Made by a program: the position numbers and the translations under genes. A stretch of DNA of 5,427 nucleotides from a virus. Lineage: Duplodnaviria > Heunggongvirae > Uroviricota > Caudoviricetes. Within the stretch, counting starts at the first letter, position 1. The number at the start of each line of letters is the position of its first letter. Of this stretch, positions 1-5,427 are shown in pieces. The notes beneath the pieces are model-generated. The model searched no databases and was not told the DNA's origin. It saw nothing but the letters and a program-made list of their open reading frames with translations. The stretch lies in the IMG/VR virus record IMGVR_UViG_2534681662_000019; one strand, 5' to 3'.

Positions 1-330
1 CCGGACTGTACCAGCGAAAACGGCACCCTGTCCGAACGCCGGCGGGCTGCCGCGAATAAAATGCGTATGACCGGCAATCTGAGTCGGCGCTTTTATGAAT
101 GGCTGGCTGCGCAGTACGGTTTTACCGTCAGGCTGACGGATTCCACAGAAGGCCAGTGGGTTACGCAGGTCAATATTTACGGTATTAAAAATTATCGCAA
201 CGCAACGGTGCTGGATAATGTTCTGACGCCGTTACGTGTTTATGAATCGGGTGCGCTGGAATGTTTACTGGAGAAATATAAACCCGCGCATCAGATTTAT
301 AAATTTGTTTACCATGACGGAGATAACTAA
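1..330 (+). CDS. 3'-terminal part of a phage tail/baseplate protein gene (Mu gene-48-like); 5' end lies upstream of the window
   Basis: Frame 1 is open from base 1 with no stop before the ATG at 61 listed in the ORF track, so the gene probably starts upstream. Its TAA stop (328-330) overlaps the S start codon as TAATG, a coupling typical of phage late operons. Product assignment is by position only. Confidence 0.55.
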   Translation, partial: PDCTSENGTLSERRRAAANKMRMTGNLSRRFYEWLAAQYGFTVRLTDSTEGQWVTQVNIYGIKNYRNATVLDNVLTPLRVYESGALECLLEKYKPAHQIYKFVYHDGDN

Positions 331-1865
331 TGTTTTATATTGATAACGACAGCGGCGTAACCGTCATGCCGCCCGTATCCGCCCAGCGTAGTGCTATCGT
401 TCGCTGGTTTTCAGAAGGTGACGGGAATAATGCTATCACATGGCCCGGCATGGACTGGTTTAATATTGTGCAGGCGGAGTTATTAAACACGCTGAAAGAA
501 GCCGGTATTCAACCGGATAAAACAAAATTAAACCAGCTTGCACTGTCCATTAAAGCCATTATGAGCAATAACGCGCTGCTGATAAAAAATAACCTCAGCG
601 AAATTAAAACTGCCGGGGCATCAGCACAGCGTACAGCACGTGAAAATCTGGATATCTGGGATGCCAGCCTGAACAAAAAAGGCCTCGTTCAGCTAACCAG
701 TGCCACTGACAGCCCCAGTGAAACGCTGGCAGCCACCGCAAAAGCGGTGAAAATTGCGATGGATAATGCCAATGCCCGTCTGGCAAAAGAGCGGAACGGA
801 GCAGATATTCCCAATAAACCGCTGTTTATCCAAAACCTCGGTTTGCAGGAAACAGTAAACAAGGCTGGTAACGCCGTTCAGCGTTCCGGCGATAAAATGA
901 CCGGAGAACTGAAAATTGGCACGGTGAATGCGCTGCGAATTTTCAATGATGCCTTCGGTCTTATTTTCCGTCGTTCAGAAGAGTACCTTCATTTCATCCC
1001 TACGGCTGAAGGACAAGGCGAAAACGGTGATATCGGCCCATTAAGGCCATTCGCTATAAATCTGAGAACAGGTGCTATATCTGTCAGCCACGGGGCCAAA
1101 ATTGATGGTGGGCTGGCGCTTGGTACAGATAACGCACTGGGCGGTAATTCCATTACTCTCGGAGATAACGACACTGGTATTAAACAGGGCGGCGACGGTG
1201 TCCTTTTATTCTATTCAAATGGACAACTGGCATTTGGGCTTCAACCCGCATCTGCTGATTTTTATAAGCGGGTTGCATATATTCATCAGGGAATAATTCC
1301 TGATGGAAGTGGCGCATTTGCAGACCAGTTGAATAATGCCACCGCGCCTTTTGTTCAGACGCAGTTTGCCTGGAATCCCACTCCTGGTGGTCATTACGTG
1401 CCGATAGTTAAGGGCTTGTCCATTCGCAATGGACAGGGCTATCCCGGCGCGGTCAGCTTTGGGTATTTACTGACAGAACAGTATGGATTTCCGGTTCCAT
1501 GTATTCATATGCGTGGCGATGGCGGTAATGATGCTTTATGGCAGTTTAACCCGAACGATAAATCCTTTATTTCACCGGGTGCTCTTATTGCGGGTGGCGT
1601 CCATTATAACACCGATGGAAATATATTTGGTGGGTGCTGGGGTTCAAACTTAAATGATTACCTGAATAGTTCTTTTATCAGAAATGTGCGTCTGGGAGGC
1701 AGACGTTCTGACGTATTATATCGCGGAGGACTTTGCGAACCAGGTAATGGTCATGTGACAACAGGATTGCAAATTATTGGTGAGGTTGATGGAGATGACT
1801 GGATGGTGTCACGACCACTACAAAAATACATTTCTGGTAACTGGTATAACGTTGAACAGGCATAG
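330..1865 (+). CDS. S: Tail fibre protein S: constant N-terminal part (Sc, about 330-838) fused in frame to the variable part Sv inside the invertible segment
   Basis: 511-aa ORF with ATG overlapping the upstream stop. It reads through gixL (826-851) as ...FIQNLGLQETVNKAGNAV... It shares a Gly-rich block (ALGGNSITLGDNDTGIKQGGDGVL) and a C-terminal block (GLQIIGEVDGDD...WYNVEQA) with the minus-strand S'v cassette. Followed 15 nt later by a tail-fibre assembly gene. Confidence 0.9.
   Translation: MFYIDNDSGVTVMPPVSAQRSAIVRWFSEGDGNNAITWPGMDWFNIVQAELLNTLKEAGIQPDKTKLNQLALSIKAIMSNNALLIKNNLSEIKTAGASAQRTARENLDIWDASLNKKGLVQLTSATDSPSETLAATAKAVKIAMDNANARLAKERNGADIPNKPLFIQNLGLQETVNKAGNAVQRSGDKMTGELKIGTVNALRIFNDAFGLIFRRSEEYLHFIPTAEGQGENGDIGPLRPFAINLRTGAISVSHGAKIDGGLALGTDNALGGNSITLGDNDTGIKQGGDGVLLFYSNGQLAFGLQPASADFYKRVAYIHQGIIPDGSGAFADQLNNATAPFVQTQFAWNPTPGGHYVPIVKGLSIRNGQGYPGAVSFGYLLTEQYGFPVPCIHMRGDGGNDALWQFNPNDKSFISPGALIAGGVHYNTDGNIFGGCWGSNLNDYLNSSFIRNVRLGGRRSDVLYRGGLCEPGNGHVTTGLQIIGEVDGDDWMVSRPLQKYISGNWYNVEQA
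826..851. other. gixL: gixL recombination site for Gin invertase (TTATCCAAAACC-TC-GGTTTGCAGGAA)
   Basis: 26-bp site with two 12-bp half-sites around a central TC dinucleotide (838-839). It matches the gix/hix half-site pattern as I recall it and is present in inverted orientation at 3837-3862. It lies inside the S coding sequence, as expected for the Sc/Sv junction. Confidence 0.85.
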
Positions 1866-1880
1866 CCATCAGGAGAATAT

Positions 1881-2408
1881 ATGCAACATCTGAAAAATAT
1901 TACCGCCGGAAACCCCAAAACCATTGAGCAGTATCAGCTTACGAAAAAAGCTGGCGTTATCTGGCTATATACAGAAGACGGTAAAAACTGGTATGACGAA
2001 TTAAAAAACTTTCAGGATGATACTTTAAAAATAGCTTATGACCAGAAGGGGATTATTCGTTGTATTGAGAAAGACGTATCAATGCTTAACCCTGACGGGT
2101 TAAGTGTTGTTGAGTTACCGAATATAACAGCCAACCGTCGCGCCGATATCTCGGGAAACTGGAAGTTTCTGGATGGTAAAGTAGTAAAGCGGGAATATAC
2201 AAAACAGGAACTGCAACAGCAGGCAGAGTTACAAAAAGCCGCTTTGCTTTCCGAAGCGGAGTCTGTGATTCAACCGCTGGAACGTGCTGTCAGACTGAAT
2301 ATGGCAACTGATGAGGAACGCACACGACTGGAATCATGGGAACGCTACAGCGTTATGGTCAGCCGTGTGGATACTGCAAAGCCTGAATGGCCACAGAAAC
2401 CAGAATAA
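1881..2408 (+). CDS. U: Tail fibre assembly protein U (chaperone for S)
   Basis: 175-aa ORF with AGGAG (1871-1875) 5 nt upstream of the ATG. Clear paralogue of the minus-strand 177-aa ORF (both start MQHLKNI..GNPKT.EQYQLTK...[12 protein letters not shown] and share ITANRRAD). Position directly after the fibre gene. Confidence 0.9.
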
Positions 2409-2417
2409 CAACAAATT

Positions 2418-2440
2418 AAGGCCCGTACGGGCCTTTTCTT
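2418..2440. terminator. Bidirectional rho-independent terminator between the convergent U and U' genes
   Basis: Hairpin aaGGCCC-gtac-GGGCCtt (2418-2435) followed by TTTTCTT on the + strand and preceded by an A/T-rich run (TTAATTTGTTGTT on the - strand). It sits in the 30-bp gap between the U stop (2406-2408) and the U' stop (2439-2441). Confidence 0.6.
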
Positions 2441-2972
2441 ATTCTGGTGGTTCCGGGAATGTTACAGGAAGAACCGAGGTATCAGTTGTCTCAACCTGTT
2501 GCACGTATCGCATCCAGTTCATCAGTTGCTGTCTGTCTGAATCAGTGATAATCCCCAAAGTAAGCTGTGTTTGCCAGAACTGCGTTTTTTCTCTGGCCTG
2601 CTGTAATAATATTTTTTTCTGGTTTTCCGTCTGTAGGCGCAACTCTTCTTCGGTATATACACGTTTAATGACTGCGCCATCTTTAAACATCCATTTACCT
2701 GAGTCGTCAGCACGCCGGTTGGCGGTAATATCAGGAATCTCAACGACGCTATAACCTTCAGGGTTAAGTGTGGAGGCATCTTTGGTTATGGCAACAATAA
2801 TATTATTTTCGTCGTAAACAATCTTTATGGTGTCTTCCTGAAAGTTATTTACTTCCTCATACCAGTTTTTACCGTCTTCTGTATATAACCAGATAACATC
2901 AAAATTCTTTGTTAGCTGATATTGCTCTTTTGTTTTTGGATTTCCTGACTTAATATTTTTTAAATGCTGCAT
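2439..2972 (-). CDS. U': Tail fibre assembly protein U' (chaperone for the alternative fibre S')
   Basis: 177-aa ORF on the minus strand, paralogous to U. Its ATG (2970-2972) lies 1 nt after the S'v stop codon (TAA, complement of 2976-2978), with AGGTG just upstream on the minus strand. Confidence 0.9.
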
Positions 2973-2975
2973 AAT

Positions 2976-3848
2976 TTACACCTGTGCGACGTTATACCAT
3001 GTGCCATTGATGTATTTTTGTATTGGTCTGAAGATGGCTTCATCATCGCCATCTACTTCACCAATGATTCTTAATCCGGTAATTGCGTGTCCGGCTTTTT
3101 CATAACGACCACCACGCGCCATCAATTGAACAACACGCGTACCCAGGCGAACATCTTTCACATAGCGGGAATCAAAATTCCCCCAGTTGCTGGGTTGTAT
3201 CTGACCGTTAACAGCAAATATTACTGAGTTATCTGTATTTCGCTGACTATAGAAATGCCAGCCAGAATCATCGCCAAGCTCTGCAACAGTTGGCCTTGAC
3301 GAAGCGCCCCATAAATTAAACCCTACGTTCTTCGTGGAGTTGTTGGAGCTGGATAGCGTGAATTTTTTACCATCCCCGGCCTGAATATTTTTAAAAGCAA
3401 TAGCCACTCCATTCTGAAAGCGGAATACACGCTGACTATTAGCATAAACATCCAGAATACCGTCTCCATTCTGTTTAAATCCGGTGTCATTATCACCAAG
3501 AACAATAGAGCTACCACCTAACGCATTCGTCGTACCAACTCCAAGACTGCCATTAATGACGGCATTTACCAGAATATTTAGTGCATCCCATTTCAGCGTC
3601 ATCAGGTCTTTTGTTGTGGTGCTCTGGCGGCTTCTCCATTTGAAATATTCATTGCCGTTGTCGCCTGTTTCAAACCACATGTATGAATCAGTGTCACCAT
3701 CGGCATCATTTTTAAATCCAATCTTCGCCCAGTCAGTATTTCGAATCCAGGCAAGGATTGAGTCATTTTCAAAAGTAAGCCCACCGGACAAGGTATCGCC
3801 ATTTTTTTGCACGGCGTTACCAGCCTTGTTTACCGTTTCCTGCAAACC
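2976..3848 (-). CDS. S': S'v: promoterless, startless variable C-terminal cassette of the alternative tail fibre, expressed only after G inversion as an Sc-S'v fusion
   Basis: Minus-strand open frame homologous to Sv at both ends (QETVNKAGNAVQ... and ...GLRIIGEVDGDD...WYNVAQV). It has no ATG or RBS of its own; the ORF track's M at 3845 is a TTG that is the Leu codon of the shared ...NLGLQETV... junction. The frame is closed one codon outside the crossover by a TAA (complement of 3855-3857) within gixR. Confidence 0.85.
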   Translation of the reverse strand, partial: GLQETVNKAGNAVQKNGDTLSGGLTFENDSILAWIRNTDWAKIGFKNDADGDTDSYMWFETGDNGNEYFKWRSRQSTTTKDLMTLKWDALNILVNAVINGSLGVGTTNALGGSSIVLGDNDTGFKQNGDGILDVYANSQRVFRFQNGVAIAFKNIQAGDGKKFTLSSSNNSTKNVGFNLWGASSRPTVAELGDDSGWHFYSQRNTDNSVIFAVNGQIQPSNWGNFDSRYVKDVRLGTRVVQLMARGGRYEKAGHAITGLRIIGEVDGDDEAIFRPIQKYINGTWYNVAQV

Positions 3849-3870
3849 GAGGTTTTAGATAATGGCTGTT
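3835..3870 (+). promoter_or_regulatory. Candidate gin promoter overlapping gixR (-10-like GATAAT at 3858-3863)
   Basis: GATAAT hexamer inside the outer gixR half-site, about 55 nt upstream of the gin start; the -35 is weak. In the Gin/Hin/Cin family the invertase promoter is reported to overlap the adjacent recombination site. The exact hexamers here are my inference. Confidence 0.3.
3837..3862. other. gixR: gixR recombination site (TTCCTGCAAACC-GA-GGTTTTAGATAA), inverted relative to gixL
   Basis: Its reverse complement is TTATCTAAAACC-TC-GGTTTGCAGGAA, identical to gixL except for one base (C in gixL, T in gixR). Central dinucleotide at 3849-3850. Located between the S'v cassette and gin. 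Confidence 0.85.
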
Positions 3871-3916
3871 TCCGGCCTGCATGGCATGATTTGCGCTTTT
3901 AAACGGGAGATCCAGA

Positions 3917-4510
3917 GTGCTGATTGGCTATGTAAGGGTATCAACAAATGACCAGAATACAGACCTGCAACGAAACGCTCTTGTTTGTGCAGGATGTGAA
4001 CAAATATTTGAAGATAAATTAAGCGGAACAAGGACAGACAGACCTGGATTAAAGCGCGCTTTAAAGCGTCTTCAAAAAGGTGACACACTGGTTGTCTGGA
4101 AACTGGATCGCCTCGGGCGAAGCATGAAACATCTGATTTCTCTCGTCGGAGAACTACGGGAGCGAGGGATTAATTTTCGCAGCCTTACTGACAGTATTGA
4201 TACGTCATCCCCAATGGGGCGTTTTTTCTTCCACGTTATGGGTGCCCTAGCTGAAATGGAACGAGAACTAATCATCGAGCGAACGATGGCAGGACTTGCT
4301 GCCGCCAGAAATAAAGGCCGTATTGGTGGGCGACCACCTAAACTAACCAAAGCGGAATGGGAGCAGGCCGGGCGTTTATTAGCACAAGGAATCCCCCGCA
4401 AGCAGGTTGCATTGATCTACGATGTGGCCCTGTCAACTCTGTATAAAAAACACCCCGCGAAACGAACGCACATAGAAAACGACGATCGAATCAATCAAAT
4501 CGATCGGTAA
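3917..4510 (+). CDS. gin: Site-specific DNA invertase Gin (serine recombinase, resolvase/invertase family)
   Basis: ORF starting at GTG 3917 with GGGAG (3905-3909) upstream. N-terminus MLIGYVRVSTNDQ has the catalytic Ser at position 9. The catalytic domain and C-terminal helix-turn-helix (GGRPPKLTKAEWEQA...) are characteristic of Gin/Pin/Hin/Cin. Located directly beside gixR. Confidence 0.95.
   Translation: MLIGYVRVSTNDQNTDLQRNALVCAGCEQIFEDKLSGTRTDRPGLKRALKRLQKGDTLVVWKLDRLGRSMKHLISLVGELRERGINFRSLTDSIDTSSPMGRFFFHVMGALAEMERELIIERTMAGLAAARNKGRIGGRPPKLTKAEWEQAGRLLAQGIPRKQVALIYDVALSTLYKKHPAKRTHIENDDRINQIDR
3960..4075. promoter_or_regulatory. Candidate Fis-dependent recombinational enhancer (sis) within the 5' part of gin
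   Basis: In Mu the enhancer lies inside the start of the gin coding sequence. Here there are Fis-like 15-mers of the G-N13-C type with A/T-rich cores, for example GAAGATAAATTAAGC (4010-4024) and GCGCTTTAAAGCGTC (4056-4070), plus a weaker one at 3962-3976 whose centre is 48 bp from the first. The Fis motif is degenerate, so this placement is tentative. Confidence 0.25.
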
Positions 4511-4518
4511 TACAGATC
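4484..4518. promoter_or_regulatory. Cluster of three GATC (Dam) sites upstream of the mom promoter: the methylation-sensitive OxyR (MomR) operator
   Basis: GATC at 4484-4487, 4502-4505 and 4515-4518, each within a GATCGA/CGATCG context, just upstream of the -35 region. In Mu, OxyR binds this region when it is unmethylated and represses mom. The sites lie inside the last codons of gin. Confidence 0.65.
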
Positions 4519-4520
4519 GA

Positions 4521-4572
4521 TTATGTCTCAATAACCACACTCAACCCATGATGTTTTTTAAGATAGTGGCGA
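4521..4572 (+). promoter_or_regulatory. mom operon promoter (Pmom): C-activator dyad, weak -35, 19-bp spacer with T6 run, -10 TAAGAT
   Basis: TTAT-N6-ATAA dyad (4521-4534); -35-like ACCACA (4534-4539); 19-bp spacer; TTTTTT (4554-4559) abutting the -10 TAAGAT (4559-4564). This is about 30 nt upstream of the com RBS and matches what I recall of the activator-dependent Mu mom promoter. Confidence 0.55.
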
Positions 4573-4592
4573 ATTGATGCAAAGGAGGTGAG

Positions 4593-4781
4593 ATGAAATC
4601 AATTCGCTGTAAAAACTGCAACAAACTGTTATTTAAGGCGGATTCCTTTGATCACATTGAAATCAGGTGTCCGCGTTGCAAACGTCACATCATAATGCTG
4701 AATGCCTGCGAGCATCCCACGGAGAAACATTGTGGGAAAAGAGAAAAAATCACGCATTCTGACGAAACCGTGCGTTATTGA
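4593..4781 (+). CDS. com: Com, zinc-finger translational activator of mom
   Basis: 62-aa ORF with strong RBS AGGAGG (4583-4588). Cys-X2-Cys...Cys-X2-Cys motif (C6, C9, C26, C29). Its 3' end overlaps the mom start by about 50 nt, as in the Mu com-mom operon. Confidence 0.9.
4715..4737 (+). promoter_or_regulatory. mRNA hairpin (translation-inhibition structure) sequestering the mom start codon
   Basis: UCCCAC (4715-4720) pairs with GUGGGA (4732-4737). The 11-nt loop GGAGAAACAUU contains the mom Shine-Dalgarno GGAG, and the GUG start (4732-4734) is inside the 3' arm of the stem. Consistent with Com-dependent translational activation. Confidence 0.55.
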
Positions 4782-5427
4782 GTATGAAGGCCAGATTGTT
4801 GGCTATGGTTCAAAGGAGCTGCGCGTTGAAACCATATCCTGCTGGCTGGCCCGCACAATTATTCAGGCAAAGCACTATTCCCGCCGTTTTGTGAATAACT
4901 CTTACCTCCACCTGGGAGTATTCAGCGGACGCGATCTGGTTGGCGTTCTCCAGTGGGGATATGCCCTTAACCCCAACTCAGGTCGTCGTGTCGTGCTTGA
5001 AACGGATAACCGGGGCTATATGGAGTTGAACCGCATGTGGCTACACGACGACATGCCCCGCAACTCTGAATCACGGGCCATCAGTTATGCACTGAAAACC
5101 ATAAGGTTACTGTATCCGTCAGTGGAGTGGGTTCAGTCTTTTGCAGACGAACGCTGCGGACGTGCTGGCGTTGTGTATCAGGCGTCAAATTTTGATTTTA
5201 TTGGCAGCCATGAAAGCACGTTCTACGAGCTGGATGGTGAGTGGTATCACGAGATAACGATGAACGCGATTAAACGCGGTGGACAACGAGGCGTGTATTT
5301 ACGGGCTAATAAAGAGCGTGCCGTGGTGCACAAATTTAATCAGTATCGCTACATCAGGTTCCTGAACAAGCGAGCAAGGAAGCGACTAAATACCAAGCTA
5401 TTCAAGGTTCAGCCATACCCTAAGTGA
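4732..5427 (+). CDS. mom: Mom, DNA adenine-modification protein (anti-restriction)
   Basis: Long ORF ending at the window edge. GTG 4732 has GGAG 7 nt upstream and gives 231 aa, the length I recall for Mu Mom. The in-frame ATG at 4702 (241 aa) used by the ORF track has no RBS. Overlaps com in a different frame. Confidence 0.85.

Follow-up and report, generated by a model that had tools for sequence, protein, structure and literature searches.

The DNA analysed here, a window of 5,427 nucleotides, almost certainly comes from an E. coli chromosome, where it forms the right end of a Mu-like (Muvirus) prophage and comprises two known modules. It departs from phage Mu solely in its two exchangeable fibre tips, both of which are other cassettes. 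The window corresponds to bases 1-5,427 of a publicly deposited E. coli contig (GCA_000355595.1, AQDT01000040.1), and the prophage is seen only at its right end because the contig begins within gene 48. On the source contig, beyond the window and directly after the mom gene, lies a Mu/SfMu-type attR (5428-5542), in which 112 of 115 bases are identical to the end of Mu. Its TTCA end falls 115 bp past mom, and the DNA beyond it belongs to an E. coli inverse-autotransporter gene (99.9% identity).

The gene order is as in Mu: the end of gp48, S, U, the inverted U' and S'v, two gix sites, gin, com and mom. All eight genes were assigned by Pfam, with matches above the curated cut-offs:

1-330, + strand: gp48 (homologue of Mu gene 48, baseplate wedge subunit), 3' part; Phage_Mu_Gp48, E 2.9e-13
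330-1865, + strand: tail fibre gene S in its present orientation, 511 aa; Phage_fiber_2, E 8e-18
1881-2408, + strand: U, tail fibre assembly protein paired with Sv, 175 aa; Caudo_TAP, E 7.8e-35
2439-2972, - strand: U', assembly protein paired with S'v, 177 aa; Caudo_TAP, E 1.8e-31
2976-3848, - strand: S'v, C-terminal part of a fibre; Gp34_trimer
3917-4510, + strand: gin, serine DNA invertase, 197 aa, GTG start; Resolvase, E 7e-50, and HTH_7, E 2.4e-17
4593-4781, + strand: com, zinc ribbon of 62 aa; Zn_ribbon_Com
4702-5427, + strand: mom, DNA adenine-modifying enzyme, 241-aa ORF from ATG 4702, 231 aa from GUG 4732; Mom, E 2.5e-75

The gp48 fragment, whose 5' part is cut by the contig start, is 99% identical to residues 72-180 of Mu gp48, and base 330 is common to its stop codon and the start codon of S. 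All eight reading frames are intact and of full Mu length, and the catalytic residues are all kept. Together the genes fill 96.3% of the window; what remains is five intergenic gaps of 3-82 nt, in which lie the U/U' hairpin, gixR with the upstream region of gin, and the mom promoter. The remaining long ORFs, 2311-2754 and 3484-3858 (both + strand), overlap assigned genes, being read either in a different frame or from the complementary strand, and gave no Pfam match above the curated cut-offs; no repeat array was found in the window. No ORF or repeat in the window remains unexplained, in agreement with the sequence-only reading, which had seen no long ORF or repeat array left over and had described a Mu-type right-end module of fibre switch, gin, com and mom, each element of which is present.

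Comparison with Mu and D108 gave strong nucleotide and protein similarity to the gp48/S/U/gin/com/mom region of Mu (reference region NC_000929, 31129-36602). Window positions 1-880 are 98.3% identical to Mu and positions 3822-5427 are 96.5% identical, both without indels, and these flanks carry 72 substitutions. Gene order and orientation match the Mu right end exactly and lengths nearly so, gix lies at the equivalent place in S, and identity is 94-100% for Sc (the constant part of S), Gin, Com, Mom, the promoter, the Com hairpin and attR. The differences lie in the variable cassettes, in the length of Gin (four residues more here), in two dyad substitutions and in an A-to-G change in both gix sites. 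Megablast to Mu or D108 aligned only 46% of the window, so that the likeness to Mu proposed from the letters held for the flanks but not for the inside of the invertible segment.

The boundaries of that segment were located by sequence search for gix sites:

826-851, + strand: gixL, 26-bp crossover site TTATCCAAAACCTCGGTTTGCAGGAA, central TC at 838-839, within gene S
3837-3862, - strand: gixR, inverted, central GA at 3849-3850 on the + strand, equal to TC on the - strand
826-3862, no strand assigned: invertible G segment of 3,037 bp, gix sites included (inverted repeat; simulated flip; both orientations in sister isolates)
2418-2435, no strand assigned: perfect palindromic G+C-rich hairpin between the convergent U and U' (terminator-like match on both strands)

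The two gix sites are identical at 25 of 26 bases, with cores TC and GA, and form part of an inverted repeat of 55 nt with 95% complementarity. When up to three mismatches were allowed, these were the only two matches in the window, and 200 shuffles gave none. Relative to Mu, both carry an A-to-G change at site position 20, the single base by which gixL differs; gixR has an additional C-to-T change. Simulated inversion at the gix cores produced an in-frame, uninterrupted S' of 460 aa (Sc joined to S'v) in place of the present S of 511 aa, the two having their first 184 residues in common. In the flipped state U' begins 3 nt past the S' stop. U and U' converge, each behind its own variable fibre part, and the hairpin between them probably works as a terminator in either orientation.

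The anatomy, the homology, the in-frame flip and a natural inversion in a near-identical prophage were all observed in this analysis. The prophage of E. coli Esc31 is that of its sister BLSE177-2012 flipped at the gix cores, with 0 mismatches over 6,362 nt. This inversion was seen in the Esc31 and BLSE177-2012 prophages, which are 98.7-98.9% identical to the window. Evidently the same gix variants recombine in nature in this pair, and near-identical sister isolates thereby catch the G segment in both orientations.

The fibre protein S is made up of a constant part, Sc (residues 1-184, nt 330-881), and a variable part, Sv (residues 185-511). Sc is 94% identical to residues 1-194 of Mu S. Sv is unrelated to the variable part of Mu except for its last ~70 residues: the sole match to Mu S was 40% over 73 aa, and identity to any Mu fibre part was otherwise below 40%. 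In the Yersinia phages vB_YpM_3 and vB_YpM_23, Sv is 98.8% identical, and its DNA was found in 406 of 5,426 E. coli genomes, where the matches are variously annotated as prophage fibre or hypothetical proteins. U is 77% identical to Mu U.

The opposite cassette points to phage P2. S'v has 95% amino-acid identity to residues 394-669 of P2 H, and the nucleotide match to P2, 91% identity over 1,223 nt, is confined to window positions 2644-3866. U' is 70% identical to Mu U' and 68% identical to P2 G; at the DNA level its N-terminal ~110 codons are P2 G-like, and the C-terminal third is not that of P2 G. The first 96 residues of S'v resemble the S of the Mu G(+) arm (84%), whereas the rest is that of P2 H, and the Mu-S-like arm therefore lies in the position opposite to that in the Mu reference. 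The P2 fibre itself is non-invertible and has its own N-terminal part; it is S'v and the start of U' that are P2-like, and no P2 backbone genes were found in the window. Both variable fibre cassettes have been replaced via horizontal exchange, S'v by the P2 H tip and Sv by a tip common in other E. coli prophages.

Gin is 99.5% identical to Mu Gin (one residue differs) and 100% identical to SfMu Gin. It matched the structure PDB 3uj3 (E 3.5e-125), and the catalytic Ser9 is present. The protein has 197 aa compared with 193 in Mu because the TAA stop codon of Mu is CAA here. There are no indels across gin, and nt 3906-4039, which cover the first 123 nt of the gene, are identical to Mu. By analogy with Mu, the 5' part of gin should carry a Fis-dependent enhancer; its location within gin reportedly goes back to Kahmann et al. 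1985. With the Hin/Gin/Cin/Pin family of Fis-dependent serine DNA invertases the enzyme shares the resolvase-type domain with Ser9 and the C-terminal HTH, and the system shares 26-bp inverted crossover sites with a 2-bp core; the present enzyme is the Gin member. Hin, in contrast, controls a flagellin promoter and not fibre gene fusions.

Downstream of the switch, com and mom overlap by 80 nt and are preceded by, or contain, the following control elements:

4484-4518, + strand: three GATC (Dam) sites, at 4484, 4502 and 4515, upstream of the mom promoter and in or just past the 3' end of gin (sequence)
4521-4564, + strand: mom promoter region, with dyad TTATGTCTCAATAA, -35-like ACCACA at 4534-4539, 19-nt spacer with a T6 run, and -10 TAAGAT at 4559-4564 (alignment to Mu)
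4700-4736, + strand: putative Com target hairpin at 4700-4718 (loop motif CC-UGC-GAG) and translation-inhibition stem at 4716-4736 with the mom GUG start at 4732 (fold and motif)

Mu, SfMu, vB_YpM_3 and the E. coli prophage all keep the three GATC sites; in Mu this cluster serves Dam-dependent relief of repression. The -35, T6 and -10 elements of the mom promoter are conserved with Mu, and two positions of the dyad spacer, 4526 and 4528, are substituted; vB_YpM_3 has the CCCC of Mu in this spacer. The promoter elements are assigned after those of Mu Pmom, in which the dyad is the site of the activator C; activation of the mom promoter by C is likewise assumed from Mu.

Com is 100% identical to Mu Com, with Cys6, 9, 26 and 29 present, and by the same analogy is probably the translational activator of mom. 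From 4529 to 4866 the window is without any difference from Mu. The Com-hairpin motif CC(N)2-3GAG and the model of a stem-sequestered GUG have been described previously (PMC6483171). The predicted fold shows the stem; the hairpin region scored no better than shuffled sequence (z -0.58), and the RNA model therefore rests on identity with the probed RNA of Mu. Mom is 99.2% identical to Mu Mom (two residues differ) and matched the structure PDB 8bv8 (E 3e-157). It has a GNAT fold, and the active-site residues W48, H58, Y59, R111, S124, D149, R151, Y159 and W181 are present.

The mechanism that these elements suggest is that of Mu, from which the enhancer and Fis dependence, the regulation by Dam, C and Com, the chemistry of Mom and the receptors are provisionally taken. 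Gin would recombine the two inverted 26-bp gix sites and so flip the 3,037-bp G segment, because one gix site sits in fibre gene S. As the segment stands now (511 aa), the 184 constant N-terminal residues of the fibre are joined to Sv and followed by the chaperone U; in the other orientation (460 aa) they would be joined to S'v and followed by the chaperone U'. S'v is promoterless and expressed after inversion only, as Sc+S'v. The fibre swap would change the receptor-binding tip and hence the host range. The mom promoter, downstream of the three Dam sites, would be activator-dependent, and Com would bind the mRNA hairpin and open the stem in which the mom GUG start is hidden. With Gly-tRNA(Gly) as donor, Mom would then attach glycine to the N6 position of adenine in phage DNA, and the glycyl product would rearrange to a carbamoylmethyl adduct, blocking host restriction.

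The relatives compared were vB_YpM_3 and vB_YpM_23 (MT374852, MT374856) and E. coli prophages in BLSE177-2012, Esc30 and N1286. In vB_YpM_3 and BLSE177-2012 the whole window is collinear at ~98.7% without gaps, and the Sv and S'v cassettes are shared; unlike the window, these two have a further ORF of 447 nt that separates mom from the right end, and their Mom is 4 residues longer at its end. The vB_YpM phages have been described as Mu-like, with an invertible G segment, gin and mom (Microbiol Spectr 2023, PMC10434027). The Gin/gix switch and com-mom are thus a known system and the mosaic is already public, as the sequence-only reading held when it called the module known and not new.

That reading left a choice between Mu itself and a diverged Mu-like prophage, and the comparison settled on a Mu-like prophage of E. 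coli. The flanks, an identical Com, and a Gin and a Mom that differ by one and two residues are all what would be expected if the DNA were simply that of Mu or D108, whether integrated or brought in as a laboratory contaminant. The partial coverage by Mu/D108, however, together with the flank substitutions and the longer Gin, makes this scarcely credible: the G interior (~880-3820) has no collinear near-identical match in Mu, there is no counterpart of Sv in Mu, and the tip in S'v is that of P2. Mu/D108 identity was rejected on the coverage, the replaced interior and the protein comparison. A different invertible fibre system (P1 C segment with Cin, e14 P segment with Pin, a multi-site Min-type shufflon) or a P2-like prophage could account for the 1.2-kb stretch 91% identical to P2 H/G, and gix-like sites and fibre homology are common to fibre switches of this invertase family. 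Such an origin is nevertheless very improbable given the Mu context, with gp48 upstream, com-mom downstream, an attR ending in TTCA and a Gin that is almost that of Mu. A multi-site shufflon does not fit only two crossover sites; in the P2 genome H/G have I and J at one flank and fun(Z) at the opposite one, but the P2 match here is limited to the tip cassette and I, J and fun(Z) are absent from the window.

A draft assembly could also merge reads from a Mu-like and a P2-like prophage, the more so as E. coli genomes often hold multiple related fibre cassettes (with a median of 2 matching places per genome). An artefact of this kind would be extraordinary here, as three complete E. coli chromosomes show the arrangement in collinear, gap-free form at 98.5-98.8%, two more show it more loosely, and an independently sequenced phage isolate has it as well. 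Decay carries somewhat greater weight and is still unlikely: the window begins at a contig end and shows the right end of the prophage only, and substitutions in the presumed C-binding dyad and in the gix sites might mean that in the source strain the switch, mom or both have lost their function. Against this stand the eight intact frames with their catalytic residues, the natural recombination of the same gix variants, and the lytic growth of vB_YpM_3 with the same module. The preferred reading, which none of the observations contradicts, is still the right end of a Mu-like prophage with exchanged fibre tips.

As a discovery its value is small, the system being textbook and the exact mosaic deposited and described, and the window can be set aside as explained. 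For host range, part of the adsorption of vB_YpM_3 and vB_YpM_23, both with the Sv tip, was lost after proteinase K, whereas that of vB_YpM_5 and vB_YpM_6 was not; adsorption in the Sv state may in part require an outer-membrane protein. It may be that the switch alternates between a tip of the P2 type and an Sv tip circulating among other E. coli prophage fibres, a proposal that we consider evenly balanced. If true, it would give a pair of host ranges other than that of Mu, through a new cassette combination in a known switch and no new mechanism. The module, a P2 tip in a Mu switch, is a clean natural case of a tail-fibre cassette swap between unrelated phage lineages.

Eight reading frames tile 96.3% of the window. 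Each matches the expected Pfam family above the curated cut-off, and com and mom overlap by 80 nt. The frames and their Pfam assignments are as follows.

1-330: Phage_Mu_Gp48, C-terminal part
330-1865: Phage_fiber_2 (fibre S)
1881-2408, + strand: Caudo_TAP (U)
2439-2972, - strand: Caudo_TAP (U')
2976-3845, - strand: fibre C-terminal part (S'v), Gp34_trimer
3917-4510: Resolvase and HTH_7 (gin)
4593-4781: Zn_ribbon_Com (com)
4702-5427: Mom (mom)

The sequence-only reading had described the gene set and order of a Mu-type right end with gix sites, an invertase and a com-mom overlap, and all of these were found (eight Pfam-assigned frames, two gix sites). It had also stated that no unexplained long ORF or repeat array was left over. 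This proved correct: a repeat search of the window found no array, and neither of the remaining long ORFs, at 2311-2754 (+) and 3484-3858 (+), was accepted as a hidden gene, since they lack a Pfam match and lie over U, U' or S'v in a different frame or on the other strand. A search of Rfam at a permissive E-value returned just two matches, RAGATH-33 (22 bits, gathering score 120) and IS009 (19 bits, gathering score 117), both far sub-threshold and dismissed as chance. No NCBIfam model matched the fibre, assembly, Com or Mom proteins, and Gin gave only serine recombinase matches below cut-off, adding nothing beyond Pfam.

The window was compared with 50,697 phage records by megablast, and block boundaries were taken from local blastn. 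Mu and D108 matched at 97-98% identity, yet covered just 46% of the window. Positions 1-880, spanning gp48, the constant part of S (Sc) and gixL, are 98.3% identical to Mu, and positions 3822-5427, spanning gixR, gin, com and mom, are 96.5% identical, neither block containing an indel. The interior of the invertible G segment (826-3862) gave no close collinear Mu match by local blastn. The earlier description of the window as a Mu-type right end is supported, with the refinement that the interior of the G segment is not that of Mu. The protein comparisons are listed below.

Protein identity of window products to Mu and related phages
gp48, C-terminal part: 99% to Mu
Sc (S residues 1-194): 94% to Mu
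Sv, variable part of S: 40% to Mu S, last ~70 residues only
U: 77% to Mu U
U': 70% to Mu U', 68% to P2 G
S'v: 95% to P2 H residues 394-669
Gin: 99.5% to Mu, 100% to SfMu
Com: 100% to Mu
Mom: 99.2% to Mu

At the nucleotide level P2 matches at 91% over 2644-3866, a block taking in the H tip and the start of G as far as codon ~110. U' lies inside this block with its first ~110 codons and outside it with the last ~68; from its sequence, U' looks chimeric. Over its first 96 residues S'v is also similar (84%) to the S arm of Mu G(+), so the Mu-S-like arm occupies the position opposite to that in the Mu reference.

An exact search with the 511-aa fibre protein gave a single contig, E. coli AQDT01000040.1 (GCA_000355595.1), and the window forms its first 5,427 bases. 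The 115 bp after mom (contig positions 5428-5542) match the Mu right end at 112/115 positions and form a Mu-type attR ending ...GCCGCTTCA, with its terminal TTCA 115 bp past mom. Beyond attR the contig continues as E. coli DNA (5543-11865), which shares 99.9% identity with several strains and falls within an inverse-autotransporter adhesin gene. A Mu-type attR followed by E. coli DNA identifies an integrated Mu-like E. coli prophage with a right end of the Mu/SfMu type. The insertion target is a very large gene of the invasin/Big_1 repeat type, presumably disrupted by the prophage. In phage vB_YpM_3 and the prophage of E. coli BLSE177-2012, an extra 447-nt hypothetical ORF lies between mom and the right end (8484-8930 in both loci, L002 and L003 respectively) and mom is 4 codons longer; the window's prophage lacks this ORF.

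These results exclude several other identities. Mu itself is ruled out by its partial coverage and by the replaced cassettes, and the Mu context, together with attR, rules out a P1, e14 or P2 element. Closed genomes and a phage isolate show the same structure, so it is not an assembly chimera. The draft assembly breaks within the prophage, window base 1 being contig base 1. As the contig begins inside gene 48, a decaying remnant keeps a small probability; all frames and all catalytic residues are, however, intact. The window comes from an E. coli prophage that is Mu-like but has a mosaic G segment, and not from Mu.

Ser9 is present in Gin, which matches its solved structure, 3uj3. Over its first 123 nt, gin is identical to Mu; the Fis-dependent enhancer of Mu reportedly lies in this 5' region (Kahmann et al. 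1985). Because the TAA stop codon of Mu is CAA here, Gin has 197 residues against 193 in Mu, and its extension (4496-4510) overlaps a cluster of Dam sites. SfMu, vB_YpM_3 and the E. coli prophage share the CAA codon.

Upstream of com-mom, GATC sites are located at 4484, 4502 and 4515, and the putative mom promoter comprises a -35-like ACCACA and, after a 19-nt spacer containing a T6 run, TAAGAT; these elements agree with the Dam- and C-dependent mom promoter of Mu. A dyad upstream of this promoter (4521-4534) presumably corresponds to the Mu site for the activator C; its sequence is TTATGTCTCAATAA against TTATGCCCCAATAA in Mu, with two C-to-T changes in the spacer at 4526 and 4528. The variant is shared with the BLSE177-2012 prophage and absent from Mu, SfMu and vB_YpM_3. 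A sigma-70 promoter scan found 6 sites, against 10.4 in shuffled sequences, and, as it missed the mom promoter, which is weak and activator-dependent, is uninformative here.

Positions 4529-4866 are identical to Mu. In the mRNA, GAAUGCCUGCGAGCAUCCC (4700-4718) forms a short hairpin whose loop carries the CC(N)3GAG Com motif, and CCCACGGAGAAACAUUGUGGG (4716-4736) forms a stem holding the mom GUG start at 4732. Folding of 4680-4760 gave the expected stem at an energy no better than that of shuffled sequences (z -0.58), and the com-mom RNA model therefore rests on identity with the experimentally probed RNA of Mu. In Com the four zinc cysteines are present, and in Mom, which matches PDB 8bv8 (E 3e-157), W48, H58, Y59, R111, S124, D149, R151, Y159 and W181 are kept. 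Mom transfers glycine from Gly-tRNA(Gly) to the N6 of adenine in double-stranded DNA; rearrangement of the adduct then yields the carbamoylmethyl form, which blocks restriction (Silva et al. 2026, PMC13219725).

The G segment is bracketed by a 55-nt inverted repeat, 95% complementary, whose outer 26 bp are the gix sites.

826-851: gix site (gixL), TTATCCAAAACCTCGGTTTGCAGGAA
3837-3862: gix site (gixR), inverted, one mismatch to the 826-851 site

These are the only gix matches at up to 3 mismatches, none being found in 200 shuffles, and a multi-site shufflon is thereby ruled out. Inversion was simulated from core dinucleotide to core dinucleotide (838-3850). The flip keeps fibre residues 1-184 and puts a P2-type tip of 276 residues in place of the other 327, so that S' reads through uninterrupted for 460 aa, with U' beginning 3 nt past the S' stop. 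Between the convergent U and U', positions 2418-2435 form a perfect palindromic hairpin that might act as terminator of the fibre transcript whichever way the segment faces.

The alternative orientation was found in E. coli Esc31. Its prophage occupies the same chromosomal site (ldtD) as that of BLSE177-2012, and the two are annotated with identical Gin, Com, Mom and gp48 proteins. The match to the window covers exactly 826-3862, and the block lies opposite in orientation to the flanking prophage genes. When reverse-complemented, the Esc31 locus agrees over 6,362 nt, with 0 mismatches, with the BLSE177-2012 locus after simulated inversion. The 460-aa fibre of Esc31 is identical to the S' predicted from the window at 452/460 residues. 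Polymorphic positions in the repeat arms map the crossover to 831-864, an interval that includes the gix core. The two chromosomes measure 5,230,280 bp (Esc31) and 5,230,277 bp (BLSE177-2012). The G segments of these near-identical isolates are opposite in orientation, with breakpoints at the gix sites.

Identity of the Sv tip reaches 98.8% in the Yersinia phages vB_YpM_3 and vB_YpM_23; it is 76% in vB_YpM_Tongde and about 60% in some P2-like phages. Of 5,426 complete E. coli genomes, 406 contain Sv DNA (900-1865), about 370 of them at no less than 95% identity, with 13 places on plasmids. Some of the matches lack an annotation, and the others are labelled 'phage tail protein', 'prophage tail fiber N-terminal domain-containing protein' or 'hypothetical protein'. 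The whole window is matched by vB_YpM_3 at 98.7%, and 90-100% of it by just five complete E. coli chromosomes in the same set (three at 98.5-98.8% identity, one at 96.1% and one at 91.7%). The mosaic is thus already public in vB_YpM_3 and E. coli prophages, and the earlier view of a known system, not a new one, applies to the system and to its present version alike. Since its cassettes are matched in other phages and in E. coli, the G segment is a mosaic of circulating fibre cassettes in a Mu frame.

Follow-up and report, generated by a model that had tools for sequence, protein, structure and literature searches.

One of the closest known relatives of the locus reported here is the invertible G segment of phage Mu, where a Gin flip replaces one receptor-binding tail-fibre tip by another and thereby alters the range of bacteria that can be infected. 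Other switches of the Din family are the C segment of P1/P7 (Cin), the P segment of e14 (Pin) and the Salmonella H segment (Hin); those of P1 and e14 likewise exchange tail-fibre C-termini. All of them combine a small serine invertase with two inverted 26-bp sites and a Fis/enhancer mechanism (PMC3798978), but their flanking genomes differ from the one described here. The Hin system differs further in that a promoter is flipped and no coding sequences are fused, and in that the invertible segment itself contains hin. Multi-site shufflons such as p15B Min and R64 Rci also vary the C-terminus of an adhesin or fibre by site-specific inversion, but with three or more crossover sites they can adopt many states, and the Rci enzyme belongs to the tyrosine recombinases. 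Biochemical work on Mu Gin and Hin showed that host Fis and negative supercoiling are needed, and that the reaction proceeds through a phosphoserine intermediate and subunit rotation (PMC3575834, PMC3798978).

Anatomy of the locus

We analyzed a viral sequence of 5,427 nt (IMGVR_UViG_2534681662_000019), called the window throughout. The region very probably corresponds to a complete invertible G segment, belonging to a transposable phage or prophage of the Mu type, in the orientation that expresses the left-hand module. The switch is real and intact, it is of an ordinary, already described kind, and it carries another pair of fibre tips than that of phage Mu. The order baseplate wedge, Sc, gixL, Sv, U, hairpin, U', S'v, gixR, gin, com, mom is that of Mu, and its genes (baseplate wedge, S, U, U', S', gin, com, mom) follow the Muvirus right-end layout. 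Since gin and then com and mom come after the two modules, the window can be assigned to a Mu-like phage, at its right end. Nucleotide identity to Mu is 96-98% for Sc and the gin-mom flank (98.3% over window positions 1-880 and 96.5% over 3822-5427), and only 46% of the window aligns with Mu by megablast. The 26-bp gix sites with a central TC and the crossover at the identical codon of the fibre gene are also shared. What differs is the cargo, as the window pairs one P2-H-like with one vB_YpM_3-type cassette, a point absent from the initial annotation. Each element that this annotation had listed was present at the position given for it. The features are:

330-839, plus strand: Sc, first 170 codons of the tail-fibre gene, a constant N-terminal part that stays out of the invertible segment and is common to both fibre forms
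826-851, plus strand: gixL, 26-bp crossover site TTATCCAAAACC-TC-GGTTTGCAGGAA, central TC at 838-839, arm reaching 880
840-1865, plus strand: Sv, variable C-terminal fibre part of 341 aa, in frame with Sc; predicted expressed receptor-binding module
1881-2408, plus strand: U, 175-aa assembly chaperone of the Sv tail-fibre part, ribosome-binding site AGGAG at 1869-1873
2418-2435, no strand assigned: palindromic, GC-rich hairpin between the convergent modules, terminator-like on both strands
2439-2972, minus strand: U', 177-aa assembly chaperone of the S'v tail-fibre part, mosaic in its domains
2976-3848, minus strand: S'v, silent variable fibre part of 290 codons plus stop, joined to Sc after inversion
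3837-3862, minus strand: gixR, reading TTATCTAAAACC-TC-GGTTTGCAGGAA on the minus strand, arm reaching inward to 3808
3917-4510, plus strand: gin, serine DNA invertase of 197 aa, GTG start, catalytic Ser9, ribosome-binding site GGGAG at about 3905-3909
3917-4039, no strand assigned: candidate location of the sis enhancer, 5' part of gin (nt 1-123), base for base as in Mu
4593-4781, plus strand: com, Pfam match to Zn_ribbon_Com
up to 5427, plus strand: mom, Pfam match to Mom

com and mom make up the DNA-modification operon of the Mu right end and lie outside the switch proper.

The ATG of Sc overlaps the stop codon of the upstream baseplate-wedge gene and is preceded by a ribosome-binding site (GGAG at 319-322), and Sc contains a Phage_fiber_2 repeat at aa 113-153. 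Residues 1-196 of the fibre match the N-terminus of Mu S (PDB 5yvq/8ju3), which docks on the baseplate wedge protein gp48 (PMC11915804). The fibre frame had been described as continuous across gixL, and we indeed found an open Sc-Sv ORF of 511 aa (330..1865). Over its full length, Sv is 98.8% identical to the fibre of its only close matches, the published, plaque-forming Mu-like Yersinia phages vB_YpM_3 and vB_YpM_23, and 76% identical to that of vB_YpM_Tongde; its identity to Mu Sv or S'v is 32-40% and confined to short local stretches. U matches Caudo_TAP over profile positions 3-131 of 131 (E = 7.8e-35) and is 77% identical to Mu U and 100% identical to the copy in the E. coli prophage Esc30.

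U and U' lie on opposite strands, so that the two modules are convergent, each consisting of a fibre tip and its own chaperone. S'v aligned over its entire length (290/290 aa) with the C-terminal residues 380-669 of P2 gpH at 95.2% identity, and it is 32.6% identical to the Sv tip. U' covers essentially the whole Caudo_TAP profile (E = 1.8e-31) and is 100% identical to the copies in Esc30 and vB_YpM_3. U, U' and S'v are open frames without internal stops, as is Sc-Sv. These data are in good agreement with the initial annotation, which regarded both modules as complete and free of frameshifts and internal stops.

The same annotation stated that S'v lacks a start. This is right as far as an ATG and a ribosome-binding site are concerned, both of which are missing, but gixR contains a mechanical TTG at 3845. 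It is the only in-frame start, has no Shine-Dalgarno sequence and lies three codons after an in-frame TAA (3857-3855). Because of this TTG, pipelines annotate S'v as a gene, and RefSeq and GenBank carry an 870-nt S'v CDS starting there in relatives. The view that S'v is expressed only after inversion nevertheless stands, given the missing Shine-Dalgarno sequence, the preceding TAA and the 460-aa Sc-S'v frame obtained upon inversion.

The hairpin between the modules folds with -12.2 and -14.4 kcal/mol (z = -2.0 and -3.4), and Mu has a similar one, AAGGCCCGATAGCGGGCCTT, at the equivalent position between U and U'. It would probably act as a two-way terminator.

Gin harbors a Resolvase (E = 7e-50) and an HTH_7 domain (E = 2.4e-17) and starts with MLIGYVRVS. 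It is identical to Mu Gin at 192/193 aa (99.5%), from which it differs further by a 4-aa C-terminal extension, and to Esc30 Gin at 197/197 aa. A consensus scan upstream of gin did not find a sigma-70-like promoter.

The gix sites and the two orientations

The arms of the inverted repeat (826-880 and 3808-3862) measure 55 nt, compared to 34 in Mu, and are 95% complementary. Within them, the 26-bp gix core TTATCCAAAACCTCGGTTTGCAGGAA is present in exactly two copies in the window, at 826-851 on the plus strand and, with one mismatch, at 3837-3862 on the minus strand; 200 shuffles yielded 0 copies. No third site was found in the window when up to 3 mismatches were allowed (0 expected by chance). 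A gix-like fragment at 2461-2485 was discarded as an extra site, matching at 13/26 positions only. With only two sites at up to 3 mismatches, and two states, a multi-site shufflon of the p15B Min type is ruled out.

gixL and gixR each consist of two 12-bp half-sites of imperfect symmetry around the shared central TC, and they differ at a single position of the outer half-site (831/3857). Compared to Mu, where both sites are identical and carry an A in their inner half-sites, both inner half-sites of the window carry a G, which is the only base distinguishing gixL from Mu gix. gixR has an additional C-to-T change, namely the mismatch at 3857 that generates the in-frame TAA. The same gixR variant is found in Esc30, Esc31 and vB_YpM_3.

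Inversion of 840-3848 in silico joined Sc in frame to S'v in a continuous ORF of 460 aa, which is the outcome that the initial annotation had predicted; the result named there as a refutation, an inversion that yields no in-frame fusion, did not occur. Moving the breakpoint anywhere between 838/3850 and 852/3836 left the ORF unchanged. Sc-Sv (511 aa) and Sc-S'v have their first 184 aa in common.

Closely related elements occur in the Yersinia Muvirus phages vB_YpM_3 and vB_YpM_23 (Microbiol Spectr 2023, PMC10434027) and in the E. coli prophages Esc30, Esc31, BLSE177-2012 and N1286. They are 98.5-98.8% identical to the window over its whole length, with the same cassette pair, gix variants and Gin, and differ by about 70 scattered substitutions, corresponding to 4-9 aa per fibre and 0-1 in the chaperones. 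vB_YpM_3, a viable plaque-forming phage on Y. pestis (PMC10434027), shares the orientation of the window at 98.7% identity, whereas Esc31 is flipped. The sister assemblies Esc30 and Esc31 carry a prophage 98.8% identical to the window at the same ldtD site in opposite orientations, and flipping Esc30 in silico at the gix cores (840-3848) reproduced Esc31 with 0 mismatches over 7361 nt. Similarly, the window, once inverted in silico, aligns collinearly to Esc31 along 5423 nt (98.7%, no gaps), and Esc31 has an annotated fibre CDS of 1383 nt. Positions 826 and 3862 are the exact BLAST breakpoints against a natural flipped relative, which provides an independent check of the boundaries. Gin, U, U' and both gix cores of the window are identical to those of Esc30 and Esc31, and an IMG/VR contig (L007) represents a second, independent flipped instance. 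Both orientations are thus seen in near-identical relatives, the window itself being a single sequence in one orientation. This supports the two-state switch that had been proposed, with two gix sites only and an intact gin.

Polymorphisms in the arms confine the exchange to an interval of 22 nt (832-853) within the 55 nt of homology. Such an interval is also compatible with homologous exchange, and the flips in relatives could in principle stem from host RecA-dependent recombination between the 55-bp inverted repeats, gix and gin being relics. However, the interval contains the gix centre, both gix cores retain their half-sites and central TC, and gin is intact and encodes a near-copy of the biochemically characterized Mu enzyme. 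Furthermore, RecA acts very poorly on a 55-bp substrate that contains mismatches. We therefore regard the RecA explanation as extremely unlikely and the flips as most probably due to Gin.

Predicted Gin activity and proposed working of the switch

The Fis-dependent recombinational enhancer (sis) of Mu lies within the invertase gene, according to 1985 work as cited in PMC10434027. Downstream of the segment identical to Mu, window positions 4040-4069, within gin, show 4 substitutions relative to Mu and 5 synonymous differences from Esc30. A degenerate Fis motif matched about 26 times per kb, which is too frequent to discriminate.

These differences, together with the gix mismatch, raise the question of whether the switch might be structurally intact yet impaired in inversion, and effectively locked on Sv-U, through weakened binding of Gin or a weakened enhancer. 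The Mu pair is identical where gixL and gixR differ (831/3857), and an analogous argument was made for SfMu, where it was proposed that inversion might be impaired by a 1-bp gix asymmetry (PMC4406740). In SfMu, however, the change adjoins the crossover dinucleotide, while that of the window is 7 nt away. At the half-site position concerned, gix, hix and cix sites are variable. Of the complete E. coli genomes in which 80% or more of the query was covered, 5 have the orientation of the window and 1 is flipped, so that 5/6 of the close copies agree with the window, but a 5:1 ratio in few assemblies is uninformative on the inversion rate. Finally, Esc30 and Esc31, with the exact gixL/gixR pair and an identical Gin, occur in both orientations. 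A frozen switch is thus very unlikely, and we favor one that still inverts.

By analogy with Mu, late transcription would enter from the left through Sc (330-839), cross gixL into the adjacent variable part and continue into the chaperone gene. In the orientation of the window, Sv and U would be read and a 511-aa fibre made, whereas S'v and U' would remain antisense, with no promoter or ribosome-binding site of their own and closed by the in-frame TAA in gixR, the hairpin presumably separating the silent from the active module. As in other members of the Gin/Hin family, Gin dimers are expected to bind both 26-bp gix sites and to form a synapse with host Fis on the enhancer in the 5' part of gin. 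Through Ser9, Gin would then introduce staggered double-strand cuts at the central TC, and one pair of subunits would rotate by 180 degrees before religation. The resulting flip of 840-3848 would place Sc in frame with S'v, with U' downstream. Dependence on Fis and the enhancer, subunit-rotation chemistry and transcription from a late promoter are thus likely here by homology to these systems.

Predicted host range and possible cassette exchange

Since the two fibre tips differ, a lysogen population would be expected to yield two types of virions with different receptor specificities, and the two orientations probably differ in host range. The 98.8% match of Sv is found only in Mu-like phages isolated and propagated on Yersinia pestis, in the same orientation, which suggests that Sv is a Yersinia-directed tip, active at 37 degrees C. 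The silent tip corresponds to the receptor-binding domain of P2 gpH, directed at the E. coli LPS core. It is conceivable from these sequence matches, though we put it forward only tentatively, that the switch toggles a Mu-like phage between hosts of different genera.

The two chaperones bear on whether both modules are of use. In its N-domain (aa 1-103), U' shows 93% identity to Mu U and 91% identity to P2 G, while its C-domain (aa 104-177) is not P2-like and has its nearest match in Mu U' (63.5%). Over this C-terminal stretch of 74 aa, identity to P2 G or Mu U is no more than about 35%, and a chimeric U' might be unable to fold S'v. The DNA switch would then work while one fibre module, for this reason or because of a receptor-less tip, is biologically useless and host range does not alternate; SfMu lysates obtained by induction and by infection had the same host range (PMC4406740). 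In TfaMu, however, the fibre is bound by the N-terminal domain, and the helical domain at the C-terminus serves only for trimerisation (PMC9608196). The high identity of the U' N-domain to P2 G and Mu U fits a P2-H-like partner such as S'v. Moreover, both modules are free of stops and frameshifts and show 98-100% aa identity across independent isolates, which argues for purifying selection on both. We consider a useless module very unlikely and retain the view that both probably serve.

P2 itself lacks an invertase, and its single fibre gene is non-invertible and encodes another N-terminal part, of about 380 aa. Its gene H homology begins exactly at the gix site, where a degenerate gix relic, TTATCGAATATCTCGGTTTACAGGAA, is kept. 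This relic at the same junction indicates that gix may be a portable splice point for host-range cassettes; if so, such cassettes would move between inverting and non-inverting phages via gix. S'v of the window is related to the G(+) S of Mu over its first ~133 aa only (72%), and the slot it occupies is the opposite one. The cassette that is exchanged appears to extend from the gix site to a domain boundary inside the chaperone gene, comprising the fibre tip and the fibre-binding N-domain, while the chaperone C-domains appear to remain with their slot.

Gene order, crossover sites and predicted fusion

The window is the right end of a Mu-like phage with the order S, U, U', S', gin, com, mom, which agrees with the annotated Mu record.

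Features of the window, left to right
Left end: baseplate-wedge gene, 3' end only
330..1865, plus strand: tail-fibre ORF of 511 aa, Phage_fiber_2 at the N-terminus (Pfam)
1881..2408, plus strand: U, 175-aa ORF, Caudo_TAP (Pfam; E = 7.8e-35)
2418-2435: palindromic GC hairpin
2439..2972, minus strand: U', 177-aa ORF, Caudo_TAP (Pfam; E = 1.8e-31)
2976..3845/3848, minus strand: S'v, ORF of 289/290 codons
3917..4510, plus strand: gin, 197-aa ORF, Resolvase and HTH_7 (Pfam)
4593-4781: com, 62-aa ORF, Zn_ribbon_Com (Pfam), overlapped by the mom ORF
4702-5427: mom, last ORF, Mom (Pfam), ending on the final base of the window

By megablast, the two flanks are 98.3% (1-880) and 96.5% (3822-5427) identical to Mu, and the best full-length matches were to vB_YpM_3 (98.7%), a Yersinia phage, and to a small number of prophages of E. 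coli (98.5-98.8%). An Rfam scan of the window gave no family at threshold. The stop codon of mom coincides exactly with the window end. As called mechanically, this ORF starts at ATG 4702, overlaps com and encodes 241 aa, which exceeds the annotated Mu Mom (696 nt), whose start corresponds to approximately position 4732 of the window.

The segment is bounded by inverted-repeat arms of 55 nt with three mismatches (826-880 and 3808-3862), and their outer ends coincide exactly with 826 and 3862, the limits that the initial annotation had assigned to an inversion switch. Within the arms, the 26-bp core TTATCCAAAACC-TC-GGTTTGCAGGAA is present in exactly two copies, gixL (826-851) and gixR (3837-3862), which are inverted and differ by one mismatch; no such core was found in 200 shuffles. 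No third crossover site was detected in the window at up to three mismatches. With two gix sites only, the switch is therefore two-state and not a multi-site shufflon. A third site, which would make a multi-state shufflon, was accordingly rejected. The AAACCNNGGTTT-like match at 2471-2482 does not exceed chance, and the 26 bp around it agree with gix at only 13 of 26 positions. In the same 3' end of U' (2461-2485), a gix half-site-like TTACAGGAA is followed by AACCGAGGT, in direct orientation with respect to gixR; these gix-like fragments are probably a coincidence in coding sequence. Unlike the Mu sites, which are identical to each other (TTATCCAAAACCTCGGTTTACAGGAA), gixL and gixR differ by one base. 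The inner half-sites read GGTTTG in both window sites instead of the GGTTTA of Mu, and the outer half-site of gixR carries an additional C to T change compared to Mu.

As proposed initially, the S frame is continuous across gixL, the ORF 330..1865 reading straight through the site. Inverting 840-3848 in silico, a check that could have refuted the initial proposal, yielded the anticipated Sc-S'v fusion, in which the constant N-terminal part of the fibre is joined in frame to the alternative tip in a continuous ORF of exactly 460 aa. The 460-aa and 511-aa fibres have their first 184 residues in common, and the 460-aa outcome was unchanged for every breakpoint between the arm mismatches.

Inversion in near-identical prophages

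Two complete E. coli assemblies, Esc30 and Esc31, harbor a 98.8%-identical prophage, in both cases inserted in ldtD of the host. The segment of Esc30 is oriented as in the window, with a fibre CDS of 1536 nt; in Esc31, exactly 826-3862 is reversed and the annotated fibre CDS is 1383 nt long (460 aa). Over 5423 nt, the window inverted in silico aligned to Esc31 collinearly and without gaps, at 98.7% identity. Furthermore, flipping Esc30 at the equivalent of 840-3848 reproduced Esc31 with 0 mismatches over 7361 nt, compared to 2115 mismatches for the unflipped sequence. The outer arm polymorphism (831/3857) keeps with the flank and the inner one (854/3834) moves with the segment, and the exchange thus took place within 832-853, a stretch that includes the central TC (838-839). 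The event separating Esc30 and Esc31 is conservative and reciprocal, as expected of a serine invertase. RecA-mediated exchange between the 55-bp arms would be compatible with this 22-nt bracket, but it is implausible given that the sites are intact and that Gin is intact and 99.5% identical to Mu Gin. In both assemblies the prophage interrupts ldtD, and a hypothetical gene of 447 nt follows mom.

The window and Esc30/Esc31 have identical Gin (197/197 aa), U and U' proteins and identical cores in both gix sites, and the machinery of the window is hence the one that demonstrably flipped. The initial proposal of a two-state inversion switch is in good agreement with these data, the flip being seen in the near-identical prophages and not in the window copy itself. 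A switch frozen by gix asymmetry has been proposed for SfMu (PMC4406740). Since these very sites flipped in Esc30/Esc31, the asymmetry of gixR is unlikely to have frozen the switch of the window. A second, independent flipped case, in which Sv adjoins gin, was found on an IMG/VR contig (L007), the single locus that the viral-contig scan yielded. Of the complete E. coli genomes in which the match extended over at least 80% of the query, five have the orientation of the window and one is flipped. In Mu, lysates obtained by induction are expected to hold the two orientations at close to 1:1, and those grown by infection are strongly skewed. Scans of contigs from one genome per species with the junction (a 50-nt degenerate pattern) and with a 28-nt gix variant gave no match.

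Compared to Mu Gin, the protein of the window has a single substitution in 193 residues (192/193 identical) and is longer, 197 aa against 193, through the C-terminal extension QIDR (window 4498-4510); the same form is found in Esc30. The catalytic Ser9, whose role in Gin catalysis has been described (PMC3575834), is present. In vB_YpM_3, the 'hin' CDS is annotated as longer (618 nt), with another stop position. At each of its first 123 nt gin matches Mu, and it has four substitutions after that, in 4040-4069. To judge from the title that Kahmann et al. gave their 1985 paper (cited in PMC10434027), the Fis-dependent enhancer of Mu lies inside the invertase gene; the general mechanism is covered in PMC3798978. 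A Fis motif scan of the gin 5' region gave several pairs 48 bp apart, with a motif that is non-discriminating, occurring about 26 times per kb across the window.

Established directly are the anatomy, both frame fusions, the identity of recombinase and sites to those of the flipped pair and the conservative nature of the exchange at the centre of the site. As to the reaction itself, established work on Gin and Hin suggests that Gin dimers would bind each gix site and synapse with a Fis-bound enhancer on supercoiled DNA. Ser9 would then cleave at the central dinucleotide, one subunit pair would rotate by 180 degrees and the DNA would be religated. By analogy with Mu, late transcription would enter via Sc, the N-terminus of which would dock on the baseplate wedge. 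With either tip transcribed behind Sc, a population would make two virion types with different receptor specificity.

The silent fibre fragment

The initial annotation is essentially correct in giving S'v no start, with the exception of a single in-frame candidate, TTG 3845, which has no Shine-Dalgarno sequence and lies behind a TAA. This TTG encodes the Leu of GLQETV, a motif specified by gix, and no Shine-Dalgarno sequence was found in the 15 nt preceding it on the coding strand (TCTAAAACCTCGGT). The T of gixR creates the TAA (3857-3855) in the minus-strand fibre frame, three codons before the TTG; this in-frame stop is absent from the Mu gix sites. Since the outer half-site does not move during inversion, the stop always precedes whichever fibre fragment is silent. 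The promoter scan found no promoter-like site on the S'v strand and no sigma-70-like site upstream of gin or of the silent S'v, although it is uninformative for the C-dependent late promoters of Mu. The number of sigma-70-like sites in the window was below shuffled expectation.

Nevertheless, in Esc30 and vB_YpM_3 (L002 and L004; RefSeq PGAP and GenBank), S'v is annotated as an 870-nt "tail fiber protein" of 289 aa starting at the gixR TTG. Similarly, the silent Sv fragment of Esc31 is annotated as a 969-nt CDS. We rejected S'v as an independent gene, as called by PGAP, because its TTG is a gix Leu codon behind an in-frame TAA and without Shine-Dalgarno sequence. The S'v call is an artefact in which a gene fragment is taken for a gene, and the Sv fragment of Esc31 is no independent gene either.

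Between the convergent chaperone genes, the hairpin at 2418-2435 (AAGGCCCGTACGGGCCTT) is a perfect palindrome with a terminator score on either strand. At the same place in Mu there is a similar hairpin with another loop. We infer that antisense transcription from the active into the silent module would be stopped at the hairpin.

Fibre tips and chaperones

The cargo is not that of Mu, and the megablast alignment to Mu covers only 46% of the window. Residues 380-669 of P2 gpH are 95.2% identical to S'v, end to end from the crossover to the stop, whereas S of Mu G(+) resembles S'v only over the first ~133 aa (72%; PDB 5yvq match). P2, which is without an invertase, harbors in gene H (L005) a degenerate gix relic, TTATCGAATATCTCGGTTTACAGGAA, that matches Mu gix at 22/26 positions and lies exactly where the homology to S'v starts. 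The fibres of vB_YpM_3 and vB_YpM_23 share 98.8% identity with Sv (341 aa), and that of vB_YpM_Tongde 76%; some P2-like phages reach 60-75% in part, and either Mu tip only 32-40%, in short stretches. The kinship of P2 H to these fibres has been recognised since the early 1990s. Horizontal transfer has been noted (PMC9594776).

The two halves of U' have different relatives. Over residues 1-103 the identity is 93% with Mu U and 91% with P2 G, while residues 104-177 are nearest to Mu U' (63.5%) and only ~35% identical to Mu U or P2 G; residues 104-175 of U are 89% identical to Mu U. Judged from these alignments, both chaperones are mosaics of domains. In TfaMu, fibre binding is a function of the N-domain, and trimerisation one of the helical domain at the C-terminus (PMC9608196). 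Because of this and of the mosaicism, the exchanged unit would comprise the tip and the fibre-binding domain of its chaperone. The exchanged cassette thus seems to extend from gix to the chaperone domain boundary, the C-domains remaining with the slot, and the chimeric U', seen in this way, would be a proper match for its P2-H-like partner.

The initial annotation considered both modules complete, and our data support this: neither fibre and neither chaperone contains a stop, all four are 0-9 residues off independent isolates, and vB_YpM_3, oriented as the window, is a viable phage (PMC10434027). Conservation of both modules, together with the match between the U' N-domain and its partner, argues against a DNA switch that works while one of its modules is useless.

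The region is a classical Mu G-segment/Gin host-range switch; it is real and was correctly interpreted, and it is ordinary. It belongs to a textbook system, and the cassette pair is already on record in GenBank for vB_YpM_3 and vB_YpM_23, both published, and for several RefSeq prophages of E. coli. From the relatives of the two tips, it is plausible that inversion of the pair would switch the phage between receptors of the E. coli and the Yersinia type and that gix and the chaperone boundary delimit a portable host-range cassette. As a discovery the locus is of little weight, and its three practical uses are modest. Esc30/Esc31 provide a natural demonstration of a conservative flip for this gix variant, the cassette boundaries (gix and the chaperone domain junction) can guide host-range engineering in Mu-like and P2-like phages, and annotation can take into account that pipelines call the silent S'v fragment alone and overlook the Sc-S'v fusion.

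The deposited vB_YpM_3 genome runs beyond the Mu right end (L004 9059-11188) into dtd and insertion-sequence genes. This stretch looks like packaged host DNA, as expected with Mu headful packaging, and not like phage genes.

Follow-up and report, generated by a model that had tools for sequence, protein, structure and literature searches.

A 55-bp inverted repeat in a Mu-type invertible segment: gix sites and probable coding homology of two tail-fibre cassettes

The window analysed here, a stretch of 5,427 bases, is an IMG/VR provirus fragment with the gene order (gp48 end, S, U, U', S'v, gin, com, mom) found at the right end of phage Mu. It represents the late region at the right end of a Mu-like prophage, with an invertible G segment composed of S-U and U'-S'v. 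The C-terminal end of gp48 (1-330) is followed on the plus strand by the tail-fibre gene S in its expressed orientation (330-1865), an open reading frame of 511 aa in which the constant part, Sc, reaches to 839 and the variable part, Sv, begins at 840. Residues 1-196 of S match Mu S (PDB 5YVQ/9KI1), and Pfam places PF03406 at residues 113-153. Next come U, the tail-fibre assembly chaperone for Sv (1881-2408, plus strand; PF02413 Caudo_TAP, E 7.8e-35), and U', the chaperone for S'v (2439-2972, minus strand; PF02413, E 1.8e-31), which show 71% inverted similarity to each other over 348 nt. S'v itself (2976-3848, minus strand; PF21446 Gp34_trimer) is a silent receptor-binding cassette that matches residues 171-305 of Mu S and has no fibre N-terminus of its own; its translated reading frame begins at Q173 of the fused fibre, with PF21446 starting 39 residues in. 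Sv and S'v are homologous over their whole length (34% identity, E 5e-42, BLASTP).

Adjoining the segment is gin (3917-4510, plus strand), which encodes a serine DNA invertase with a resolvase domain (PF00239, E 7e-50) and a C-terminal helix-turn-helix (PF02796 HTH_7, E 2.4e-17; search of 3917-4507). Its counterpart is annotated as Gin/Hin in Mu, D108 and vB_YpM_3 and occupies the same place in Mu and D108. The left recombination site, gixL, lies inside the fibre gene, the S frame is unbroken across it, and Sc is combined with one of two cassettes, each of which comes with its own Tfa chaperone.

A repeat search and a register-anchored alignment of the segment ends delimit an inverted repeat of 55 bp (826-880 and 3808-3862) that is 95% complementary, with mismatches at window positions 831 (C/T), 854 (A/G) and 878 (T/G) and at no others. 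Its outer part is the recombination site. The dyad AAACC-TC-GGTTT is centred on 838-839, which is the crossover dinucleotide TC, and the reverse complement of 829-848, CTGCAAACCGAGGTTTTGGA, agrees with the published gix core, CTGTAAACCGAGGTTTTGGA, at all but one of 20 positions (19/20). This 20-bp core, CTGT AAA CC GA GG TTT TGGA, is the sequence recognised by the Gin catalytic domain (PMC3985619). Following the convention for the related hix sites (PMC3798978), we set the limits of the 26-bp sites at 826-851 for gixL (plus strand, within S) and, by alignment, at 3837-3862 for gixR (minus strand, next to gin). The two are inverted, identical at 25 of 26 positions and both centred on TC; the single difference, a T for C in the outer half of gixR at the position paired with 831, creates an in-frame TAA.

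Beyond the inner edge of each site the identity continues for another 29 bp, from 852 to 880 on the plus strand at the start of Sv and from 3808 to 3836 on the minus strand at the start of S'v, with 27 of the 29 positions identical. Identity is absent outside 826/3862 in the register-anchored alignment, ending exactly at the outer gix edge, and is merely scattered beyond 880/3808; the extension is therefore one-sided and points into coding DNA. A sequence-only reading of the window had described 49 bp with two mismatches at 832-880, and our alignment returns exactly this figure. The same reading had proposed a nucleotide alignment of the two ends and had put the identity past gix at about 23 bp. 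That it runs past the inner boundary is borne out; its length had been underestimated, and gix had been placed 6 bp too far to the right.

The site of strand exchange can be followed in a natural inversion. The sister isolates Esc30 and Esc31 of E. coli share an element that is 99% identical to the window and lies in opposite orientations in the two; their flanks show no mismatch in 900 positions on either side, and the 3037-bp segment between them is exactly inverted. When the Esc31 segment is reverse-complemented, a single difference from Esc30 remains at each end, at position 6 of the inverted repeat. The outer C/T difference (831) thus remained with the flank, while the inner A/G difference (854) travelled with the cassette, so the crossover took place within 832-853 (between repeat positions 6 and 29), that is, in the gix core and not in 855-880. 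In Esc31 the annotated coding sequence is Sc fused to the A cassette. Inversion with exchange inside gix is thereby documented in a 99%-identical element, which is a different sample from that of the window.

The repeat is coding on both arms, and the peptide common to both fibres after the crossover is GLQETVNKAGNAVQ (GLQE-TVNKAGNAVQ), residues 171-184 of S. Its first four residues come from the inner gix half-site, since the gixL codons read F-I-Q-N-L-G-L-Q-E, and TVNKAGNAV(Q) comes from the extension, whose two mismatches are synonymous (ACA/ACG for Thr and GTT/GTG for Val). Immediately after the shared peptide, Sv continues with RSGDKMTGEL and S'v with KNGDTLSGGL, which are diverged yet still homologous. 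The repeat had been said to impose the shared peptide on both fibres. The gix half-site fixes GLQE alone; the other 10 residues form a conserved protein motif, for which the two cassette types happen to use similar DNA. As the extension reflects coding homology and not a need of recombination, cause and effect had been reversed.

The motif extends further than the repeat. Both cassettes of the window start with N-L-G-L-x-E-T-V-N-x-A-x-N-A-V-Q-x-x-G-D-x-(M/L)-(T/S)-G-x-L, and an alignment of 86 diverse homologues has its highest occupancy at residues 151-195, where N169, G171, L172, T175, V176, A179, A182, V183 and Q184, as well as G187, D188, G192 and L194, are each retained in 68-90% of the sequences. 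A homology search with residues 110-330 showed that the C-type cassette of the window is about 98% identical from around residue 167 onwards across four different kinds of N-terminus, namely Mu Sc, the P2 H type (PF12571), the lambdoid side-fibre type (PF08400) and a P1-like type, all of which have the joint ...LGLQETVNKAGNAVQRSGD... in common. Junctions in 15 fibres with these four kinds of N-terminus place the motif at the boundary between the phage-specific proximal and the exchangeable distal parts. Among the best 150 matches from a search of 50%-identity cluster representatives, the internal end points of the top homology stretch concentrate at residues 171-200 (39 cases) and its start points at 181-195. 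BLAST matches to the window break off in the same region: those of P2-like phages end at 3866, just outside gixR, and for P1 and D6 the end point is 3842, within the inner half-site. In more distant relatives the motif persists with different residues or codons. P1-like and other fibres show substitutions (e.g. NLGLKPTVDKAKNAVQRDGDTMTGEL and ENLGLTDIVSQAGNAVQRSGD), a further relative has LRETINRAAGALQK encoded by ACCATAAAT..., and more distant invertible segments encode the peptide TINRAAGALQK from different DNA, ACCATAAATCGC.... Conservation of the motif among the 86 homologues, together with retention of the peptide where the DNA differs, suggests that the protein, and not the DNA, is under selection.

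A structural role for this peptide would be in line with its position in the fibre. Pfam shows no domain boundary at the shared peptide. An AlphaFold2 model built with the 86-sequence alignment (mean pLDDT 75, about 82 for residues 161-180) predicts helices at 163-169 and 173-180, a coil from 181 to 201 and beta strands starting at 202; confidence is moderate for residues 181-200, where pLDDT drops to about 67-70, and the model is indicative as it treats a monomer of an intertwined trimer. In this model QETVNKAG would close the helical proximal (attachment) part as its final short helix, and NAVQRSGDKMTGELKI (NAVQ..GD..TG.L) would link it to the beta-rich distal part. The suggestion, made from the sequence, that the Sc/Sv joint is under a structural requirement fits with both the conserved motif and this helix-to-beta transition, and the peptide does map to a junction, as far as a monomer model can indicate. 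Solved structures were found for Mu S (5YVQ, 358 residues resolved in chain 5yvq_A, and 9KI1, 108 residues in 9ki1_j) and for the Mu G(-) fibre (8JU3). In a cryo-EM study, gp49 was modelled at its N-terminus only (PMC11915804).

How long the repeat is depends on which cassettes are paired. We gathered arms from 12 annotated phage records, from 80 IMG/VR loci found via the invertase and from 84 found via DNA patterns, which gave 32 distinct arm pairings; 30 of these were usable, with both arms intact, 28 of them fully typed and two with one untyped arm. Types were defined from the first residues of the cassettes: TVN[KR]A[GR]NAVQK[NT]GDTLSGGL for type A (P2 H-like, and also the Sv of Mu), TVNQASGALQKNQNGADIP for type B (the S'v of Mu) and TVN[KR]AGNAVQRSGD[KT]MTG for type C (the Sv of the window). 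Repeats measure 33-42 bp in the 16 A+B pairs, and the six B+C pairs, at 41 bp, fall into the same range when pooled with them. They measure 52-55 bp in the three A+C pairs (the window, vB_YpM_3 and Tongde) and 82-88 bp in the three B+B pairs. A pattern scan of IMG/VR for further A+C segments of Mu type returned no locus with two inverted matches, and additional A+C examples were taken from complete E. coli genomes. Across the 30 usable segments, repeat length depends only on the types of the cassettes that are paired; it would thus be a read-out of this pairing and probably not a property that Gin uses. Moreover, C-type cassettes paired with the dissimilar B type carry the 29-nt block unchanged, and P2 gpH and the H protein of pro147 have a gix-like sequence followed by the block, with no invertase annotated within the fetched flanks. 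The extension therefore belongs to each cassette, and not to the pair or to the recombinase; it is the opening, and best-conserved, stretch of the homology between Sv and S'v.

Comparison with known systems places the window between shorter and much longer repeats. The Mu G segment has the same gene order, and Sc and gin-com-mom are 97% identical to the window at the DNA level, an identity that does not hold inside the G segment. Mu gix differs by one base within 26 bp and shares the crossover dinucleotide and its position in the S frame. The Mu repeat is an exact 34 bp that runs 8 bp past the 26-bp site and then diverges; in Mu, where Sv is of type A and S'v of type B, identity stops after ...ACGGTAAA, whereas the C+A pair of the window shares 21 further bp. 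A paper on SfMu describes these 34-bp repeats as the target of Gin, strand exchange occurring at the central pair of bases (PMC4406740). The Yersinia phages vB_YpM_3 and vB_YpM_23 and the Esc30/Esc31 prophages carry the same A+C segment, are 98.7-99% identical over the window (98.7% for vB_YpM_3) and have the same 55-bp repeat with 2-3 mismatches; they differ from it by point changes, such as the KT or KN variant of the A cassette, and Esc31 has the opposite orientation.

In the C segment of P1 (Cin, cixL/cixR), the repeats likewise continue well past the crossover site and cover coding DNA of both variable parts, over 636 nt at 98% compared with 55 bp here, so the principle is similar and the type, defined by coding repeats of hundreds of bp, is a different one. 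The inner end of the P1 repeat falls between ...GGAAACGGTA and AAC, the point at which the repeat of Mu ends; it is the same joint, ...CAGGAAACGGTA followed by AAC, with A-type sequence beyond it on the arm that was read and the other arm annotated as related to Mu S'v. P1 differs in having cix at a more proximal YLGLRE motif and its invertase on the other side of the segment. Gene H of P2 and that of pro147 have TTATCGAATA(T/C)CTCGGTTT(A/G)CAGGAA, then the block ACGGTAAAC...AACGC(C/G)GTGCA and an A-type cassette, P2 H being 91.5% identical to the S'v region of the window (2662-3866); here, a second arm is absent, the arrangement is fixed, and the N-terminus is of the PF12571 type and not Mu Sc. 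The Hin/hix system of Salmonella shares the Din-family serine invertase, the 26-bp sites, the central 2-bp crossover and the Fis-bound enhancer (PMC3798978). Hin inverts a promoter and not coding cassettes, so no coding homology lengthens the hix repeats.

These observations establish the anatomy of the repeat, the way its length follows the cassette pair, the occurrence of the block in fibre genes that have no annotated invertase nearby, and the crossover in the core. We consider it very probable that the 55-bp repeat is the 26-bp gix site plus the coding homology of two cassettes that share a joint motif. Gin dimers would bind the 26-bp sites (826-851 and 3837-3862) and exchange strands at the central TC; since gix must match at both ends, the codons for (N)LGLQE would be fixed. 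The further 29 bp would be the opening ten codons of the C-type Sv and of the A-type S'v, two homologous receptor-binding cassettes whose joint motif is presumably maintained by selection on the protein and is also the seam for cassette swaps among fibres of the Mu, P2, P1 and lambdoid types. Near-identity of A and C cassettes at the joint would then follow from protein selection and from this role as a seam.

Gene conversion between the segment ends had been put forward as another origin of the identity. In its general form, RecA-dependent conversion or reciprocal exchange between the ends would keep the 29 bp identical regardless of the protein, and several features of the block are what such concerted evolution would produce. 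Three 29-nt haplotypes are identical between A- and C-type cassettes, and at sites 845, 861, 862 and 875 each allele occurs with each cassette type, so that all four pairings are seen, as expected from recombination or recurrent mutation; population-level exchange of the block among cassette types is thus indicated, unless its sites have mutated recurrently. The rare AAC-CGG variant occurs in both arms of vB_YpM_Tongde, which hints at local conversion, and at residues identical between Sv and S'v the number of matching codons is 7 of 10 within the extension versus 41 of 98 elsewhere, a difference that is not significant (Fisher P = 0.085) and leaves room for a small DNA-level contribution, e.g. 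by recent exchange. However, within-genome homogenisation was not detected in six non-redundant A+C segments, where the A-C distances (2, 1, 4, 2, 1 and 4) were not below those of shuffled partners (permutation mean 2.83, P = 0.18), and exchange between co-resident phages accounts for the shared haplotypes equally well. C cassettes with a B partner have the same block and no conversion donor, P2 H has it with no partner arm at all, and the sole natural inversion that could be mapped crossed in the gix core. The perfect identity runs of the window repeat, 22 and 23 bp, also do not exceed the minimal efficient processing segment of homologous recombination in E. coli, which Shen and Huang in 1986 reportedly put at about 23-27 bp. 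Conversion between the ends is thus neither needed nor detected, and we consider concerted evolution improbable. A related possibility is that the 29-bp block and the inner half of gix form a dedicated linker at the DNA level, with near-identity kept as a seam for homologous recombination by which receptor-binding cassettes pass between fibre genes of the Mu, P2, P1 and lambdoid types and between the arms of a single G segment; we regard this as unlikely.

That the additional base pairs are a functional part of the site, required for or tuning Gin binding, synapsis or inversion frequency, appears very improbable. Identity does exceed 26 bp here, as it does in the 34 bp of Mu itself, but Mu and many relatives manage with 33-42 bp, the Gin catalytic domain recognises a 20-bp core, Hin uses 26-bp hix sites, and 34-bp repeats are the reported target of Gin (PMC3985619, PMC3798978, PMC4406740). 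The one-sidedness of the extension, its presence in fibre genes without an annotated invertase nearby and the distant invertible segments that keep the peptide and not the DNA (ACCATAAAT..., encoding TIN) all argue against such a role. The earlier remark that there is more identity here than recombination needs consequently holds, as 34 bp suffice in Mu and 33-42 bp in the A+B and B+C pairs. Chance similarity or mis-assembly across the repeat has a negligible probability, and nothing was found in its favour: 852-880 recurs in the window at 3808-3836 and nowhere else, none of 200 dinucleotide-preserving shuffles contained such a second match, and the binomial P for at least 27 of 29 matches is 1.3e-14. 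An assembly artefact is also rejected by the same arrangement in the independently sequenced vB_YpM_3 and vB_YpM_23 and in complete E. coli chromosomes.

Coding homology next to gix thus remains the preferred explanation, and as such the finding is a modest one. Repeats longer than the crossover site are a long-established phenomenon, with 34 bp in Mu and some 0.6 kb in P1, and the extension is an ordinary by-product of a known system, its intermediate length of 55 bp being due to the A+C pair of cassettes; to this extent it has little importance beyond correct annotation. If instead the block were a DNA-level linker, the length of identity between the arms (34, 55 or about 85 bp) would set how easily cassettes are converted or reshuffled. 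For the present element, the true limits of gixL, gixR and the crossover are now fixed. For Din-type fibre switches in general, the length of the surrounding repeat is no guide to how large the recombination site is, as it reports which cassettes are paired. The motif NLGL-x-ETVN-x-A-x-NAVQ-xx-GD-x-MTG-x-L, in turn, is a landmark for the splices of natural fibre chimeras and helps to delimit receptor-binding cassettes in the annotation of prophages.

Two sister isolates of E. coli, Esc30 and Esc31, carry prophages that differ only in an inverted G segment of 3037 bp, equivalent to positions 826-3862 of the window, and the crossover is confined to the gix core. The pair is a natural snapshot of both states of the G-segment switch.

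Several positions within the gix sites differ from those of Mu or between relatives. The inner half-site of the window carries G in both arms (positions 845 and 3843), whereas Mu carries A (TTTGCAGG versus TTTACAGG); in vB_YpM_3, G is present in the right arm only, and the polymorphism was found with both cassette types. In gixR, the sequence of the outer half is TTATCTAAAACC; its T at position 3857 (the partner of 831) generates an in-frame TAA immediately upstream of the silent cassette. This T is shared with most relatives, and is absent from Mu and PhiR68_1. A separate variant is restricted to gixL, which reads AAAACGTCGG in place of AAAACCTCGG in SfMu, D108, PhiR68_1, and E. coli A21. The change adjoins the crossover dinucleotide and replaces Leu with Val in the product of the tail-fibre gene S (IQNVGL); the authors of the SfMu study suggested that it may lower inversion (PMC4406740).

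More elaborate or altered arrangements were observed at two IMG/VR loci. IMGVR_UViG_2693429557_000008 contains three gix-type arms within a single locus (positions 1, 2978, and 4969), with the arm of the B-type cassette (Mu S'v) on the plus strand, and those of the C-type (the Sv of the window) and A-type (P2 H-like, also Mu Sv) cassettes on the minus strand. A single invertase is adjoined by three cassette-chaperone pairs, the middle arm contains a piece of the P2-type constant part, and the beginning of the contig falls exactly at an arm. Either the locus is a shufflon-like fibre switch with several cassettes, or the layout is an artefact of assembly. At IMGVR_UViG_2541047851_000005, the cassette starts following both arms (positions 3243 and 5946) are heavily altered and G/A-rich (TGNRGENAAQHS... 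and LGKSGDNIALIS...), possibly reflecting low-quality sequence or a degraded segment.

Gix-like sequences also occur inside the fibre gene H of phages P2 (position 2701) and pro147 (position 4255), each on the minus strand and each a near-complete 26-mer of the form TTATCGAATA(T/C)CTCGGTTT(A/G)CAGGAA. Near H, neither phage has an annotated invertase or an annotated second arm. The relatives P88 and vB_YpM_44 carry the same gix-like site together with an invertase and a second cassette. In the H genes of P2 and pro147, the 26-mer appears to be a relic, frozen in place, of what was once an invertible arrangement.

Follow-up and report, generated by a model that had tools for sequence, protein, structure and literature searches.

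Mosaic tail-fibre ends in a Mu-type G segment, with two conserved blocks that probably bracket an exchangeable receptor-binding module

The two alternative tail-fibre ends, Sv and S'v, of a Mu-type invertible G segment are mosaics, and the two blocks that they share, an internal Gly-rich one and a C-terminal one, are probably the 'bookends' of an exchangeable receptor-binding module. We found them in a 5,427-nucleotide stretch of a Caudoviricetes record (IMGVR_UViG_2534681662_000019), referred to here as the window, which presents known biology in a new cassette combination. In the mechanism that we propose, the Gly-rich block (NALGGxSIxLGDNDTGxKQxGDG) would be a structural joint from which the distal trimeric beta-prism begins and at which many different tip modules could attach to differing shafts, and the C-terminal module, i.e. 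the last ~70 residues from (NFDS)RYVxDVRLG to the RPxQKxIxGxWYNV tail, would most likely provide the chaperone-docking site and the start of trimer folding. The latter module would travel with the fibre-binding N-domain of the chaperone (Tfa), whose C-domain would be a separate, generic module that swaps independently.

The G segment and its inversion

The window corresponds to the right-hand end of a Mu-like phage, with the order Sc/Sv-U, U'-S'v, gin, com, mom. It is 98.7% identical at the nucleotide level to Yersinia Muvirus vB_YpM_3 over 5420 nt, and Mu aligns to only 46% of it (97.1% nt), essentially the G-segment flanks. All genes of the G-segment variant are labelled 'hypothetical protein' in vB_YpM_3, the nearest phage record. 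The features of the segment are the following.

330..842, + strand: Sc, the N-terminal portion of tail fibre S that stays constant (aa 1-171); shares 94% identity with Mu S aa 1-194
826..880, no strand: left inverted repeat (gix and flank), a 55-nt arm 95% complementary with 3808-3862
843..1865, + strand: Sv, variable fibre part expressed in the window's orientation (340 aa), from the ORF
1101..1220, + strand: Gly-rich block in Sv with flanks (S aa 258-297), 40 aa, z=18 against S'v
1221..1658, + strand: variable middle of Sv (S aa 298-443), z=0.3 against the S'v middle, conservation 0.41; presumed receptor-specificity module
1659..1862, + strand: C-terminal module of Sv (S aa 444-511), from the VRLG motif to RPLQKYISGNWYNVEQA, 55% identical to S'v over 66 aligned codons
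1881..2195, + strand: U N-domain (aa 1-105), fibre-binding domain according to the literature, of its own sequence type (Caudo_TAP)
2196..2408, + strand: U C-domain (aa 106-175 and stop), class A (Mu U / P2 G type) by identity matrix
2418..2435, no strand: GC-rich palindromic hairpin where U and U' converge, AAGGCCCGTACGGGCCTT, 7-bp stem, on both strands; putatively bidirectional terminator-like
2439..2657, - strand: U' C-domain (aa 106-177 and stop), class B (Mu U' type) by identity matrix
2658..2972, - strand: U' N-domain (aa 1-105), Mu U / P2 G type by identity matrix
2979..3182, - strand: C-terminal module of S'v (aa 222-289), NFDSRYVKDVRLGT to RPIQKYINGTWYNVAQV, common to Sv
3183..3437, - strand: variable middle of S'v (aa 137-221), P2 gpH type, 95% identical to P2 gpH
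3438..3557, - strand: Gly-rich block in S'v with flanks (aa 97-136), equivalent to P2 gpH aa 477-516
3558..3845, - strand: proximal part of S'v (aa 1-96), shaft of Mu Sv / P2 gpH type by Mu S similarity
3808..3862, no strand: right inverted repeat (gix and flank), partner arm of 826-880
3917..4510, + strand: gin, serine invertase flipping the segment (Pfam Resolvase and HTH_7)

One constant fibre N-terminus, two opposed C-terminal parts and an assembly gene for each make up the layout of an invertible segment. The same layout is found in Mu, which the window further resembles in its Gin (99.5% identical over 193 aa; Pfam Resolvase E 7e-50, HTH_7 E 2e-17), in its Sc (94% to Mu S) and in inversion in natural genomes. 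Sc anchors the fibre to the baseplate, and the orientation of G determines whether Sv or S'v follows it; here Sc carries Pfam Phage_fiber_2 at aa 113-153 and has a match to 5YVQ_A, with E 5e-113 for the first stretch alone. S'v is without its own start codon and reads through the inverted repeat, whose 55 nt encode a third stretch common to both fibres, LQETVNKAGNAVQ. The Mu-type G segment inverts in vivo, as both orientations are present in sibling genomes: collinearity with the window is kept in E. coli Esc30, and in Esc31 nt 826-3862 are inverted relative to both flanks, an inversion that runs exactly between the repeat arms and results in a 460-aa Sc-S'v fusion ORF.

Shared blocks and the origin of the two cassettes

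BLASTP aligns S with S'v at 33% identity over 359 columns (E 1e-39), and after removal of the N-terminus encoded by the inverted repeat the Smith-Waterman score of Sv against S'v is 313, compared to 39 +/- 6 for shuffled sequences (z=46). These shuffle z-scores, overall and per segment, rule out chance similarity. An earlier note on this DNA had proposed two common blocks, and both are borne out by significant alignments (z=18 for the Gly-rich block and z=26 at the C-terminus). The Gly-rich core, ALGGNSITLGDNDTGIKQGGDGVL in S (aa 269-292, nt 1134-1205) and ALGGSSIVLGDNDTGFKQNGDGIL in S'v (aa 108-131, nt 3453-3524 on the minus strand), is identical at 19 of 24 residues, and the stretch conserved across database relatives covers S254-299. 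The C-terminal core, GLQIIGEVDGDD...NVEQA in S (aa 479-511, nt 1764-1862) and the last 33 aa of S'v (nt 2979-3077 on the minus strand), is 70% identical at z=26. The 35 aa that precede it still score z=9, and the shared C-terminus, put at about 30 residues in the earlier note, is really a block of ~68 aa. All four peptides quoted there are present, with the S'v copies shifted to the positions given here from about 3470-3545 for the Gly-rich block and from 2976-3100 for the C-terminal one. Between the blocks, segment-wise shuffle tests detect no similarity between Sv and S'v in either of the two stretches (z=0.8, p=0.18; z=0.3, p=0.33), in agreement with the view that the middle differs; Sv is also longer by about 50 residues as had been stated, with 340 aa counted from LQETVNK against 289 aa for S'v, a difference of 51.

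The description of Sv and S'v as diverged paralogues, by contrast, does not survive comparison with other phages. Had Sv/U and S'v/U' been duplicated in place within the G segment, with a fast-evolving middle and retained blocks, the significant overall homology, the mirror-image gene order and the 56% identity of U and U' would follow; in-place duplicates would, however, be homologous over their full length and nearest to one another. What we observe are inter-block regions at chance level (z=0.3 and 0.8) and, for each cassette, far closer relatives in other phages than its partner in the window. S'v is 95% identical to P2 gpH aa 381-669 (91.5% at the nucleotide level), and the N-domain of U' is 92% identical to that of Mu U and 90% to that of P2 G but only 70% to that of U. 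The Sv tip type is present in many E. coli/Salmonella prophage fibres, and in other prophages the tip is found on three shaft families (PF03406, PF21446 and PF12571). Natural chimeras with breakpoints at the blocks further argue against duplication in place, which we regard as unlikely. S'v is itself composite in its matches: its aa 1-109 are 84% identical to Mu S aa 172-280, with Pfam Gp34_trimer at aa 39-110, and a T4 gp34-like stretch (gp34 match) at aa 180-222 lies inside the variable middle. Judged from these relationships, the Sv and S'v cassettes are mosaics from horizontal exchange and not in-place duplicates, and the entire fibre family may go back to an ancient common ancestor.

Conservation of the blocks could in principle reflect DNA and not protein, either through recent exchange that keeps them alike or because they are mainly DNA-level homology patches. 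Short inverted repeats at the 3' ends of the fibre genes over 48 nt (81%) and in the 5' halves of the Tfa genes over 348 nt (71%), the clustering of breakpoints at conserved stretches and the somewhat lower pS at Tfa codons 1-40 (0.65) all point in that direction. Nevertheless, across the blocks amino acid identity is 0.70-0.79 with nucleotide identity of 69-70% and saturated synonymous sites (pS 0.71-0.83), as compared to 92% nucleotide identity and pS 0.35 for the codons of the true inverted repeat. By block, pS is 0.83 at an amino acid identity of 0.79 in the Gly-rich block and 0.71-0.76 in the C-terminal module. Synonymous-site saturation rules out gene conversion between the inverted cassettes and therefore indicates purifying selection at the protein level; moreover, the Gly-rich block is conserved at the protein level outside invertible segments (P2, S16 gp37). 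A DNA-level origin of the conservation thus seems very improbable to us, and a role of the blocks as crossover sites would be a consequence of protein conservation and not its cause, which is compatible with their being the bookends of an exchangeable module.

Of the 16 tip clusters, 6 have the Gly-rich block; it lies 126-243 aa before the C-terminus and follows at least four upstream contexts. DNA identity switches at this block in four pairs (L054+/P2, L080+/L023-, window/L018+ and L080+/window), identity between S'v and Mu S ends 30-60 nt upstream of it, and breakpoint endpoints in its vicinity peak at -80 to -1 nt, as counted over pairs and hence not as independent events. This clustering argues for the block as the entry joint of a swappable tip. 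In a functional P2:S16 chimera the fusion point was the homology between gpH 481-516 and S16 gp37 564-599 (PMC9594776), and the block in S'v with its flanks (gpH aa 477-516) overlaps this fusion region. The block also matches in sequence the N-terminal part (6F45_A aa 20-58, E 1.2e-5) of the crystallised S16 gp37 fragment, a trimeric beta-helix opening with a beta-prism 'triangular domain', and would thus adopt a beta-prism fold. The assignment draws on this 39-residue match because an AF2 monomer of Sv aa 250-511 from a 36-row alignment is poor (mean pLDDT 52.7, pTM 0.26): the blocks are not placeable in 3D in it, with only the strands after the Gly-rich block reaching pLDDT 74-80, and a Foldseek comparison of this model with the 6F45 chains lends weak support, with prob at 0.87-0.98 and TMt at 0.51-0.53 for E values of 0.1-0.6.

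The fibre C-terminus and its chaperone

Both chaperones belong to Pfam Caudo_TAP (PF02413; U E 8e-35, U' E 2e-31) and are 56% identical overall (E 7e-70). They are most alike at the N-terminus and diverge toward the C-terminus, as noted earlier: identity falls from 82% (aa 1-40) through 63% (aa 41-105) to 37% (aa 106 to the end), with 70% for aa 1-105 together. The U N-domain is 69-72% identical to the N-domains of U', Mu U, Mu U' and P2 G, whereas its C-domain is 90% identical to that of Mu U, 83% to that of P2 G and 37% to that of U'. The C-domain of U' is 64% identical to that of Mu U' and 34-37% to class A. U' thus combines an N-domain of P2 G/Mu U type with a C-domain of Mu U' type, two known Tfa types in one chimeric protein. 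Such domain-wise chimeras, together with a breakpoint peak at Tfa aa ~100-130, indicate two Tfa domains that are exchanged independently.

U is 77% identical over its whole length to the crystallised Tfa 5YVQ_B (E 2e-85), which belongs to the Mu fibre-Tfa complex of North et al. 2019, with its modular Tfa model. In Mu, the counterparts of the Sv C-terminus by alignment are S 435-503 and S' 411-485. In published summaries of the Mu S-U structure 5YVQ, the Tfa N-domain binds the distal fibre tip with one Tfa per fibre chain, i.e. in a 3:3 arrangement, and remains bound, and the C-domain is described as a generic helical trimerisation domain (PMC9608196, PMC7291167, PMC8174754). The N-domain is the more conserved half within the Mu/P2/P1 group (mean 75-78% vs 62%), the opposite of the cross-family picture in PMC9608196.

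To follow fibre and chaperone together, we surveyed mainly 80 IMG/VR loci, a set biased to close relatives of U, to which a contig scan added 6. Filtering on a terminal W[YS]N left 100 fibre-Tfa pairs, and all 16 of their tip clusters have the RPxQxxIxGxWYN tail. Over 43 non-redundant loci the last 17 aa have a mean identity of 73%, with 24-40% upstream. Conservation within the quoted C-terminal peptides is correspondingly uneven, as the GLQIIGEVDGDD half scores 0.39 and is not family-wide, compared to 0.75 for the last ~17 aa. Fibres whose Tfa N-domains are 84-93% identical have only the NFDSRYVxDVRLG motif, ~70 aa from the fibre end, and the RPxQKxIxGTWYNVA tail in common.

Recombination breakpoints among the 43 non-redundant loci fall into four clusters: the Gly-rich block, NFDSRYVxDVRLG, the fibre/Tfa junction and the Tfa N/C border. 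Counted over pairs, and so not as independent events, 112 lie between -250 and -151 nt, 32 fall at Tfa aa ~100-130 and just 2 in Tfa nt +50 to +299; they bracket a unit made of the last ~70 aa of the fibre and the Tfa N-domain, with almost none inside the latter. One breakpoint peak lies at the 5' edge of the S'v C-terminal module, and this module is found behind at least three different upstream tip parts with the same type of Tfa N-domain. The last 17 fibre residues correlate moderately with Tfa aa 41-105 (Spearman 0.41), and Mantel tests are significant but inseparable from linkage: the fibre and Tfa coding regions adjoin, with a gap of 1-15 nt in 114/116 unique pairs, which confounds the co-inheritance of fibre C-terminus and Tfa N-domain. 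Pairing is also not strictly specific, as the last 45 residues of the L055- fibre are those of L007-, yet its Tfa N-domain is 66% and not 90% identical to U'.

The earlier suggestion that the fibre C-terminus is a chaperone-docking or assembly element is consistent with the 5YVQ summaries, the motifs and the breakpoints; the contact itself, of the Tfa N-domain with the C-terminal module of the fibre, is a predicted one. A tail that instead contacts the receptor, for example a conserved feature of the LPS inner core, would suit a C-terminus that forms the distal fibre end. Mu, P2 and the window's closest relatives, the vB_YpM phages, use the LPS core (PMC10434027), and Tfa is reported to assist LPS binding (PMC8174754), which would bring tip, chaperone and receptor close together. 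However, the same tail occurs in fibres of very different host range (Mu G+ and G-, P2 and P1-type), it is the most conserved segment of the fibre although the greatest variability would be expected of receptor-binding surfaces, and the C-terminal module is co-inherited with the Tfa N-domain, so that we give a receptor contact little credence and favor docking of the chaperone. Extending this, the last ~70 aa of the fibre and the Tfa N-domain might form a portable, co-adapted docking unit, such that any module placed between the Gly-rich joint and NFDSRYVxDVRLG could be folded by the same chaperone, a proposal that we put forward tentatively.

Relation to known fibres and significance

Mu S and S' likewise have a C-terminal module of ~75 aa in common and nothing else; they are without the Gly-rich block, so only one of the two blocks is common in Mu. 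Compared to Mu, the G(-) cassette of the window has a P2-gpH-type tip behind a proximal 109 aa like those of the Mu G(+) Sv, and the G(+) tip is of a type common in E. coli prophages. P2 gpH/gpG resembles the G(-) cassette in S'v (95% to gpH 381-669) and in the U' N-domain (90% to that of gpG), and differs from it in that the window has a U' C-domain of Mu U' class (34% to gpG), the fibre N-terminus of Mu Sc and inversion-dependent expression. The Mu fibre-Tfa complex 5YVQ is matched by U at 77% and by the fibre C-terminus (Mu S 435-503), and its domain modularity is visible in the window as chimeras. S16 gp37 (6F45) matches the Gly-rich block with ALGSASIAIGDNDTGLRWGGDGIV (E 1e-5) but then terminates in an interdigitated domain with the gp38 adhesin as its cap, unlike the window fibres, which continue into their own tip and then into the Tfa-associated C-terminal module. 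In the P2:S16 'HomA' chimera this Gly-rich homology served as a working fusion point (PMC9594776).

The mosaic fibres of P1, P2, Mu, lambda and T-even phages are the same in principle, the window being one more combination. Work by Haggard-Ljungquist in 1992 and by Sandmeier in 1992 and 1994 reportedly described the exchange of fibre segments among these phages, with conserved motifs at the borders. The common blocks are thus known family-wide junction motifs, which makes the original observation correct and largely ordinary.

Practical value is accordingly modest, and the current view of fibre mosaicism and Tfa function is unchanged. For host-range engineering of P2/Mu/P1-type fibres, three natural junctions can be named, the Gly-rich joint, NFDSRYVxDVRLG and the Tfa N/C border, and the resulting map indicates which chaperone half must go with which fibre part. 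If the docking unit is real, a two-junction 'plug-and-play' rule would follow, by which Mu/P2/P1-type fibres could be retargeted with the chaperone unchanged, and the chimeric U', with its P2-G-type N-domain and Mu-U'-type C-domain, would be a natural example of it. Overall, a G-segment variant is now annotated in which one of the two host-range states carries a P2-type tip, presumably LPS-core-binding.

Layout and switching of the invertible segment

Gene prediction resolves the window into an ordered series of features:

61-330, 3' end of a baseplate gene
330-1865 (+), fibre gene S, constant part Sc followed by variable end Sv
1881-2408 (+), U, Tfa assembly chaperone of Sv
2439-2972 (-), U', Tfa assembly chaperone of S'v
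2976-3845 (-), S'v, the alternative variable end, without a start of its own
3917-4510, serine invertase (Gin)
after the invertase, com and mom

A 55-nt inverted repeat with 95% complementary arms (826-880 and 3808-3862) is present, and Gin is 99.5% identical to that of phage Mu. The Mu-like Yersinia phage vB_YpM_3 matches the full window at 98.7% identity; Mu itself aligns with just 46%, in essence the flanks of the G segment. Layout, repeat, Gin identity and the restricted Mu match thus identify a Mu-type G segment carrying non-Mu cassettes. The prophage in the E. coli genome Esc30 is collinear with the window, and the one in the near-identical sibling genome Esc31 has nt 826-3862 in reverse with respect to its two flanks (1201-4237 of that locus), with Sc joined to the P2-H-type S'v as a 460-aa fusion ORF. 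These opposite orientations are direct evidence of in vivo flipping, and the switch is active in nature. Sv is left in Esc31 as an ORF without a promoter, and its annotation there is a gene of 322 aa.

The Gin ORF has 197 aa, versus 193 in Mu, in identical register with a 4-residue C-terminal extension (…DDRINQIDR); its annotated start in vB_YpM_3 lies 24 nt further upstream. The record of vB_YpM_3, the closest phage (MT374852, 1830-5345), labels S, U, U' and S'v "hypothetical protein", with S'v as a stand-alone CDS, and PMC10434027 handles this G segment generically, mentioning neither non-Mu cassettes nor a P2-H-like one. U and U' converge on a 30-nt gap that contains a perfect GC-rich palindrome, AAGGCCCGTACGGGCCTT (2418-2435); the palindrome resembles a terminator on each strand and would halt transcription in either orientation. 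The S'v stop is 3 nt from the U' start (2958-3000, -), and the sole Shine-Dalgarno-like sequence for U' (AGGTG) sits within the last two S'v codons, which are thus also constrained at the RNA level; the S-U spacer has 15 nt with its own GGAG (1840-1895, +). Fibre and chaperone share a reading frame in both pairs. A 147-aa ORF (2311-2754, +) that starts in the 3' end of U, crosses the hairpin and continues through U' in antisense is most likely spurious.

Shared blocks and the Gly-rich junction

The cores of the two blocks common to Sv and S'v are placed as follows:

1134-1205 (+), Gly-rich core in S, aa 269-292
1764-1862 (+), C-terminal core in S, aa 479-511
3453-3524 (-), Gly-rich core in S'v, aa 108-131
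2979-3077 (-), C-terminal core in S'v, aa 257-289

S and S'v align in BLASTP at E 1e-39 and, with the repeat-encoded N-terminus removed, the local alignment of Sv with S'v scores 46 SD above shuffles, bearing out the significance of the two blocks proposed in the earlier note, whose four quoted peptides were all found. In a segment-wise shuffle test z is 18 for the Gly-rich block with its flanks, 26 for the C-terminal core and 9 for the 35 aa preceding that core; the repeat-to-block stretch (z=0.8) and the middle between the blocks (z=0.3), which had been said to differ, cannot be told from shuffled sequence. Sv exceeds S'v by 51 aa, matching the earlier estimate of about 50. The observation as a whole stands with two amendments: the C-terminal block is indeed shared but spans ~68 aa rather than about 30, and a third shared stretch is the product of the inverted repeat only. 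The GLQIIGEVDGDD half of the C-terminal block is not family-wide (database-wide conservation 0.39), being common to Sv and P2-H types only.

By Nei-Gojobori counts, amino-acid identities of the Gly-rich and C-terminal cores are 0.79 and 0.70 and their synonymous difference proportions (pS) 0.83 and 0.71, so that synonymous sites are saturated in both, versus 92% DNA identity and pS 0.35 in repeat-encoded codons. Protein-level selection, and not recent conversion between the inverted copies, therefore maintains the blocks.

We compared 86 related loci, yielding 116 unique fibre-Tfa pairs (43 non-redundant). Of the 16 tip clusters, 6 have the Gly-rich block; it lies 126 to 243 aa before the C-terminus and behind at least four kinds of upstream sequence, and is absent from Mu S and S'. 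In natural chimeras DNA identity changes at the block: it rises from 56% to 93% between locus L054+ and P2 H and from 53% to 98% between L080+ and L023-, and falls from 98% to 36% between the window's Sv and L018+ and from 73% to 21% between L080+ and the window's Sv; between S'v and Mu S it is lost 30-60 nt upstream. Endpoints of high-scoring pairs (HSPs) near the block peak mainly at -80 to -1 nt, and the conserved stretch around it is, database-wide, S 254-299. The block matches S16 gp37 (6F45_A aa 20-58, E 1e-5), whose crystallised fragment is a trimeric beta-helix starting with a beta-prism "triangular domain" (PMC6851490). Cunliffe et al. (PMC9594776) aligned gpH 481-516, corresponding to S'v 101-136, with gp37 564-599 and joined the two proteins at this homology to make a P2:S16 fibre that is functional. 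The Gly-rich block marks a junction between fibre modules.

The fibre C-terminus and its chaperones

Mean identity among the 43 loci is 73% for the last 17 fibre residues, versus 24-40% for upstream segments, and every tip type terminates in RPxQ(K/Y)xIxGxWYN(V/A)xxx. Six different tips occur on fibres whose chaperone N-domains (aa 1-105) are 84-93% identical to U', and have in common only P....NFDSRYVxDVRLG (~70 aa from the fibre end), two glycines and RPxQKxIxGTWYNVA. HSPs of 88% identity or more have 376 internal endpoints, which are pairwise counts and not independent events: 112 fall 151-250 nt before the fibre stop, at the NFDSRYV/VRLG motif, 28 around the fibre stop/Tfa start and 32 at Tfa aa ~100-130, with only 2 in the remainder of the Tfa N-domain. 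The likeness of Mu S and S' is confined to the same C-terminal module of ~75 aa (38% identity, E 2e-7). According to published summaries of the structure of Mu S-U, each fibre chain carries one Tfa, bound by its N-domain to the distal tip, and the C-domain, which is not resolved, is probably a helical module for trimerisation (PMC9608196, PMC7291167, PMC8174754); Tfa, by these summaries, remains bound in the virion. Together these data lend indirect support to the earlier note's reasonable suggestion that the conserved C-terminus is probably a chaperone docking or assembly element, with a footprint of about 70, not 30, residues. Fibre-tail and Tfa identities correlate moderately (0.41), co-inheritance is confounded by adjacency of the coding regions, and one locus (L055-) shares its fibre end with another but differs greatly from it in the Tfa N-domain. 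A poor AF2 monomer model (pLDDT 52.7) retrieved the Mu S-U structure (5YVQ_A, E 2.5e-7) and 6F45 gp37 (TMt ~0.5) in Foldseek, hits of little added weight.

Identity between U and U' declines from 82% (aa 1-40) to 63% (aa 41-105) and 37% (aa 106-end), the N-to-C-terminal divergence noted before. Over aa 1-105, U', Mu U and P2 G form one group at 90-93% (U' itself to either of the others, 90-92%), and U is 69-72% identical to all three; over aa 106-end, U, Mu U and P2 G form class A (83-93%) and U' joins Mu U' (64%), the two classes being ~35% identical (U' versus class A, 34-37%). The chaperones are thus domain chimeras, and U' (2439-2972, -) is a natural chimera with its crossover near aa 100-110.

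Cassette origins

S'v shares 95% identity with P2 gpH aa 381-669, and its first 109 aa are 84% identical to Mu G(+) Sv (93-98% at the nucleotide level, 3558-3845 (-) versus Mu S). This proximal part resembles the G(+) Sv of Mu and not Mu S'v, placing a "plus-type" shaft on the opposite side of the segment relative to Mu. The P2-H-type S'v also matches Pfam Gp34_trimer (aa 39-110) and PDB 4UXE/5NXF (aa 180-222); these two stretches, related to T4 proximal fibre gp34, again point to mosaicism across families. Hundreds of prophage fibres in E. coli/Salmonella carry the Sv-type tip, on at least three shaft families. Among 5426 complete genomes of E. coli the exact cassette pair is present in only ~4-7, and pieces of it in 1377. 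Horizontal fibre-gene mosaicism, modular Tfa and the gpH/gp37 homology as a fusion point are already known; only the cassette combination and the chimeric U' are new. Since each cassette has far closer relatives elsewhere than its partner, the earlier description of Sv and S'v as diverged paralogues is unsupported in the sense of an in-place duplication, and mosaic cassettes with conserved bookends should replace that framing.

Follow-up and report, generated by a model that had tools for sequence, protein, structure and literature searches.

A late tail operon whose last genes lie in an invertible DNA segment raises the question of where its transcript ends when either of two gene cassettes can be placed at its 3'-end. 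In the locus studied here, the two cassettes end in convergent genes for tail-fibre assembly chaperones, U and U', and a single hairpin lies between them; a preliminary description of this DNA had proposed that the hairpin is a bidirectional terminator. The window, i.e., the whole stretch of DNA analyzed, is an IMG/VR provirus fragment of 5427 bp. Its nearest phage relative is Yersinia phage vB_YpM_3 (98.7% over the entire window), whereas Mu, D108 and SfMu match it in the constant parts only; the S'v-U' module is 91% identical to H-G of P2.

We consider it likely that the hairpin is an intrinsic terminator that ends the late tail operon (a transcript of the Mu P type) just downstream of the chaperone gene, whichever way the segment is oriented. 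The idea itself is already known: terminators are annotated at this site in the record of phage D108, a late transcript of Mu reportedly ends in the same region (see below for both), and a terminator is essentially the accepted interpretation. The proposal thus carries little weight as a discovery, and hairpins common to convergent genes are frequent in Escherichia coli. What is added here is a corrected geometry with predicted RNA 3'-ends, as well as population data for selection on a stem whose loop drifts.

The end of the late operon and the invertible segment

The window corresponds to the right end of a Mu-like prophage, with the gene order S, U | U', S'v, gin, com and mom, as established from a list of open reading frames (ORFs) and similarity searches. 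The terminal part of a baseplate gene (positions 1-330) is followed, on the + strand, by S (330-1865), the start of which overlaps the stop codon of the preceding gene, and by U (1881-2408). The product of U, a chaperone of 175 aa that belongs to the expressed module, shares 77% identity with Mu U and 78% with P1 U in tblastn comparisons; the stop codon of the gene is a TAA at 2406-2408. The silent module is on the - strand and is formed by U' (2439-2972; 177 aa), with the complement of its stop codon at 2439-2441, and by S'v (2976 to about 3850). Beyond it, gin (3917-4510), com (4593-4781) and mom (4702-5427), recognized as ORFs and from the homologous annotation in Mu, D108 and SfMu, occupy the same strand as S-U (3917-5427). 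A promoter search across the window revealed none that was evident; as the start codon of S also overlaps the preceding stop codon, S-U appears to be the tail end of a long, externally driven late operon, as in Mu.

The segment is delimited by an inverted repeat, I2 (826-880 and 3808-3862; 95% complementary), which contains the gixL core (826-851; TTATCCAAAACC TC GGTTTGCAGGAA) and the gixR core (3837-3862; TTCCTGCAAACC GA GGTTTTAGATAA). Within these 26-bp cores, the central dinucleotides are at 838-839 and 3849-3850, and we take them to be the crossover positions on the basis of what is established for Gin and Hin sites. The segment then measures about 3011 bp and has its centre at 2344.0. The axis of the hairpin is at 2426.5, i.e., 82.5 bp away, so that the element does not lie at the exact centre of the segment, as had been stated; the corresponding distance in Mu is about 22 bp. 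The near-central location merely reflects two halves with equal gene content and is of no relevance in itself: the features that count are a palindromic stem and a flanking U-tract in both directions, located within the segment and between the convergent genes.

Anatomy of the hairpin

The 30-nt gap between the convergent stop codons of U and U' is mostly taken up by a perfect 18-nt palindrome (2418-2435), present as such on both strands and formed by AAGGCCC (2418-2424), a GTAC loop (2425-2428) and GGGCCTT (2429-2435). The GC hairpin that had been placed between the two stops is thus confirmed. It begins 9 nt past the stop codon of U and 3 nt past that of U', and is therefore just downstream of the last gene of the transcription unit on either side. 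A scan for consensus terminators called the hairpin on both strands, with seven pairs, five of which are GC, and a 4-nt loop, as expected of the GC-rich RNA stem-loop of an intrinsic terminator. Folded alone, the spacer gave -12.2 kcal/mol on the + strand and -12.7 kcal/mol on the - strand (z-scores of -4.2 and -3.6, respectively). In the 5427 bases of the window, the hairpin is the sole perfect stem of at least 7 bp with at least five GC pairs; dinucleotide shuffles gave an expectation of 0.36 such stems per window, and in none of 300 shuffles did one fall in a given 30-nt slot. The hairpin is a real, non-chance feature. An Rfam scan of the window returned nothing at the hairpin and two chance-level matches elsewhere.

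The flanks of the hairpin are T-rich on both transcribed strands, as the preliminary description had it, with tails TTTTCTTATTCT on the + strand and TTAATTTGTTGT on the - strand. The layout is that of a bidirectional terminator, in which a single palindromic hairpin lies between convergent stops and the A-rich 5' flank mirrors the T-rich 3' flank. However, the mirror is imperfect: the spacers differ in length (9 versus 3 nt) and the U-tract of the - strand is broken by AA, so the symmetry once ascribed to the element does not extend to its flanks. The U-side spacer (2409-2417) reads CAACAAATT and, on the - strand, AATTTGTTG, which would serve the leftward terminator as its proximal U-tract, with an interruption. 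The U-tract of the rightward terminator, TTTTCTTATTCTGG (2434-2447, + strand), overlaps the complement of the stop codon and of the last two codons of U'.

The hairpin is also the core of an extended near-palindrome (2399-2448), seen as an inverted repeat (I20), by folding and by matching the sequence to its own reverse complement. The outer arms (2399-2411 and 2436-2448) are 92% complementary. Because U and U' share the same ending, CCAGAATAA (Pro-Glu-stop), their final codons pair with each other in an outer helix of about 10 bp that encloses the hairpin; the extended fold, with this helix included, reached -22.7 kcal/mol (z-score of -5.1) on the + strand. The final codons and stop codon of each gene thus form one outer arm of the 50-nt near-palindrome and contribute to the U-tract that is used in the direction opposite to that gene. 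The homologous chaperone gene of P2, G, ends differently (..EMPQ*) and has no hairpin adjacent to its stop.

Predicted strength on each strand

The two directions were scored with a function of the d'Aubenton-Carafa type, in a script of our own that uses ViennaRNA energies, and for which a threshold near 0 is approximate only. On the + strand, which corresponds to the U transcript, the GGCCC...GGGCC stem with the U-rich tail TTTTCTTATTCT gave d = +23 (T-score of 4.21). On the - strand, corresponding to the U' transcript, the tail TTAATTTGTTGT gave d = -3, a borderline score due to the AA that interrupts the U-tract right after the GC stem. At least five T residues in eight, the looser criterion of the scan, were found on both strands. 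For trp t, rrnB T1 and lambda oop the scores were 29-36, which serve as a rough yardstick only. Judged by its score, the rightward (U) side is a strong terminator in this lineage; the leftward (U') side is weaker and probably either leaks or relies in part on Rho, which would act on the RNA further downstream, where there is no translation. The view of a terminator that serves either orientation fits the anatomy, the selection on the stem documented below and the annotation of both strands in D108; what cannot be kept is the idea that it does so equally, with d = +23 in one direction and -3 in the other.

In intrinsic termination, the RNA is released 7-9 nt past the GC stem. For this reason, the 3'-ends are expected at about 2440-2444 for the + strand and at about 2409-2413 for the - strand, instead of at 2435 and 2418 as had been predicted. 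The short distance to the stop codons may also have a bearing on efficiency. In a reporter system in E. coli, the lambda tR2 terminator was almost fully repressed when placed 8-9 bp from a stop codon, and regained its full strength, of about 0.9, only beyond about 30 bp, an effect that the authors put down to the terminating ribosome (PMC4824070). By analogy, the closeness of the hairpin to the stops (3-9 nt) may in itself reduce the efficiency of termination in the window.

The closest parallel is phage D108, in whose record (GQ357916.1) rho-independent terminators are annotated at this very place, at 33536-33563 on the - strand and 33548-33569 on the + strand; they are two of only five terminators annotated in that genome, and are program predictions rather than experimental results. 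D108 shares with the window the homologous U/U' position and the stem AAGGCCC/GGGCCTT, and the surrounding 217 bp are 80% identical. It differs in having an 8-bp stem (7 bp in the window), a loop of ATAG instead of GTAC, and hence a hairpin 2 nt longer, as well as a 5-nt U-side spacer (AAATT) where the window has 9 nt, and a + tail, TTGTTTCATTCT, that is poorer than the TTTTCTTATTCT of the window. The scores are +9.8/-0.9 for D108 and +23/-3 for the window.

In the GenBank records of Mu and P1, no terminator is annotated at the U-U' site. The 3'-end of the late P transcript of Mu has reportedly been mapped to the U-U' region, and the operon of Mu ends in the same manner as that of the window, with a hairpin of the same family (AAGGCCCG-ATAG-CGGGCCTT) that is separated by 5 nt from the stop codon of U and by 3 nt from that of U'. 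Relative to the window, Mu has a less favourable U-tract on the + side (TTCTCTCATTCT; d = -1.2) and a slightly more favourable one on the - side (TTAATTTTTATT; d = +0.9). Among 29 distinct spacer variants, most scored between -7 and +11 on both strands, and most members of the family, including Mu, are close to 0; a few (L049 and L050) reached about +19 to +24 on both strands.

The inequality of the two directions in the window bears on an alternative in which the element is one-sided, i.e., an efficient terminator for the U transcript only, while the U' side would mainly pause the polymerase and shield the 3'-end from exonucleases, with release left to Rho on the antisense RNA beyond, which is not translated. 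The interrupted - strand tract (TTAATTTGTTGT) and the gap between the two scores are what such an element would show, and 3 nt past the U' stop the hairpin should be masked by the terminating ribosome (PMC4824070). In the downstream RNA of the - strand, C exceeds G (0.257 versus 0.187), which is compatible with Rho loading, and some invertible fibre segments have no intergenic terminator of any kind (see below). Against this, not only the stem but also the U-side spacer AAATT, the source of the leftward U-run, is conserved across the family (AAATT is found in 33 of the 44 contexts described below), which suggests that leftward termination is selected as well; moreover, the program used by the annotators of D108 called terminators on both strands, and the looser T-run criterion is reached on both strands of the window. 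On balance, we hold a one-sided element to be rather unlikely, and a terminator that works from both sides, with unequal strength, is the reading followed below.

The stem is conserved and the loop drifts

A spacer of 27-30 nt with AAGGCCCG-NNNN-CGGGCCTT separates the convergent chaperone genes of Mu, D108, SfMu, P1 and P7, and was also present in nearly all of about 80 IMG/VR provirus loci found with the U protein. Alignments and spacer tables show the hairpin of the Mu/D108/P1-type U-U' spacers to be a homologous sequence at the homologous position of Gin or Cin segments; for Mu and the window, identity is 81% over 217 bp spanning the site. Twelve variants of the hairpin occur in these relatives, with ATAG, CTAT, ATAT, ATAA, GTAG, ATTG or GCAT as the loop, and the hairpin in the window is 2 nt shorter than they are.

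In an alignment of 260-nt contexts, the flanking coding DNA is itself 80-90% conserved; raw conservation alone is therefore uninformative and a comparison between classes of sites was required. In 44 distinct contexts with both frames open, nucleotide diversity was 0.000 for the 14 outer bases of the stem, 0.076 for the apical pair and 0.287 for the loop, as compared to 0.27-0.30 at third positions in the final 10-50 codons of U and U'. Since the stem is invariant while the loop varies like third codon positions, the alignments indicate that the non-coding stem is under strong purifying selection and that the loop drifts at the neutral rate. Among 23 distinct sequences, the helix of the hairpin is 97.8% paired and five of its eight pairs are invariant; no changes on both sides of a pair were seen and the covariation did not exceed that of shuffle controls, because the stem never varies.

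Degenerate stems were found only in two loci (L040 and L090), both of which lack a convergent partner; three other partner-less loci (L012, L035 and L068) retain the hairpin. In L042-L044, in which the convergent partner has been lost, a different strong GC hairpin followed by a T-run is present at the same place and looks like a functional replacement by another terminator.

With a stem that is invariant, selection could possibly act on the DNA sequence rather than on the pairing of the RNA. The element might then be a junction for the exchange of U/U' half-modules, a cruciform or a protein-binding site, with any terminator activity being incidental. The absence of covariation fits this view, as do the various combinations of the flanks (e.g., one U-side spacer is found with CTC, GTC, TTC or GTT opposite) and the occurrence of the module in Mu-like, P1-like and other backgrounds. 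Yet a patch of 18-20 nt is short for homologous exchange, next to coding DNA that is already 80-90% conserved, and the loop is free to vary, as would be predicted for an RNA hairpin; the replacement in L042-L044 is again a GC hairpin with a T-run. In addition, the known Gin enhancer lies in gin and not in the G segment (compare the annotation of the cin enhancer), which also counts against a role at the DNA level. Such a role is, in our estimate, very unlikely. A chance palindrome without function, for which one could invoke the frequency of weak terminator matches in the window (12 candidates in a lenient scan, as opposed to 5.6 ± 2.5 in shuffles), is effectively refuted by the rarity of such stems in shuffled sequences and by a stem that is invariant over the 44 contexts when neutral sites differ by about 28%.

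The loops of the relatives include a pair of reverse complements: when the spacers are oriented alike by their flanks, Mu (L001, 2580-2599) and D108 carry ATAG, and P1 and P7 (L005/L006, 415-434) carry CTAT. The palindromic loop ATAT is also seen among the relatives. The ATAG/CTAT pair could have arisen by two substitutions via ATAT or by a flip of the loop through template switching within the palindrome.

We also considered the hairpin as an independent mobile unit, which was rejected as this module accounts for 15 of the 17 exact copies of the 18-mer in IMG/VR. The remaining two (L103, 5011-5028, and L100, 13902-13919) are in unrelated viral contigs; in L103, the 18-mer (AAGGCCCGTACGGGCCTT) is found 3 nt past the stop codon of an unrelated ORF and is followed by TTCTTTTG. 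These two copies look like convergent terminators that arose independently. Among the contigs with the exact 18-mer (L097-L113), the Sv-U/U' module and the identical hairpin are present without the constant part of S found in the window, and the match to gin extends over 143-594 bp only, which suggests that the module resides in non-Mu backgrounds. In 369 complete E. coli genome records, the stretch from 2300 to 2560 of the window (261 bp) has a counterpart of at least 99% identity, and 1661 of 5426 E. coli genomes contain it in some form; by these counts, the module is very common in prophages and plasmid-prophages of E. coli.

Transcription across the segment and comparison with other systems

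In the mechanism that we propose, S-U or, after inversion by Gin, S'-U' would be connected to the constant upstream portion of the operon, and inversion would present the other strand of the hairpin to the same incoming polymerase. As the palindrome lies within the segment and between the convergent chaperone genes, the same DNA would give rise to an RNA hairpin followed by a U-rich tract in either orientation. Both orientations of the module relative to the invertase are present among IMG/VR contigs, so that both sides of the hairpin are used in nature.

The geometry also indicates what a stop at the hairpin would prevent. In either state, a polymerase that read through would first cross the silent cassette in the antisense direction, then gixR and then gin-com-mom in the sense direction. 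Termination would thus keep late transcription out of the silent cassette, the benefit put forward in the preliminary description, which is retained in the role proposed here and is incomplete in that read-through would also enter gin, com and mom in sense. From this arrangement we infer that shielding gin and the tightly controlled mom gene from the strong late operon probably matters no less than the avoidance of antisense RNA. The terminator would then act as a barrier between the very strong late operon and the gin, com and mom genes, while being approached from one side only.

The two sides might even be tuned unequally, with tight termination of S-U and a leak from S'-U', whose U-tract is interrupted and whose stop is 3 nt from the hairpin, into gin-com-mom, i.e., a read-through that depends on orientation. 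We think this improbable; if true, the levels of the invertase or of Mom late in infection would depend on the orientation of the segment.

A hairpin that serves a pair of convergent genes and can be lengthened by pairing of its A-rich and T-rich flanks is also found between ynaJ and uspE of E. coli. This bidirectional terminator performs poorly from one side alone and requires collisions of head-on and trailing RNA polymerases (10.1101/2022.10.23.513370). Whereas the ynaJ-uspE site is transcribed from both sides at once, the G segment has a promoter on one side only at any time, and for this reason each direction must work alone or with Rho as a backup. Head-on collisions cannot occur at the hairpin in the window, the silent module being promoterless. 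If the proposed mechanism is correct, the site would be a natural 'bidirectional' terminator that works without head-on collisions of polymerases, and it could serve as a natural test case for termination when transcription is not convergent and a stop codon lies within 3-9 nt of the hairpin.

Other fibre operons end in other ways. The putative rho-independent terminator of the V operon of P2 (AF063097.1, 15639-15666; L092, 740-767) resembles the element studied here in that it is located, at the end of a tail operon, downstream of a gene for a homologous fibre chaperone, G. Unlike the hairpin in the window, it is about 365 bp past the stop codon of G, is one-directional and unrelated in sequence, and lies outside an invertible segment. 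The invertible fibre segments of Fels-2 (L095), SEN8 (L093) and Citrobacter phage Chris1 (L094) have no spacer of this kind and no canonical two-way terminator: the convergent chaperone genes are 3 nt apart in Fels-2 and SEN8 and overlap by 14 nt in Chris1. A central terminator as a general trait of invertible fibre segments was rejected on these grounds. Presumably, Rho acting on untranslated antisense RNA suffices in these three phages, and it may back up the weak side here. In the Salmonella phage SEN8, an 11-bp hairpin (L093, 1410-1436) is found within the last codons of one of the chaperone genes (..DWPEKPAS) and is followed by TTAATTATTATT; in Chris1, an AT-rich palindrome of about 13 bp spans the overlapping stops.

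The invertase genes are also placed differently with respect to the hairpin. The gin gene of the Mu type (window, 3917-4510) points away from the G segment, whereas transcription of cin in P1 (L114, 1161-1721) runs toward the C segment and enters it in the same sense as Sv'-U'. Because cin points into the C segment, the hairpin of P1 can be met from both sides and, as read from this gene order, the shared hairpin meets different traffic in P1 and in the Mu-type phages.

Follow-up and report, generated by a model that had tools for sequence, protein, structure and literature searches.

A single-base difference between the gix sites of a Mu-like phage forms an in-frame stop codon beside gin, probably at a free and degenerate position

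Introduction

Gin-family invertases cleave and rejoin DNA at the central two base pairs of their crossover sites, and in the Din/Gin family a Fis-dependent recombinational enhancer lies within the 5′ part of the invertase gene. The cleavage position has been described for Gin cores (PMC5175349), and the motif of the Gin and Din-family sites has been defined (PMC5175349, PMC3241671).

Among the closest described systems, the G segment of Mu (AF083977) has the order S-U-U′-S′v-gin-com-mom and two identical gix sites, both reading TTATCCAAAACC with the codon CAA, so that no stop is present; the same identical sites are tabulated in PMC3241671. For PinB, the invertase of the Shigella boydii B segment, a bixR sequence with TAA has been published (PMC3241671). 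The C segment of P1 (Cin, cixL/cixR) is likewise a Din-family tail-fibre switch. In the P segment of e14 (PinE; stfE/stfP), the invertase-side flank supplies the stfE start, and the chimeric StfE2 made after inversion blocks T2 adsorption, as reported in 2025 (PMC12529663). Invertase-proximal cassettes are therefore not always silent, since the e14 flank drives StfE2.

Here we compare with these systems the right end of a Mu-like phage whose two gix sites differ at one base, and consider what the resulting stop codon may mean. None of the papers that our literature search covered mentions a stop codon in gixR.

Results

Organization of the window

The window, by which we mean the whole stretch of DNA analysed, comprises 5427 bases of the right end of a Mu-like phage with the gene order S, U, U′, S′v, gin, com and mom, as given by its list of open reading frames (Table 1). 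Its closest record is Yersinia phage vB_YpM_3, with 98.7% identity over the entire window; Mu and D108 are alignable to only 46% of it, because the variable cassettes differ. The gin product carries a Resolvase N-terminal domain (PF00239, E = 7e-50) and an HTH_7 domain (PF02796, E = 2.4e-17), is 99% identical to Mu Gin and retains the invariant column of the catalytic Ser9. An Rfam search of the window for RNA families gave no match.

The parked cassette S′v is 289–291 codons long, 291 being counted from the crossover to its stop, and resembles the C-terminal part of P2 gpH. At the DNA level, the parked S′v/U′ region (2662–3866, minus strand) is about 91% (91.5%) identical to the P2 genes H and G, and this match extends through gixR as far as 3866. 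P2 H contains an in-frame relic of the site, TTATCGAATATC TC GGTTTACAGGAA (I-E-Y-L-G-L-Q-E), though P2 has no invertase.

Table 1. Features of the window
Feature	Position	Strand	Basis or sequence
S, tail-fibre gene, present orientation	330–1865	+	ORF list, Pfam (tail-fibre repeat)
Sc, constant part of S	330–838	+	
gixL, Sc-proximal 26-bp crossover site, inside the S frame	826–851	+	TTATCCAAAACC TC GGTTTGCAGGAA
gixL central crossover dinucleotide	838–839		TC
Sv, variable part of S	crossover to 1865	+	
U, tail-fibre assembly protein, expressed set	1881–2408	+	ORF list, Pfam
U′, tail-fibre assembly protein, parked set	2439–2972	-	ORF list, Pfam
S′v, parked variable tail-fibre cassette	2976–3848	-	ORF list, Pfam (fibre trimerisation domain)
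gixR, gin-proximal 26-bp crossover site	3837–3862	-	minus strand, TTATCTAAAACC TC GGTTTGCAGGAA
gixR central crossover dinucleotide	3849–3850		GA on + strand, TC on minus strand
In-frame TAA, gixR outer half-site	3855–3857	-	TTA on + strand
10-codon mini-ORF, MPCRPETAII*	3855–3887	-	ATG CCA TGC AGG CCG GAA ACA GCC ATT ATC TAA
gin, serine DNA invertase, reads away from the G segment	3917–4510	+	ORF list, Pfam
com	4593–4781	+	ORF list
mom	4702–5427	+	ORF list

The single mismatch between gixL and gixR creates a stop codon in frame with the parked cassette

Both sites are 26-bp imperfect palindromes made of two 12-bp half-sites and a 2-bp core, with the core motif AAASSWWSSTTT; they share the core AAACC TC GGTTT, with flanking half-sites of the TTATCN and TTCCTG types. 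They are inverted with respect to each other, bracket the invertible segment with identical central TC dinucleotides, and one of them adjoins a serine invertase gene encoding a catalytic domain and a C-terminal HTH. gixR is thus a known kind of site, which the sequence-only reading of the window had read correctly while over-interpreting its function.

Within the 26 bp, the sole difference is C831 in gixL versus T in gixR (the complement of A3857). The two sites belong to a longer inverted repeat (826–880 and 3808–3862; 55 nt, 95%), whose two further mismatches both fall within the G segment. In S, the frame through gixL reads ATC CAA AAC CTC, that is I167-Q168-N169-L170; the minus strand of gixR reads ATC TAA AAC CTC in the S′v frame, with the translation ...MPCRPETAII*NLGLQETVNKAGNAVQK..., and only the AAC codon and one base separate the TAA from the crossover dinucleotide. 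Comparison of the two sites bears out the sequence-only reading on both of these counts, the single mismatch and the in-frame TAA ahead of S′v: positions 3855–3857 are TTA on the plus strand, and the frame matches that of S′v. The stop codon in gixR is real.

The stop codon stays beside gin when the segment inverts

Situated in the outer half-site, 5–7 bp away from the 2-bp crossover, the mismatched base is not exchanged by inversion. We built the inverted window in silico and aligned it to related contigs. Contig L104 matches the inverted form in one piece, with 97.6% identity over 3524 bp, versus two pieces when aligned to the given orientation, and contig L048 is colinear with the inverted form at 96.3% over 3804 bp. 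As vB_YpM_3 has the same orientation as the window, the G segment occurs naturally in both orientations. At the L104 junction, TTATCTAAAACC... (TTATCTAAAACCTCGGTTTGCAGGAAacagtaaacaagg) is followed by 342 open codons that correspond to the window's Sv cassette, placed behind the gin-side TAA. The TAA thus remains beside gin while the cassettes swap places. It had been anticipated from the sequence that the stop would precede Sv after inversion, and L104 and L048 display exactly this arrangement; the accompanying idea that inversion would exchange the mismatched position was wrong.

Two contigs of the sample have unusual arrangements. The gin–G region occurs twice in L040 (264–3480 and 8400–11600), about 8.1 kb apart and with identical junctions, perhaps through tandem duplication or through a concatemer formed in the assembly. 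L186 has lost the outer half of its invertase-proximal site, …CTGTAAACCGAG being joined straight to the spacer, and its segment is presumably locked and non-invertible.

Described inversion systems differ in whether they carry the stop

Mu resembles the window in the 26-bp architecture of its sites, the 12-bp core AAACC TC GGTTT, the type of the inner half-site and a 54-nt spacer to gin (55 nt if the count runs from the site's outer end and takes in the start codon's first base), but differs in its variable cassettes and in having CAA at gixR. Upstream of the site, the S′v frame of Mu runs for 106 codons with no stop, and an in-frame ATG occurs in this stretch; in the RefSeq record of Mu, the GeneMark CDS Mup52 starts at this flank ATG outside the G segment and crosses gixR. 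PhiR68_1 has the flank of the window but with C for T, and it too has an annotated CDS across gixR. In both records, L119 (NC_000929; 3039–4025) and L403 (PhiR68_1; 2934–3929), the CDS is labelled 'tail fiber protein' and runs from the gin-leader ATG through gixR into S′v.

D108 and SfMu gixR and PinB bixR have an outer half-site, GGTTTTAGATAA on the plus strand, identical to that of the window, and therefore share its in-frame TAA; the outer half of bixL is different, GGTATTCGATAA. At gixL, D108 and SfMu have a G beside the crossover (AAAACG TC), whereas the window has the canonical AAAACC. The same AAAACG TC, giving Q-N-V-G, is seen in the gixL sites of L116 (D108), L117 (SfMu) and L403 (PhiR68_1), at 1026–1051 or 826–851, and AAAACC in those of the window and Mu. 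According to the SfMu authors, a G next to the gixL crossover may reduce inversion.

The e14 P segment and the Pin-type modules share with the window the site, a 54–55-nt spacer, a divergent invertase and a homologous in-frame ATG within a conserved ATGCCAT motif. They differ in the outer half-site, TTTTCATAAACG, where the TAA falls in another frame. The pinE-proximal site of e14 reads TTC ATA AAC GTT, and its cassette frame meets no stop as far back as an ATG ATG, preceded closely by AGGA, that corresponds to the annotated start of stfE. A consensus promoter scan of e14 gave one weak minus-strand site inside pinE, no more than expected by chance. In e14 (L115, 5606–5659) and in some 60 Pin-type modules (L324–L402), an in-frame ATG ATG is located 12–13 codons upstream of the crossover-spanning codon, with no stop in between in the Pin-type modules. 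Judged from these sequences, such an arrangement is consistent with the invertase-proximal stfE-type ORF of the Pin-type modules being a real, translatable gene. With its expressed and functional StfE2, e14 represents the reverse of a cassette guarded by a stop; in the phage of the window, this route to expression is closed by the TAA allele.

P1 has the cassette in the same frame (ATC CTA AAC CTT GGT), but its cin gene reads toward the segment. The first stop in the Sv′ frame of P1 lies 11 codons upstream. In the P1 record (L003, 2213–2238), the TAA of cin itself falls in the outer half of cixL, in the +1 frame relative to Sv′. A Pantoea varia locus (L217) carries an independent in-frame TGA 5 codons upstream.

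Taken over Mu, D108, P1 and e14, for which a check of conservation had been suggested, the stop is present in D108 only; Mu has CAA, P1 CTA and e14 ATA. Altogether, the TAA is carried by D108, SfMu, vB_YpM_3, Mu_3F6, vB_YpM_Tongde, a P2-like phage (520873), PinB bixR and most Gin-type modules, and is absent from the gixR or equivalent site of Mu, PhiR68_1, P1, e14 and about 60 Pin-type modules. The stop is therefore not conserved across independent inversion systems.

The stop-forming base is mostly T but is among the most changeable positions of its neighbourhood

The base is the third of four outer N positions in the 20-bp Gin core NNNNAAASSWWSSTTTNNNN (PMC5175349) and lies in a triplet that is not conserved in the Din-family consensus (PMC3241671). 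All four bases occur at this position in natural half-sites. Of the 36 single-base changes that the outer half-site could undergo, just 1 gives an in-frame stop; because the degenerate base precedes the consensus AA, about one in four free sites would read TAA. At gixL, T is forbidden, because the base starts the Gln168 codon of S and a T would truncate the tail fibre. With gixL coding and gixR free, differing constraints on the two sides are all that the mismatch needs.

We scanned IMG/VR with TTATCNAAAACCTCGGTTT and obtained 111 loci, which reduced to 69 unique Gin-type modules after removal of duplicates. The invertase-side base is T in 61, C in five and A in three of these 69, and the Sc-side base is C, A or G, never T, in the IMG/VR loci. 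At sites located 55 bp from a divergent invertase gene, the N is overwhelmingly T, even where the invertases are only 72–85% identical to the Gin of the window. A second sample contained 80 invertase loci, of which about 60 were Pin-type. Scanning viral contigs with the conserved leader 14-mer GCATGGCATGATTT gave about 70 distinct flanks that were chance matches and added few site variants, namely TTATTTAAAACC, TTATCTAATACC and one deleted outer half. With TCNAAAACCTCGGTTT (15 specified bases) in genome contigs, the Pantoea varia locus L217 was the one real locus among the matches listed, the others listed being nearly all due to chance.

On the flank tree, the column of this base requires 5 parsimony changes versus a mean of 1.65 per non-coding site of the spacer, and its pairwise identity is 0.786 versus a spacer mean of 0.911. 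The stop-forming base does not evolve more slowly than the unconstrained bases next to it, and is one of the most changeable positions of the neighbourhood. Lineages without T show no compensating stop nearby: the next in-frame stop is 18 or 104 codons away in T and non-T lineages alike. The 54-nt spacer between gixR and the gin start codon (3863–3916), presumably the leader and promoter region of gin, has a mean pairwise identity of 0.91 across modules.

Conservation is 89–97%, even at third codon positions, across the site, the spacer and the initial 180 nt of the invertase gene, as compared with 57% for the 3′ part of the gene. This gradient spans 3837–4100 of the window and the homologous parts of L004–L114, and suggests a cis-acting constraint (enhancer, promoter) or frequent exchange of the block. 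Since the entire block is conserved and the base is labile within it, the majority of T is not evidence for a special constraint.

The sequence shows no sign of translation entering from the gin side

Starting from a conserved in-frame ATG of the gin leader (3887–3885), a mini-ORF of 10 codons runs up to the stop. No Shine-Dalgarno sequence was found upon reading the sequence before this ATG. A crude consensus scan, from which weak or non-sigma-70 promoters may escape, detected no sigma-70-like promoter on either strand of 3800–5427. Without the TAA, the S′v frame would be open in the window for 104 further codons, which include an in-frame ATG. The proposal that the stop blocks read-through from the gin side stands in part: the TAA does close the frame, but neither a promoter nor a Shine-Dalgarno sequence supports incoming translation, and nothing in the sequence points to ribosomes coming from that side.

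The 104-codon open frame (3858–4169, minus strand) is antisense to the 5′ part of gin and in register with the parked cassette. We considered and rejected an antisense gene here: its length is reached by 234 of 5000 synonymous shuffles of gin, a marginal result, and in more diverged modules the frame meets stops at 11–18 codons. The frame is probably not a gene.

Discussion

We consider it probable that the stop arises from a free, degenerate base in gixR, whose common T allele happens to complete a stop codon, and that it acts at most as a dispensable fail-safe. As Gin cuts and rejoins only the central 2 bp, both outer half-sites keep their places, and the TAA is always found beside gin and in frame with whichever cassette is parked, S′v at present and Sv after inversion. 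The gixR side encodes nothing, which leaves the base free, and a T in front of the consensus AA automatically gives TAA. By ending the mini-ORF, the TAA renders the parked cassette untranslatable from the gin side, a cassette that is probably silent already because it has no promoter, no ribosome-binding site and no Sc part. The fail-safe may then be incidental and at most weakly useful, Mu doing without it, and we infer that selection on the stop is weak. Several observations count against an incidental origin: T is in the majority in modules whose invertases are only 72–85% identical to this Gin, it persists beside a neighbouring change (TTATTTAAAACC), the frame would run on for 104 codons with an in-frame ATG if the TAA were missing, and the homologous flank of e14 drives expression of the invertase-proximal cassette (PMC12529663). 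Because of this majority in diverged modules and this survival, some selection for the stop is possible.

It is rather unlikely that the TAA is a translational barrier kept by selection, stopping ribosomes that come from the gin flank or from antisense gin RNA before they enter the parked cassette; fibre fragments lacking Sc could poison trimer assembly or mask receptors. Such a role would agree with the rationale that only one fibre variant is expressed per cell (PMC9881135). It would also fit the presence of T in 61 of 69 unique Gin-type modules and in D108, SfMu, vB_YpM_3, Mu_3F6, Tongde and the P2-like phage, the conserved in-frame ATG 10 codons upstream, the e14 precedent of an open invertase-side frame that can be expressed (PMC12529663) and the independent TGA of Pantoea varia. 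Yet Mu, PhiR68_1, P1 and e14 do without the stop, as do about 60 Pin-type modules, in which the frame is open and has an ATG ATG; at least 5 changes have occurred at the position, one of the most labile nearby, and the non-T lineages have gained no closer stop in compensation; nor was a Shine-Dalgarno sequence found at the ATG, or a leftward promoter-like site.

An explanation at the level of DNA appears improbable. It holds that the T/A pair is kept because it tunes Gin binding at gixR or the gin promoter, with the stop as a by-product. On the plus strand, the A-rich GGTTTTAGATAA is located about 40 bp upstream of a likely extended -10 element, TGGCATGAT (3882–3890), and the gin promoter is presumed by us to overlap gixR. 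The block formed by the site, the spacer and the 5′ part of gin is conserved far beyond the rest of gin, which suggests cis-acting constraints, and a conserved ATGGCATGAT motif stands at a fixed distance from the site in Gin-type and Pin-type modules alike. Against a constraint on this particular pair, the consensus scan found no promoter, the position is variable and is not read by the catalytic domain of Gin (PMC5175349), and Mu functions with a G/C pair there.

More speculative, and improbable, is the idea that the C/T (or A) polymorphism is a natural switch which sets whether the invertase-proximal cassette is open or closed to a second reading that does not depend on Sc. Mu, PhiR68_1, e14 and the Pin-type prophages would be the open elements: there the conserved flank ATG could allow translation of the parked cassette into a free fibre tip that binds receptors and, as StfE2 of e14 does, masks them and blocks other phages. 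The closed elements would be the window, D108, SfMu and most Gin-type modules, where the TAA could have shut off this fibre-tip function. Each inversion of an open element would then change two products together, and carriage of the TAA allele would identify lineages that have abandoned a product serving defence or exclusion.

A sequencing or assembly error at the base is scarcely conceivable, as the same allele is found in vB_YpM_3, D108, SfMu, dozens of independent contigs and the published bixR.

Were the stop a selected guard, the textbook switch would gain a small design rule, namely that parked cassettes are sealed translationally besides lacking a promoter; the data argue against this as a general rule. 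The allele also matters for annotation. Where the stop is missing, as in Mu and PhiR68_1, gene finders call a CDS from the flank ATG across gixR, while in the window and in relatives with the T allele S′v is a fragment of a gene that lacks a promoter, and its start should not be placed at the TTG at 3845. Given that the flank of e14 drives a functional anti-phage protein, whether this frame is open or closed is of interest in Mu-like prophages.

What the first reader, a model, noticed from the sequence alone, without database searches (positions are those of the whole stretch)
4471..4520. Dual-use sequence: the Dam/OxyR operator of mom is embedded in the codons for the C-terminal tail of Gin
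The three GATC sites (4484, 4502, 4515), in a repetitive GATCGA/ATCAATCAAATC context, overlap the last gin codons (...ENDDRINQIDR) and the stop. The tail lies beyond the helix-turn-helix and looks low-complexity, as if its sequence is set by the regulatory DNA rather than by protein function. Related invertases are shorter at the C-terminus as I recall, which fits this reading.
Basis: partly seen in the sequence, partly recalled or inferred. Interest (0 to 1): 0.55.

Follow-up and report, generated by a model that had tools for sequence, protein, structure and literature searches.

The report
Gin's tail encoded by mom operator
In this Mu-like phage the last 12-16 codons of the DNA invertase gene gin are the methylation-sensitive repressor-binding DNA that controls the neighbouring toxic mom gene; the control element is long known, and the new detail is that the protein tail looks like an accidental, variable read-through of it.

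Summary
**Observation:** confirmed. GATC sits at 4484, 4502 and 4515. gin (3917-4510, 197 aa) ends ...ENDDRINQIDR with TAA at 4508-4510. GATC-1 and GATC-2 lie in codons; GATC-3 lies 5 nt past the stop.

**Source:** a Mu/D108-type phage, 97% identical to Mu. Between ATAG and GATC-3 it differs from Mu's studied Dam/OxyR control region at one base.

**That base matters:** Mu has a TAA stop at 4496-4498 where the window has CAA. QIDR is therefore a stop-loss read-through.

**Gin length:** among 30 Mu-type loci, Gin is 193, 197 or 205 aa. All three GATCs are invariant.

**Tail is lineage-specific:** invertase homology ends at Pro180-Ala181 (4459). Cin is 186 aa, Pin 184 aa and a Hin-like protein 188 aa.

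**The operator stands alone:**
- It is conserved where it is non-coding. In one phage gin stops 5 nt before it. In more than 18 loci no gin is present.
- It is more conserved than gin's synonymous sites (36/47 vs 36/70, p=0.005).
- P1-like elements that lost com-mom have lost all three GATCs.

**Verdict:** The system itself is already known, so interest is modest. OxyR binding was not testable here, and the primary papers were not readable.

The parts
3917..4510 (+). gin, serine DNA invertase, 197-aa allele with GTG start and TAA stop at 4508-4510
   Evidence: ORF. Pfam Resolvase at 3-135 and HTH_7 at 138-181. Residues 1-193 are about 99% identical to PDB Gin 3UJ3/4M6F.
4460..4507 (+). Lineage-specific Gin tail (KRTHIENDDRINQIDR), beyond the last family-invariant residues Pro180-Ala181
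   Evidence: Alignment with Cin, Pin, Hin-like, L124 and SJ46 invertases. Tails of 80 further invertases.
4496..4507 (+). Four-codon read-through extension (QIDR). 4496-4498 is CAA here, but is the TAA stop in Mu and TGA in other alleles
4472..4475 (.). ATAG, the left quarter-site of the OxyR-like motif. It is conserved in operator classes A, B and D
4484..4487 (.). GATC-1 (Dam site, about -87), inside CGATCG at 4483-4488. Codons Asp-Arg of Gin
   Evidence: The 18-bp PvuI fragment in PMC3378877.
4502..4505 (.). GATC-2 (Dam site, about -69), inside CGATCG at 4501-4506. It is coding only in the 197- and 205-aa alleles
4515..4518 (.). GATC-3 (Dam site, about -56), 5 nt downstream of the gin stop in this window
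4498..4522 (.). Dyad AATCGATCGGTA / TACAGATCGATT carrying GATC-2 and GATC-3. The gin stop codon sits at its centre
   Evidence: A similar 13-bp-spaced GATC dyad occurs in class C loci.
4520..4535 (.). ATTAT-N6-ATAAC dyad, the inferred binding site of transactivator C. The 205-aa Gin allele stops inside it at 4532-4534
   Evidence: Sequence. The Mu record annotates the late promoter at positions equal to window 4518-4584. Assignment to C rests on my own knowledge of the literature.
4559..4571 (+). mom -10 element TAAGAT (4559-4564) and inferred transcription start at about 4571
   Evidence: Primer GGAATCCGCCTTAAATAACA is said to anneal downstream of +56 (PMC3378877). It maps to 4627-4646.
4438..4487 (.). 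Two published Fis footprints (-133..-115 and -107..-84) mapped onto the window at 4438-4456 and 4464-4487. Both lie in gin codons
   Evidence: PMC3378877, with the transcription start placed at 4571. The mapping is my inference.
4593..4781 (+). com, the translational activator of mom
   Evidence: ORF. Pfam Zn_ribbon_Com.
4702..5427 (+). mom, the DNA modification gene. The start is annotated at ATG 4702 or at the equivalent of 4732 in different records
   Evidence: ORF. Pfam Mom, E = 2.5e-75. Annotations.

Best explanation
Window 4472-4518 is the upstream Dam/OxyR part of the com-mom control region of a Mu/D108-type phage.

**Mechanism (established for Mu, inferred here from near-identity).** Host OxyR binds this DNA when its three GATCs are unmethylated and represses the mom promoter. 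Dam methylation of the GATCs excludes OxyR. The phage activator C, bound just downstream, can then switch on com-mom late in infection.

**Why it lies in gin codons.** The operator belongs to the com-mom cassette and exists independently of gin. In the Mu lineage the junction between gin and the cassette is short: 12 nt separate the Ala181 codon from ATAG, against 28 nt with a stop codon in the related phage L124. No stop is left before the operator. The gin frame therefore runs on into the operator until the first chance in-frame stop.

**Consequence.** The last residues of Gin are dictated by operator DNA, not by invertase function, and their number varies with point mutations in stop codons.
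- 193 aa in Mu: only GATC-1 is coding.
- 197 aa in this window: TAA has become CAA, so GATC-1 and GATC-2 are coding.
- 205 aa in some phages: all three GATCs and part of the C site are coding.
For: **Shown here**
- The window is 97% identical to Mu and 99.5% to Yersinia phage vB_YpM_5. com and mom follow gin.
- From ATAG to GATC-3 the window differs from Mu only at 4496, which converts Mu's TAA stop to CAA.
- Among 30 Mu-type loci (22 haplotypes), Gin is 193 aa in 9, 197 aa in 18 and 205 aa in 3. All three GATCs, the ATAG and both CGATCG are invariant. The variable sites in the operator (4492, 4496, 4497, 4508, 4513) fall in spacers and stop codons.
- Family homology ends at Pro180-Ala181. Cin is 186 aa, Pin 184 aa, Hin-like 188 aa. 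None of 80 other invertases has the ENDDRIN tail, a GATC cluster or com-mom downstream.
- In L124 (Gin-like protein 79% identical, followed by com-mom) the invertase stops 5 nt before the ATAG. The operator, with the same 18 + 13 bp GATC spacing, is non-coding and would be read in a different frame.
- Operator identity to L124 is 36/47, against 36/70 at fourfold-degenerate sites of gin (Fisher p = 0.005).
- In 18 or more loci with Mom 92-97% identical, no gin is present. The upstream DNA is otherwise unrelated and intergenic, yet it keeps ATAG-N7-CGATCG-N12-CGATCG.
- Three kinds of gin-deleted Mu-type loci retain everything from about 4460-4471 rightwards.
- SJ46 and an E. coli plasmid carry the Mu-type gin 3' end, operator, promoter and first 20 nt of com, but no com-mom. 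All three GATCs are mutated and 5 of the 9 operator-encoded tail residues have changed, while the preceding HTH is nearly identical.
- The two best matches in the whole window to the OxyR tetramer consensus (13 of 20) fall at 4481-4526.

**From held papers**
- Dam methylation of three GATCs in 43 bp upstream of mom prevents OxyR binding (PMC7549136).
- Dam and OxyR control mom (PMC2909390; PMC3378877).
- PvuI fragments of 18 bp and the primer position fix the transcription start near 4571.
Against: - OxyR binding and its sensitivity to methylation were not, and cannot be, tested with these tools. The primary papers (Bolker & Kahmann 1989; Sun & Hattman 1996; Hattman & Sun 1997; Hattman 1999) are not in the held library.
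- The footprint limits I quote (about -104 to -46) come from my memory of the Sun & Hattman abstract.
- The match to the OxyR consensus is only moderate (12-13 of 20), and several registers score alike.
- Within Mu-type phages divergence is too low to separate protein-level from DNA-level constraint on codons 186-193: one variable third position among 8 codons.
- The HIENDDRIN residues are invariant in all gin-mom phages, so a protein role is not excluded.
- The direction of the junction change (deletion in the Mu lineage or insertion in L124) rests on parsimony with other invertases.
- Single-sequence AlphaFold was uninformative.
Confidence: 0.85

Rival explanations
1. The tail is a functional part of Gin, for example contacting DNA next to the gix site as the Hin C-terminal tail is said to do, or modulating Fis-dependent synapsis. 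On this view the GATCs were fitted into pre-existing, selected codons, making this true two-way dual coding.
For: HIENDDRIN is invariant in all 22 Mu-type haplotypes. Hin and several other invertases also carry 10-18 residue tails beyond Pro-Ala.
Against: - The tail shows no similarity to any other invertase tail.
- Its length is polymorphic at 193, 197 and 205 aa among near-identical phages.
- The same DNA is conserved where it is non-coding or would be read in another frame.
- The tail residues change as soon as mom is lost, while the adjacent HTH does not.
- The tail is acidic (ENDD), which fits poorly with DNA contact. This last point is inference.
Confidence: 0.08
2. The GATC cluster is a chance by-product of a low-complexity ATC-rich stretch and has no regulatory role in this particular phage.
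For: The local sequence is repetitive (GATCGAATCAATCAAATCGATCGG). Against shuffles that carry about 18 GATCs, the clustering is only marginal at 4.2%.
Against: - There is one base difference from the experimentally studied Mu operator.
- All GATCs are invariant in 30 loci.
- ATAG and CGATCG are conserved at identical spacing in unrelated sequence contexts upstream of mom.
- The operator is more conserved than synonymous sites.
- With the observed 8 GATCs, the chance of such a cluster is 0.5%.
Confidence: 0.02
3. The overlap is itself functional. Transcription or translation of gin across the operator, or leftward transcription from the divergent momP2 promoter into the gin 3' end, would couple invertase expression to OxyR occupancy or Dam methylation. 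The stop position would then tune that coupling.
For: No terminator-like site lies between gin and com. The stop codon of the 197-aa allele sits at the centre of the GATC-2/GATC-3 dyad. Three stop positions coexist in nature.
Against: No direct evidence exists. Com-mom phages without gin, or with gin stopping before the operator, keep the same operator, so coupling is not required for mom control. A stop-codon polymorphism with no associated changes looks neutral.
Confidence: 0.05

Closest known systems
Bacteriophage Mu mom operon upstream control region (three Dam sites and OxyR, also called MomR; 'region I')
   Same: The position upstream of com-mom is the same, as are the three GATCs at 18 + 13 bp spacing. 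From ATAG to GATC-3 the sequence is identical apart from one base. This is the same element in a sister phage.
   Different: Mu has a TAA stop at 4496-4498, so only GATC-1 is in gin codons there. Here a T-to-C change extends Gin by QIDR, and GATC-2 becomes coding. There are also two differences in the C-site spacer (4526, 4528).
agn43 (Ag43) and gtr (P22 and Salmonella) Dam/OxyR epigenetic switches
   Same: OxyR sites containing GATCs whose methylation blocks OxyR binding (PMC2909390).
   Different: Those sites are intergenic and drive heritable phase variation. Whether mom phase-varies is stated to be unknown (PMC2909390). Here part of the site is read as codons of an upstream gene.
Other regulatory or recombination sites embedded in invertase genes: the Fis-dependent enhancer inside the 5' part of gin/hin/cin, and cixL overlapping the cin 3' end in P1
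   Same: Coding DNA of a serine invertase doubles as a protein-binding site. The P1 record annotates the enhancer inside cin, and a Cin-binding cixL site overlapping the last cin codons. Fis sites within gin are noted in PMC3378877.
   Different: Those sites serve the invertase's own reaction. The mom operator serves an unrelated neighbouring operon, and the codons over it appear dispensable.
C-terminal extension by stop-codon loss into downstream non-coding DNA
   Same: TAA/TGA, CAA, and a second TAA/CAA polymorphism give 193-, 197- and 205-aa proteins whose added residues are simply the translation of downstream DNA.
   Different: Here the downstream DNA is a strongly constrained operator, so the added residues are conserved for reasons unrelated to the protein.

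Membership tests
Mu-type mom Dam/OxyR operator | Lies directly upstream of the C-dependent promoter of a com-mom operon | tested here: met
   com (Pfam Zn_ribbon_Com) and mom (Pfam Mom, E = 2.5e-75) follow. The GATCs lie at about -87, -69 and -56 relative to the transcription start placed by the published primer. The Mu record's promoter feature maps to 4518-4584.
Mu-type mom Dam/OxyR operator | Three GATC (Dam) sites within about 43 bp | tested here: met
   GATC at 4484, 4502 and 4515, a span of 35 bp. The published description is in PMC7549136.
Mu-type mom Dam/OxyR operator | Sequence homology to the experimentally characterised Mu element | tested here: met
   One difference (4496) between ATAG and GATC-3 in an ungapped alignment with AF083977.
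Mu-type mom Dam/OxyR operator | Match to the OxyR binding consensus (ATAGnTnnnAnCTAT x2) | tested here: inconclusive
   The best scores in the whole window (13 of 20) fall at 4481 and 4490, with 12 of 20 at 4472. The match is moderate and the register is ambiguous. L124 scores 15 of 20 in the ATAG register.
Mu-type mom Dam/OxyR operator | OxyR binds unmethylated but not fully methylated DNA and represses mom | not testable with these tools
   Needs EMSA or footprinting and dam/oxyR genetics. Known for Mu only from the literature (PMC2909390, PMC3378877, PMC7549136 citing primary papers that are not held).
Gin/Hin/Cin/Pin serine DNA invertases | N-terminal resolvase catalytic domain with the active-site serine, plus a C-terminal HTH_7 domain | tested here: met
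   Pfam Resolvase at 3-135 (E = 7e-50) and HTH_7 at 138-181 (E = 2.4e-17). Ser9 is invariant in the alignment. About 99% identical to PDB Gin.
Gin/Hin/Cin/Pin serine DNA invertases | Adjacent invertible segment carrying alternative tail-fibre gene ends | tested here: met
   S/U ORFs on the + strand (330-1865, 1881-2408) and U'/S' ORFs on the - strand (2439-2972, 2976-3845) lie immediately upstream of gin. The Mu record marks the G-segment boundary at a position equal to window 3850. The gix sites themselves were not examined.
Gin/Hin/Cin/Pin serine DNA invertases | Conserved C-terminal tail beyond the HTH | tested here: not met
   No column is conserved after Pro180-Ala181. Tails differ in length and sequence. 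A conserved tail is therefore not a family feature, and this does not affect membership.

The most novel reading that the evidence does not exclude
The com-mom genes and their Dam/OxyR operator form a self-contained, exchangeable cassette whose left boundary is the OxyR site at about window 4460-4472. The Gin tail would then be a neutral junction artefact. It is kept constant only because the DNA under it is an operator, and it is free to lengthen or shorten as stop codons mutate (193, 197 or 205 aa). In a stronger version, the position of the gin stop relative to the operator and C site measurably tunes OxyR or C occupancy, coupling gin expression to mom control.
Probability: 0.35. Interest if true: 0.4.

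Novelty: already known. Interest (0 to 1): 0.27.

Why it matters
The Dam/OxyR control of mom is a textbook case of methylation-sensitive repression, so finding it again adds nothing new.

The comparison adds a small, clean example of how a regulatory element can impose a conserved-looking peptide on a neighbouring protein. An annotator or evolutionary analysis would read HIENDDRIN(QIDR) as a conserved C-terminal motif of Gin. The conservation in fact belongs to the operator.

The comparison also marks the left edge of the functional operator through natural deletions and cassette junctions. It shows that three Gin length variants circulate, which matters for anyone using Gin variants or annotating Mu-like prophages.

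Tried and rejected
- **Primary literature.** I tried to read PMC401183, PMC147061, PMC146201 and PMC2755769. None is held. Full-text searches for papers discussing the gin/mom-operator overlap found nothing. I therefore cannot say whether the overlap was explicitly discussed, and the OxyR footprint limits rest on my memory.
- **AlphaFold2.** A single-sequence model of the 197-aa Gin gave mean pLDDT 43.6 and pTM 0.27, which says nothing about tail disorder. The alignment I had could not be submitted because its rows came from fetched loci.
- **Constraint within Mu-type phages.** A test by codon position has no power: 8 tail codons and one variable third position. I used the L124 comparison instead.
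- **Shuffle test.** The dinucleotide-shuffle test is diluted because shuffles carry about 18 GATCs against the real 8. I added a fixed-count simulation.
- **Species-representative genomes.** The scan with Gin returned 80 invertases, none Mu-type. It was useful only as an outgroup for tail lengths.
- **Promoter and terminator scan of 4300-4750.** It found nothing. This is expected for the weak, activator-dependent mom promoter.
- **Billion-protein searches.** I did not run them, because the fetched DNA loci already answered the tail question.

Full report
**1. What is in the window**

The window is the right end of a Mu/D108-type phage.
- On the + strand it carries the tail-fibre genes S and U (330-1865, 1881-2408).
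- On the - strand it carries the alternative U' and S' (2439-2972, 2976-3845).
- These are followed by gin (3917-4510), com (4593-4781) and mom (4702-5427).
- Pfam confirms Resolvase + HTH_7, Zn_ribbon_Com and Mom.
- The best database match to 3850-4800 is Yersinia phage vB_YpM_5 at 99.5%. D108 is 98.2% identical and Mu 97.0%.

**2. The observation**

GATC occurs at 4484, 4502 and 4515, as stated. The first two lie within CGATCG sites 18 bp apart, the only two such sites in the window.

gin encodes 197 aa ending KRTHIENDDRINQIDR, with TAA at 4508-4510. GATC-1 and GATC-2 are therefore inside codons. GATC-3 is 5 nt beyond the stop.

The window has only 8 GATCs where about 18 are expected.
- With 8 sites placed at random, three fall within 35 bp in 0.5% of trials.
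- Against shuffles with about 18 sites the figure is 4.2%.
- Conservation, described below, settles that the cluster is not chance.

**3. Identity of the element**

An ungapped alignment with Mu (AF083977) shows a single difference between ATAG (4472) and GATC-3 (4518), at 4496.

Held papers describe the system.
- Dam methylation of three GATCs within a 43-bp region upstream of mom prevents OxyR binding (PMC7549136, citing Sun & Hattman 1996).
- Dam and OxyR control mom (PMC2909390; PMC3378877).

I placed the mom transcription start at about 4571.
- PMC3378877 gives a primer said to anneal downstream of +56. It maps to 4627-4646.
- The same paper reports an 18-bp PvuI fragment, which matches the two CGATCG sites.
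- The GATCs therefore lie at about -87, -69 and -56.
- The Mu record's late-promoter feature maps to 4518-4584.

From my memory of the Sun & Hattman 1996 abstract, reduced-type OxyR protects about -104 to -46. That would be about 4467-4525. I could not verify this, because the primary papers are not held.

The two best matches in the whole window to the OxyR tetramer consensus fall at 4481 and 4490 (13 of 20). The match is moderate and the register ambiguous.

A 12-nt dyad at 4498-4509 / 4511-4522 carries GATC-2 and GATC-3, and the gin stop sits at its centre.

Published Fis footprints at -133..-115 and -107..-84 map to 4438-4456 and 4464-4487. Both are also in gin codons (the mapping is mine).

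**4. The single difference from Mu is the Mu stop codon**

Mu gin is annotated as 582 nt and ends ...ENDDRIN-TAA. The crystallised Gin proteins are also 193 aa. The window has CAA where Mu has TAA.

In Mu only GATC-1 is coding.

I tabulated 30 Mu-type loci with an ungapped full-length match. They came from phage records, E. coli prophages and viral contigs, and gave 22 haplotypes.

| Gin length | Loci | Stop |
|---|---|---|
| 193 aa | 9 | TAA or TGA at 4496-4498 |
| 197 aa | 18 (including D108, SfMu, the Yersinia phages and this window) | TAA at 4508-4510 |
| 205 aa | 3 | 4508 T-to-C removes the second stop; the tail reads ...QIDRQYRSIMPQ and stops at 4532-4534, inside the C-site dyad |

- All three GATCs, the ATAG and both CGATCG are invariant.
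- The variable sites between ATAG and GATC-3 are 4492, 4496, 4497, 4508 and 4513. They fall in spacers and stop codons.

**5. The tail is not an invertase feature**

In an alignment with P1 Cin, e14 Pin, a Hin-like protein, the L124 invertase and the SJ46 invertase, the last invariant columns are Pro180 and Ala181. Nothing aligns after them.

| Invertase | Length | C-terminal end |
|---|---|---|
| P1 Cin | 186 aa | ...KKFPASSFQS |
| e14 Pin | 184 aa | ...KRFPAGDK |
| Hin-like | 188 aa | ...RYFPASRIKKRN |

- The Hin DNA-binding peptide in the PDB aligns only to Gin residue 182, with 7 further residues.
- Among 80 invertases 67-80% identical to Gin from species-representative genomes, tails after STLYK are mostly 6-8 aa. 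None resembles ENDDRIN, none carries a GATC cluster and none is followed by com-mom.

**6. The operator exists without gin and as non-coding DNA**

I examined 42 viral-contig loci encoding Mom. Their upstream regions fall into classes.

- **Class A.** The Mu type described above.
- **Class D (L124).** This locus has a Gin-like invertase (79% identical) followed by com-mom.
  - The invertase ends ...KKFPASVIHNIG-TAG. The operator begins 5 nt later: CC-ATATAGGAACAATCGATCGAATAAATAGAATCGATCGGTTACGCAGATCAATTATGG.
  - It has the same ATAG and the same 18 + 13 bp GATC spacing. It is non-coding and sits in a different frame relative to the invertase.
  - Between the Ala181 codon and ATAG, Mu has 12 nt and L124 has 28 nt, including the stop.
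  - Window-versus-L124 identity is 36/47 across ATAG..GATC-3. It is 36/70 at fourfold-degenerate sites and 49% at third positions of gin (Fisher p = 0.005 and 0.0005).
  - The operator is therefore under DNA-level purifying selection.
- **Class B (18 or more loci).** Mom is 92-97% identical and Com about 72%.
  - No gin is present. The upstream gene is a DUF4376 tail-fibre-assembly-like ORF.
  - The 120-nt intergenic region is otherwise unalignable, yet it keeps ATAG-N7-CGATCG-N12-CGATCG. The third GATC is CATC there.
- **Class C (L122, L123).** Three intergenic GATCs, two of them in a 13-bp-spaced dyad.

A pattern scan of the viral collection for ATAG-N7-CGATCG-N12-CGATCG gave 91 matches. Of these, 37 lie about 216-268 nt upstream of mom: 16 with gin and 21 without. 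Most of the rest are GC-rich and look like chance matches.

**7. Natural deletions**

- Three kinds of Mu-type loci lack all or most of gin but keep com-mom. Homology to the window resumes at 4463 (L003, L086), at 4460 (L100-L104, an in-frame gin deletion) and between 4438 and 4471 (L099, L103).
- The only deletion that removes the operator (L126, window 4401-5052 missing) also removes com and the 5' half of mom.
- The numbers are small. They fit an operator that is indispensable while mom is intact.

**8. Loss of mom**

Phage-plasmid SJ46 and an E. coli plasmid carry a chimeric invertase. Its 3' part, operator, promoter and first 20 nt of com are Mu-type, but com-mom is gone.

- All three GATCs are mutated (GCTC, GGTC, GATT).
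- Identity to the window is 47/61 over 4460-4520. It is 107/120 over the 120 nt upstream (4340-4459) and 64/72 over the 72 nt downstream (4521-4592).
- The tail reads KRTCIESNAQTN, while the HTH before it is almost unchanged.
But the tail has diverged exactly where the GATCs were. It shows that neither the GATCs nor the residues are maintained once mom is absent.

**9. Conclusion and rivals**

*Best explanation (confidence about 0.85).* The segment is the Dam/OxyR operator of the com-mom cassette. In the Mu lineage a short junction leaves no stop codon before it, so gin is translated into it. The tail residues are set by operator DNA and their number by chance stop codons. The window carries the commonest allele, 197 aa.

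*Rivals.*
- A functional tail (0.08). It is not excluded because HIENDDRIN is invariant, but that invariance is explained by the DNA.
- Chance or low complexity (0.02).
- A functional coupling of gin read-through to operator occupancy (0.05, with no evidence).

*Shown here:* the anatomy, the polymorphism, the conservation in non-coding contexts, and the decay after mom loss.

*Inferred:* OxyR binding and methylation sensitivity in this phage (from near-identity to Mu), the footprint limits, and the direction of the junction change.

**10. Novelty**

The element and its mechanism have been known since the 1980s, and the overlap with gin is visible in the Mu sequence itself. I could not check whether it was ever discussed.

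The comparative points may be unreported, but they are incremental: three Gin length alleles, the operator as the left edge of an exchangeable com-mom cassette, and decay after mom loss. Interest is modest.

Noticed in passing
window 1-3908: There is no GATC in the first 3.9 kb, which holds the tail-fibre genes and the G segment. All 8 GATCs lie between 3909 and 4936. Shuffles predict about 18 for the window, and none of 200 shuffles had fewer than 8. This is strong GATC avoidance outside the gin-mom region.
   Followed up: no
window 4496-4498, 4508-4510 and 4532-4534; loci L001, L131, L135, L125: Three natural Gin length alleles (193, 197, 205 aa) arise from point changes in successive in-frame stop codons. 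The 205-aa form is translated through GATC-3 into the C-activator site.
   Followed up: yes
L164 3375-3425 (also L149, L167, L183, L213): An AT-rich intergenic element, ATAGATAAAAACGATCGTAAATCAATTATCGATCGTTTTTATCGATCATAA, has the same ATAG-N7-CGATCG-N12-CGATCG layout and 18 + 13 bp GATC spacing as the mom operator. It lies about 25 nt upstream of a 270-aa ORF with no Pfam match and is divergent from an FRG-domain ORF. It may be another Dam/OxyR-controlled prophage gene.
   Followed up: partly
L002 2078-2800 (Salmonella phage SJ46) and L004 1538-2330 (E. coli plasmid NZ_CP159120.1): These P1-like phage-plasmids carry a chimeric invertase. Its C-terminal HTH, the mom operator and promoter remnant and the first 20 nt of com are Mu-derived, followed by an inverted invertase gene fragment. 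This is a fossil of recombination between Mu-like and P1-like invertible-segment regions.
   Followed up: partly
L128 952-982 (phage P1): The P1 record annotates the Cin-binding cixL site as overlapping the last codons and stop of cin (CDS ends at 961), and the inversion enhancer as lying inside the cin 5' coding region. These are further dual-use stretches in invertase genes.
   Followed up: no
window 4702 versus 4732: Public records disagree on the mom start codon. D108, SfMu and RefSeq E. coli prophages start at the ATG equal to window 4702. The Mu_3F6, PhiR68_1 and Yersinia phage records, and the Mu record AF083977, start 30 nt downstream.
   Followed up: no
L100-L104 (viral contigs), equivalent to window 4081-4459 deleted: An in-frame internal deletion of gin joins codon 55 to the tail codons (…LQKG-THIENDDRIN). 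It leaves a 65-aa remnant ORF that still ends in the operator.
   Followed up: partly
window 4438-4487: Two of the five Fis sites reported for the mom promoter (centred at -123 and -98, PMC3378877) map into the last 25 codons of gin. The 3' end of gin therefore carries several stacked protein-binding sites, not only OxyR.
   Followed up: partly

Follow-up and report, generated by a model that had tools for sequence, protein, structure and literature searches.

A Mu/D108-type mom-operon promoter in a Mu-like element, very probably off by default and activated late by C

Pmom, the promoter of the mom operon, is a textbook case of a phage silencing a toxic gene by layered controls, in which an intrinsically defective promoter and an unwinding activator are combined with methylation-sensitive, nucleoid-protein, and translational controls. 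The stretch of viral DNA analyzed here (5,427 bp in full, hereafter the window) raises the question of whether the weak-looking promoter ahead of its com and mom genes belongs to this system and which of its features would keep it silent. Our answer, held with high confidence, is that positions 4484-4592 form the mom-operon promoter (Pmom, or momP1) of a Mu/D108-type phage, off by default and activated late by the phage protein C. This identification comes from near-identity to Mu and D108, published coordinates, and conservation, not from motif statistics. Pmom here is the extensively characterized Mu/D108 promoter, and the features listed below have already been published; the finding is a Mu/D108-like element with its standard control region intact, and it raises no new question. 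Modest added value lies in two observations, namely that variation among 15 copies spares every named element and that a T6 run is not retained in more distant mom operons.

Identity of the locus and position of the start site

The open reading frames identify the window as the right-hand end of a Mu-like phage genome, where an invertible G segment carries tail-fibre genes and is accompanied by the serine invertase gene gin (3917-4510; Pfam Resolvase/HTH_7). The first gene of the operon, com (4593-4781, plus strand), encodes a 62-aa zinc-ribbon protein (Pfam Zn_ribbon_Com, E = 2.7e-9), carries this name in both the Mu and D108 records, and has a Shine-Dalgarno sequence, AAGGAGGT, at 4582-4589 on the plus strand. 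The DNA-modification gene mom (4732-5427, plus strand; Pfam Mom, E = 2.2e-75) is given the GTG start of the Mu annotation, where the CDS lies at 35907-36602; a longer ATG reading frame begins at 4702, so that the product, which reaches the end of the window, is 231-241 aa long. An Rfam scan of the window returned no matches.

Across 421 bp (4380-4800), the window shares 99.8% identity with D108 and 98.8% with Mu. By alignment offsets, the feature of Mu record AF083977 annotated as 'late promoter, PMID 2522923' (35693-35759) corresponds to window 4518-4584, and the candidate -10 hexamer of the window, TAAGAT, lies within it. Both the Mu and D108 promoters have all of the named elements, the same spacing, and the same flanking gin and com-mom genes. 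Over a 151-bp alignment (4460-4610), D108 differs from the window at a single synonymous gin base, 4471. Relative to Mu, the window has C-to-T changes at -45 and -43 that turn the center of a dyad from GCCCCA into GTCTCA, as well as a different base at -75 that abolishes Mu's gin stop codon. None of these three differences, nor the private change at -100, touches a named element.

Positions 1-3900 hold G-segment tail-fibre and assembly genes unlike their counterparts in Mu and D108, and matches to these two phages extend over only 46% of the window. In the collections searched, full-length matches were confined to a few E. coli prophages and Yersinia phage vB_YpM_3, none exceeding 98.8% identity. 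The source of the window is thus a Mu-like element that differs in its host-range cassette and has no exact copy in those collections.

Published Mu reagents (PMC3378877 and PMC4461284) allow the Mu numbering to be transferred to the window through three anchors. The first is the mutation tin7 at -14, which falls at 4557 (PMC3378877; tin7 oligo TTTGTT, PMC4461284). The second is a footprinting primer annealing 'downstream of +56', which begins at 4627, or +57, and the third is a 78-mer spanning '-58 to +20', which ends at 4590, or +20. Since these three independent anchors agree, +1 is placed at the G at 4571 on the plus strand, seven bases downstream of the -10 hexamer. This putative start, transferred from Mu, where it was mapped by S1 nuclease, coincides with the position near 4571 that the initial annotation had predicted. 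It also sets the center of the dyad at -43.5 and puts tin7 inside the T6 run.

Promoter elements and their variation among relatives

The core of the promoter reads as follows on the plus strand. The proposed weak -35 hexamer, ACCACA (4534-4539; -37 to -32), matches TTGACA at 3/6 positions and is followed by a spacer (4540-4558) that script indexing puts at exactly 19 bp. The -10 hexamer, TAAGAT (4559-4564; -12 to -7), matches TATAAT at 4/6 positions. A run of six T residues, regarded as an inhibitory element (4554-4559; -17 to -12), adjoins and overlaps it, the two having one T (4559) in common. Bases -15 to -13 are TTT, and a wild-type extended -10 (TG at -15/-14) is absent. Direct reading and a script agree that the coordinates first given for the dyad, ACCACA, the spacer, the T6 run, and TAAGAT are all correct. 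The idea that a weak -35, a 19-bp spacer, and a T run would make the promoter dependent on C also accords with published work on Mu (PMC3378877, PMC2582627). In that work, the poor -35, suboptimal spacing, and intrinsic curvature of a T stretch are held to make Pmom weak and C-dependent (PMC3378877), ACCACA is termed a -35 element only as 'proposed', and the 19-bp spacing is set against the typical 17 bp (PMC2582627). PMC9303308 and PMC4461284 also deal with the 19-nt spacer and with how C untwists it.

Taken one by one, these motifs are at or near chance and statistically unremarkable. ACCACA is the best -35 hexamer over spacings of 14-21 bp (at 16-18 bp the best reaches only 2/6), although a 3/6 match is no better than chance would give. 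Stretches of at least six A or T occur 13 times in the window. The dyad motif, TTAT-N6-ATAA, occurs once against an expectation of 0.14, and 29 of 200 shuffled sequences also have at least one. Such figures are what would be expected if the motifs had come together by chance in the spacer between gin and com and the true promoter lay elsewhere. This alternative can be considered practically refuted already: the sequence is nearly identical to an experimentally mapped Mu promoter, it fits the published coordinates exactly, and natural variation spares its elements. In addition, a sigma-70 consensus scan of 3800-5427 at 16-18 bp spacing found no promoters, where shuffled sequences average 2.3, a result that leaves no canonical promoter to take its place and is consistent with a non-canonical one.

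Natural variation was assessed in an alignment of 15 copies, at least 96% identical, comprising the window, seven phages, and seven E. coli prophages; the last were picked to span 96-99% identity among the 46 carriers of the promoter found in 5426 complete E. coli genomes. The copies have no indels, and 11 columns vary within 4484-4592 (-79, -75, -74, -63, -58, -45, -43, -29, -22, -5, and -4). Two of these, -29 and -22, are inside the 19-bp spacer, the length of which is unchanged. None of the 11 falls in the GATC sites, the dyad arms, ACCACA, the T6/-10 segment, or the Shine-Dalgarno sequence, all of which are invariant (hypergeometric P = 0.0023); for 4519-4570 alone, the same test gives P = 0.019. 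Because the copies are close kin and the columns are not fully independent events, these P values lend modest support to selective constraint on the promoter elements.

Some of the variation bears on gin, the 3' end of which enters the Pmom control region. At 4471 (-100), the window has C where 14/14 relatives have T, a synonymous change in a His codon (CAC for CAT). Two single-nucleotide polymorphisms set the length of the gene. In Mu, a T at 4496 (-75) creates a TAA stop and a 193-aa Gin, while the window and D108 read on to the TAA at 4508-4510 (197 aa). In YpM_3, Mu_3F6, and E. coli A21, a C at 4508 moves the stop to the TAA at 4532-4534 and gives a 618-nt CDS. In those relatives, gin thus ends on bases that also form the right dyad arm, ATAA.

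The activator site, the -35 question, and the T run

The dyad occupies 4521-4534 (-50 to -37; center 4527.5, or -43.5) and consists of TTAT (4521-4524), the center GTCTCA (4525-4530), and ATAA (4531-4534). It is assigned as the C site by homology to Mu, where C binds a 16-bp imperfect dyad centered at -43.5 with a DNase I footprint from about -30 to -55 (PMC2582627); the published 16 bp correspond to window 4520-4535. The proposal that the dyad would serve as the binding site of the late activator therefore gains from the equality of the two centers. Only the central bases 4526 and 4528 vary among the copies, and the GTCTCA center is common to the window, D108, YpM_5, and one E. coli prophage. 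The C protein of D108 is identical to that of Mu at 139/140 residues, the single difference being at residue 138, near the C terminus. Co-variation of C with the dyad center was considered and rejected, as D108 and Mu C differ at this one C-terminal residue only. Since D108 has the same GTCTCA center, the variant site is served by essentially the same activator, C shows no compensating substitution, and the center appears to tolerate the two transitions. The changes at -45 and -43 do fall among the beta-strand and groove contacts of C and among the Fis sites at -49 and -38, and GTCTCA is less GC-rich than GCCCCA. It is conceivable, though quite improbable, that the altered center changes C-induced bending or unwinding, or Fis occupancy, and so gives D108-type phages another threshold for mom activation.

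The anatomy of the promoter, its Mu/D108 identity, and its pattern of conservation are properties of the window, and the mechanism is the one published for Mu. We infer that this mechanism, including dependence on C, holds for the window sequence despite the two central substitutions. In the off state, TAAGAT would be a weak -10, and the only -35-like hexamer, ACCACA, would be poor and, at a distance of 19 bp, out of phase with it. The T6 run against the -10 would distort the DNA and leave no TG for an extended -10. Free RNA polymerase would favor momP2, an overlapping leftward promoter. Fis would repress Pmom, as would OxyR on unmethylated or hemimethylated GATC sites. Late in lytic growth, C would bind TTAT-N6-ATAA, centered at -43.5, bend and unwind the DNA, shift or recruit polymerase onto Pmom, and then assist promoter escape through contacts with polymerase. 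Transcription would proceed from 4571 through com and then mom, the translation of which would also require Com. In Mu, C unwinds the DNA and brings in polymerase, whose clearance from the promoter it subsequently promotes via the beta' subunit (PMC4461284); in vivo, C needs the beta sliding clamp (PMC12867686). A cryo-EM preprint describes a C tetramer upstream of the -35 region in contact with the alpha-CTD, sigma region 4, and the beta flap.

Comparison with the other late promoters of Mu opens a second reading of ACCACA. The four Mu late promoters (10403-10469, 17977-18043, 27287-27353, and 35693-35759), Plys, PI, PP, and Pmom, all have ATAA, 24 nucleotides, and then a -10 hexamer, and the window has the same spacing. 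Like Pmom, the other three have a recognizable -10, no good -35, and an ATAAC right half-site. Perfect TTAT/ATAA arms, the GATC/OxyR region, and momP2 belong only to Pmom among the four. The promoters also differ in the step at which C acts: polymerase binds Plys, PI, and PP without C, which acts at isomerization, whereas at Pmom C is required for recruitment (PMC4461284). ACCACA may then not be a functional -35 at all. Pmom would be -35-less like its three counterparts, with C, possibly as a tetramer, contacting polymerase directly; the '19-bp spacer' would be merely descriptive, and no hexamers would be re-phased. The chance-level match of ACCACA agrees with this, as does the observation that Plys, PI, and PP, which 'lack recognizable -35 hexamers', nonetheless work with C at the same position (PMC2582627). 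The title of a study cited in PMC2582627 likewise states that C can activate mom without the C-terminal region of alpha or sigma-70. The cryo-EM preprint can be read both ways, as it stresses recruitment via protein contacts but places sigma region 4 near a 'potential -35 element'. Unwinding and re-phasing, however, are the stated mechanism in PMC4461284 and PMC9303308, and both ACCACA and the length of the spacer are unchanged in all 15 copies. We regard a -35-less Pmom as possible but somewhat unlikely, and retain ACCACA as the proposed -35 of a promoter that C would re-phase.

The T run calls for a more qualified view. Mutating it had been suggested as a test for activator-independent expression, and the experiment is already in the literature: with G in place of T at -14, the tin7 mutant acquires an extended -10 and no longer depends on C (PMC3378877), and the tin7 oligo, TGTTAAGAT, reads TGnTAAGAT (PMC4461284). 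The same T6 run lies directly against the -10 of Mu Plys, which polymerase binds without C (PMC4461284). The T run thus does not suffice by itself to switch a promoter off. The 'off' architecture envisaged in the initial annotation is supported by the Mu literature as a whole, but not with the T run as its only cause.

More distant mom operons were compared as well. A search of genome contigs with Mom gave three loci, one of which was left out for having too little upstream DNA; in the other two (L009 and L010), the Mom proteins are 82-84% identical to that of the window. Upstream of com, both L009 (1258-1340) and L010 (1265-1345) retain clustered GATC sites together with a half-site of the ATAAC type, which lies some 23 nt ahead of a candidate -10. 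L009 has GATC-N12-ATAA exactly as in the window, and L010 has two GATC sites only. A T6 run is absent from both upstream regions, which tentatively suggests that it may be a refinement of the Mu clade and not a general feature of mom promoters.

These observations could also be accounted for if the T6 run repressed only by occupying the place of the TG of an extended -10, with bending uninvolved and tin7 acting through a gained polymerase contact. The TGnTAAGAT of the tin7 oligo, and the statement in PMC3378877 that tin7 turns Pmom 'into an extended -10 promoter', fit such an account well. So do the binding of polymerase to Plys in spite of its T6 run and the lack of the run in the two distant operons. 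Against it, PMC3378877 also blames the 'intrinsic curvature conferred by a T stretch', and a JBC 2001 paper cited there declares in its title, 'Intrinsic DNA distortion of the ... momP1 promoter is a negative regulator'. Preservation of the full T6 run in all 15 copies weighs on the same side. An effect confined to the TG place is unlikely in our view, and distortion by the T run is kept as one probable part of the off state.

Further control layers and likeness to other regulated promoters

Layered control by Dam/OxyR and Com, which had been suggested for this locus, is documented for Mu (PMC3378877). It goes further than was noted at first, as the literature adds Fis sites, the divergent momP2, and the need of C for the beta clamp. 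Upstream of Pmom, the Dam/OxyR control region contains three GATC sites (4484-4518), at 4484-4487 (-87/-84), 4502-4505 (-69/-66), and 4515-4518 (-56/-53); 3/8 of the GATC sites in the 5427-bp window thus lie within 35 bp. Dam/OxyR control of Pmom is described in PMC3378877, and the titles of its references 12-13 also speak of OxyR binding being blocked by methylation. The clustering of GATC sites that marks a Dam/OxyR methylation-sensitive operator is found here, and OxyR binding is predicted; a literature search for OxyR footprint coordinates at mom found nothing usable. In the case of Fis, binding occurs at -123, -98, -49, -38, and +3 and occludes polymerase.

A further layer is momP2, a divergent promoter overlapping Pmom at which polymerase sits in the absence of C (PMC3378877, PMC4287176). 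The best minus-strand -10-like hexamer in 4480-4580 is CATAAT (4520-4525, minus strand; 5/6 match to TATAAT), which overlaps the dyad's left arm. A published 'P2 disrupted' oligo alters exactly these bases, from ATTATG to GTTGCG (PMC4461284), and CATAAT is likely the momP2 -10. If so, binding of C and use of momP2 would exclude each other. No convincing -35 for momP2 was seen on the bottom strand, where the best match is 2/6.

At the level of translation, an RNA hairpin, CCCACGG...UGUGGG (window about 4715-4737), covers the GTG start of mom at 4732. We take it to be the known translation-inhibiting structure that Com relieves. The fold stability of the whole leader is ordinary (z = -0.48).

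How, then, does Pmom compare with other regulated promoters? PMC9303308 places Pmom and its activator in one group with MerR and SoxR, whose promoters, like Pmom, have a 19-nt spacer, -35 and -10 elements that are out of phase, and an activator that untwists the DNA for polymerase. The 19-20-bp spacer of this class is present in the window at 4540-4558 if ACCACA is accepted as the -35. The dyad, however, which in MerR/SoxR promoters is inside the spacer, here lies at -50 to -37 and overlaps the -35 from upstream. Moreover, the Pmom hexamers are poor (3/6 and 4/6), and C is a protein of the Mor/C family rather than the MerR family. Pmom may therefore work in a similar way without being a member of the MerR/SoxR class.

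The upstream control region finds its counterpart in agn43 of E. coli. Both agn43 and mom are under Dam/OxyR control, with a cluster of three GATC sites in the region bound by OxyR and methylation that blocks the repressor. At agn43, the cluster lies over the core promoter and the outcome is phase variation, whereas at mom it lies upstream of the activator site and gates a phage late gene.

Follow-up and report, generated by a model that had tools for sequence, protein, structure and literature searches.

How is translation of a gene switched on when its start codon lies inside the preceding gene, in another reading frame, and is folded into a hairpin? This arrangement occurs where com runs into mom in the 5,427-nt stretch of viral DNA analyzed here (hereafter the window). 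We conclude, with a probability of roughly 0.93, that this is the com-mom operon of a Mu/D108-type phage, and that the mom start is locked in an inhibitory hairpin, the translation inhibition structure (TIS), which is opened by the Com protein. The mechanism was assigned because of the nucleotide identity to Mu and D108, the curated ribosome-binding site (RBS) and GTG start, the published Com target and TIS, and the Pfam matches. Judged by its sequence, the feature carries every element of the Mu com-mom module and is an already known system.

The window is the right end of a Mu/D108-type transposable phage, comprising the G segment, gin, com and mom (Table 1), as indicated by the ORF map, the Pfam assignments and the Megablast identities. 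Over positions 4440-5427, Megablast returned 99% identity to D108, 97% to Mu, and 97-98% to several Yersinia and Shigella Mu-like phages, and the order gin-com-mom is that of the Mu right end. Every base from 4529 to 4800 was the same in an alignment of the window with Mu (AF083977) and D108, such that com, the Com target, the TIS, the mom Shine-Dalgarno sequence (SD) and the GTG of the Mu operon recur base for base. Window and Mu do not differ at 4593-4781; outside this interval the window is closer to D108 (99%), and its Gin has 197 aa, like that of D108, instead of the 193 aa of Mu Gin. The same module is found at 97-99% identity in D108, SfMu and the Yersinia vB_YpM Mu-like phages. Because the final seven bases of the window match Mu and SfMu, not D108, the window looks like a mosaic of Mu-like phages. 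Further to the left, a 55-nt inverted repeat (826-880 / 3808-3862, 95% complementary) flanks the ~3-kb invertible G segment, inside which lie the two alternative tail-fibre gene sets on opposite strands, and a 348-nt inverted repeat (1880-2227 / 2626-2973, 71% complementary) joins the U and U' genes.

Table 1. Features of the window and the basis on which each was placed.
Feature	Position	Strand	Basis or remark
Tail-fibre genes	330-2408	+	ORF map
Second tail-fibre set, inverted	2439-3845	-	ORF map
Serine invertase gene gin	3917-4510		ORF map; Pfam Resolvase/HTH_7
Three GATC (Dam) sites	4484, 4502, 4515 (span 4484-4518)	.	Upstream of com-mom promoter; overlap gin 3' end/stop
com-mom late promoter region	4518-4584	+	Transferred from AF083977 'late promoter', locus 379-445
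com Shine-Dalgarno, AAGGAGGTGA	4582-4591	+	Read from sequence
com coding sequence, 62 aa	4593-4781	+	ORF; identical to Mu Com; PF10122
Published 19-nt Com target, GAAUGCCUGCGAGCAUCCC	4700-4718	+	Exact match to the sequence in PMC6483171
Com-target hairpin: stem AUGC 4702-4705 / GCAU 4712-4715, loop CUGCGA 4706-4711	4702-4715	+	Folds, covariation
Upstream in-frame ATG, alternative mom start	4702-4704	+	RefSeq/D108 annotations; 5' arm of Com-target hairpin
TIS hairpin: UCCCAC(GG) 4715-4722 / (UU)GUGGGA 4730-4737	4715-4737	+	RNAfold
mom Shine-Dalgarno, GGAG	4721-4724	+	Annotated RBS in AF083977; 7 nt before GTG
mom coding sequence from GTG, 231 aa, DNA adenine-modification enzyme	4732-5427	+	ORF, Pfam, Mu record
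com/mom overlap, 50 nt, two reading frames	4732-4781	+	ORFs

The first gene of the pair, com, begins with an ATG at 4593 and ends with a TGA at 4779-4781. Its product matched Pfam PF10122 (Zn_ribbon_Com, 'Mu-like prophage protein Com') with E = 2.7e-9, above the curated cut-off, and its cysteines 6, 9, 26 and 29, arranged as CKNC...CPRC and encoded at 4608-4679, make up a CCCC zinc ribbon. The codons of its C-terminal tail double as the operator and the beginning of mom. The published description of Com is that of a 62-aa protein with a CCCC zinc finger and a C-terminal tail that is disordered (PMC6483171), and the curated Mu record AF083977 labels com 'translational activator'; a search for solved structures of Com returned no real homologue (best E = 0.15). 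The com SD, AAGGAGGTGA, is a 10-nt complement of the anti-SD, with the ATG following 1 nt after the whole 10-mer and 4 nt after the GGAGG core. Its predicted unpaired probability was 0.92, and the Mu record annotates the com RBS at a position equal to window 4583-4587. A prior sequence-only reading of the window had described Com as a 62-aa Cys4 zinc finger translated from a strong RBS, with mom starting in another frame about 50 nt before the com stop; the four cysteines and the PF10122 match, the unpaired 10-nt complement, and a GTG at 4732-4734 that gives an overlap of exactly 50 nt bear out these three points. Upstream of com, the late promoter region differs from that of Mu at two bases only, near 4526-4528. 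GATC is rare in the window (8 occurrences vs 18.3 expected), and three of the eight fall within 35 nt at 4484-4518, a cluster that fits the region through which Dam and OxyR are reported to control the mom promoter of Mu (Hattman, 1999).

The second gene encodes a protein that matched Pfam PF25680 'Mom' (E = 2.5e-75) and PDB 8bv8 'Methylcarbamoylase mom' (E = 1.6e-157), and that differs from Mu Mom at 2 of 231 residues. Its reading frame is open from an ATG at 4702 (241 codons) and reaches the last base of the window, 5427, and public records disagree on where translation begins. RefSeq NC_000929 (Mu) and the D108 record GQ357916 annotate mom from this ATG as a 241-aa protein, whereas AF083977 (protein version.2) places the mom RBS at window 4721-4724 and the CDS start at the GTG at window 4732. 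Should mom be translated from ATG 4702, the hairpin at 4715-4737 would be part of the coding sequence, with no control over initiation. We consider this very improbable, even though the ATG is the first start codon in the open frame, and even though a 2026 structural study takes it as residue 1 of Mom and refers to the 241-aa protein as 'full-length' (PMC13219725). A search of the 18 nt upstream of ATG 4702 found no SD, and the AUG itself is predicted to be paired within the Com-target hairpin. We also compared 125 related loci, all of them collected through Mom. The position of ATG 4702 is occupied by GTG in several of them; in-frame TAA codons separate it from the GTG in two (L047 and L061); and at loci with 70-84% Mom identity the sole plausible start (GTG, ATG or TTG) is at the GUG-equivalent position. 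Gene calls of most Mom homologues likewise begin at the GUG-equivalent residue. At the protein level, the delta-10 (GTG-form) Mom is active and is also the form that was crystallized (PMC13219725), and PDB 8bv8 accordingly spans residues 11-241 in ATG numbering. Lastly, active Mom has been purified with a reported mass of 27050 Da (PMC7261163), which fits the computed mass of the 231-aa protein without Met (27042 Da) and not that of the 241-aa form (28146 Da).

Given an SD that is present upstream of one candidate and absent upstream of the other, the in-frame stops, the conservation of the start, and the gene calls in relatives, a mom start at GUG 4732 and not at AUG 4702 is strongly supported by the sequence comparison. 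The window thus favors the GTG annotation, which would mean that in RefSeq Mu, D108 and several Mu-like records mom has been begun 10 codons too early or com and mom have been left as 'hypothetical'. In the records of D108, SfMu and the vB_YpM phages, mom either begins at the upstream ATG or is labelled 'hypothetical protein', unlike the GTG call made here, and in several Yersinia Mu-like phages both com and mom carry the latter label.

With the start placed at 4732, the mom GUG falls in the stem of the TIS, in which UCCCAC pairs with GUGGGA over 6 bp. RNAfold added two G.U pairs (4721-4731 and 4722-4730), which put the first two G of the GGAG SD at the top of the stem and its AG in the loop. 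The isolated 29-nt hairpin had a dG of -9.5 kcal/mol (z = -3.07; 1 of 200 shuffles was as stable). Across contexts of 46-441 nt, the five core pairs had probabilities of 0.99-1.0, the GUG had an unpaired probability of 0.0, and the SD was half unpaired. In a 71-nt fold the hairpin was part of both the minimum free energy (MFE) and the centroid structure, with an overall z of only -1.3. Hairpins as stable as the TIS occupied 2.5% of the 29-nt segments of the sequence, in 26 clusters. The TIS hairpin is therefore real and robustly predicted, while the window alone is insufficient to exclude chance; its significance comes from the identity with Mu and from the evidence in relatives, not from window statistics. 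The published 'translation inhibition structure' of Mu, which has the mom GUG in its stem (PMC6483171), is present exactly in the window. A search of the whole window against Rfam 15 at E<=1 gave no match at 4690-4760, and returned just two weak, unrelated matches at 417-524 and 2191-2380.

Immediately 5' of the TIS lies the site of Com itself. The native Com target, 5'-GAAUGCCUGCGAGCAUCCC (PMC6483171), folds as a small hairpin that was part of the MFE of both the 46-nt and the 71-nt folds and that adjoins the TIS, U4715 being common to both. A covariance model built from 38 relatives found one significant match in the window, at 4699-4718 (24.8 bits). The sequence-only reading had proposed a 6-bp hairpin at 4715-4737 with the GUG in the stem and the SD in the loop, to be checked by folding 4690-4760, and a Com site 5' of this hairpin. 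The hairpin over the GUG emerged in the MFE and centroid as proposed, with core pairs of at least 0.99 and the modest overall z given above. The SD claim held for the AG of GGAG, while its first two G cap the stem. The Com site is where it was expected and matches the published target, yet it is a second hairpin and not unstructured RNA. As a whole, that interpretation is supported, being the published mechanism with refinements on the Com site and the SD.

According to the mechanism that we favor, a single late transcript would carry both com and mom, with com translated freely from its exposed, near-perfect SD. Initiation of mom at GUG 4732 would be blocked, as the GUG and part of its SD would be paired in the TIS. 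Com would bind the small hairpin at 4702-4715 (loop C-UGC-GA) with a footprint, 4700-4718, that enters the 5' arm of the TIS; binding would destabilize the TIS, and the 30S subunit could then use GGAG and GUG to produce the 231-aa Mom late in infection. The pair would be the textbook operon under Com activation, by which a toxic DNA modification that counters restriction is timed to late infection. For Com binding and translational activation we rely on published work with the identical Mu sequence: direct Com-RNA binding has been published for a sequence identical to the target in the window, and binding has been proposed to destabilize the TIS and expose the start signals (PMC6483171). We infer the physical route by which binding would melt the TIS; melting was not seen by SHAPE with a truncated Com (PMC6483171). 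Folding thermodynamics alone appear insufficient for opening of the Mu TIS, because enforcing the Com hairpin in Mu-type sequences (ddG 0) left the TIS intact and the start still paired. Predicted accessibility of the mom RBS was lower than that of the com RBS across 49 loci (medians 0.35 vs 0.43, p about 0.02-0.05), a weak difference among loci that are non-independent and, in the distant ones, of uncertain start choice.

Among 14 distinct Mu-type sequences (Mom 81-99% identical), conservation over 360 nt peaked at 4711-4722 (0.99) and exceeded that of the zinc-finger codons (0.83-0.89), whereas Com-hairpin loop bases 4707-4709 and the TIS loop varied freely. The TIS stem is invariant in this set, and hence without covariation. 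Two relatives alter its surroundings or its pairs: through a 6-nt insertion, the stem of L047 reaches 10 bp and its loop contains AGGAGAG, and a C4720U change in L003 retains the pair as U.G; C4718, a wobble base of com, is invariant among Mu-type relatives. Every base of the TIS stem lies within com codons or within com and mom codons, and the overlapping frames could contribute to its conservation. Directly after the GUG, the A-rich tract AAAAGAGAAAAAATCACGC (4737-4758), which is coding in both frames, is also among the most conserved segments of Mu-type relatives (0.92-0.95).

In the wider set of relatives, 43 of 49 non-redundant com-linked loci had the motif CC-N2-3-GAGC no more than 70 nt before mom, compared with 4.5 expected from dinucleotide shuffles, and its GAG was located 20-30 nt before the mom start. 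The motif falls in com phase 0, 1 or 2 depending on the lineage, and so reflects a constraint on the RNA and not a conserved peptide. It was found in ~51 of 58 com-linked and in none of nine com-less loci (Fisher p = 2.7e-7, for phylogenetically non-independent loci). Com presence was scored by a CxxC...CxxC ORF screen corrected by eye and by a relaxed regular expression that gave some false negatives; all eight motif-bearing loci first scored as com-less do encode Com, in the form of CxC variants, one pseudogene, and copies truncated at contig ends.

The motif always sits within a hairpin whose stem is 4 bp long. The loop is closed by C-G in 32 of 32 cases and the next pair is G-C in 37 of 38, while the third (CG 18, GC 8, UA 8, AU 1, GU 1) and the fourth (AU 20, GU 8, GC 7) vary; a fifth pair is never possible, the opposed bases being A.C or C.C. 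In 38 distinct relatives, 96.6% of stem cells were paired, compared with 80.1% in shuffles (none of 500 as high) and 10-51% in slid controls. Searching 80 genome loci (447 kb, both strands) with the covariance model gave 38 matches at E<=1, all on the + strand and directly upstream of mom, some of them in loci outside the model set. In vitro selection had yielded a rule for Com of CC(N)2-3GAG in the loop, a variable 3-4-bp stem and a closing C-G pair, and the Com of H. sputorum binds the Mu 19-mer (PMC6483171). The covariation that we observed agrees with this SELEX rule, which natural sequences thus support by a Com-target hairpin with a closing C-G, a C-N2-3-GA loop and a covarying 4-bp stem at a fixed distance from mom. 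What is added here is that, by sequence comparison, the Com-target hairpin recurs 20-30 nt upstream of mom in com-linked loci across Proteobacteria.

Some loci depart from this pattern. In L066, L064, L062 and L119, the first knuckle of Com is CxC (RCACG, RCGCG, RCRCG) in place of CxxC, and a canonical Com-target hairpin still follows. Six com-linked mom loci (L049, L077, L051, L054, L091 and L096) are without an exact CC-N2-3-GAGC, and their operators may be divergent. Two of the six, L049 and L077, have CC-N5-GAG instead, with the SD sequestered in a GUCUCCGA...UCGGAGAC stem.

The covarying hairpin also bears on whether Com protein is needed at all. Under translational coupling in cis, ribosomes translating com would unwind the TIS and Com would be dispensable for mom. 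The geometry is suitable, as mom starts 50 nt inside com and every com-translating ribosome must consequently melt the TIS, and such coupling is favored by the conserved overlap, which measures 34-74 nt in 48 of the 49 com-linked relatives. Com, however, reportedly acts in trans, as Wulczyn et al. are said to have found in 1989, which counts against a purely cis effect. Pure coupling would also leave unexplained a covarying protein-binding hairpin that keeps a constant spacing to the mom start and occurs in com-linked loci only, and direct binding of Com to the exact sequence is on record (PMC6483171). We regard coupling as the main means of opening the TIS as very improbable; it may contribute alongside Com.

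Beyond the Mu type, the predicted structures take another shape. Loci of alpha- and delta-proteobacteria (Mom identity 48-59%) are predicted to fold into one long helix. In it the Com-motif region is base-paired to the start codon, be it AUG, GUG or UUG, and to the bases on either side (for example, L073, L075, L099 and L120), and the SD lies in an inner stem or loop. Since the MAFFT alignment A3 shifts register here (N2 vs N3 spacers, variable loops), column-wise covariation was replaced by a test of cognate vs swapped duplexes. Duplexes between the 5' arm and the RBS averaged -16.2 kcal/mol when cognate and -12.6 kcal/mol when swapped (permutation P<1e-4), and -19.0 vs -14.9 kcal/mol in the distant group alone. 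Enforcing the Com hairpin in distant loci came at a median cost of 10 kcal/mol and lowered start-codon pairing from 0.67 to 0.35. Because the enforced hairpin costs ~10 kcal/mol in the distant loci and nothing in the Mu type, the folding models suggest one switch with two architectures. The two hairpins of the Mu type, that of Com and the inhibitory one, would be adjacent and able to coexist. By contrast, in the distant type the Com hairpin would be contained within the 5' arm of a helix of 9-13 bp in which the mom start codon is paired; each fold would exclude the other, and Com would capture the alternative one.

The same comparison makes it scarcely credible that the TIS is a chance hairpin or a by-product of overlapping coding frames with no regulatory role: its stem is invariant in close relatives, all its bases are coding, and hairpins of similar strength are not rare in the window, but pairing of the mom start or of the SD region recurs in distant lineages of unrelated sequence, arms form more stable duplexes with their own partners than with swapped ones (P<1e-4), the stem is lengthened in L047, keeps a U.G pair in L003 and retains C4718 throughout, and experiments on the identical sequence have been published (PMC6483171).

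Many distant loci, among them L099, L073, L076, L094, L095, L101, L111 and L116, have a second CC-N2-3-GAGC hairpin (e.g. GGGCCACGAGCCCC) ~22 nt upstream of the proximal one, at about -48 to -57 from the mom start. Two of these upstream copies were matched weakly by the covariance model (L064 1051-1069 and L076 1081-1099), and the succession of upstream and proximal hairpins recalls the bipartite SELEX motif.

We consider it an even bet that the Com operator is a widespread, covarying and uncatalogued RNA switch with two architectures, side by side in the Mu type and embedded and mutually exclusive in the distant type. Rfam has no family covering the Com operator, and the searchable literature yielded no comparative study of it beyond possible Com sites in FluMu (PMC3299994); the comparison of Com-target hairpins could seed an RNA family model. 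A family-wide covarying operator and a second architecture would amount to a modest extension, not to a new kind of system.

Small phage proteins that act on the start of a neighboring gene are familiar from RNA phages. The coat proteins of MS2 and Q-beta bind a short hairpin, the replicase operator, that contains or abuts the start of the next gene, as Com does. The sign of the effect is opposite: coat protein stabilizes its hairpin and represses, whereas Com binding leads to opening and activation. The Com-target hairpin has also been noted to resemble HIV TAR in sequence and structure (PMC6483171), although the two systems are evolutionarily unrelated and Tat-TAR works at the level of transcription elongation instead of translation initiation. 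Closer to the present case, a Com zinc finger is encoded upstream of a DNA-modification gene in FluMu, Pnm1 and H. influenzae biotype aegyptius, as in the window, and possible Com binding sites have been reported at the 5' end of hin1523 (PMC3299994). In these three, unlike here, the downstream gene encodes a DNA adenine methyltransferase and not Mom.

Lastly, mom loci that are com-less exist as well (L048, L056, L059, L060 and L069). L048, from an Enterobacteriaceae MAG, has a 13-bp hairpin, cuguuuucucaa...UUGagaaaacag, around a TTG start (1170-1210). The other four (Serratia- and Sphingomonas-labelled) share a different conserved hairpin before a TTG start, at ~1140-1180. These hairpins may be independent ways to restrain mom translation.

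Follow-up and report, generated by a model that had tools for sequence, protein, structure and literature searches.

A mom gene of the Mu/D108 type beside the right end of a probable transposable prophage of E. coli

The closest described counterpart of the gene studied here is mom of phage Mu. The Mu Mom reaction has been reconstituted in vitro from only Mom, tRNA(Gly), glycine, GlyRS, and ATP (PMC13219725, Nat Commun 2026). Its product appears in the literature as N6-(1-acetamido)adenine, N6-carbamoylmethyl-adenine, 6-NcmdA, or ncm6A, all of which are names for the same compound (PMC3299994, PMC7261163, PMC13219725). Ten residues of Mu Mom have been mutagenised (Y28, W48, H58, Y59, R111, S124, D149, R151, Y159, and W181), and activity was lost in nine of the ten mutants, with no significant effect seen for Y28A (PMC13219725); the same residues are found in 231-aa numbering in PMC7261163. 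R111 and S124 were essential for the reaction, isotope labels were traced through the rearrangement, deletion of an HTH-like insertion abolished activity, and the authors of structure 8BV8 describe the fold as GNAT (PMC13219725).

The control of mom in Mu is equally well described. Com is an RNA-binding translational activator, and it binds a small hairpin with a six-residue loop; a translation-inhibition stem-loop (TIS) carries the GGAG ribosome-binding site (RBS) in its loop and 5' arm and the GUG start codon in its 3' arm (PMC6483171). The roles of Dam, OxyR, and C at mom come from the established Mu literature (e.g., PMC4461284 and PMC3378877).

The window analysed here is a stretch of 5,427 nucleotides. 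The initial annotation had read positions 4732-5427 as Mom, with the window ending at its stop codon, and the reading frame, the Pfam match, and the near identity to wild-type Mu Mom all bear this out. We consider it about 93% probable that the gene is mom from a transposable E. coli prophage of the Mu/D108 type and the last gene before its right end.

Frame, conservation, and start codon of mom

The mom coding sequence (4732-5427, plus strand) runs open from GTG 4732 to a TGA at 5425-5427 for 231 codons, its stop being the final three bases of the window. It corresponds, base for base, to the Mu mom coordinates 35907-36602 in AF083977, and its product would be a GNAT-fold adenine-N6 glycyl (carbamoylmethyl) transferase. 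No rival open reading frame of at least 40 aa was found over the mom body in the other frames; the sole overlap was a 42-aa minus-strand frame at 4629-4757. The protein matched the Mom family profile PF25680 across its full length (positions 1-202 of 202) with an E value of 2.2e-75 and 253.2 bits, against a cutoff of 27.1. A scan of Mom against NCBIfam gave no family hit with an E value of 0.01 or lower, although 'tRNA(Gly)-dependent adenine aminoacyltransferase Mom' is already the name used in some RefSeq records.

A search of the PDB returned 8BV8, deposited as 'Methylcarbamoylase mom', at an E value of 3e-157, the two sequences agreeing at 228 of 231 residues. Of the three mismatches, one is S124A, which was engineered into the dead variant used for crystallisation. 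When the comparison is made with wild-type Mu Mom, as translated from AF083977, just T56A and V133T remain (241-aa numbering; 229/231 identical). All ten residues mutagenised in Mu are present in the window protein, and six of them (H58, Y59, R111, D149, R151, and Y159) are invariant in a family alignment of seven sequences, which brings in homologues from Pseudomonas, Arthrobacter, Aeromonas, and Porphyromonas phages at 35–53% identity. Positions 56 and 133 vary freely across these homologues, one of which also has alanine at 56, and the HTH-like insertion (residues about 175-209) is unchanged from Mu Mom.

The fold of the window protein is GNAT, given its 228/231 identity to the solved structure, which agrees with the adenine-modifying-enzyme fold expected in the initial annotation. 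This assignment rests on the identity to 8BV8 because a single-sequence AlphaFold2 model of the 231-aa protein was unusable (mean pLDDT 38.6, pTM 0.28). The anti-restriction DNA modification role put forward earlier is likewise well founded on the Mom identity and the ten retained residues, with the function itself probably carried over from Mu.

At the codon level, we counted 21 synonymous and 2 non-synonymous differences from Mu mom, over ~ 159 synonymous and ~ 534 non-synonymous sites. Judged from the sequences compared, this 21:2 ratio is what we take as the signature of purifying selection on Mom. A reading of the gene as a pseudogene or remnant was rejected given the intact frame, the 21:2 substitution pattern, and the intact regulatory and end sequences. 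By nucleotide identity, the nearest phages were D108 (99.0%), then Yersinia Mu-like phages (98.4%), then SfMu and Mu (97.1%).

The main uncertainty in the gene model concerns its start. An optional 10-codon N-terminal extension (4702-4731, plus strand) opens at an in-frame ATG at 4702 and gives a 241-aa form. If translation began there, the GTG-based coding sequence would be 30 nt too short. The ATG opens the longest open reading frame, it is the start used by the D108 record, PGAP, and the gene calls on the contig, and the residue numbering of the 2026 structural paper counts from it (PMC13219725). The Mu reference, however, places the RBS at 35896-35899, equivalent to window positions 4721-4724, and the start at the GTG equivalent to 4732; 'the Mom GUG start codon' is also placed inside the TIS stem by PMC6483171. 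GGAG lies 8 nt before GTG 4732, whereas ATG 4702 falls within the Com hairpin and lacks an obvious purine-rich RBS upstream. Function does not discriminate between the two, since Mom remains active when its first ten residues are removed (PMC13219725). The choice is ambiguous, with GTG 4732 being the likelier physiological start and initiation at ATG 4702 unlikely.

The com gene and the control region of mom

All features of the Mu com-mom operon are present: an overlapping com, the Com hairpin, a TIS that hides the GUG, Pmom, and three GATC sites. The com gene (4593-4781, plus strand) encodes a 62-aa zinc-ribbon translational activator of mom (PF10122, E 2.7e-9); it overlaps mom by 50 nt in a different frame, and its DNA and protein sequences match those of Mu com exactly. 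RefSeq and PGAP name Com a 'Com family DNA-binding transcriptional regulator'.

On the plus strand, the Com target hairpin in the mom mRNA (4702-4715) reads AUGC-CUGCGA-GCAU, with a 4-bp stem and a 6-nt loop, and is identical to that of Mu. The TIS follows at 4715-4737 (plus strand), where the RNA fold covers the GGAG RBS and holds the GUG at 4732-4734 in its 3' arm. When the 50 nt from 4696 to 4745 were folded, the TIS formed with an 8-bp stem at -12.1 kcal/mol (z -2.0). The small Com hairpin was shifted by one register in this minimum free energy fold (UGCU/AGCA, one base outwards) relative to the published pairing. An Rfam scan of the whole window at gathering thresholds gave no match, there being no curated RNA family for the Com/TIS element.

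Upstream of com, the late promoter Pmom (4518-4584, plus strand) is the equivalent of the Mu promoter feature 35693-35759, dependent on activator C and without a -35 consensus. A sigma-70 consensus scan of 4400-5600 found no promoter and gave no positive promoter evidence, as expected at Pmom because this promoter depends on C. A TTAT-N6-ATAA motif at about 4519-4532 is presumably the C site, an assignment that we take from established knowledge of Mu and PMC4461284; its spacer has two D108-type changes, at 4526 and 4528. Three GATC (Dam) sites lie upstream of Pmom on the plus strand, at 4484, 4502, and 4515 (region 4484-4518), and are conserved with Mu and D108. We take this cluster to be the region where, in Mu, host OxyR represses mom in a methylation-sensitive way.

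The identity to Mu is unevenly distributed across this region. Over the 338 nt from 4529 to 4866, which take in the -10 of Pmom, com, the Com/TIS RNA, and mom codons 1-45, identity to Mu is 100%; it falls to 95.5% in the remainder of mom (4867-5427) and to 97.6% in the 82 nt upstream of 4529. The fully identical patch could reflect overlapping coding and RNA-structure constraint, or it could be a recombination patch.

The regulation, chemistry, and anti-restriction effect that we expect in this prophage are carried over from the literature on Mu Mom, which is 99% identical. On this basis, C would activate Pmom late in lytic growth, provided that the three GATC sites are Dam-methylated so that OxyR cannot bind. 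The com-mom transcript would then be made, and Com would bind through its zinc ribbon to the hairpin just 5' of the TIS. This binding would open the stem-loop that hides the mom RBS and GUG, allowing mom to be translated.

The right end, the insertion site, and the state of the prophage

The window is identical to bases 1-5427 of AQDT01000040.1 (GCA_000355595.1), a draft contig of E. coli that is therefore its source. Base 1 of this contig is base 1 of the window and lies inside the prophage, with the left ~ 31 kb in another part of the assembly. Because the draft contig breaks exactly at the window start, the limits of the window are set by a contig end and a gene end rather than by biology.

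Aligned with the terminal 115 bp of Mu, the 115 bp that follow the mom stop (contig 5428-5542) agree at 112 positions. The prophage right end has the terminus GCTTCA, reading ...GCCGCTTCA, with host DNA beyond the CA. A right end had been predicted shortly downstream of the window, and it was found exactly 115 bp past the stop. The 13.4-kb locus has four matches to the MuA-binding consensus YMYNWRAARYRCGAAAR, and three of them lie within these 115 bp, at contig positions 5471-5487 (plus), 5494-5510 (minus), and 5516-5532 (minus), all within ~ 75 bp of the end. From its sequence matches, we read this trio as the R3, R2, and R1 layout of Mu attR. A D108-type right end was ruled out at this locus, as the source contig lacks gene 56, whose presence would move the end to ~ 580 bp away. 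Contig 5448-5466, 21 nt past the mom stop, also holds a perfect 7-bp hairpin, AGCAGTA-ATTAA-TACTGCT, with a T-rich tail, which could serve as the terminator of the com-mom transcript. The Mu equivalent has TACATCT as its 3' arm and forms a weaker hairpin.

The host flank of the source contig continues, at 100% identity, in other E. coli chromosomes, such as AZ155 and many other strains. In AZ155, the empty target reads ...TTGCAAGCA up to the insertion point and GCCGTTATGATC... after it, inside an inverse-autotransporter beta-domain gene. The insertion (contig 5543 onward) is in an intimin/invasin-type adhesin gene, upstream of a 2139-aa Ig-like repeat open reading frame. The target duplication expected for the window prophage is GCCGT; its left junction is on another contig. 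The Mu left end reads TGTATTGATTCACTTGAAGTACG..., and the host flank predicted before it under a GCCGT duplication is ...TTGCAAGCAGCCGT. A complete D108-like 37-kb prophage in ldtD of E. coli BLSE177-2012 (NZ_OZ369168.1) carries a 5-bp duplication, CTGAT, at both ends, and it is in this relative that a target duplication was verified. The exact 241-aa Mom sequence was found in 13 contigs, with seven distinct host flanks among the eight loci compared, as expected for a phage that transposes.

These observations bear on whether mom serves an active phage here or is an intact, silent passenger in a defective or incomplete prophage. The contig does start inside the prophage, leaving the left 31 kb, including the C gene and the left end, off the contig, and mosaicism is frequent among the Mu-like prophages of E. 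coli genomes. Against this, the excess of synonymous over non-synonymous differences from Mu points to continued selection on Mom, and the promoter, com, the regulatory RNA, the right-end transposase sites, and the terminal CA are all intact. The identical protein at seven distinct chromosomal sites in different strains argues for recent transposition or lysogenisation by an active phage, and the close relative in ldtD is a complete prophage with its target duplication. We regard a passenger gene that serves no phage as very improbable and retain the reading of mom as the last gene of a Mu/D108-type prophage.

The remainder of the window, up to com, holds in order the 3' end of a baseplate/tail gene (61-330), the tail-fibre gene S (330-1865, plus strand), U (1881-2408), the inverted U' (2439-2972) and S' (2976-3845), and the serine invertase gene gin (3917-4510). 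Inverted repeats of 55 nt at 826-880 and 3808-3862, 95% complementary, bound a segment of ~ 3 kb with the variable part of S and U on one strand and U' and S' on the other; we identify it as the invertible G segment, adjoined by gin. It is in the S/U-expressing orientation, because S is continuous on the plus strand. The gin product has 197 aa, as in D108, compared with 193 aa in Mu. The 3' end of gin runs into the GATC cluster upstream of Pmom because the Mu stop TAA reads CAA here (about 4497).

The variable parts of the tail-fibre genes (330-1865 and 2976-3845) are unlike those of most Mu-like prophages. At least 80% of the window was covered in only 5 of 5426 complete E. coli genomes, with parts matched in over 1400; differences in the tail-fibre variable regions explain why so few genomes cover the whole window. 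As far as sequence can tell, the tail-fibre variation suggests host-range cassette shuffling, and we read the prophage as a mosaic that is D108-like through gin and most of mom and Mu-like in the last ~ 25 nt of mom and the right end. The mom body itself is present in 97 of the 5426 genomes, and Mom-like proteins occur in 233 phage records from many hosts. Across the complete E. coli genomes, mom is labelled under at least four names, or as 'hypothetical protein', a label that genome records still frequently give it alongside 'protein mom'. The gene is uncommon in E. coli yet thoroughly characterised.

Chemistry of Mom and comparison with known systems

By analogy with Mu, a dimeric GNAT-fold Mom would move the glycine of charged tRNA(Gly) onto the N6 of adenine in double-stranded DNA, in a loose SASNY context. 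The N6-glycyl adduct would rearrange on the base to N6-carbamoylmethyl-adenine, and the modified DNA would resist many restriction endonucleases, which would widen the host range of the phage. We transfer this Gly-tRNA(Gly) mechanism to the window allele with high confidence because only two variable positions separate it from Mu Mom. The initial annotation had described conversion of adenine to N6-(1-acetamido)adenine. It named the right product, which is the same compound as 6-NcmdA. Its formation is not a simple acetamido transfer, as the donor is Gly-tRNA(Gly) and the adduct rearranges on the base.

A different chemistry has been proposed for the same gene and product, in which acetyl-CoA and bound Fe2+/3+ would act through radical oxidation, a Schiff base, and amidation (Karambelkar et al. 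2020). Purified Mom did bind acetyl-CoA and iron, and this binding was lost in H48A, Y49A, S114A, D139A, and Y149A (231-aa numbering; PMC7261163). The residues altered in those five mutants are all kept in the window protein; however, both models place these residues along the GNAT donor cleft, so that their conservation fails to discriminate. Activity in vitro was not reconstituted in that work, as its authors state (PMC7261163), whereas the later reconstitution used neither acetyl-CoA nor added iron (PMC13219725). The acetyl-CoA/iron model is already largely refuted, and we give it an extremely low probability, keeping to the Gly-tRNA(Gly) mechanism.

Residues 11-19 of Mom have been proposed to contact tRNA. 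It is equally hard to credit that T56A, two residues before the catalytic H58-Y59, and V133T shift DNA preference or donor selectivity, or that both isoforms are made in vivo with different properties, given that the exact window protein is common among E. coli prophages and both substituted positions are variable in the family.

The window mom is a textbook gene in a textbook place, already known and thoroughly characterised. The finding assigns the window to the right end of a prophage of the Mu/D108 type and has little significance beyond correct annotation. It does call for a mechanistic update: the appropriate description of Mom is now a tRNA(Gly)-dependent adenine aminoacyl transferase in the GNAT superfamily, in place of the superseded label of an acetamido or methylcarbamoyl transferase with an unspecified donor.

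Compared with Mu Mom (AF083977 Mu_53; 8BV8), the window gene shares its length (231 or 241 aa), start, stop, and C-terminus. The com gene, Com hairpin, and TIS are identical between the two, and the 115-bp spacing from mom to the right end is equal. The differences are 25 nucleotides in the mom body and the changes at 4526 and 4528 in the C-site spacer. D108 (GQ357916) is 99.0% identical in nucleotides over 4500-5420 and has T133, the promoter spacer variant, and the 197-aa gin in common with the window. Its Mom differs, ending in ...FRIQPYPKSSSD at 245 aa and carrying M198, and a 447-bp D108-specific gene 56 lies between mom and the right end, whereas the window prophage is without gene 56.

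Beyond the phages, the depositors of 8BV8 superposed FemX and the tRNA-acetylating toxin TacT on Mom and found the GNAT core fold in common (PMC13219725). The PDB search showed no sequence-level similarity of Mom to FemX or TacT. The acyl donor of FemX is an aminoacyl-tRNA, as it is for Mom. The acceptors of FemX and TacT are peptidoglycan precursors or the aminoacyl-tRNA itself, whereas the acceptor of Mom is DNA, and Mom alone among the three has the extra HTH-like insertion (about 175-209) for DNA binding.
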